32,049 bases of DNA from Spirochaeta sp. (GTDB lineage Bacteria > Spirochaetota > Spirochaetia > DSM-27196 > SLAA01). Of the stretch, positions 1 to 32,049 are shown one piece after another. Numbering within the stretch: position 1 is the stretch's first letter; each line of letters opens with the position of its first letter. The notes under the pieces were generated by a model. The model saw nothing but the letters and a program-made list of their open reading frames with translations, ran no database searches and was not told the DNA's origin. The stretch spans positions 1 to 32,049 of the forward strand of contig JAIVHN010000029.1 of the NCBI GenBank assembly GCA_020201015.1. Direction: 5' to 3'. The translations under genes and the position numbers were made by a program.

Positions 1-1
1 A

Positions 2-262
2 ACTTTCACCATCTCCAATGGTGGGGTGTTCGGGTCTATGCTCTCCACCCCAATTCCAAGTCCACCACAGAGCGCCGTGCTTGGTATGCATTCCATACAG
101 AAGCGGGCCGTCGTTGTCGACGACGAAATTGCTATACGGCCTATGATGTACCTTGCACTCACTTATGATCACCGCATTGTCGACGGGCGTGAAGCAATAG
201 GCTTTCTCAACACCATAAAGCATGCAGTCGAAGATCCGGCGCGACTTTTGCTTGGTTTGTAA
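2..262 (+). CDS. sucB: 2-oxoacid dehydrogenase E2 acyltransferase, most likely dihydrolipoyllysine succinyltransferase. C-terminal fragment; the 5' end lies outside the window.
   Basis: Frame 2 is open from the window edge: [30 protein letters not shown]...[31 protein letters not shown]. This carries the SNGGVFGS and DHRxxDG catalytic-domain motifs of the E2 family. The stop is TAA at 260-262, and lpdA follows directly. Confidence 0.85.
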
Positions 263-272
263 ATGACTGCGG

Positions 273-319
273 ACAGCGCACACCGGGCACGCCGGGCGAA
301 CAGCGAACACCGGGCGAAC
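273..319 (+). repeat. Interleaved direct repeats in the sucB-lpdA spacer
   Basis: ACAGCGcACACCGGGC (273-288) and ACAGCGaACACCGGGC (300-315) differ at 1 of 16 positions. CCGGGCGAAC also occurs twice, at 292-301 and 310-319. Confidence 0.85.
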
Positions 320-353
320 CGCAAGAGGATAGCGCACAGTAAGAGGACAAAGA

Positions 354-1841
354 ATGGCTGATAAAGAACACTATCAAATGGTGGTAATTGGTGCCGGGCC
401 AGCGGGTTATGTCGCCGCGCTACGCGGGGCTCGTTTAGGGCTGCGCACAGCACTCGTGGATAAACGTGGGGCGCTCGGAGGTACCTGTCTCAACATAGGG
501 TGTATCCCTTCCAAGGCTTTGTTGGAATCCAGTGAGCAGTATCACCGGGCGCTGCATGGCCTGGAAGCTCATGGCGTGAAGCTAAAAGGAGTAACGCTGG
601 ACCTCCCAACCATGATGAAGCGTAAAGACTCGGTGGTAGAGAAGCTTACCGGAGGGATAGCCATGCTTTGCAAGAAAGCAGGCATAGATGTGTATACCGG
701 AACTGCTCGACTCGTCGATTCTCACAGCGTAGAAATTACCGGTGGAGCCAGTGAAGCTGGTGAGGCGGGTGAAGCTGGTCAAGCTGGTCAAGCGCCTGAA
801 GCCGGTCAAGGTAAAGCTGCAGAATCTACAGCGATATCAACGTTGAAGGCCGATGCAATTGTGCTTGCAACCGGAAGTGTTCCGGTGGAACTCCCAAGCT
901 TACCCTTTGATGGCACGCATATTCTTAGCTCTACCGAGGCACTAACGCTTCAGGACGTGCCCAAACAGTTAACGGTTGTTGGTGCAGGCGCTATCGGCTT
1001 AGAGATGGCGAGTGTGTGGGCGCGCCTTGGCGCTGAAGTTACGGTTATTGAGCTACAATCCGGCATTCTCCCAGGATGGGATCCACGCGCGTGCAAGGTT
1101 CTCCAACAGGAAATGGAAAAGATGGGAGTAAGCTTTGTCTTAGGCGCTCAGGTCGAGGCGCGCAACCAGTCTAAGAAAGGCGTGTCATTGAACGTCAAGC
1201 TGAAAGATGGTAGCTCAGCAACGGTTGATTCCGAGAAGGTGCTGGTTGCGGTTGGTCGCAAACCCTACTCGGACGGTTTGGGGCTTGAGTCTCTTGGCGT
1301 TAAAGCCGAGAAAGGCCGGATCACTGTAGATGACAAGTTCCGTACGTCAATAGACGGAATGTACGCGGTTGGTGACTTGATACATGGGCCAATGTTAGCG
1401 CATAAGGCGGAGGACGACGGTTTTGCGGTTGCCGAAATTATTGCCGGTAAGCCCGGCTTAGTTGACTACGCCACCGTGCCAAATGTGGTTTACACCTGGC
1501 CGGAGCTTGCGATGGTGGGATCTACCGAGGCTCAGCTCAAAGAGGCGGGAATCAGTTTCGCCAAGGGGCAAGCCACCTTCGGGGCTAACGGACGTGCAAT
1601 GGCCATAGAGGAGAGCGCTGGCTTTGTTAAGGTGCTGGTGGATTCCGAGACCGACAAGCTTCTTGGAGCGCATATTGTAGGCCCTTGGGCGAGTGACCTA
1701 ATTGCCGAGATTGTTGTGGTCATGGAGTTTGGCGGCAGCGCGGAAGACTTGGCTCGCACCTGCCATGCGCACCCCACTCTGAGTGAGGTTGTGCGAGAGG
1801 CGGCGCTTGCGGCAGCAGGAATGCCGGTGCATAGCGTTTAG
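354..1841 (+). CDS. lpdA: dihydrolipoyl dehydrogenase (E3)
   Basis: 495-aa ORF with an AGAGGA purine run just upstream of the ATG. It has the GAGPAGY FAD motif, the redox-active disulfide motif GGTCLNIGCIPSK, a second dinucleotide motif VGAGAIGLE, and the C-terminal HAHPTLSE motif. It sits immediately after the E2 gene. Confidence 0.95.
   Translation: MADKEHYQMVVIGAGPAGYVAALRGARLGLRTALVDKRGALGGTCLNIGCIPSKALLESSEQYHRALHGLEAHGVKLKGVTLDLPTMMKRKDSVVEKLTGGIAMLCKKAGIDVYTGTARLVDSHSVEITGGASEAGEAGEAGQAGQAPEAGQGKAAESTAISTLKADAIVLATGSVPVELPSLPFDGTHILSSTEALTLQDVPKQLTVVGAGAIGLEMASVWARLGAEVTVIELQSGILPGWDPRACKVLQQEMEKMGVSFVLGAQVEARNQSKKGVSLNVKLKDGSSATVDSEKVLVAVGRKPYSDGLGLESLGVKAEKGRITVDDKFRTSIDGMYAVGDLIHGPMLAHKAEDDGFAVAEIIAGKPGLVDYATVPNVVYTWPELAMVGSTEAQLKEAGISFAKGQATFGANGRAMAIEESAGFVKVLVDSETDKLLGAHIVGPWASDLIAEIVVVMEFGGSAEDLARTCHAHPTLSEVVREAALAAAGMPVHSV
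753..812 (+). repeat. 9-bp periodic in-frame tandem repeat inside lpdA, encoding EAG EAG EAG QAG QAP EAG QG
   Basis: The sequence reads gaagctggt gaggcgggt gaagctggt caagctggt caagcgcct gaagccggt caaggt. It lies between VEITGG and the AIVLATGS strand of the FAD domain. Confidence 0.9.
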
Positions 1842-1990
1842 GTGTGGAAAACAGCCTGACACCGAGAGCCATAACGGTGACGGTGATAGAGTGTAGAGGC
1901 AGAGAGTTTATACAGCGTCGGTGCTGTGTATGGAGAGAGTAGCACGTCGATCTGCGGCGACAAAACGTATTGAAAAGGGGACAAGCAGCT

Positions 1991-3133
1991 ATGGCCAACA
2001 TCGAGTATGCAAAGGGGCTTGAAGGAGTTATCGCGGCCGAGAGTAAAATCTGTAAGATTGACGGTGAAAACGGGAAGCTCTACTACATAGGCTACGCAAT
2101 AGAAGATCTTGCGCATAACAGTAGCTTTGAAGAGACGACTTATCTTCTGCTGTACGGAAAGTTGCCGACTGCCGCCGAACTTGAGAGTTTTAGCGCTCGC
2201 ATGCGGGCTGGCCGTGATCTCTCGCCAGCGGTGCTTCATATGATCAAGGAGTTTCCAGCCGACAGCCACCCTATGGAGCTGCTGCAGGCTGTAATATCGT
2301 ACTTGAGTGGTTATGTAGAGCATAAAATTCAACACTCAGCCTACTGTAACTGCCGCGACACCTTGCACCAGATATCGCAGATTGCCAGTGTTGTGGCCGC
2401 GCTGCATCGCTTCCGCCAAGGACTTGAATATGTTCCGCCGCGGACCGATCTGTCTCACGGCGCCAACTTTCTCTACATGTTGCACGGTGAGGAGCCGGAT
2501 CCTGCGGATGGGCGTATTATGGATGCCTGTTTGGTGTTGCATGCTGAACACAGCTTCAATGCCTCAACATTTACGGCTCGCGTAGTTGCCTCTACTCTGT
2601 CGACCTGTTACAGCAGCATCTCGGCAGCAATTGGTGCGCTGTACGGAAGTCTCCACGGTGGTGCCAACGAGCGGGTTCTTTCCATGGTTGACGAGATTGG
2701 CAGCAAGGACAATGTTGAGCCATGGCTCGAGAAAGCCCTAGCGGAAAAACGCAAAATAATGGGCATGGGGCACCGTGTGTATCGGGCCAAGGATCCCCGC
2801 GCAATAATCATTGAGGAGTATCTGCAGGAGCTTGGTACGCGCAAAGGGAACACCCAGTACTATGAAATCCTCAAGGAACTGGAACGTGCCTTCCGCGAGC
2901 GGATGGAGGAAAAGGGCAAGCCGATTTATCCAAATGTCGATTTCTTCTCAGGCGCAGTCTACGCGCTGCTTGGCATTCCGTCGCATCTGTTTACTCCCGT
3001 ATTTGCTATGGGCCGAGCCCCAGGTTGGTTGGCGCATATTCTTGAACAGCGCAGCGACAACCGGATCTACCGCCCCAAGGCGCTGTACGTGGGTGAGCTT
3101 GGTAGGGCTTTTGTGGCAAGTTCCGACCGCTAA
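1991..3133 (+). CDS. gltA: citrate synthase (short, about 380-aa type)
   Basis: The ORF-track start at 1970 is TTG. The ATG at 1991, preceded by AAGGGGA, gives MANIEYAKGLEGV. Citrate-synthase motifs are present: GSLHGGANERV, MGMGHRVYRAKDPR and NVDFFSG. Confidence 0.9.
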   Translation: MANIEYAKGLEGVIAAESKICKIDGENGKLYYIGYAIEDLAHNSSFEETTYLLLYGKLPTAAELESFSARMRAGRDLSPAVLHMIKEFPADSHPMELLQAVISYLSGYVEHKIQHSAYCNCRDTLHQISQIASVVAALHRFRQGLEYVPPRTDLSHGANFLYMLHGEEPDPADGRIMDACLVLHAEHSFNASTFTARVVASTLSTCYSSISAAIGALYGSLHGGANERVLSMVDEIGSKDNVEPWLEKALAEKRKIMGMGHRVYRAKDPRAIIIEEYLQELGTRKGNTQYYEILKELERAFRERMEEKGKPIYPNVDFFSGAVYALLGIPSHLFTPVFAMGRAPGWLAHILEQRSDNRIYRPKALYVGELGRAFVASSDR

Positions 3134-3170
3134 GTTCGCTGAGCGCGCTGAGCGAACTTAGCGCGCTCAG
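3131..3170. terminator. Candidate bidirectional hairpin between convergent citrate synthase and mdh
   Basis: taagttcgct (3131-3140) pairs with agcgaactta (3151-3160). Alternatively ctgagcgcgc pairs with gcgcgctcag (3161-3170). The loop is GC-rich and palindromic, and there is no clear U-tract. Confidence 0.4.
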
Positions 3171-3175
3171 GACTC

Positions 3176-4108
3176 TCAGCTCCAGACTGAGTTGAGTTCC
3201 TCTACGCCTTTCTGAACCGCGGCCACCGAGCCATCGAGCGCCGCCTTCTCCTCAAACGTGAGACTTAGTTCAATAATGCGTTCAATTCCCTCGGCACCAA
3301 GCACCACCGGGACTCCCAGAAAGACGTTTGAGTAGCCGTACTGGCCGTCAAGGAAGGCGCTGGCTGCAATGAGCCTTTTTTGGTCAAGAAGTATGGCCTC
3401 AACCATCTGCGCAACCGAGGCCCCCGGTGCATAAAAGGCGCTGCCCTGCTTGAGGTAACTCACTATCTCGCCGCCTCCTTTTCGGGTGCGGTCTACCAGT
3501 CGTTCGATAGTTTCGGCGTCCATGAGTTCAGCAAGGCCAAAACCGCCGACAGAAGTGTAGCGCGGCAGTGGCACCATGGTGTCACCGTGACCGCCTAGTA
3601 CCATTCCGGAGACGTTTTCCGGTAAGACATTCAACTCCTCGGCAATGAAGTACCGGAACCGGGTTGAGTCGAGGACTCCGGCCATGCCGATTACGCGGCG
3701 AGGGTCAAAGCCGGTGCCGCGCAACAGGGCCATAGCAATGACATCTAAGGGGTTGGCTACCGCTATAACTACCGAGTCCGGTGCGTAGGTGCGAATGGCC
3801 TCGGCTGCATCCTTGGCAATGCCTACATTGGTCTTAAGCAGGTCCATCCGGTCCATGCCGGGTTTTCGCGGAATACCAGCTGTATGCACTACCACGTCTG
3901 AGTCTTTAATGTCTGCGTAACTATTTGTTCCTGTAATTGTACAACGGAAGCCCTCTATTGGCCCCGCATGTTGAAAATCCAGCGCCTTGCTCTGTGGCAT
4001 GCCCTCTACGACATCGACCATAACTACATCTGCAATACCTGATTTTGCCAGATAGTACGCAGTAGTTGCGCCAACATTTCCGGCCCCAATGATTGAAATT
4101 TTTCGCAT
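3176..4108 (-). CDS. mdh: malate dehydrogenase (LDH-like MDH family)
   Basis: The ATG has an AGGAGG RBS upstream. The N-terminus is MRKISIIGAGNVGATTAY (Rossmann fold). The loop GIPRKPGMDRMDLL carries Arg at the MDH-specificity position. LDSTRFR and the GGHGDTMVPL catalytic His are present. Confidence 0.9.
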   Translation of the reverse strand: MRKISIIGAGNVGATTAYYLAKSGIADVVMVDVVEGMPQSKALDFQHAGPIEGFRCTITGTNSYADIKDSDVVVHTAGIPRKPGMDRMDLLKTNVGIAKDAAEAIRTYAPDSVVIAVANPLDVIAMALLRGTGFDPRRVIGMAGVLDSTRFRYFIAEELNVLPENVSGMVLGGHGDTMVPLPRYTSVGGFGLAELMDAETIERLVDRTRKGGGEIVSYLKQGSAFYAPGASVAQMVEAILLDQKRLIAASAFLDGQYGYSNVFLGVPVVLGAEGIERIIELSLTFEEKAALDGSVAAVQKGVEELNSVWS

Positions 4109-4131
4109 GTGTGGTTCCTCCTGATGCCGAA

Positions 4132-5040
4132 TTAGCTTGCGAGGGTGGCTGCAACACCCTGGGCACCGGCCTGTAGCAGCGCCTTCTCTTGTTCGTCGAG
4201 CTCCGGACTAAGCATTCTGACAACTCCTTGCGCGCCAATTATGGCTGGCAAACTGACCGCCGTATCCTTGAGTCCATAATGGCCGTTCAGCAGGGTTGAT
4301 ACCGGCAGTATCCGGCGTTGATCTCGTACCACCGCTTCGGCAAGCTCGGCCAAGGCATCGGCTGGCCCATAAAACGCACTGGAGCGCTGTGAGAGACCTA
4401 TGATTCGGTCCCCCGCCATCCGAAGTTGGGCTACAAGTTCTTCCCAGCGTTCAAGGCCAACCAACACATCAATTGGAACTCCAGCAACTCGTGTGTAGCG
4501 CCTTAGGGGAACCATGTGTTCGTCATGGCTACCAATTACAGCGGCGTTAATGTCCTCCGACAGCAGCCCGGTCTCCTCCGAAATGAGATATCGCAATCTA
4601 CTACGATCTAATCCGGTCCCGATTCCAATGACTCTTTCGGGAGGAAGTCCCGACTTTTGGGTAAAGAGTGCCGTGAGAGCGTCAACAGGTTCGGTTGCTA
4701 TAATCACAACCGCTTTGCTTCCTGAAAGCAGCTCGGCGTACTCTATAGCGATCTCTTTATTACGTGCAAACAAATCACTGCGTTGCTCTCCCGGGCGACG
4801 CACCTCACCGGCTGCAATAATGACAACTTTGCAGGCCTTTAGATCGTTTGGATCGTCTGTGCCTTGAATACTAACCCGATACCGGCGTACCGGTGCTGCT
4901 TCCATAAGATCCAGCGATTTCCCGGTGGAAAGTCCTTCACGATTATCGTACATAAGGACGTCGGCAACCGAGCGTTCCCCCAAAAAGAAGGCTGTGTTGG
5001 CTCCCAGGTTACCGCCGCCTACAATTCCAATGTGCGCCAT
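4132..5040 (-). CDS. Ldh/Mdh-family 2-hydroxyacid dehydrogenase paralogue, substrate unknown
   Basis: The ORF-track start at 5223 reads through intergenic repeat DNA (PRICPRICPGMCPG). The ATG at 5040, with GGAG about 10 nt upstream, gives MAHIGIVGGGNLGANTAFFL. The family loop is GEVRRPGEQRSDLF, and LDRSRLRY and GSHDEHMVPL are retained. Its stop lies 24 nt upstream of the mdh start. Confidence 0.75.
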   Translation of the reverse strand: MAHIGIVGGGNLGANTAFFLGERSVADVLMYDNREGLSTGKSLDLMEAAPVRRYRVSIQGTDDPNDLKACKVVIIAAGEVRRPGEQRSDLFARNKEIAIEYAELLSGSKAVVIIATEPVDALTALFTQKSGLPPERVIGIGTGLDRSRLRYLISEETGLLSEDINAAVIGSHDEHMVPLRRYTRVAGVPIDVLVGLERWEELVAQLRMAGDRIIGLSQRSSAFYGPADALAELAEAVVRDQRRILPVSTLLNGHYGLKDTAVSLPAIIGAQGVVRMLSPELDEQEKALLQAGAQGVAATLAS

Positions 5041-5178
5041 ATACTCTGCTCCTCTGCTTCCGTTACATTGCGGATTTACGTGGCAGTATAACGCCCAACC
5101 TATGGTCGTGTCACCTTTGAGTCGGGTATAGTTGTTTTTGGCGGCTGTAGTTTTTATTTTCTCAGCACACAAAGTAAC

Positions 5179-5225
5179 TCCGGGGCACATTCCGGGACAT
5201 ATCCTGGGACAGATCCGGGGCACAC
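5179..5225 (+). promoter_or_regulatory. Four tandem 11-12 bp direct repeats (consensus tCCGGGGCACA) immediately upstream of the fumC RBS; candidate operator
   Basis: The four units are tCCGGGGCACAt, tCCGGGACATa, tCCTGGGACAGa and tCCGGGGCACAc. They run head to tail and end 1 nt before AGGAG (5226-5230) and the ATG at 5239. Confidence 0.6.
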
Positions 5226-5238
5226 AGGAGCAGAATAT

Positions 5239-6636
5239 ATGGCGCAGAGCGAAGTTTATCGTACCGAGTCCGACTCAATGGGAGAGGTCGATATAGCACC
5301 GGGTAAATACTGGGGAGCGCAAACCCAACGAGCGGTAAAGAACTTTGGAATATCACCTTTGCGTATCCCTCAGCAACTTATTCGTGCATTAGCGACCATT
5401 AAGCGTAATGCCGCCCGCGCTAACTGCGAGCTTGGCGTTGTGGATAAGAAACGTGCCGACGCTATTGTTCAAGCGGCAGATGAAATGAGCGCCGGTCATT
5501 GGGACGAACACTTTCCCATTGATGTATTCCAGACCGGCTCCGGTACATCCTGGAACATGAACACCAATGAAGTGCTGGCGAACCGGGCCAACGAGATCCT
5601 TGGAAAGCCGCTGGGCACACGTGATCCGGTACATCCAAACGACCATGTTAACCGTGGTCAGTCCTCCAACGACGTCATACCTACCGCAGTTCACATAGCG
5701 AACCGTGTCGGACTTGAGGACACGGTAGCCGCGGTTCATGAACTGGCACTCAGTTTTGAAAACAAGGCTCAGGAATTCCAGGAAGTCGTGAAATTAGGGC
5801 GCACACATCTGCAAGATGCTGTACCTATGACCTTGGGGCAGGAGTTCTCTGGATACGCGACGCAGCTACGAAAGGGGGCACGGCGACTTACCGCATGTAG
5901 TGTCTCGCTCGAAGAGTTGGCACTTGGGGGCACCGCGGTGGGTACAGGTATTAACTGCGCGCCTGGGTTTGCCGACGCTGCTATAGCTGGCATAGCGGCA
6001 GACACCGGCTTTCCATTTAAAGCTGCCGACAATCGCTTTGAGGCCATTGCAGCGCGTGATGCTCAAGTGGAACTGATGGGAGCCGTGAACGTGGTGGCGG
6101 TGAGCCTCATGAAGATCGGCAATGATCTGCGCCTGCTTGCAGGCGGCCCGCGCGCAGGCCTTGGAGAGATTGAGCTACCATCGCTGCAGCCGGGAAGTTC
6201 AATCATGCCGGGGAAGGTAAATCCGGTTATCCCGGAGATGATAATCCAAGTTGCTGCTCAACTTGCGGGTAAAGCATCCGCGGTGAGCATTGCAGGCTCC
6301 CATGGCCCGCTTGAGTTGAACATGATGCACCCACTCATTGCGTACGAAACGCAGTCGTCTTTGGAGTTGCTTGCGGCTTGCTGTCGAGCGTCGGCAGAGC
6401 GGTGTGTCGACGGCATAAAGGCGGATGTCGGGCGTTGTGAATACTGGATTGAATGGAGTCTTGCATTGGTGACCCCGCTTGCTAATGAGATCGGGTATGA
6501 TCGGGCATCTCAACTGGCCTACAAGGCGTATAAAGAGCGGAGGACAATTCGTGAAGTTGCGTCGGAGGAAGGGGTGCTTCCCGAAGAGCGCTTAGCCGAA
6601 CTGCTGAATCCGCGGTCGATGTTGGGCTCAGGGTGA
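5239..6636 (+). CDS. fumC: fumarate hydratase, class II
   Basis: 465 aa with an AGGAG RBS. It carries the GSSIMPGKVNPV signature of the fumarase/aspartase superfamily, plus TGSGTSWNMNTNEV and HLQDAVPMTLGQE. Confidence 0.95.
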   Translation: MAQSEVYRTESDSMGEVDIAPGKYWGAQTQRAVKNFGISPLRIPQQLIRALATIKRNAARANCELGVVDKKRADAIVQAADEMSAGHWDEHFPIDVFQTGSGTSWNMNTNEVLANRANEILGKPLGTRDPVHPNDHVNRGQSSNDVIPTAVHIANRVGLEDTVAAVHELALSFENKAQEFQEVVKLGRTHLQDAVPMTLGQEFSGYATQLRKGARRLTACSVSLEELALGGTAVGTGINCAPGFADAAIAGIAADTGFPFKAADNRFEAIAARDAQVELMGAVNVVAVSLMKIGNDLRLLAGGPRAGLGEIELPSLQPGSSIMPGKVNPVIPEMIIQVAAQLAGKASAVSIAGSHGPLELNMMHPLIAYETQSSLELLAACCRASAERCVDGIKADVGRCEYWIEWSLALVTPLANEIGYDRASQLAYKAYKERRTIREVASEEGVLPEERLAELLNPRSMLGSG

Positions 6637-6784
6637 GCAACTGGGTTGGGTGTGAGCTACTGGGCGCAGAGTCAACAACAATGAGCTCAGATGTAGCGCC
6701 TTGTGCCTTGCCAATCAAAGTCATGCGTATTACACTCAAGCAATCTTGCTTGTAACTAAATGCAACTATACCGAGGAGTGACCC

Positions 6785-7465
6785 ATGGCGTGGAATAATG
6801 ACGATCCACAGTATGCTGAAGCAATGTCTTTTTATCTTGCTGGCGACTGGAGCAAAGCAAACACGGCTTTTTCGGAGCTTGCTAAGCACAATCCTAATGA
6901 TGGATTTGTTCAATTACTGCGAGGAAATATTCTTTACTCGCTCGGCAACTTAGACGACTCAGTCGAAGCATATGAACGTGCGGTGGAAATTAACCCGAAG
7001 CTCGGGATAGCATATTACAAACTTGGTGTATGTTACTACCGAATGGGCAAGCTCGAGCGAGCACTAAAAGCCTTTTCTACCGTTTCTGAGATTGGTAGTG
7101 AAAGTCATGCTATGGCCAGCTATTTTGTCGGGCTCATTAACCTCTTTCTTGGTCGTGATGGGGCAGCAGACAGTGCATTTACTGCCTTCCGGAAGCAGTC
7201 CCCCGAGTCCTACATTGCGAATTTTTACCTTGCTCAGCTGAAAATGAAGCAGAAAGCCTATGACCAGGCTTTGCCTCTACTGGAGGAGCTGGTAGAAGGT
7301 AATCAGAGCTTTGCCGAAGTGCACTACATGCTTGGGGTTGTGCAGTACGGACTTCATAACAACACCGAGGCAATTAAGTGTTTCCAGAAAGCGGTTGAAC
7401 TCAATCCTGAGGACGAGCGTTCGAAAACCAAGCTAACATTGCTGACCGATGTTCAGTGGCCGTAG
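6785..7465 (+). CDS. tetratricopeptide (TPR) repeat protein
   Basis: GAGGAG RBS upstream. Repeated 34-residue helical units follow the A/Y/L TPR pattern, for example AYERAVEINPKLGIAYYKLGVCYYRMGKLERALKAF and AIKCFQKAVELNPED. Confidence 0.8.
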   Translation: MAWNNDDPQYAEAMSFYLAGDWSKANTAFSELAKHNPNDGFVQLLRGNILYSLGNLDDSVEAYERAVEINPKLGIAYYKLGVCYYRMGKLERALKAFSTVSEIGSESHAMASYFVGLINLFLGRDGAADSAFTAFRKQSPESYIANFYLAQLKMKQKAYDQALPLLEELVEGNQSFAEVHYMLGVVQYGLHNNTEAIKCFQKAVELNPEDERSKTKLTLLTDVQWP

Positions 7466-7502
7466 CGAATATTAGCAACTATACTTTCGAAGAGGAGTTT
7501 GC

Positions 7503-7664
7503 ATGAAGAAGTATGTCTGTGACGTATGTGGTTATATTTATGATCCGGCCGAGGGTGACCCCGACGGCAACATTGCTGCGGGTACATCGTTCGACGATCT
7601 ACCCGAAGACTGGGTGTGTCCGGTATGTGGTGCGCCCAAGGATGAGTTTTCTTTAGAAGACTAA
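7503..7664 (+). CDS. rubredoxin (53 aa, below the ORF-track size cutoff)
   Basis: My own translation is [53 protein letters not shown]. It has the two CxxCG iron-binding knuckles and the conserved YxYDP and DxPxDWxCP context. GAGGAG lies 6 nt upstream. Confidence 0.9.
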
Positions 7665-7692
7665 GTACATAGCGAACGCTAAAGAATAGGCA

Positions 7693-9189
7693 TTAAGGCG
7701 CGGTGCTGACAACAGAACTCTTACTGTTGTCCAGCCGCGCTGGCTTTCCAACATAATATCCTTGCGCATACTCAATACCAATCTCAGCAAGAGTTGAAAT
7801 CATTTCCTCTGTCTCAACAAACTCCGCCACCACGGGTATGCCGGAAAAGGAGGCAAAACTCTTGATTACTCGCACCAAGTTCTCGAATATCGGGTTCTCG
7901 CACATGTGCCTCACTAAACTACCGTCAATTTTTAAATAATCGATGTTTAAGTCAATGATGCGTTGGAAGTTTGAGTAGCCACTACCAAAGTCGTCTATCG
8001 CAATCTTGACTCCGAAGGCACGTACATCGCTAATGAACTCTTTGACTGTTTCGTAGTGCTCTGCGCCTTCCTCTTCTACAATTTCAATAGTGAGCCGCTT
8101 AGCTACCTCGGGATTGTCCGCCAACAAGCGCATAAGAAAGGCACGTGTGTCCTCGTTGTGAATATCGAGTACCGAGAGGTTTACATTTATGTCCTCGGTA
8201 CGGTCACGAAATGCCGCTATCGATTTTTCAAATACGATCCGTGTGATGTCTTGGTAATAACGGCTGTTCTTGGCAACATGAAGGAACTCTGCCGGGGAGT
8301 GTACCGTGCCGTCCGGCGAAACCATGCGAATTAAGGCCTCATACTTAACGATTGTGCCAGTCTGTATCTCTGAAATTGGTTGAAACAGTGGCAGAAAGCG
8401 GTGTTCATTCACCGCATTCTTAATATTATTGAGCTGAAGCATATTCCATTCAATATCGCTATAGGTTAAGAAGGTGCGGTTCATGCGTTCCGCTGCAGCG
8501 GTCGCGGCCTCACGCGAGAGTTTGTCGGACGGATCGTCAACAAGAATAGCGAATATTCCCCGTTGAATGTGATACAGCGAAGTCGCAGGCTCGATGATAT
8601 CGCGCACCGTTGCCTGGAGAAAATCCGCAAAGCGGCGTTCAATACTGTTTGCCGCGGCCTCACCGTAGAACCGACCGATTGTGCCGATATGGTCCATCTG
8701 CACAACAAAAAGTTTCGGGCGTTTAAGCTGGGGGCTCTCCTCACGAAAAGCTGCGCGGTTGGGTAGTCCCGATATAGGAGAGGCGGTTGAGAGAATATAC
8801 TTACGGTTCACTAAGGAGAGGCTCAAGTAGGAGCGAATGTGAGCAAGCAGCTCCATTCGATCAAACGGTTTCGTCAAAAACCCGGTTACGCCAGCATCAA
8901 ACGCCTTTATGCGGTCTTCAGTCTCGCTTAGTGCCGTGAGCATGAGAACCGGGGTACGATTTGTGGCGTTATGCTCTTTCAGAATGCTGGTGGCGTTAAG
9001 CCCGTCCATCACGGGCATCATCATGTCCATGAGGATGAGATCCGGATGCTCCCGAAGAGCAACCTCGACGGCCTCTTGCCCATCGGCAGCTTCAACAACC
9101 CTATAGTCGTGGCCTTTAAGTGTGGCTGTTACCACAAGGCGGTTGATCTTGTTGTCGTCAGCAATAAGAATTACAGGCACGGTATTCAT
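7693..9189 (-). CDS. response-regulator receiver / degenerate GGDEF / EAL domain protein (probable c-di-GMP phosphodiesterase)
   Basis: The start is re-set to the ATG at 9189 (AAGGAAA RBS), giving MNTVPVILIADD. The REC domain has DLILMDMMMP, LMLTA and KPF. The GGDEF-like middle begins at GLPNRAAF but has QRGIF in place of GGDEF. The EAL domain is intact: YEALIR, NLS, EIVE, DDFGSGYSN, LKIDGS, VAEFVE and YAQGYY. Confidence 0.85.
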   Translation of the reverse strand: MNTVPVILIADDNKINRLVVTATLKGHDYRVVEAADGQEAVEVALREHPDLILMDMMMPVMDGLNATSILKEHNATNRTPVLMLTALSETEDRIKAFDAGVTGFLTKPFDRMELLAHIRSYLSLSLVNRKYILSTASPISGLPNRAAFREESPQLKRPKLFVVQMDHIGTIGRFYGEAAANSIERRFADFLQATVRDIIEPATSLYHIQRGIFAILVDDPSDKLSREAATAAAERMNRTFLTYSDIEWNMLQLNNIKNAVNEHRFLPLFQPISEIQTGTIVKYEALIRMVSPDGTVHSPAEFLHVAKNSRYYQDITRIVFEKSIAAFRDRTEDINVNLSVLDIHNEDTRAFLMRLLADNPEVAKRLTIEIVEEEGAEHYETVKEFISDVRAFGVKIAIDDFGSGYSNFQRIIDLNIDYLKIDGSLVRHMCENPIFENLVRVIKSFASFSGIPVVAEFVETEEMISTLAEIGIEYAQGYYVGKPARLDNSKSSVVSTAP

Positions 9190-9217
9190 ATTTTCCTTGA
9201 GTATACCTAGCGTTTGC

Positions 9218-9258
9218 AAAAAAGCAAAATGCCCCACTGCAAGATCACAGCGGGGCAT
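9218..9258 (-). terminator. Rho-independent terminator after fabF
   Basis: The minus-strand RNA is AUGCCCCGCUG-ugaucuug-CAGUGGGGCAU, an 11-bp stem with one G.U pair that pairs only on the minus transcript. It is followed by UUUGCUUUUUU. It lies inside the over-extended N-terminus of ORF 7693..9261, which supports the shorter start. Confidence 0.7.
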
Positions 9259-9307
9259 CACGTAAACGAACTACGCAGAACATATCTCACTTTGTGGCTG
9301 AGTTCTG

Positions 9308-10555
9308 CTAAACCTCGTAGTGCTTCAAAATAAGGACGCCGTTATGGCCACCAAAACCAAGAGAGTTGGACATAGCTGCACGCATTTTACCCGACACGCC
9401 AACCTTGGGAACGTAGTCCAACCTACACTCTGGGTCCGCCTCATCTAAGTTCATCGTGGGCGGGTAAAACTGATCCCTGAGAGCACAAGCGCACACAATG
9501 GCTTCGATTGCACCGGCTGCGCCTACACAGTGACCATGCATTGATTTCGTAGAGGAGATCTTCAGTTTGTATGCATGCTCACCAAAAGCCTTTTCCACCG
9601 CCTTTGACTCGGTCGGGTCATTGATTGGAGTCGATGTTCCATGAGCGTTGATGTAGTCAATGCCGTCCATCTCAAGCCCGGCCTCCGCAACCGCGTTCTT
9701 CATAGCGGCAATGATACCGCGCCCTTCGGCGTTGGGGGCTGTAAGGTGGTCGGCGTCACAGGTCATAGCGCCCGCACCAATCTCGGCATAAATTGTGGCT
9801 CCACGTGCTACCGCGCGTTCGAGTGTCTCAATAACCACAATACCGGCACCCTCACCCATGACGAAACCGTCACGGTCTTTGTCGAAGGGTCGAGACGCCT
9901 CGGATGGCCGGTCGTTGTATTCGGTGGAAAGCGCCTGAATGACGTTGAAACCAGCAATGCCCATGCGGGTGATGCATGCCTCTACGCCTCCGGCAATCAT
10001 TACCTCTGCCGCGCCATCTGCCACCATTCGCGCGGCGTTGCCAATTGCGTCTGTCCCCGATGCACAAGCAGTTGCTAATGAGTAGGACGGCCCGTAGGCT
10101 CCAACCGCTATAGAAACATTAGCTGGCCCAATATTGCTAATAAGTTTGGGAATAGTCATGGGCGGAACACGTCCGGGCCCTTTACCAATAAGCTGAAAGT
10201 ACGACTCTTCCAGCGTCTCAAAGCCCCCAATTCCAATTCCCAACAGAACACCAATGCGGAACGGGTCGAGATTCTCACCAACCTTTATTCCCGAATCCTT
10301 TAGTGCTTCTAAAGAGGCGGCGACCGCATACTGTGAAAAGAGGTCCATTTTGCGGGCGTCTTTCTTGTCGATGTAGTCCTTGGCGTCAAAGCCTTTTACC
10401 TCGGCAGCAATTTTGGTTTGGAAATCGGTGCTGTCAAAGCGGGTGATAGGGCCAATTCCACTCGTGCCGCTTTTCACAGCGGCCCAGAAGTCCGGCACGT
10501 TGTTGCCTAAGGGCGTTATCGCTCCCATACCGGTTATTACTACGCGTTGTTTCAT
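9308..10555 (-). CDS. fabF: beta-ketoacyl-ACP synthase II
   Basis: 415 aa, beginning MKQRVVITGMGAITPLG. The active-site Cys sits in ATACASG, and the catalytic His motifs are NAHGTSTP and KSMHGHCVGAAG. The C-terminus has SNSLGFGGHN. Confidence 0.92.
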   Translation of the reverse strand: MKQRVVITGMGAITPLGNNVPDFWAAVKSGTSGIGPITRFDSTDFQTKIAAEVKGFDAKDYIDKKDARKMDLFSQYAVAASLEALKDSGIKVGENLDPFRIGVLLGIGIGGFETLEESYFQLIGKGPGRVPPMTIPKLISNIGPANVSIAVGAYGPSYSLATACASGTDAIGNAARMVADGAAEVMIAGGVEACITRMGIAGFNVIQALSTEYNDRPSEASRPFDKDRDGFVMGEGAGIVVIETLERAVARGATIYAEIGAGAMTCDADHLTAPNAEGRGIIAAMKNAVAEAGLEMDGIDYINAHGTSTPINDPTESKAVEKAFGEHAYKLKISSTKSMHGHCVGAAGAIEAIVCACALRDQFYPPTMNLDEADPECRLDYVPKVGVSGKMRAAMSNSLGFGGHNGVLILKHYEV

Positions 10556-10580
10556 ACTGTCACCTCGTGTTTCAATTGCA

Positions 10581-11321
10581 TTACATGCCCATTCCGCCGG
10601 TGATGTGAATCACCTGTCCGGTAAGATAAGACGAGAGATCTGAAGCCAGAAAAAGACACACCTTAGCAACCTCATCTGCCTCGCCAATTCGACCCATTGG
10701 GATCTGGGTAGTAAGCGCCGTGCGCTGCTCCTCACTAAGGGCTTCGGTCATTTTTGTCTTAATAAAGCCCGGTGCAACTGCGTTGACACGCACGTTCCGC
10801 CCGGCAACCTCACGCGCCAGGCTCTTCGTCAAGCCGATAAGTCCGGCCTTTGACGCGGAGTAGTTTGTCTGTCCAGCGTTGCCGATAACGCCAACAATTG
10901 AGGCCACGTTAATGATTGCACCAGTGCGCTTTTTAATCATGCTGCGGGAGACCTCACGCGAGATGAAGAATGCGCTATTGAGGTTAATGTTAATTACGTT
11001 CATCCAGTCCTCGGTGGACATGCGGAAGATCAGGCCGTCACGAGTTATTCCGGCGTTGTTAACCAAGATATCAATCCCGCCACTCTCCTCTAAAATCTCC
11101 TTCACGACCGCTGTGATGGCAGACTCATCCGACACGTTGCCTTCTTTGTATACCACCTCGGAACCGTGTTTTGCCGCAAGCTCTTGGTACTCATCAAGTG
11201 AGTCTCCGGGTGCAAGGTCGATATAGTAGACCGACGCGCCGTTGTGCAGATAGAGCAACACGATTTCGCGTCCAATTCCTCGTGAACCGCCGGTTACGAG
11301 CGCCTTCTTTCCTTGTAGCAT
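10581..11321 (-). CDS. fabG: 3-oxoacyl-ACP reductase (SDR family)
   Basis: The start is re-set to the ATG at 11321 (GAGGAG RBS), giving MLQGKKALVTGGSRGIGREI. NNAG and the YSASKAG catalytic motif are present. It sits between fabD and fabF. Confidence 0.9.
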   Translation of the reverse strand: MLQGKKALVTGGSRGIGREIVLLYLHNGASVYYIDLAPGDSLDEYQELAAKHGSEVVYKEGNVSDESAITAVVKEILEESGGIDILVNNAGITRDGLIFRMSTEDWMNVININLNSAFFISREVSRSMIKKRTGAIINVASIVGVIGNAGQTNYSASKAGLIGLTKSLAREVAGRNVRVNAVAPGFIKTKMTEALSEEQRTALTTQIPMGRIGEADEVAKVCLFLASDLSSYLTGQVIHITGGMGM

Positions 11322-11370
11322 TGTTTTCTCCTCGTTAATCACCGTTCTATGGGCTATGGCGATAGGCCGC

Positions 11371-12321
11371 CTATTCTGCGGCCAGGGTTTTGATATCTTC
11401 AACAGTCCCGGCAGCTCGGCAGGGCAGTTCGGTCTCGTGTTCTGTTTTTGTATAGTTTTTCCAAAGGCCGGACAACACAGTACCCGGGCCAACCTCCGCC
11501 ACACGGTGAAATCCGTCACGCACCACTGCACGCTGCTCCGGAACCCACTGAACGGTAGAAATGAGCTGTTTTACACAATAGTTGCGGGCCTCCGCACCGG
11601 TAGTTATAGTGTCGCCCGTTACATTGGAGTAGACCGGTAAAGTTGGATCATGAAAGGTTGTGTCGGCCAAAACATCGGCAAATCGGGTAGCGGCCTTGCT
11701 CATCAGCGGTGAATGAAAAGGTCCGGACACCTTAAGACGTATACAGCGTTTGGCACCAGCTTTTTTGAGGGCGTCCTCCGCGGCCGTTAAGGCGTCGGCT
11801 GTGCCGGAGATTACGGTCTGCACCGGACTATTCCAGATTCCGGGGTAAACGTCCTCAGCTGGCGCCATGGACAGAACCTCGGATACCTTCTCAAAAGATA
11901 GACCCATAACCGCAGTCATACCGGCGGAACCGGTGGCGGTATCCAGCTCACGGCTGACCTCTTCCATGATCTGCCCGCGAGCCAGTACTACCGGAAAAAC
12001 ATCTTCCAGTGCAAGGACACCTGACTCAACCAAGGCGGCGTACTCACCAAGGCTGAATCCGGCACAGGCAGCGGGCGAAAGACCATGCTCGCGCATAACA
12101 ATTGCTGCTGCCAGACTAGTAACGGTGATAGCAATCTGAGTGTTGTCGGTCTGCTTTAGTTCTTCCGCGGTGCCATCAAAAACCAGGCGCGATAGATCTC
12201 GGCCAGCTGCATCGGAGGCTTGTTGGAAAAGTTCTTGTACTGTCGTGCTATGATCATAAAAGTCGCGCCCCATGCCGGGATACTGTGCTCCCTGACCGGG
12301 AAATAAAAAACAAAAGCTCAC
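11371..12321 (-). CDS. fabD: malonyl-CoA:ACP transacylase
   Basis: GTG start with GGAGG 8 nt upstream. The N-terminus is FLFPGQGAQYPGMG, the active-site motif is GFSLGEYAAL, and VSGPFHSPLM is present. Confidence 0.92.
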   Translation of the reverse strand: MSFCFLFPGQGAQYPGMGRDFYDHSTTVQELFQQASDAAGRDLSRLVFDGTAEELKQTDNTQIAITVTSLAAAIVMREHGLSPAACAGFSLGEYAALVESGVLALEDVFPVVLARGQIMEEVSRELDTATGSAGMTAVMGLSFEKVSEVLSMAPAEDVYPGIWNSPVQTVISGTADALTAAEDALKKAGAKRCIRLKVSGPFHSPLMSKAATRFADVLADTTFHDPTLPVYSNVTGDTITTGAEARNYCVKQLISTVQWVPEQRAVVRDGFHRVAEVGPGTVLSGLWKNYTKTEHETELPCRAAGTVEDIKTLAAE

Positions 12322-12473
12322 TAAAAACCTCCGGAGTTTGTTCCATAAAGTTCAAGTGTAGCATTCGCTTAAGGTATGCTGTCAACCGGTCGCGGGCCGA
12401 CTATCGGTCGCCGACCGATAATGCTGTTCTGCGCTGGATGTTCGTTGGTACACCGTGTATACTGCGTCGGATC

Positions 12474-13676
12474 ATGATACGCCGTATGCCGCGCAGCTTC
12501 ACCGTCATTGCCCTCCTGCTTGCCGGGTTTCTTTTCTTGGATCCGTTCGGTTTCTTCCGCCCGCGGCAAACGGTCCAGCGGGAGAGATTTGAATCTTCCA
12601 GGTTAGACGTGCTCGGTGCGGAACTTCATGCGGTGGGTCAGACGCCGGATACCTATCTTTTGGGAATGCTTGACAGCCACACGGTTGTTTTCTTAGGTGA
12701 GTTTGGGCGCATCCAAGAACAGGTCGAGTTTGTACAAGAGTTCCTTCCGCGCATGTATGCAGATGGGCATTCTACACTTGGACTCTCGCATGTGCGTGCC
12801 GTTGATCAAGAGCACATTAACCAGGTGCTCTCTGCCGCCACGTTTGAGGAAGAGACGGTGCAAAAGTTGCTGTTCCGGTCCAATGTTCTCTTGGGATATC
12901 AGGAGTACCTGGAGCTGTTCCGTACCGCATGGGAGTTGAATACGGGTCGCGAGGAAAATCAAGAGCCCTTTCAGATTATTGGTCTGGGCGCCCGCACCGA
13001 CTACAGTCATGTTCGCTCTGCCGCCGATATGGAGGACGCCGCCATTCTGCGCCAAGTCTTTCCGGACGGACTTCCCGATGAGGTTATTGCAGACACGGTG
13101 CTGAGCTTCGTTGGCGACAGCGGGCATCGTTTGCTTGTATATACCGGAATTGAGAGTAGCTTTACTCGATTTGTAGACCGGCAGTATGCCACTGCAGTAT
13201 CTTTACAGCAGGTAGGGCGTACAGGTCGTGCTGGAAACCTGGTTTACAGGAAACTGGGTGATGCGGTGGCGACGGTGCTGCTGCATAGCCCGTGGCCGGA
13301 CAGTCGTGAACGTGGTGGGCTCGCTTACCCGCTCAACGGTTTGCTGGATGCTGTGTATGAACAGAATCTGGTGCCGATTGGCTGGTCTTTGGGCAATACT
13401 CGGCTCGCCGAGCTTCCGGTTAAACACGGTATGTATGTAGAGGGTGCAGACGTCGTACAGTTTGGGCAGATGGCCTGTGGATACATTATGTTGGGGCCGC
13501 TCTCGAACTACCATGCGGTTGAAACTATTCCGGAGTTTATTACCGCCGATAACCTGGAGTCCGCGATTGCAGCGTTTCCAGGGCCAACACCGCCCCGTGC
13601 CTCGGTAACGGGGCTCAACAACTACATCCAGAGCCTATCCGAGGATGTCGAGGCACGTCTCCGAGAGTTTCGGTGA
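12474..13676 (+). CDS. Hypothetical N-terminally membrane-anchored or secreted protein; start uncertain
   Basis: Long ORF with coding-like composition. Candidate ATGs lie at 12438, 12474 and 12486, none with a clear RBS. A hydrophobic segment FTVIALLLAGFLFL follows a basic N-terminus. I recognised no family motif. The stop is 18 nt before fabH. Confidence 0.55.
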   Translation: MIRRMPRSFTVIALLLAGFLFLDPFGFFRPRQTVQRERFESSRLDVLGAELHAVGQTPDTYLLGMLDSHTVVFLGEFGRIQEQVEFVQEFLPRMYADGHSTLGLSHVRAVDQEHINQVLSAATFEEETVQKLLFRSNVLLGYQEYLELFRTAWELNTGREENQEPFQIIGLGARTDYSHVRSAADMEDAAILRQVFPDGLPDEVIADTVLSFVGDSGHRLLVYTGIESSFTRFVDRQYATAVSLQQVGRTGRAGNLVYRKLGDAVATVLLHSPWPDSRERGGLAYPLNGLLDAVYEQNLVPIGWSLGNTRLAELPVKHGMYVEGADVVQFGQMACGYIMLGPLSNYHAVETIPEFITADNLESAIAAFPGPTPPRASVTGLNNYIQSLSEDVEARLREFR

Positions 13677-13694
13677 CATTGAAAGGAGAGAGAG

Positions 13695-14678
13695 ATGGAA
13701 GCACGAATTCAGGCGTTGGCAGCACATGCCCCACAGAAAACGCTTTCGAATGAAGAGTTGACGAAGATTGTAGATACTACCGATGAGTGGATTTACTCAC
13801 ATACCGGAATACGCTCGCGCCATATAGCGGCCGCCGACGAATCTGCTTCGGATATTGCACTTCCGGCATGTAGACAGGTCTTGCAAGTAACCGGCATCTC
13901 GGCGGAAGAGATAGACCTCATTCTTGTGGCGACCTCAACTCCCGACTACATCAGCATGCCCTCAACCGCATGTGTTATTCAGAATCAACTTGGGGCACAT
14001 GCTGCGGCTGCCATGGACATAACCGCAGCCTGTTCGGGCTTTGTGTATGCGCTCGAGGTTGCCCGTAGCTTTGTCATTGCCGGGTCGGCGCGTAATGTGC
14101 TGGTGGTTGCTACCGAGGTATACAGCAAGATTGTAAACTGGAAGGACCGGAATACCTGCGTTTTATTTGGTGACGGAGCCGGGGCAGCAGTGGTTTCCTC
14201 GGCCGACAACTCTCGGCGCGGATTGCTGCACAAAGCTTTTTTGCGTTCGGACGGATCCGGGGCCGAGTCCTTGGTGCGGTTGCACGGCGGTACGCGGCGC
14301 CCGGCAAGCGCGGACTCAACAGAGGCCGATCTCATGCTCTCTATGGATGGACGCAAGGTGTATAACTTTGCAGTCCGTGTGGTAAACGAGACCATTCTGG
14401 CGGTGCTTGACCGCGAGAAGCTCACGCTTGACGATATCGACTACTTCATACCTCATCAGGCCAATGTGCGAATTATCGAGAATGCAGCAAAGCGCTTAGG
14501 TGTGCCGGTTGAACGCTTCTACATGAACATGGAACGTTACGCCAATACATCTGCGGCATCCATACCCTTGGCACTTGGCGAGATGCAGGATCGCGGATTA
14601 CTTAAACCCGGCATGAAGCTCATTACCATTGGATTTGGCGCTGGATTGACCTACGGGGGCAGCCTCATAGAGTGGTAG
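13695..14678 (+). CDS. fabH: beta-ketoacyl-ACP synthase III
   Basis: AAGGAGAG RBS upstream. Motifs are TSDEWI-like TTDEWIYSHTGIRSRH, the active-site Cys in ITAACSGFVYAL, HQAN, and GFGAGLTYG at the C-terminus. Confidence 0.92.
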   Translation: MEARIQALAAHAPQKTLSNEELTKIVDTTDEWIYSHTGIRSRHIAAADESASDIALPACRQVLQVTGISAEEIDLILVATSTPDYISMPSTACVIQNQLGAHAAAAMDITAACSGFVYALEVARSFVIAGSARNVLVVATEVYSKIVNWKDRNTCVLFGDGAGAAVVSSADNSRRGLLHKAFLRSDGSGAESLVRLHGGTRRPASADSTEADLMLSMDGRKVYNFAVRVVNETILAVLDREKLTLDDIDYFIPHQANVRIIENAAKRLGVPVERFYMNMERYANTSAASIPLALGEMQDRGLLKPGMKLITIGFGAGLTYGGSLIEW

Positions 14679-14821
14679 CACCACATATGACCATAAGGGC
14701 TTAATGCGAGTGTGCGTTTTGCTTTGCTCTTTGCCTTTATCCGGTTTCATGGTTATCTTCACCTGACACCACCTATATTCTCATAGGTCAATATCTCAAT
14801 GAACGACGCAAGGAGCGACAC

Positions 14822-15292
14822 ATGACATCCGACATAGGATTGAAAAAAGACGGCACGGCCAAGACTGCCGAGGCCTTGAACAACTACCTTTCTGACCTGC
14901 ACATATTCTACGGGAAACTTCATTGTTACCACTGGAATATAGAGGGTCCGGAGTTCTTTCCACTGCACACTAAGCTTGAGGAGGTGTACGACGGCGTGGC
15001 AGAGTCCATTGATGAGTTTGCCGAGCGCATTCTTACCTTAGGCGCACGTCCAGCCTCAACACTCAAAGAGTACATCGAGCGCTCAAAGCTGCAAGAAGCT
15101 CCAAGCAAGGCCTACAGCGGCGATGAAGTCGTGCGAAGCGTGCTTGCGGACCTGCAGCACCTCATTGGAGCATTGCGCGGAGTTATGGCGGTTGCCGGTG
15201 AGAGTGAAGACGAGGTCACCATTGACCAGTGTGTCGGAGCTCTTGGCGGTTACGAAAAAACCGTCTGGATGCTGAGCGCACATTTAGGCTAA
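14822..15292 (+). CDS. dps: Dps-family DNA-protection / ferritin-like protein
   Basis: AAGGAG RBS upstream. The sequence LNNYLSDLHIFYGKLHCYHWNIEGPEFFPLHTKLEEVYD carries the ferroxidase-site H, D and E pattern typical of Dps. Confidence 0.9.
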   Translation: MTSDIGLKKDGTAKTAEALNNYLSDLHIFYGKLHCYHWNIEGPEFFPLHTKLEEVYDGVAESIDEFAERILTLGARPASTLKEYIERSKLQEAPSKAYSGDEVVRSVLADLQHLIGALRGVMAVAGESEDEVTIDQCVGALGGYEKTVWMLSAHLG

Positions 15293-15297
15293 GAGTT

Positions 15298-15332
15298 GTA
15301 GCGCCGGCAACAGCAATGTTGTCCGGCGCTAC
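15298..15332. terminator. Candidate bidirectional hairpin between convergent dps and the K+ channel gene
   Basis: gtagcgccggcaaca-gcaa-tgttg(t)ccggcgctac forms a 15-bp stem with one bulge. There is no obvious U-tract on either side. Confidence 0.5.
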
Positions 15333-16306
15333 GTAGATTGCTTGCCTGCGCACAAAAGCGTGAGCTGTTTTAAGCCAGATTGTTCGCCAATAGCCATAAG
15401 ACGGTCTCCTGCCTCAATTCGCATATCTGACGCGGGGTTATAAACTAACGTACCCACCCGTTTGTGTATTGCAACCACAATTATGTTTAAGTCTCGCCGG
15501 AGCGGCGACTCCAGTAGGGTCTGGCCCGCAAGGGGAGAGTCTTCGGCAATGTGGATCTCCTCAATGTTAATCTCTTGTCCACCAATGCGAGCCACTGTTT
15601 CCATGTATTCCACGATTCCGGGTCGCAATACCAGTTGCGCCAACCGGTGCCCTACCAGTTCATAGGGCTTAATGACGCGGTTGGCACCGGCAGTACGAAG
15701 CTTGGGGGTGCTTTCTTCGCTAATGGCGCGGGTGACAATGAACAGCTCTTTGTTGAGCGAACGAGCGGTAAGCGTTGTAAAAACATTCTCCGCATCGGTG
15801 CTAACTACCGCAATGAGGCTTGAGGCTTCTTCAATGCGGGCTTGCTGGAGCATTTCATCTGAGCTTGCATCGCCAATCAGGTAGAGATAGCCTGCGCCTT
15901 CGAGTTGTTCGGTCCTTTCCGGATTGTTATCAATAACGACGAAAGAAGCCTTTTCGTCGGAGAGTTCCTGGCAAAGGTGGCGCCCCATGCGACCGAAACC
16001 ACATACAATAGTGTGCTTGTGCAGTTGTGCGATCTTTTTGTTCATTCGTCTTCTCCGGAGCACGTAAGATTCCACCAGTATCTGGACGGTGCGTCCACCA
16101 AGGTATGCAATTGAACTAATACCGCCGATAATAAGACCAATGGTTAAGAGTCGGCCAGTCTGGGATAGCGGGCGCACCTCGGCAAAGCCGGTTGTTGTGA
16201 GGGCAATGACGGTCATATACATCGAGTCTGAGAGGCTCCAGCCTTCAATAAGCATGTAGCTGCCTGGTACACGCCGCCCGCCTTTTGTGGTGCTCATGCA
16301 CAGCAA
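15329..16306 (-). CDS. RCK-domain (TrkA-N + TrkA-C) potassium-channel family protein; appears to lack the outer transmembrane helix (possible 5' truncation)
   Basis: The pore-helix and filter segment is LIEGWSLSDSMYMTVIALTTTGFAEV, followed by the inner helix LLTIGLIIGGISSIAYL. Then come the Rossmann motif HTIVCGFGRMGRHL and a TrkA-C-like tail. The sequence upstream of GSYMLIEGW is hydrophilic (MSTTKGGRRVP). The frame closes at a stop 34 codons upstream with no hydrophobic helix. The start is TTG 16306 or ATG 16297. Confidence 0.7.
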   Translation of the reverse strand: MLCMSTTKGGRRVPGSYMLIEGWSLSDSMYMTVIALTTTGFAEVRPLSQTGRLLTIGLIIGGISSIAYLGGRTVQILVESYVLRRRRMNKKIAQLHKHTIVCGFGRMGRHLCQELSDEKASFVVIDNNPERTEQLEGAGYLYLIGDASSDEMLQQARIEEASSLIAVVSTDAENVFTTLTARSLNKELFIVTRAISEESTPKLRTAGANRVIKPYELVGHRLAQLVLRPGIVEYMETVARIGGQEINIEEIHIAEDSPLAGQTLLESPLRRDLNIIVVAIHKRVGTLVYNPASDMRIEAGDRLMAIGEQSGLKQLTLLCAGKQST

Positions 16307-16473
16307 GGTACGATGTACGGCTACTGGAAGACAAGCAGGCTCGAAGATACCTTGCAGTATAGATTTCGATTTAATGGGAGCTGGATAACTAGCAGCGCTA
16401 CCTGCTCAGTCAGGTGCAGCGGCCTGTTGTTGCGGCCCCATGCACTATGACTCGTTAATGGTGCGCATATAAT

Positions 16474-16701
16474 CTATGGCGATTTTTTCATGCGTTCCGA
16501 TTCAATCTTGCGGTAAAGCTTAAGGAGCCTGATCTCGTCGCGGGTTAAGGAAAAGCCGCTGGTGAGGGAATCCTCGGCAGCAAGGACTTCTTCCGGCAGA
16601 AGCTCTTTGAGCCGGACTCCAAGCGCGCCCGCCAAGTCACACAGGCGAGCCACCGAGATACGCTTGCCGATAAGTGTCTCAAGAGTTTCTGCATTTTCCA
16701 T
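16474..16701 (-). CDS. Small ORF resembling only the C-terminal helices of an XRE-type HTH domain; possible gene remnant
   Basis: LIGKRISVARLCDLAGALGVRLKELL resembles the distal ExGKR...L..LA.ALGV.L.ELL part of XRE HTH proteins. The DNA-reading helices are absent, and the upstream in-frame sequence is non-HTH. Confidence 0.3.
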   Translation of the reverse strand: MENAETLETLIGKRISVARLCDLAGALGVRLKELLPEEVLAAEDSLTSGFSLTRDEIRLLKLYRKIESERMKKSP

Positions 16702-16788
16702 TGTCGTATGTTGTGTCTTTCCCTGGATGGTTGTGTTCTGTCCTGAGGTTTTTCGCTGAATTTGTGTTGCCGGTTGCCTAAGCCCTCC

Positions 16789-16820
16789 CTGGAGAGTAGC
16801 TTTTGCTGGAGAGTAGCTTT
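16789..16820 (+). repeat. Perfect 15-bp direct repeat, two copies at a 17-bp period, upstream of the MscS-like gene
   Basis: ctggagagtagcttt occurs at 16789-16803 and again at 16806-16820, separated by tg. The second copy ends 21 nt before the ATG at 16842. Confidence 0.9.
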
Positions 16821-16841
16821 GCTACGAAGGAAACCATCACT

Positions 16842-17930
16842 ATGAATAACGCTATCGCATTGGAATTCATTTCGCATCCGTTATCGCAGGCACTACTGCT
16901 GCCGGTCGGCGCATTGGTTGGGGCGGTCGTACTTGGTTTGGTGCTTCGGAGTGTGCTCCTGCGCTTGCTTGGAGCCTCGGCTCGGGAGACCGAGAGCGCC
17001 CTGCAACAAGCATTGTGGCGTTACGGTCGCGGTCCCTTGACGCTGCTGTTCCCGCTTGTTCTTGTCCGTGTTCTTGCTGGAGTTGTTCCTATACCGCTTC
17101 CGGAAGAGGTGCTGGCGGTTCTACGGGAAGGGTTGAACATCGCAATGATCTTGGCATTTGGCTGGGTGGCAATTCGAGCAACCTCGGTGCTCAAGGTGGT
17201 GGTGCTTCAGCGCTATAGGCTTGATGTGCAGGACAATCTTGAAGCGCGCAAAGTTCACACGCAGATGGACATCATCATCAAGATTATTGTTTTTCTGATC
17301 AGTCTCGTTGTTGTTGCGATGGTTCTTATGAGCTTTGAAGGCTTTCGACAACTGGGTACGAGCCTGCTCGCCTCGGCCGGTCTGGCGGGTTTGGTGCTGG
17401 GGTTTGCGGCTCAGCGTAGCCTGGGTAACCTGCTTGCCGGGATTCAAATTGCTCTGAGTCAACCAATTCGCATTGACGATGTAGTGATTGTAGAGGGTGA
17501 GTGGGGTCGTATTGAGGAGATTACGTTGACCTATGTTGTGGTTGCCATTTGGGATAAGCGGCGCATGATTTTGCCCATTAGTTACTTCATTGAGCGGCCA
17601 TTTCAGAACTGGACGCGCAGCACTGCCGAGATCTTAGGAACCGTTTTCTTGTACGTAGACTATACCGTCTCGGTAAATGTAGTACGTGAGGAGTTGCATC
17701 GCATTCTTAGAGAAAGTCGCTACTGGGACGGAAAGGGGTGGGCGTTGCAAGTAACCGACTCTACCGACCGCGCGCTTGAACTACGGGCCCTCATGAGTGC
17801 TCCAAACTCGCCAGATGCCTGGGAGCTACGCTGTGAAGTTCGCGAGAAGTTGTTGGCGTTTATCCAACGTGAGTATCCTGAATCCCTACCACGTATTCGC
17901 GCTGAAGCCCAAATGAGCGATAAACGTTGA
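16842..17930 (+). CDS. mechanosensitive ion channel family protein (MscS-like)
   Basis: The ATG at 16842 (AAGGA upstream) gives MNNAIALEF. Several N-terminal TM helices are followed by the MscS core LGNLLAGIQIALSQPIRIDDVVIVEGEWGRIEEITLTYVVV..WDKRRMILPIS. Confidence 0.85.
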   Translation: MNNAIALEFISHPLSQALLLPVGALVGAVVLGLVLRSVLLRLLGASARETESALQQALWRYGRGPLTLLFPLVLVRVLAGVVPIPLPEEVLAVLREGLNIAMILAFGWVAIRATSVLKVVVLQRYRLDVQDNLEARKVHTQMDIIIKIIVFLISLVVVAMVLMSFEGFRQLGTSLLASAGLAGLVLGFAAQRSLGNLLAGIQIALSQPIRIDDVVIVEGEWGRIEEITLTYVVVAIWDKRRMILPISYFIERPFQNWTRSTAEILGTVFLYVDYTVSVNVVREELHRILRESRYWDGKGWALQVTDSTDRALELRALMSAPNSPDAWELRCEVREKLLAFIQREYPESLPRIRAEAQMSDKR

Positions 17931-17964
17931 TTATTCAGGCCAACCGGCGTAACATTATCACTGT

Positions 17965-19689
17965 ATGAAGCAACTACCAGAGACCATTCCGGCACTGATC
18001 GGAAACAGTATTGCGAGCTACGGCGACAAGCCGGTCTTCTCGTATGTAGATGGATCCCCTATCACCTTTGCAAAGCTTGGCAGGCTTATAAAGCAGGTAG
18101 GGATATTGCTGGCCGAGCATGGTGTATCACCGGGTGACCGGGTTGCCTTGCTGTCGGAGAACAGGCCGGAATGGCCAGTGGCGTATCTGGGCGTTGTAGG
18201 GTATGGCGCGGTGGTTACTCCTATCCTGCCGGACTTTCATGAGAACGAAGTAGCCAATATCCTTGAACACTCAGAAGCAAATCTTGTATTTGTTTCGCCA
18301 CGACTGCGGGCAAAGCTTGACGGTGCAGTGGCGCTGTTGGAAGAACGGAGCACCACACCGACATCGCTTGAAATTGAAAACCTATCCATAGAAAGCTCGG
18401 AACAAGAACCAAGCCCGGCCCCAAGCGCGCGCGAACCCGGTCCAGACGATCTGGCTGCTATCATTTATACATCCGGCACCACCGGCAGCTCAAAAGGCGT
18501 TATGCTGACCCATAGAAATATTGTTTCCAATGTGATTGCGGCCTCCCCGCTTGCCGATATTCGTCCCGGTGATTGCATGTTGTCGCTCTTGCCGTTGTCT
18601 CATTCCTACGAATGCACCTTGGGGTGCCTGACGCCAGCCGCTGCCGGGGCTGCGGTGTACTATCTAGACAAACCGCCCTCACCGACGGTGCTCATGCCAG
18701 CGTTGGCGCAGGTGCGACCGCAGCAAATGTTGACGGTGCCGCTTTTCATTGAGAAGATTTTCCGGAACAAGATACATCCACAGCTCACCGGGTCTGCGGT
18801 CAAACGCATGTTGTATGGGGTGGGACCGGTGCGCAAGCTGCTCCATAAAGTTGCATGCAAGAAGCTTATGAAGAGTTTTGGCGGACGGCTGCGCTTTTTT
18901 GGCATTGGTGGCGCTGCGCTTGCTCCAGACGTTGAACAATTCCTCCGCGACGGGGGTTTTCCCTATGCAATAGGGTATGGGCTAACTGAAACCGCACCAC
19001 TCATTGCTGGCTCCTCGCCTGCCGAAACTCATTATCGAGCCATAGGGCCAGCTATTGAGGGTACGGAAGTCCGTATTGCCGGAAAAGACTCCGAGAGTGG
19101 TGAGGGTGAGATTCAGGTCCGCGGGCCCAACGTTATGCGTGGGTACTTTAAAGACGAGAAACGCACCGCCGAGACATTTACCGAGGACGGTTGGTTGCGA
19201 ACGGGGGACTTAGGTTTCTTTGATAAAGAAAAACGGCTCTACATCCGCGGACGGATCAAGAACATGCTATTAGGGCCGAGCGGTGAGAATATCTACCCTG
19301 AGGAAATTGAGGCCGTCATTAACTCCAAGCCTCTGGTAGCGGAGTCGCTGGTGTATCAGGCCGGAGGCAAACTCATTGCGAAAGTGCATCTCAACTACGA
19401 GGCTATGCTGGCGTATGCAGTCGACCAGGCTGACGATCTGCGCGACAATGTGGAAGAGTTGCTGGAACTGACGCGTGAACTGATGCAAAACACCGCATCC
19501 GACCTAGAGGAGCGAAGATCCGAGGAAATGACCAGGCTTCATGAGATTGCATCCGGTTTTCTTGACGATCTTAAGCAGCGGGTGAATCAGGAACTCAACA
19601 CATTCTCACGCATTGCCGAGTTCGTTGAGCAGCCGGATCCGTTTGAGAAGACTCCGACAATGAAGATTAAACGCTATCTTTACGTCTAG
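17965..19689 (+). CDS. AMP-dependent long-chain acyl-CoA synthetase/ligase
   Basis: The AMP-binding signature IIYTSGTTGSSKGVMLTHRNI is present, with GYGLTETAP, TGDLG and a C-terminal KIKR motif. 574 aa. Confidence 0.85.
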   Translation: MKQLPETIPALIGNSIASYGDKPVFSYVDGSPITFAKLGRLIKQVGILLAEHGVSPGDRVALLSENRPEWPVAYLGVVGYGAVVTPILPDFHENEVANILEHSEANLVFVSPRLRAKLDGAVALLEERSTTPTSLEIENLSIESSEQEPSPAPSAREPGPDDLAAIIYTSGTTGSSKGVMLTHRNIVSNVIAASPLADIRPGDCMLSLLPLSHSYECTLGCLTPAAAGAAVYYLDKPPSPTVLMPALAQVRPQQMLTVPLFIEKIFRNKIHPQLTGSAVKRMLYGVGPVRKLLHKVACKKLMKSFGGRLRFFGIGGAALAPDVEQFLRDGGFPYAIGYGLTETAPLIAGSSPAETHYRAIGPAIEGTEVRIAGKDSESGEGEIQVRGPNVMRGYFKDEKRTAETFTEDGWLRTGDLGFFDKEKRLYIRGRIKNMLLGPSGENIYPEEIEAVINSKPLVAESLVYQAGGKLIAKVHLNYEAMLAYAVDQADDLRDNVEELLELTRELMQNTASDLEERRSEEMTRLHEIASGFLDDLKQRVNQELNTFSRIAEFVEQPDPFEKTPTMKIKRYLYV

Positions 19690-19704
19690 TTGCTGAGCGT
19701 TCGA

Positions 19705-20634
19705 ATGAGTGATCTGAGCAAGCTTCTCAGCAGGCGCATTGATAAGGCGTTGTTTGACTACAACATGATCCGTGAGGGTGATCGAGTCCTGCTTGGTCTT
19801 TCCGGCGGCAAGGACTCGCTAAGCCTGGCGTACCATCTGGCGCGAAAACAGAAGCACTTTACGGTTAAGTTTGAACTCACCGCAGCTCACGTCCGCACCG
19901 AGTTCTCCAATCCGGAGACCTTAGCTCAGATCTCGGAGCTGTGCCGGGCCTGGGAACTACCCTTGGTCGAGATCCCCATGGAGCTTGAGAAGCGCATTCA
20001 GCCGGGGCGTCAGATGAGCTGTTTCTGGTGTTCTAAGCAGCGGCGGGTTGAGCTTATGCGCTATGCAGGCGCGCATGGCTTCCAACGTATTGCCCTTGGT
20101 CATCACATGGACGATATTCTTGAGACCTTCTTCATGAACATGTCCCATAAGGGCGAGCTCTCCACTATGCTGCCGGTCCTCACCTTAGATAACTACGAAC
20201 AGACCATTATCCGGCCGCTTGCGTGGCTCAGCGAGGAGCACATACTGGCTTTTGCCGAAGAGATGGGCTTCACCGCATTCACCTGTCGTTGCGGATTTGA
20301 TACGACCTCAAAGCGCCGCAGCATGCGTTCCGCTCTTGAGTACTTGGTGGCGCAGGAAGGTTCCGGTGCCCGGGAGCGGCTCTTTGAGGCGCTGCATGCA
20401 CCTAAACTGCGTTACCTCATTCGCCGGAGTGAAGACTCAGAAGACGATGTGGGACGAGGCTTTGAGGCTCACCATGCGCCGGGTTTTAGCGAGGCGCCGG
20501 TGTATGGCAGTCGGAAGCCTGGTGGCGGTGAATCCGGCGACCGGAAGGCCAGTGGTGCTGAATCCGGCGACCGTGGATCTCGTGGCTTCAATTCCGGCGA
20601 GAGCCTTTCCGCAGGCGATAATCACGCAGATTAA
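19705..20634 (+). CDS. ttcA: TtcA-like PP-loop ATPase (tRNA thiolation family) with a low-complexity C-terminal extension
   Basis: PP-loop LLGLSGGKDSLSL is present, with Cys motifs CFWCSKQRR and CRCG and GHHMDD. The last ~70 residues are Gly/Ser/Asp/Glu/Arg-rich with a 30-bp periodic repeat (GESGDR, AESGDR, NSGES). The ATG at 19705 is preferred over the TTG at 19690. Confidence 0.75.
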   Translation: MSDLSKLLSRRIDKALFDYNMIREGDRVLLGLSGGKDSLSLAYHLARKQKHFTVKFELTAAHVRTEFSNPETLAQISELCRAWELPLVEIPMELEKRIQPGRQMSCFWCSKQRRVELMRYAGAHGFQRIALGHHMDDILETFFMNMSHKGELSTMLPVLTLDNYEQTIIRPLAWLSEEHILAFAEEMGFTAFTCRCGFDTTSKRRSMRSALEYLVAQEGSGARERLFEALHAPKLRYLIRRSEDSEDDVGRGFEAHHAPGFSEAPVYGSRKPGGGESGDRKASGAESGDRGSRGFNSGESLSAGDNHAD

Positions 20635-20980
20635 GGCTCACTGAAAGAATGAGCGACAGTCCAAACGTAACGCCGACCAGGATGTCGACCCAGCCAGCGG
20701 GCAGCGACAGGCCGAGGATTCGCTGAAAAAGGTATTGAATATAACTCCGAGGTAGTGACCGCTCGCCAAGGGCATGGAGTACCTGCCAGTGCCATTCGGT
20801 GAGGAAGCAGTATCCGAGCCCATAGCGCAGCCCCAGCCCGAACCAGGACACCGCCGTAAGCACGAGAGCAATGAGGTTGGCTTTTCTGAGTCGTGGGAAG
20901 AAAAACCCGGTTATGCTAAATAGCACAAACGCGGTGTGAAACACCACAAAGAATAGATCCGCAGCCCGCAGCACCCACAT
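20588..20980 (-). CDS. Small integral membrane protein, DUF2784-like
   Basis: The start is re-set to the ATG at 20980 (MWVLRAADLFFVVFH). There are three or four hydrophobic helices, and the central GYCFLTEWHWQV resembles the C-P-L-T motif of DUF2784 as I remember it. The 3' end overlaps the ttcA tail convergently by 47 nt. Confidence 0.55.
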   Translation of the reverse strand: MWVLRAADLFFVVFHTAFVLFSITGFFFPRLRKANLIALVLTAVSWFGLGLRYGLGYCFLTEWHWQVLHALGERSLPRSYIQYLFQRILGLSLPAGWVDILVGVTFGLSLILSVSLNLRDYRLRKGSRRN

Positions 20981-20995
20981 AAACAAGAGCCTACC

Positions 20996-21024
20996 TTGAC
21001 ACCCGCTCGACGCGCAAGTATCGT
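20996..21024 (+). promoter_or_regulatory. Candidate sigma70-type promoter for the antiporter operon
   Basis: TTGACA (20996-21001), a 17-nt spacer, then TATCGT (21019-21024), about 75 nt upstream of the ATG at 21100. This is a sequence match only. Confidence 0.3.
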
Positions 21025-21099
21025 CGCACGGAGCGTGCACTGCTACCTAGTGCTACGCTCCCGTTGTCTGTGTTAAGCTCTTCCCAAGGATACAATACA

Positions 21100-22224
21100 A
21101 TGAACTTTGAAGTCTTTACCGGCTTTCTGCGGGGAGTTACCTCGACGCATGCACTTGCGACCCTAGGAACTCTGCTCATAGGCGGATACTTGCTTGGTAA
21201 GTTGTCCGGACGAGTACGGCTGCCCGAAATCACCGGATTCATATTGACCGGCCTGCTTCTTGGCCCGGGTGGCTTTGATGTTCTGCCTCATCTGCTTGAA
21301 CCGGCTTTTCAGGTCTTGAGCCAGGCAGCCTTAGCACTCATTGCTTTTACAATCGGCGCTGAGTTTCATTGGCCCAAGCTCAAGCGAATTGGTGTGCAGG
21401 TGGCGGTTATTGGTCTCATTGAGGTTGCGGCTGCATTTGCCCTTGTTGCCGGAGTTATGCGGCTTTTAGGTCTGCCTTTGCCCTTTGCTCTCATTCTTGG
21501 TGCTATTGCCTCGGCTACAGCACCGGCTGCGACCGTGGCCATTGTGCAGTCGCTGCGAGCACGTGGACGCTATATCGACATTCTCTACGGTCTTGTTGCC
21601 TTAGACGACGCGGGTGCAGTCATGATATTTGCTGTATCTTTTGCCGTCGCCGGGAGTATGCTTGCTCCTGGCGCAGGACCAGGAGCGGGCGAGCTGGTGC
21701 TCCATGCAGGGCTTGAGATTGGGTTATCCTTGCTTGGCGGAGTATTCTTAGGAGCCATTATCTACTTGGTTGCTAACCGGCGGCCGGACTCCAACGAGGC
21801 ACTCATTTTTGCTTTAGGTGTCGTGCTGTTGCTTGCCGGTCTTGCTCAGGGCCTTGGCTACTCACTGATCCTTGGTAGCATGGCTGCGGGCGCGGCATAC
21901 GTGAATCTTGTTAAAGGCGACCAGCGGCTGTTTCGACGTATTGAGCCGATTACTCCTCCCTTGTATGCATTGTTTTTTGTTATTGCCGCTGGGGTGGCCT
22001 TGGGGCTTGTTCTGTTGGTGCGGACATCACCAATGGTCGGCGCGCTGCCGCCCGACCAACAAACGTATGTTGGGGCCTTGGTCAACGTGGTGCTGTTTTC
22101 GGTGCTCATAAGTGAATTGGTTGGGCCGCCCATCTCACGTCTAGCAATTATTCGCGGTAACGCAATGGAGGATACATGGAGCTCTTCGAAGTCATCGACC
22201 CGCGCTGCTGCTCGGTCACGCTAA
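21100..22224 (+). CDS. cation:proton antiporter (CPA / Na+-H+ exchanger family)
   Basis: The ATG at 21100 (AAGGA upstream) gives MNFEVFTGF. The protein is polytopic, with LPEITGFILTGLLLGPGG, GAEF, and ASATAPAATVAIVQSL..ALDDAGAV typical of this family. The C-terminal ELVGPP motif is present. The segment between FFVIAAG and ELVGP looks shorter than I expect for the family (unverified). Confidence 0.85.
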   Translation: MNFEVFTGFLRGVTSTHALATLGTLLIGGYLLGKLSGRVRLPEITGFILTGLLLGPGGFDVLPHLLEPAFQVLSQAALALIAFTIGAEFHWPKLKRIGVQVAVIGLIEVAAAFALVAGVMRLLGLPLPFALILGAIASATAPAATVAIVQSLRARGRYIDILYGLVALDDAGAVMIFAVSFAVAGSMLAPGAGPGAGELVLHAGLEIGLSLLGGVFLGAIIYLVANRRPDSNEALIFALGVVLLLAGLAQGLGYSLILGSMAAGAAYVNLVKGDQRLFRRIEPITPPLYALFFVIAAGVALGLVLLVRTSPMVGALPPDQQTYVGALVNVVLFSVLISELVGPPISRLAIIRGNAMEDTWSSSKSSTRAAARSR

Positions 22225-23012
22225 AGTCACGCGATAAAGCGGGTCTCTTGCGGGAACTGGCGCGGCTTGCGCTACAGAGCGCCCGTCTTGAAGATATTAC
22301 CGAGGACGAGCTGGTTACTCACCTATCTGCGCGTGAGGCCGACGGTTCTACCGCGTACGGAGACGGGGTAGCAATACCGCACGCCCGAATTGAAGGTTTG
22401 TCGGACTTTGTTGTAGTTATTGGTGTGTCACCGCGTGGCGTGAACTTTGACGCACTAGATGGCAAAAAGGTTCGAATTTTTGCGACAATCCTTGGGCCTG
22501 CCGAGCGTCCGCAAGAGTACCTTAAGCTTTTAGCCGCAATCTCGCGCCTTCTGGTAAACAGTCGCCTGCGTCGCGAGCTGCTGCGTGCACGCAGTCCCGA
22601 GTCTGTTCGTGAGGCTTGCGTACGGTGGAGCCGGGCGGGGGTTCCGACCAGGACGGGCAGTACAGCGCCCGAGGGGCAATCGCTGCTTACGCTTGTTTTG
22701 TATGAACAAGGTCTGCTGTATCCGTTGCTTGAGTTTTTTGTTGAGAGTGGGATTGAGGGTGCGACTATTCTTGATTCACACGGAATGAACGAGTACATCT
22801 CGCAGGTACCTTTGTATGCCGAGATGATACAGTTCATGAGTTCGCGCAAGAGTCGCAGCAAGACGATTTTGGCTTTAGTGCCGGAGTCACGGGTCGACGG
22901 CCTGTTGACCGGCATTGAAGAGATCACCGGCAATCTTGACCAGGTGGAGGGTGCCGTTGTGTACGTGCAGGATTTGCGACGCGTCCGCGGGACCATGAGA
23001 ATGCTGGAATAA
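22176..23012 (+). CDS. PTS EIIA type-2 (PtsN-like) domain fused to a PII-like (GlnB-fold) C-terminal domain
   Basis: GGAGGA lies 5 nt upstream, and the start overlaps the antiporter 3' end by 49 nt. The N-terminal half reads LKSRDKAGLLRELARLA...GDGVAIPHARIEG...VRIFATILGP (EIIA-2 pattern with a His). The C-terminal ~110 aa show a beta-alpha-beta-beta-alpha-beta pattern: LLTLVLYE, LLEFFVESGIEGATILDSHGM, a loop, TILALVPE, VDGLLTGIEEI, AVVYVQDL. Confidence 0.7.
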   Translation: MELFEVIDPRCCSVTLKSRDKAGLLRELARLALQSARLEDITEDELVTHLSAREADGSTAYGDGVAIPHARIEGLSDFVVVIGVSPRGVNFDALDGKKVRIFATILGPAERPQEYLKLLAAISRLLVNSRLRRELLRARSPESVREACVRWSRAGVPTRTGSTAPEGQSLLTLVLYEQGLLYPLLEFFVESGIEGATILDSHGMNEYISQVPLYAEMIQFMSSRKSRSKTILALVPESRVDGLLTGIEEITGNLDQVEGAVVYVQDLRRVRGTMRMLE

Positions 23013-23024
23013 GCGGAGTACTAC

Positions 23025-23864
23025 ATGCGGTATGAGTTCCACGATAGTTCGGCTCTTGAACTGGCCGAGTTGATACAAGGCGCGCTAGTGTCGGTTCAGC
23101 AGGATAGCGCTCACGTGTTGCAGTTCTATTCCCAGGAAACCAAGTCGGCGGTTGATGCCCGTACCACAAGTCTTTCCAAGCTGGAAAGTGTGCTGCATGC
23201 TTGCCTCTTAGGAATGATATTTGTAGGGCAGCACCTCACAGACCCGGAGTGGTGGGACCGGAGTATGGGAACTGCGCCCGACGACGAGCACCTTGAAGGT
23301 TACGTGAGCCGCTACACCGAGTTTACCAAGATTGGGCTTATTCAAGCTACCTTCTCCAGCATCGAGTCCAGCATTCGTTTGGTGTTGCGCAGCCTGTCAC
23401 CAGATACCTACAAACGTCTCAGGGTCGATTTTCGCCATATTTGCTACTATCTCATTGATGAGTTTATGCGCGACGAGCGGCAACACTATCGCGCCGTGAC
23501 CGACATTATGCGGCTTATTCGCAATACGGTGCATAACAACGGTGTGTTCTCGCCCAAGAGTGGACGGGATGTACGAATTTGGTACCGAGATCAAATTTAT
23601 GCCTTCGAAGCTGAAAAGGTGGTGAACTTTGCCGACTGGCAGCTCCTGTTGCAGATCATTGTGGATTTCAGCGAGTTTATTTCCAGGGTTATGACTCAGC
23701 CGGTTATCACTGAGCTTGAGCATATAGAGGATCCAATGATCTCGCAGCTTGTCAGCAATGGGCTGACCGAGGACTCGACCCCGGACGACTCCGCTGGCCA
23801 GACAACCGAGGACTCGACCCCGGACGACTCCGCTGGCGGTCCCTCCAACACCCCCACCTCCTGA
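23025..23864 (+). CDS. Hypothetical all-alpha protein with an R-x6-H / RNxxH motif and a duplicated acidic C-terminal tail
   Basis: 279-aa ORF starting 13 nt after the EIIA-PII stop. I recognised no family. MRLIRNTVHNNG resembles HEPN-type Rx4-6H motifs. The C-terminus has TEDSTPDDSAG twice. Confidence 0.6.
   Translation: MRYEFHDSSALELAELIQGALVSVQQDSAHVLQFYSQETKSAVDARTTSLSKLESVLHACLLGMIFVGQHLTDPEWWDRSMGTAPDDEHLEGYVSRYTEFTKIGLIQATFSSIESSIRLVLRSLSPDTYKRLRVDFRHICYYLIDEFMRDERQHYRAVTDIMRLIRNTVHNNGVFSPKSGRDVRIWYRDQIYAFEAEKVVNFADWQLLLQIIVDFSEFISRVMTQPVITELEHIEDPMISQLVSNGLTEDSTPDDSAGQTTEDSTPDDSAGGPSNTPTS
23766..23837 (+). repeat. Perfect 33-bp direct repeat, two copies with a 6-bp spacer, in the 3' end of the hypothetical gene
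   Basis: accgaggactcgaccccggacgactccgctggc occurs at 23766-23798 and again at 23805-23837. Confidence 0.95.
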
Positions 23865-23886
23865 CGCCGGGCCTGCTTAGCATGCG

Positions 23887-24357
23887 CTACCGCGTGTGGG
23901 AGCGAAATCTCACATCCAGTTCGGTGCGAGTAAACTGGACAATGTGGTACGGCTGGGTGAGCGCTTGGGTGACGATATCTCCCGGCGCGGGACTTTGCTC
24001 CTGGTAATAAATTGTTAGGTGCTCGTCCTCGTGCTGCATGGCGGTAACCTCAATTGAGTAACCGCCGGACGGTTTCTCTCCGGCAAAAACCGCTGCTATC
24101 TGCATAGTTTCAAACTCAATGTCTGGAGTTTCGGGCACTGGGGATCGCCCCGAGTGGATCTCGCGCCAGAGGCGATCCAGGGCCGCTTCCGACTCAACGG
24201 TCACTTCTCGCTGAGTCAGCACGCCCGAGTAAGAACCGCGAGCCACCGTCTCGTAGGCTGGCCGCCTCTGAGAGCTCTCGCCGTGAGCCGAGCCGGAGGC
24301 GCAGGAAAGAAGTAGCCCCGTAATAAGCACCATCGACAAAGCAAAGCTGTTCTTCAT
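23887..24357 (-). CDS. PrcB-like (PrcB_C domain) lipoprotein
   Basis: The signal peptide plus lipobox is MKNSFALSMVLITGLLLSC. The C-terminal part, FAGEKPSGGYSIEV...YYQEQSPAPGDIVTQALTQPYHIVQF, matches the pattern I recall for the PrcB C-terminal domain. The ATG overlaps the upstream gene's stop (24354-24357). Confidence 0.65.
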   Translation of the reverse strand: MKNSFALSMVLITGLLLSCASGSAHGESSQRRPAYETVARGSYSGVLTQREVTVESEAALDRLWREIHSGRSPVPETPDIEFETMQIAAVFAGEKPSGGYSIEVTAMQHEDEHLTIYYQEQSPAPGDIVTQALTQPYHIVQFTRTELDVRFRSHTR

Positions 24358-26324
24358 TCCCTGTCTCCTTCTTCCTCTGCGGGTTCCTCGCTTGTAGCGG
24401 ACTCCTCATGAGTAGGGTCGCCCTCGCGCGTAAAGGGGATCAGCGACTCTCCTATCATGTAGTAGCGTCCAGATGCGTTCCATAGAGTAAAACCCGAGGC
24501 GCCACCTTCACGCGCACCCTGAAGCTGCCGCAGTAAATACTCGCGGTAGTAGGGCGTGGAGAACTGTAGCTCACTGCCAATGAGAAATGCCTGAACATAT
24601 GGCCGTATGAGAGCATCACCGGTAATCTCTGTTGAACGTGCACTGCCATCGCGGTAGAGGAACTCAGCCCAGTCCAGATACTCAAGCTCACCATAGAAAC
24701 TTCGTGGAAAGTGCGAGGGGTACAGCATTGGTGAGATCACATCTACGTAACGCGCAAGTTCCTCAACATCCTGCCCAAGATACACGGTGCGGTACCACGC
24801 ATTGAAACCGTAGACATCTATGCCAATGGGAAGCTCAAGCGCATTGCGGGCTTTGGAAAGAAAGCTGCTAAGAGCCGCTACTCGGTTGGTATTCTCCCCA
24901 CGATGGCGCGTAACAATATCTCGCGCTGCACCATCGGAAGGGAATCGGATGTAGTCGAACTGAACTTCATCAACGCCTGCATCTTGGATCTCACGGGCAA
25001 TCTGAACATTGTATTGATGGACGAAGTCTGAATAAGGATCTACCCACGACTCAATTTGCCGTTGTCCTTCATCGGTCTCGCGGTAGACACCCCAAGGGCG
25101 ATTGAGTCGTGCATCCCACAGTGCGTAGCGGTGGTTCTGGTACGCATAGAGCCGTGGATCTTGGAAAACCACGACCCGTGCAATTACGTAGATATCACGT
25201 TCATGAGCTGCGTCAATTAGCTCGGCTGCGTCGAAGAGCGGGCGAATAGCACCGGCTGCGCGTGCGGTTTCATTTGTACTGTGGTACCGGAGCATGCCAA
25301 AGTCGTCCTTGAAGTCGACAACGATGCTGTTCATTGCGTGCTCAACAACCAGGTCAAGGTACTCGGCAAGTTGCTGGCCTCGTGCACGATGCGCAGCGAT
25401 GTAGATTCCGTTGCGGTTGGCGGCGCGGCTGCGGCGACTAGCGGCCTGCTTGTCCGGGCCGTCGCTGGCAGCGTCTGCGCCGTCGGCGCGGCCGTCGTCT
25501 GTTTCGTTGTCTGTTTCGTTGTCGTCGGCATCTGCGCTGGCGGCGGCCGTGCGGTCTGAGCCGGTACTGGGCGCGGCCGTAGCCAAGCCATTCATAAACG
25601 ATACAAGTTCCGGGTCCGTCACCAACTTGACCTCTCCCGTGTTGCGACGGAAGCTATAGCTTCCTTCACCAAAAGCAAGTTCAAAGTACACGATATTATG
25701 ATCCGCTGGGTCGTACCCGAGCGCGGACACCTCTTCACGAAAGCCAGCACCCCGGTCCATAAAGGCAAAGGCCCGCCCCGAGCTTAGGCGCGTGAATGAA
25801 CGACCCCTGTCGGTACTTTCAAAGAAACCGTCGTACGAGGTGCCGACAAGGAAATGATCGGGATTGTGCGGCGAGATTGCTACCGAGGTGAACTTGACGC
25901 TGCTGTTGATTAACGGGCGGGTTTTAATGTTTAGCGCGTCCCAGGTTGTGCCAGCGTCGCGTGTAAGGTACATGTCGTCGGCACCAACCGCAGCAAAACG
26001 AAGAGGATCGTTTGGATCTTGAGCCAGCGCGGCAATTCGGACATATCCCTGTACCCCGGCTACGCCCGGCACACCGCTGCGGCCCTCGGCAGATTGCGAG
26101 ATGTCCTGTACTGTTGTCCATCCATCATGCGAGCGGAGCAGACGGCCCTCACTGCTTAAGCGAAGTTCGTAGCGACCAAGCTCAACTCCCACATCGGTGG
26201 TTGGTTGAATGTCGGACTGAGATGGGACCGCATGAAGAAGTCCAAACGGAAGCATAAGCCAGAGAAGAAGGTACAGAGCACGGTATGGGGCCCGTGCGGT
26301 CATGTTTGCGCAGTAGATGTTCAT
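24354..26324 (-). CDS. Secreted two-domain protein: BNR/propeller-like N-terminal region plus a DUF4015-type putative glycoside hydrolase
   Basis: The ATG at 26324 gives a signal-peptide-like RALYLLLWLMLPFGLLHA. BNR-like motifs TRDAGTTWDAL and STDRGRSF are present, followed by an acidic linker DADDNETDNETDD (12-bp tandem repeat at 25497-25524). The TIM-barrel-like part has NSIVVDFKDDFG, IARVVVFQDP, WVDPY and VQFDYIRFPSDG, as I recall for DUF4015. Confidence 0.75.
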   Translation of the reverse strand: MNIYCANMTARAPYRALYLLLWLMLPFGLLHAVPSQSDIQPTTDVGVELGRYELRLSSEGRLLRSHDGWTTVQDISQSAEGRSGVPGVAGVQGYVRIAALAQDPNDPLRFAAVGADDMYLTRDAGTTWDALNIKTRPLINSSVKFTSVAISPHNPDHFLVGTSYDGFFESTDRGRSFTRLSSGRAFAFMDRGAGFREEVSALGYDPADHNIVYFELAFGEGSYSFRRNTGEVKLVTDPELVSFMNGLATAAPSTGSDRTAAASADADDNETDNETDDGRADGADAASDGPDKQAASRRSRAANRNGIYIAAHRARGQQLAEYLDLVVEHAMNSIVVDFKDDFGMLRYHSTNETARAAGAIRPLFDAAELIDAAHERDIYVIARVVVFQDPRLYAYQNHRYALWDARLNRPWGVYRETDEGQRQIESWVDPYSDFVHQYNVQIAREIQDAGVDEVQFDYIRFPSDGAARDIVTRHRGENTNRVAALSSFLSKARNALELPIGIDVYGFNAWYRTVYLGQDVEELARYVDVISPMLYPSHFPRSFYGELEYLDWAEFLYRDGSARSTEITGDALIRPYVQAFLIGSELQFSTPYYREYLLRQLQGAREGGASGFTLWNASGRYYMIGESLIPFTREGDPTHEESATSEEPAEEEGDRE

Positions 26325-26413
26325 TATCACTATAGTGCCTCATTTTTTCTTGAGTATCCAGTCAAGATATGCCGATACTCTATATGGGGAGTAGCGCCCT
26401 AAGGAGGCTGGCA

Positions 26414-26911
26414 ATGCGCAATTTAGTAAACCTCATCCTCATGCTGAGTATGGTACTTGGTACCGCGGTGATACTCCCGGCTCAGCAGGAACTGAATAAC
26501 GAGAATGAACTCGACAACCAAAATGGACTCGAGTATGCGGGTACGTGGGAACGTGTGCAGGGCGAGCTTCGCTGGGAATGGAATATTGAAGGTGGAGCCT
26601 ACACCTTTACGTATCACCGCGAGGAAGCGTTTCGCATTGGGTCTCGCGGAGTTCTAGAACTTGATGAAGACGGCCTCCTCCAAGTGACGGCAGAGGAGAT
26701 CTCCGAGAACGGTGAGGACTGGGACGATATCGACATGGAGCCTGAGGACCGAACTCGTGCATATGGGCTTGAAGTTACCGAGACGCGCATGCGCATGTCA
26801 CAACCTGAGTATCCACAGTTTATGGTGGAGTACGGCCGCTATACGCCGGACGACGACAACGAAGATAACGACGAAAATAACAACGATAACGGTGCTGCAA
26901 ATATTGAGTAG
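26414..26911 (+). CDS. Hypothetical secreted acidic protein
   Basis: AAGGAGG at 26401-26407 precedes the ATG at 26414. The signal peptide is MRNLVNLILMLSMVLGTAVILPAQQ. The protein has a very acidic Asp/Asn/Glu-rich tail and no recognised family. Confidence 0.65.
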   Translation: MRNLVNLILMLSMVLGTAVILPAQQELNNENELDNQNGLEYAGTWERVQGELRWEWNIEGGAYTFTYHREEAFRIGSRGVLELDEDGLLQVTAEEISENGEDWDDIDMEPEDRTRAYGLEVTETRMRMSQPEYPQFMVEYGRYTPDDDNEDNDENNNDNGAANIE

Positions 26912-26932
26912 AGCTGTTTGAGAGGGGCCGGG

Positions 26933-29677
26933 TTAGCCGCCAAGCTGTTTTAGTGCTGTCTCGGCGTGAAAACCCGTGTGTGATTCGGGATCAATAATGA
27001 GATACCCACGAGCGTAATCCCGTACGGGGAAGCGCAGGTCTAGCTTGAGTGCATCGGCTGCTTCGCGCGGCTTCTGCTTTCGTTCATACAGCAAAATAAT
27101 ATCTGCCAAAGCCTGCGAGTCTGAAATGATATAGTTATTCGTGGCGCCGGGTAAAAACACCGGCAGACCAGACTTGGTAGCAAGCAGTTCCACCATTTTA
27201 CGAAGTTGAAGATACGCGGTCATCATTCCGCTTCTTCCCAGTCTGTACGACAAGCCTTCAAGTAGATGAAATCCAAAAACAAAGTAAAAGCGCCGGATAT
27301 TTAGGCTCTTGATACCTGCCGAGGAAAAGGCAAGGTAGGCAACACCGACCACACGTTTGTTTTCGCTATCTACCAGACGGAGAACCTGGAATCCGGGGCG
27401 AAGTATGATGTCCGGTTTTCCGGAATACACCGGCGCGCCCATTTCACCGTACATGGCGTCGATACAGGACTTTGATGCACGTACGATCATTCCTTGGCTT
27501 GTGGGTTGGTGAGCGCGGGTTGCGCGGGTCAGTGCGGATTGAAGGTCCAGGAGCCGGGCCGCCTCGGTCTCAAGGCCGCCGTACTGGAATAGACGGCGCA
27601 GAGCAGCGTCAAACGAGGCCCACCCCGGTGTGCTCCGGTGGGTATCGAAAAGCAGCAACAGGTTTGTGAGCTCCAACGGTAGGGGGAACAGTGCCTGTGA
27701 ATGCACTCGGGCCTCGACTCGAACACAGTCAAGATAGTTGATGAGTAACGCCAGCTGCCTAAGAGTTGGACGGTGTGGGGCCACATCACTCTGGAGATAC
27801 TCGGCGCGCGCGGCAATATCCTTGCGGGTTCCATAGCGTGCTAAGACCACCTCGGCGCCAAAAACGGTTTCGTATGCCTCGGTCAGGAGGGGCAGGTCGA
27901 TTTTTTTACGTAGGGCTGCGTTGGTTTGGGCGTCGACAATCTCGGGAAAAGCGTCGGAAAACTGATGTACCGGAAGTGTAAACTCCATCTGCGTTCGCAG
28001 GGCCTGCTGCTCGCTGGCGCTGCCGTAACGTTCGTACAACTCGGTCACAGTGAACGCGGTAACCTGCTGGTCCGGACGGCCACGAGCCGTACCTGGAATA
28101 CCGGCGTAGAAACACACCTCGCGTGCGGCACTGCCCAACGCGTCTAACTCGCGGCAACGCCCTACCTTCCAGCCAGCGTCCTTGCCCGCTGCCAACTCGG
28201 CTATCAACTCATCTATGAGGCCAGCCTGTTGCGGATGCTGACGTTGGTACGCCTTAAGAAGCGGGTCGAAATCGGCGCCGATATGACCCGCCTCGGGTGG
28301 CCCATCCGGTAGAGCTACACCAAGCTGCTCGCTCAGCTTGATCCGGCGCTGAGCGTTGACCCTTTGTTCGGGATCTCGAAATAGCGGTGCTATCTTTCTA
28401 TGTTCGTACTCGGAGTGGAAGCCGCCATGATTTTGAATATCATAGATGTACTGACGTCGCAGGTCTTCATCAATAGAGGTGAACCTGCGCGCATGTCGCC
28501 GTAGAGCATCCATGCCGCCGGTATCGGACACCGTCGGGACGAGCTCCGCAAGCCCTTCTGCGCAGTCGGGGTCGATGACCGAACGCAGGAGCGATGCAAA
28601 ATACCCCGAAAGGTAGATGCCTGCATTTGTTCGAATGAGGGCGCGGATAATAGCCAAGTAGGCTTTGATCTCACGAACCAAGGAAAAGATGGTAAGGCCC
28701 TTGTCGGCCCGAGTCTGCATGTTGGCCTCAAACTCGGTGTACAGGCTAACCGAGAAGATATCCTCCGCCTTCTTGAGATCTTCATGAGAAAAAGCTGCGG
28801 CAAACTCAGGCTCAAGTTGGCCTGCGGCGCGAACAATAGGAACCAGTTGTATAAGATCAACCTTGCCCGAGAGGCGGTATAGGAAAGGAAACACGTTAAG
28901 CCGTAGAAACAAGACAAATACCGGATGGTTCAGGCGCAGCGACTGCCACCCTGCCTTGTATTGTTCAAGAAGGCTTTCGTCCTCCAGTACGCCTACCGAG
29001 AAGCGTGCAAGCGGTTTGCCTACATACTTCACCAGAACCACCTCGGTCAGGGTTCGTGAGTTTGGTAGAAACTCTTCATGGAACGGTTTCTTGCCGCGCA
29101 TAGAGATAAGGAGTTCGGCTATGCGTTGCAGCGCCCAGAAATGGCGTTCCCGCCAGCGACGCCAGTCGGCGTCCAGTCCCATGCGGGGCATCATAACGTA
29201 GCGTACAAAGGCCGCGGGCGGGACTCCTGCGCGGGCAAGTTCCAGCAAGAGGTACATAAACTGGCGCATGACCTTGGGGCTGCCATGAAAGTTTCCCAGG
29301 TTGTCGGTAATACCGCGGAGTTCGGCTATAGGGTTGAGCCAGTGGACCGTGCCGTGCTGGCAGCAGGCTTCAAAAAGCTTTGCAATTCCCACGCGCTCAG
29401 CAGGTTTTCGCATTTCGTCTAGCTCGGCGGCAGACAAAAACGGCATTCTCTGCGACGGTGCGAGTTGAGACTCTCGGGATAGCCGGCGCAGCTCCTTTGC
29501 ACGCGGGGTGAGCACGGTTTTTCGGCTGCCGACGGAGTTCTCGGTGCTCTCGGGGCCAGCGTTCTGTTCGGCACTGGAGTCCGGGCTCTCGAAGAACTCC
29601 TCGTCGCCATAGATCGCGGCATCTTTATCCCGGTTGCTTGGGTCTTTCCAATTGATGTCTGCTTCTGCTTGCGCCAT
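26933..29677 (-). CDS. Large (914-aa) hypothetical cytoplasmic protein, no recognised domain
   Basis: Uninterrupted 2.7-kb ORF with coding-like composition. It has a disordered acidic N-terminus and is then mostly helical. I could identify no TM segments, P-loop or nuclease motif. It is divergent from the uvrA-like gene. Confidence 0.75.
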   Translation of the reverse strand: MAQAEADINWKDPSNRDKDAAIYGDEEFFESPDSSAEQNAGPESTENSVGSRKTVLTPRAKELRRLSRESQLAPSQRMPFLSAAELDEMRKPAERVGIAKLFEACCQHGTVHWLNPIAELRGITDNLGNFHGSPKVMRQFMYLLLELARAGVPPAAFVRYVMMPRMGLDADWRRWRERHFWALQRIAELLISMRGKKPFHEEFLPNSRTLTEVVLVKYVGKPLARFSVGVLEDESLLEQYKAGWQSLRLNHPVFVLFLRLNVFPFLYRLSGKVDLIQLVPIVRAAGQLEPEFAAAFSHEDLKKAEDIFSVSLYTEFEANMQTRADKGLTIFSLVREIKAYLAIIRALIRTNAGIYLSGYFASLLRSVIDPDCAEGLAELVPTVSDTGGMDALRRHARRFTSIDEDLRRQYIYDIQNHGGFHSEYEHRKIAPLFRDPEQRVNAQRRIKLSEQLGVALPDGPPEAGHIGADFDPLLKAYQRQHPQQAGLIDELIAELAAGKDAGWKVGRCRELDALGSAAREVCFYAGIPGTARGRPDQQVTAFTVTELYERYGSASEQQALRTQMEFTLPVHQFSDAFPEIVDAQTNAALRKKIDLPLLTEAYETVFGAEVVLARYGTRKDIAARAEYLQSDVAPHRPTLRQLALLINYLDCVRVEARVHSQALFPLPLELTNLLLLFDTHRSTPGWASFDAALRRLFQYGGLETEAARLLDLQSALTRATRAHQPTSQGMIVRASKSCIDAMYGEMGAPVYSGKPDIILRPGFQVLRLVDSENKRVVGVAYLAFSSAGIKSLNIRRFYFVFGFHLLEGLSYRLGRSGMMTAYLQLRKMVELLATKSGLPVFLPGATNNYIISDSQALADIILLYERKQKPREAADALKLDLRFPVRDYARGYLIIDPESHTGFHAETALKQLGG

Positions 29678-29760
29678 GGTTTTCTTAGTTTAGCATATCG
29701 CAGTATTTGCAAGAAGTCGGAGATAAGCGTGCCCATGTTTCAATCTAAATTGTGTACATT

Positions 29761-32049
29761 ATGAGCGTGGATATCAACAATCTAAGAGTACGCAACGCCA
29801 GGCAGAATAATTTAAAGAACATCGATATCGATATTCCTCTTGGGGGTCTCACTGTACTTACCGGTCGCAGTGGCTCGGGCAAGTCTTCACTTGCGTTCGA
29901 CACAATATTTGCCGAGGGACAGCGGCGATACGTTGAGACCTTCTCTGCCTATACGCGTCAGTTCCTTGACCGCATGGACAAACCCGCGGTTGACTCGGTG
30001 GAAGGAATTCTGCCTGCAGTCGCTATAGACCAGACCAACCCGGTACGTACTTCACGTTCGACGGTGGGCACCATGACCGAGGTACTCGATCACCTGAAGC
30101 TGCTCTATGCGCGAGCCGGACGCATTCACTGTGCCTCCTGCGCTCGGCCGGTAACACGTGATGATCCGGAATCTATCTACCGACGGCTTGAGACGGAGTT
30201 TTCCGGGGAGTCCAGACAGCTGGAGCAGCGCGAGCCCCTGCGCTTTGTGGTAGTTTTCCATGTTCAGCTTCCCGAGGGGTATCCGGAGCAGGATGCACGG
30301 GATGCACTTGCAGCTCGGGGCTACCGGCGGGTGCAGACGGTAGCCCCGAGCTGCAAGTGCATCCCGTGCATCCTGCTCCGGATACCCCTCGGGATGGAGA
30401 CCTGGCGCTACTCACGCGAGCTGCACTGTGCTGATTGCAATATTGCGTATCGTGATGCCAAGCCAAACCTGTTTTCCTTTAACTCGCCCATTGGGGCCTG
30501 TCCGGTATGTCGAGGGTTCGGTCGTGTTATTGAGATTGACTATAATCTTGTCATTCCCGACAAGGGGAAAAGCCTCAGCGAAGGCGCAGTCAAGGCATGG
30601 GAGACACCGAGTTACCGTGAGTGCCGTGACGAGCTGCTGAGTTTTGCTGCCGAGAAGGGCGTCCGGGTTGATGTTCCATGGTGCGAGCTGAGTGAGGACG
30701 AGCGGCACTGGGTCATAGAGGGAGATGGTGAGTGGGAGGACGGTGTCTGGTACGGCATACGGCGCTTCTTTGCCTGGCTTGAGAGCAAGAGCTACAAGAT
30801 GCACATTCGTGTTCTGCTGTCCCGCTACCGGGCCTACAACGTTTGTCCAGAATGCAATGGTTCACGACTTGTTCCGGAGGCCCTCTTGTGGCGACTTCCT
30901 GTACCGTCGTATGCAGATGAACGCGGAATAGCAATTCACGAGCTACTCAGCTTGCCCATAGGGCGGGCCGCGGAGTTGATTGATGAGTTTAGGAACGTCG
31001 GCGCGGCCGGGAACGAAGCAGCGGCCGGGAACGAAGCAGCGGCCGGGAGCGGGGCGACGCACGACGACGAAGCAGTCCGCACGGTGCTGGACGAGACCCT
31101 CACCCGTCTGCGCTACCTTGTTGAGGTTGGCCTTGCTTACCTCACACTTGACCGGCAGTCGCGCACACTCAGCGGGGGCGAGGTGCAGCGGATCAACCTC
31201 ACAACCGTGCTGGGGACATCCTTAGTCAACACGCTTTTCGTGCTGGATGAGCCGAGTATTGGGTTACACAGTCGCGACATTGCGCGGCTCATCGGCATAC
31301 TTACCCGGCTTCGTGATGCGGGGAATACGCTCTTGGTGGTTGAGCATGAGCCAGAAGTGATCCTTGCCGCGGATCACATCATTGAGTTAGGGCCTGAGGC
31401 GGGTGAGCATGGCGGAGAGCTGGTTTTTGCTGGAACACCTGCCGCGCTACTTGAGGACGAGCACTCGCCCACGGGGCAGGCCTTAAGGGCGCGGATGTCA
31501 GGCAGTGCTGTCCACGCAGTTGGCATGCGCGTGCCGGGTCAGGTTCGCGGTGCGACAAACGCACACGCTCGTAGCTCGGCTTCGGTGCAGATATCGGCTC
31601 CGGTGCAGATCACCGGTGCGGCCGAACATAATCTCAAAGATATCGATGTAGATATTCCAATGGCGCAGTTGGTTTGCGTGACCGGCGTCAGCGGCTCCGG
31701 GAAGTCTACCTTGGTTGAGGAGGTGCTGTACCGCGCTGGCGCGGTGTTTTTTGGTCGCGGCGGGGTGTCGCCGGGCGTACACCGCAGTGTATCCGGGTTT
31801 GAGCAGTTCTCGGATATCGTGCTGGTGGACCAGTCGGCGCTGGGCAAGACTACGCGCTCTAATCCTGCTAGCTACGTTGGCGCCTTTGACGCCATCCGCA
31901 AGCTCTTCATGGCAACTCCTGAGGCGCGCGAGCGCGGTTACACTGCTGGCACCTTTAGTTTCAACTCAGGCAACGGGCGCTGTCCCCGCTGTGGCGGCAA
32001 CGGGTTTGAACACATTGAGATGCAGTTTCTCAGCGATGTGTATCTGACC
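29761..32049 (+). CDS. uvrA: UvrA-family ABC ATPase (excinuclease subunit A-like), 3' end outside window; internal region atypical
   Basis: My own translation is open for all 763 codons to the window edge; the ORF track omits it for lack of a stop. N-terminal block: NLKNIDIDIPLGGLTVLTGRSGSGKSSLAFDTIFAEGQRRYVETFSAYTRQFL and AIDQ. Zinc modules CASC...CADC...CPVCRGFG and CPECNGSRL are present, with signature LSGGEVQRI and VLDEPSIGLH. The second ATPase module has GVSGSGKSTL and FSFNSGNGRCPRCGGNG. Confidence 0.9.
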   Translation, partial: MSVDINNLRVRNARQNNLKNIDIDIPLGGLTVLTGRSGSGKSSLAFDTIFAEGQRRYVETFSAYTRQFLDRMDKPAVDSVEGILPAVAIDQTNPVRTSRSTVGTMTEVLDHLKLLYARAGRIHCASCARPVTRDDPESIYRRLETEFSGESRQLEQREPLRFVVVFHVQLPEGYPEQDARDALAARGYRRVQTVAPSCKCIPCILLRIPLGMETWRYSRELHCADCNIAYRDAKPNLFSFNSPIGACPVCRGFGRVIEIDYNLVIPDKGKSLSEGAVKAWETPSYRECRDELLSFAAEKGVRVDVPWCELSEDERHWVIEGDGEWEDGVWYGIRRFFAWLESKSYKMHIRVLLSRYRAYNVCPECNGSRLVPEALLWRLPVPSYADERGIAIHELLSLPIGRAAELIDEFRNVGAAGNEAAAGNEAAAGSGATHDDEAVRTVLDETLTRLRYLVEVGLAYLTLDRQSRTLSGGEVQRINLTTVLGTSLVNTLFVLDEPSIGLHSRDIARLIGILTRLRDAGNTLLVVEHEPEVILAADHIIELGPEAGEHGGELVFAGTPAALLEDEHSPTGQALRARMSGSAVHAVGMRVPGQVRGATNAHARSSASVQISAPVQITGAAEHNLKDIDVDIPMAQLVCVTGVSGSGKSTLVEEVLYRAGAVFFGRGGVSPGVHRSVSGFEQFSDIVLVDQSALGKTTRSNPASYVGAFDAIRKLFMATPEARERGYTAGTFSFNSGNGRCPRCGGNGFEHIEMQFLSDVYLT
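30270..30394. repeat. Perfect palindrome inside the uvrA-like ORF: 57-bp arms (30270-30326 and 30338-30394) around an 11-nt loop
   Basis: I checked base by base. Every position i in 30270-30326 is complementary to position 60664-i. The first mismatches are 30327/30337 and 30269/30395. Confidence 0.97.
31003..31048 (+). repeat. 18-bp in-frame tandem repeat (about 2.5 copies) in the uvrA-like gene
   Basis: gcggccgggaacgaagca occurs at 31003-31020 and 31021-31038, then gcggccggga at 31039-31048. It encodes AAGNEA AAGNEA AAG. Confidence 0.95.

Follow-up and report, generated by a model that had tools for sequence, protein, structure and literature searches.

The question raised by this locus is how a perfect palindrome of 125 nt came to stand, in frame, within a UvrA-like gene. 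In the window, by which we mean the whole 32,049-nt stretch of DNA that was analysed, nucleotides 30270–30326 are complementary to nucleotides 30338–30394 at 57 of 57 positions, with an 11-nt spacer (GCGGGTGCAGA) between them, and the symmetry ends exactly at each outer edge, where the flanks read CAGCT on the left and TGGAG on the right. The perfect 57-bp stem and 11-nt loop described in the initial annotation were thus correctly read. We calculate that chance would produce a perfect inverted repeat of 57 nt with so short a spacer about 1e-28 times in 32 kb, and the palindrome is the only strong inverted repeat of the window, the runner-up being 35 nt at 74%. Folded as single-stranded DNA, it reaches −86.7 kcal/mol as against −27.1 ± 3.2 kcal/mol for 200 shuffles, none of which equalled it (z = −18.8).

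The gene concerned occupies the forward strand from 29761 to 32049, where it runs off the end of the window, and it is therefore represented by its 5′ part (763 codons). Its product is matched by the Pfam families UvrA_DNA-bind and ABC_tran. A partial protein of the long type, it does not reach the equivalog scores of the NCBIfam models (663.5 bits against a cut-off of 1147 for NF001503, and 654.2 against 729.8 for TIGR00630), and the best NCBIfam UvrA-model stretch begins at residue 213, directly after the palindrome. Homologues are 1100–1330+ aa long and, judging by these lengths, we take the gene to be of the tandem-UvrA type; a literature search on UvrA class nomenclature gave nothing usable. 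Both Cys pairs of Zn module 1 are in place. The first (C124 and C127; 30130–30141, forward strand) forms the N-terminal border of the damaged domain, C127 being invariant and C124 nearly so (at least 90%) in a 41-sequence alignment; the second (C223 and C226; 30427–30438, forward strand), both of whose residues are invariant in the homologue alignments, is intact and lies 33 nt downstream of the palindrome. In the parts that flank the palindrome, the gene is under strong purifying selection (dN/dS 0.02–0.05). The reading frame that opens at 29761 is uninterrupted through both arms, as had been stated at the outset, and remains so up to the window end (763 aa). Its survival tells us little, since arm 2 is open in two of its three frames, a 60-nt antisense stretch of this gene is open in 57% of cases, and an open frame through arm 2 combined with an in-frame return (1/3) has a joint chance of about 0.2.

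What stood at this place before can be read from L001 and L002, the two orthologous loci that are most similar to it, which show about 79–84% amino acid identity, lie in the same gene neighbourhood and share a divergent 914-aa neighbour protein at 85–92% identity. These outgroups are only about 80% identical to the window, and the immediate ancestor of the window allele is not among them. Neither contains the repeat, and arm 1 (30270–30326, forward strand; aa 170–189, PEGYPEQDARDALAARGYR; translated as LPEGYPEQDARDALAARGYR), the spacer (30327–30337, forward strand; encoding R V Q T) and the CGGT that follows are colinear with both of them, which makes this ordinary native coding DNA. The 98 nt preceding arm 2 are 81–83% identical to both loci, and the spacer is identical in L001 and identical at 9 of 11 nt in L002. 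Arm 2 (30338–30394, forward strand; encoding (V)APSCKCIPCILLRIPLG) is native over its first 4 nt (CGGT), with a resemblance to native sequence that reaches to about 14 nt; beyond this start it is without counterpart in the orthologues, which instead hold 150 unrelated, conserved nucleotides. Colinearity restarts at TGGAG, and the 150 nt to the right of the palindrome are again 82–88% identical. The interval from CGGT to TGGAG measures 150 nt in both orthologues as against 57 nt in the window, a net change of −93 nt, or −31 codons, in frame. The peptides of the two arms agree with those given in the initial annotation, and the comparisons bear out its proposals that arm 1 is native, that arm 2 is an accidental antisense reading of arm 1, and that native sequence restarts after the palindrome, which it does just before RYSRELHCADC.

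Protein-guided scans gave as best relative among genome contigs L002, a Spirochaetales MAG that is 79% identical, and among metagenome contigs a best relative at most 56% identical; the closest DNA in any collection searched is about 80% identical. An exact-protein look-up with three neighbouring genes (914, 180 and 156 aa) in a 153-billion-gene index returned no match, and neither the source contig nor a conspecific sequence turned up in any of the collections searched. The relatives are all uncultured MAGs.

At the protein level, 150 native nucleotides (50 codons) have been exchanged for 57 nt (19 codons), and alignment to orthologous UvrA paralogues, the check proposed with the initial annotation, accordingly finds 50 residues missing and 19 unrelated ones inserted. 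The missing residues are present in 9 of 9 and then in 40 of 40 homologues aligned, and the alignment of the missing stretch includes the invariant residues D204, R215 and G227. They correspond to residues 193–242 of P0001, which align with approximately residues 196–236 of Thermotoga maritima UvrA (3PIH). Judged by these alignments, the lost part is the C-terminal 50 residues, and with them the core, of the equivalent of the UvrB-binding domain between the Cys pairs of Zn module 1. The AF2 model of P0001 shows this stretch as confidently folded (pLDDT 91–95), with the elements E198–207, H210–226 and E230–236; in the model of the window protein the replacement peptide is a low-confidence region (pLDDT 49–58 at residues 190–211). 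The window protein thus lacks an intact UvrB-binding domain between its Cys pairs. The earlier view that the palindrome had replaced the rest of signature domain I together with the UvrB-binding region needs to be narrowed: the loss of the UvrB-binding part stands for the C-terminal 50 residues, while signature domain I itself is retained, as is the N-terminal half of the domain equivalent (approximately residues 128–192). A search for the lost segment elsewhere in the window, by tblastn and blastn, gave no match above chance. The anatomy of the locus, its ancestral state and the domain that was lost are in this way established.

Of the explanations offered at first, an inverted duplication plus deletion by template switching is the best-supported anatomy. 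Two junctions define the event. The first (30323–30341) is a short inverted repeat, ACCG(11 nt)CGGT, that could have served as a fold-back priming site, and the switch itself can be placed between 30337 and about 30351. The elements ACC...GGT are common to all three loci (ACCG/CGGT in the window), and L002 adds a 7-bp GCCAGGG...CCCTGGC, although repeats this short may be due to chance. At the second junction (30394–30395) the copy ends and native sequence (TGGAGACCTGGCGCTAC...) restarts; across the two junctions the window reads ...GTGCAGACGGTAGCCCCGAGCTGCAAG... and ...CCCCTCGGGATGGAGACCTGG..., respectively. The orthologues read GC/TGGAG at the return site (the slash marking the junction) and the window GA/TGGAG, so microhomology is not demonstrable there. 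Two sequence features were considered as guides for the return and the deletion and were discarded. A return through the 5-nt homology AGCTG, which occurs both in the left flank of arm 1, read as its reverse complement, and in the orthologues' ...AGCTGGAG, predicts GGGAAGCTGGAG, whereas the window reads GGGATGGAG; a 10-nt direct repeat, TGCAGACGGT, flanks the segment in L001 only and is out of frame, leaving the window unexplained.

Several steps can be envisioned by which one fold-back would produce this arrangement. A strand synthesised from left to right, during replication or during repair of a gap or double-strand break, would leave its template after ...GCAGACGGT; its 3′ end, CGGT, would pair with the ACCG that precedes it by 11 nt, using the nascent strand itself or, at the fork, the complementary strand; the polymerase would then copy about 53 nt backwards, giving the exact reverse complement of 30270–30322, with arm 1 as the template of the copy; and the end, re-annealing at TGGAGACC, would take up its original template again after skipping 150 nt. 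The outcome would be a gene in which the frame is kept and the UvrB-binding-domain core of the first UvrA module is destroyed, the remaining protein still being translatable. The polymerase, the order of the steps and the origin in vivo are inferred. Since the arms are without any mismatch, the event would be very recent. That the palindrome is the scar of one such template switch in a living cell, left in a UvrA-like gene that is otherwise well conserved, is the reading towards which we lean, by a little more than an even judgement.

This reading has precedents. In bacteria, quasipalindrome template switching is known from the thyA hotspot and the lacZ QP reporters of E. coli and is described by the Ripley model (PMC7202029): in coding sequence, where an inverted repeat is short and imperfect, the nascent strand is templated by itself or by the opposite strand before it returns, leaving the repeat perfected. 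If not due to chance, the short inverted repeat that pre-exists at the switch point in the orthologues would be the type of substrate on which this process acts in E. coli (PMC7202029). The classical events, however, perfect a quasipalindrome of about 18 bp, return in register and leave a few base changes or small indels, whereas the window has about 53 nt of new stem and a return that skips 150 nt, out of register and with a net loss of 93 nt. The four-switch-point model of Loytynoja and co-workers (PMC8794818, PMC7954356) offers a second parallel, in that an adjacent reverse-complement copy arises in one event, may form a perfect hairpin and is detected against an ancestral or outgroup state; perfect stems can be made in one event, and patterns of up to 59 bp have been reported (PMC8794818). 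Its cases were inferred mostly in rRNA or primate genomes, where only a few bp separate source from target and the length is little altered, unlike the present one in a bacterial protein-coding gene with its 93-nt loss. A third parallel is fold-back (snap-back) priming at double-strand breaks in yeast, which likewise joins a deletion and an inverted copy at one site: a 3′ tail folds on an inverted repeat of 4–9 bp with a spacer of 3–12 nt and is then extended (PMC10622511, PMC7999016). The yeast products usually have hairpin-capped ends and large palindromic duplications; in the window, synthesis ended after 57 nt and the far side was joined again. The copy, an exact reverse complement of the sequence next to it that the outgroups lack, fits the broader four-point or snap-back class, and the return out of register does not fit the narrow class of quasipalindrome correction. 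The palindrome is, in short, unusually large for an event of a kind already known.

We read it as a one-off polymerase fold-back event, whether it happened in the cell or in the laboratory, and the second possibility has to be weighed with care. The same switch could have been made in vitro, by phi29 during multiple displacement amplification (MDA) or by a library or PCR polymerase; the chimera would then have been locally dominant and assembled as the consensus, the real gene of the organism being intact. In MDA chimeras, 85% of joins are inverted with intervening deletions, mostly intramolecular and primed at 2–21 complementary nucleotides (PMC1855051), and junction 1 (CGGT/ACCG, at least 4 nt) with its deletion has this pattern; hairpin self-priming during library preparation, yielding interrupted palindromes, is also documented (PMC3946424). 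Perfect arms agree with an event of zero age, and amplification is sometimes used for uncultured genomes such as those of the relatives. An artefact is moreover blind to selection, and the segment lost here is invariant and strongly constrained, as would suit such an origin, while a domain-destroying allele as the consensus is unexpected because the flanks are under strong purifying selection. What speaks against an in vitro origin is that it requires two switches separated by just 57 nt, the second leading back to the same strand. The chimeras of the MDA study each had a single junction between two sequences, and their frequency was about 1 per 22 kb of reads (PMC1855051), and library hairpin artefacts extend to the 5′ end of the fragment and then into adapter, not into downstream genomic sequence (PMC3946424). 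Two junctions 57 nt apart and a return to the same template are, by contrast, to be expected of fold-back template switching, since they are intrinsic to it. In a contig of at least 32 kb, coverage would normally outvote a rare chimeric molecule, and no further inverted chimera was found in the 32-kb window. The amplification chimera suggested in the initial annotation, or one from library preparation, persists as a rival, which we hold to be quite possible though not probable.

The other form of that suggestion, a purely computational misassembly, fares worse. A hairpin path through a de Bruijn graph, or a contig with a hairpin tip merged end-to-end with the next, could in principle leave a palindrome, and the 57-nt arm is near the k-mer sizes 55 and 59, which are common assembler defaults; the palindrome also sits at the 150-nt loss. 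Yet both junctions (spacer to arm 2, and GGGA/TGGAG) are novel k-mers which, from the way such graphs work, would need reads to support them. No Ns are present, the frame is kept, and junction 1 coincides with a site where priming makes biochemical sense. An error of the assembler alone is improbable, since it would need two novel junctions.

A selected functional structure, whether a cruciform, a protein-binding palindrome or a translation-regulating mRNA hairpin, would account for the extreme stability of the hairpin. The palindrome is nevertheless missing from both close orthologues, where the equivalent segments reach only −7 to −9 kcal/mol on folding and show no covariation in support of one; no Rfam family was matched in the window, the palindrome takes the place of invariant residues, and its perfect arms indicate a recent origin and not a maintained function. 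We rejected this explanation as very improbable. Rejected as well, and least credible of all, is an in-frame mobile palindromic element inserted into the gene (like Rickettsia palindromic elements, REPs or MITEs), which the palindromic shape and the open frame might suggest, given that arm 1 is coding DNA shared with the orthologues L001 and L002 at about 82% identity, and hence no insertion, that the locus is 93 nt shorter and not longer than in the orthologues, that the flanks (CAGCT as against TGGAG) form no target-site duplication, and that the search for further copies found none in the 32-kb window, no match to the arm-1 pattern GGGTATCCGGARCAGGAYGCACG in the viral_contigs and metagenome_contigs collections (0 matches) and none in the plasmid or phage collections.

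Returning to a fold-back in the living cell, the fullest account would be a single, almost newborn switch in a wild, uncultured, spirochaete-like bacterium that created a perfect 57-bp hairpin and a 19-residue de novo peptide within a DNA-repair gene under strong constraint and removed the UvrB-docking core with the frame kept; in this complete form we put it at even chances. If the event is real, a conserved bacterial gene can acquire a long perfect palindrome, together with a novel peptide, by one template switch, a 125-bp palindrome can last at least briefly in a wild genome, and the event would be among the largest natural bacterial template switches documented. If it is an artefact, it warns that double-junction fold-back chimeras can survive in long contigs that are clean elsewhere, and that they resemble in-frame variants. 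Either way, no new kind of genetic element or mechanism is revealed.

A real allele would also be of interest for the protein family, as a UvrA paralogue caught just after losing its UvrB-docking domain. In favour of an origin in the cell, there are natural UvrA homologues that have neither the UvrB-binding domain nor Zn module 1 and yet fold and function (PMC10192343), and the window protein, if made, would resemble D. radiodurans UvrA2, Ecm16 and DrrC (PMC10192343) in being a UvrA-type ATPase without a functional UvrB-binding domain. In those old, conserved lineages the domain and Zn module 1 are cleanly absent, whereas the window protein keeps half the domain and both Cys pairs and gains 19 nonsense residues; it could represent a natural intermediate between UvrB-binding and UvrB-independent paralogues. 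A lesion of another sort, which likewise speaks for an origin in the cell, occurs in the clade: the L001 orthologue has an in-frame TAG, and disabling lesions in this UvrA-like gene may therefore be tolerated there.

The UvrA-like ORF begins at 29761 and extends without a stop for 763 codons, as far as the window end, running through both arms of the palindrome as the initial annotation had stated. It matches the Pfam UvrA_DNA-bind and ABC ATPase models, and it also matches the NCBIfam UvrA equivalogs, with scores under their cut-offs and with the best-aligned stretch starting at residue 213, directly after the palindrome. Its homologues (1100–1330+ aa, mostly partial) are annotated as excinuclease ABC subunit UvrA, and we take the gene to be of the tandem-duplicated UvrA type. 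Apart from this ORF, the window consists of ordinary chromosomal DNA, with genes for DUF4015 glycosyl hydrolase, PrcB_C, PTS EIIA, Na+/H+ exchanger, AMP-binding enzyme and MscS. The two closest loci, L001 (PXEI01000038.1, assembly GCA_003564775.1, uncultured bacterium) and L002 (SLAA01000147.1, an uncultured Spirochaetales MAG), are orthologous, since both carry the same divergent 914-aa neighbour, at 85–92% identity. This neighbour (26933–29677, minus strand), which is transcribed divergently from the UvrA-like gene and has no Pfam match, is syntenic in both (85% identity in L001, 92% in L002), and encodes a conserved protein with no assigned function, better conserved than the adjoining UvrA-like gene.

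The perfect 57-bp stem and 11-nt loop first described from the sequence were confirmed: 30270–30326 and 30338–30394 are exact reverse complements over 57 nt with 0 mismatches, separated by an 11-nt spacer (GCGGGTGCAGA), and the symmetry ends abruptly at both outer sides. No other strong inverted repeat occurs in the window (the next best being 35 nt at 74%), and, folded as single-stranded DNA, the region reaches −86.7 kcal/mol against −27.1 ± 3.2 in shuffles (z = −18.8), so that a chance origin is excluded. The open reading frame, in which arm 2 is translated as (V)APSCKCIPCILLRIPLG, is weak evidence, because arm 2 can be read without a stop in two of its three frames, 57% of 60-nt antisense windows of the UvrA-like gene lack stops and an in-frame return has a chance of 1/3, all frame factors combining to ~0.2.

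What arm 2 has displaced is clear from the relatives. All homologues aligned (9, then 40) carry, between RGY.R.. and R(F/Y)S..LHC.DC, a conserved stretch of ~50 residues (consensus ..LEVxQDRxxxxxxxRxRxxExLEAALKxGxGRVxV..) in which D204, R215 and G227 are invariant (numbered as in the homologous protein P0001), and at this position the window protein has the arm-2 peptide. At the DNA level, the window is colinear with L001 and L002 through arm 1 and the spacer and into arm 2, at least to the end of its CGGT (81–83% identity, left 98 nt), and colinearity is back at 30395 (TGGAGACC...; 82–88% over the following 150 nt). The interval between these colinear parts is exactly 150 nt in both relatives and 57 nt in the window, a net loss of 93 nt (31 codons). 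The 150-nt segment that is missing was not found elsewhere in the window. It aligns by sequence with T. maritima UvrA (3PIH) ~196–236, the ..VVDRL.. part, which lies between the two Cys pairs of Zn module 1, in a region that in UvrA structures is the UvrB-binding domain. In the AF2 model of P0001, residues 160–250 are confidently predicted (pLDDT 91–95) and the lost part comprises strands 198–207 and 230–236 and helix 210–226, whereas the predicted model of the window protein falls to pLDDT 49–58 at residues 190–211; both Cys pairs are intact. The alignment from RGYRRVQ to ELHCADC proposed in the initial annotation bears out in part its view of what has been replaced.

The palindrome is built as a fold-back template switch would leave it: it consists of a native arm, a native spacer and an inverted copy that starts inside a short, probably pre-existing inverted repeat, and then comes a deletion that extends to where the native sequence is taken up again. 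All three loci share ACC...GGT, which in the window is ACCG(11)CGGT, and L002 alone has an additional GCCAGGG...CCCTGGC at this site. During replication or break repair, the polymerase would have switched template only a few nucleotides into arm 2, as the perfect pairing of all 57 positions requires, then copied ~53 nt from arm 1 and gone back to its original template at a point 150 nt downstream. The switch points (left, 30337 to about 30351; right, 30394/30395) and microhomologies are approximate, because no conspecific sequence was found in any collection searched and the nearest DNA is ~80% identical (dS 0.8–1.5). Each of these elements has support in published work. In E. coli, quasipalindrome template switching has the nascent strand template itself and then return (PMC7202029); one switch is enough to yield perfect stems, and patterns as long as 59 bp have been observed (PMC8794818); and snap-back at breaks can be driven by inverted repeats of 5–9 bp with 3–12 bp spacers (PMC7999016; PMC10622511). 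The feature is the scar of a single polymerase fold-back, combining an inverted duplication with a deletion; this is one of the origins initially suggested, and it represents a known kind of event of unusually large size rather than a new element or system; its effect is to wreck the UvrB-docking domain of a UvrA-paralogue gene.

We lean towards this event having taken place in vivo. The same fold-back chemistry in the test tube, giving a chimera, is a less probable source but a serious one: 85% of MDA chimeras are inverted joins with deletions, primed at 2–21 nt (PMC1855051), and artefacts are blind to selection. The gene flanks show dN/dS of 0.02–0.05 against both relatives and some of the residues that were lost are invariant, so a domain-destroying consensus allele is surprising. 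This selection argument is partly offset by a TAG that lies in frame directly behind the third Walker A of the L001 orthologue, and by the existence of functional UvrA homologues without the UvrB-binding domain (PMC10192343). Each MDA chimera analysed joined two sequences, at ~1 per 22 kb of reads (PMC1855051), whereas two junctions 57 nt apart with a same-strand return would demand a double accident in vitro and are intrinsic to cellular template switching; a contig of 32 kb also suggests coverage high enough for rare chimeras to be outvoted. An error of the assembler alone is very improbable. As to the TAG itself in L001, the closest orthologue (about 4884–4886 of PXEI01000038.1, context ..GKSTLV*EVLY.., GAG in the window), it divides the gene into two ORFs, of 663 and 1240 aa, that share one frame; a nonsense mutation, read-through or an error in sequencing could account for it.

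The two other origins first entertained were rejected. An in-frame palindromic mobile element does not agree with an arm 1 that is orthologous coding DNA, a locus shorter than in the relatives, and the lack of a second copy in the window, of a target duplication and of any match in viral, metagenome, plasmid and phage collections. A functional cruciform or RNA hairpin fails because the orthologues do not have the structure (the corresponding segments give −7 to −9 kcal/mol on folding) and because it has no Rfam match and replaces invariant residues.

Several smaller repeats were also seen. The UvrA-like gene contains two in-frame 18-nt tandem duplications, at 31003–31048 (2.6 copies, 100% identity, AAGNEA-AAGNEA-AAG) and 31576–31610 (1.9 copies, 94%, SASVQI-SAPVQI), both in linker regions and not in P0001/L001; together with the palindrome they make three recent changes of slippage or template-switch type in 1.4 kb. 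In L001 only, a 10-nt direct repeat, TGCAGACGGT, lies at about 3461–3474, the equivalent of the spacer and junction 1 (the switch near the border with arm 2), and at about 3604–3613, 17 nt before the equivalent of junction 2 (30394/30395), the copies being 139 nt apart and out of frame. Two perfect 33-nt direct repeats (23766–23798 and 23805–23837, their starts 39 nt apart) are located close to the 3′ end of ORF 23025–23864, which has no Pfam match. Finally, 12-nt tandem repeats at 25493–25527 (CGTTGTCTGTTT, x2.6) and 26851–26885 (ACAACGAAAATA, x2.6), separated by 1.3 kb, pair as an imperfect inverted repeat of 35 nt. The first is in ORF 24354–26330 (minus strand) and the second in ORF 26369–26911 (plus strand), and they are probably low-complexity coding repeats.
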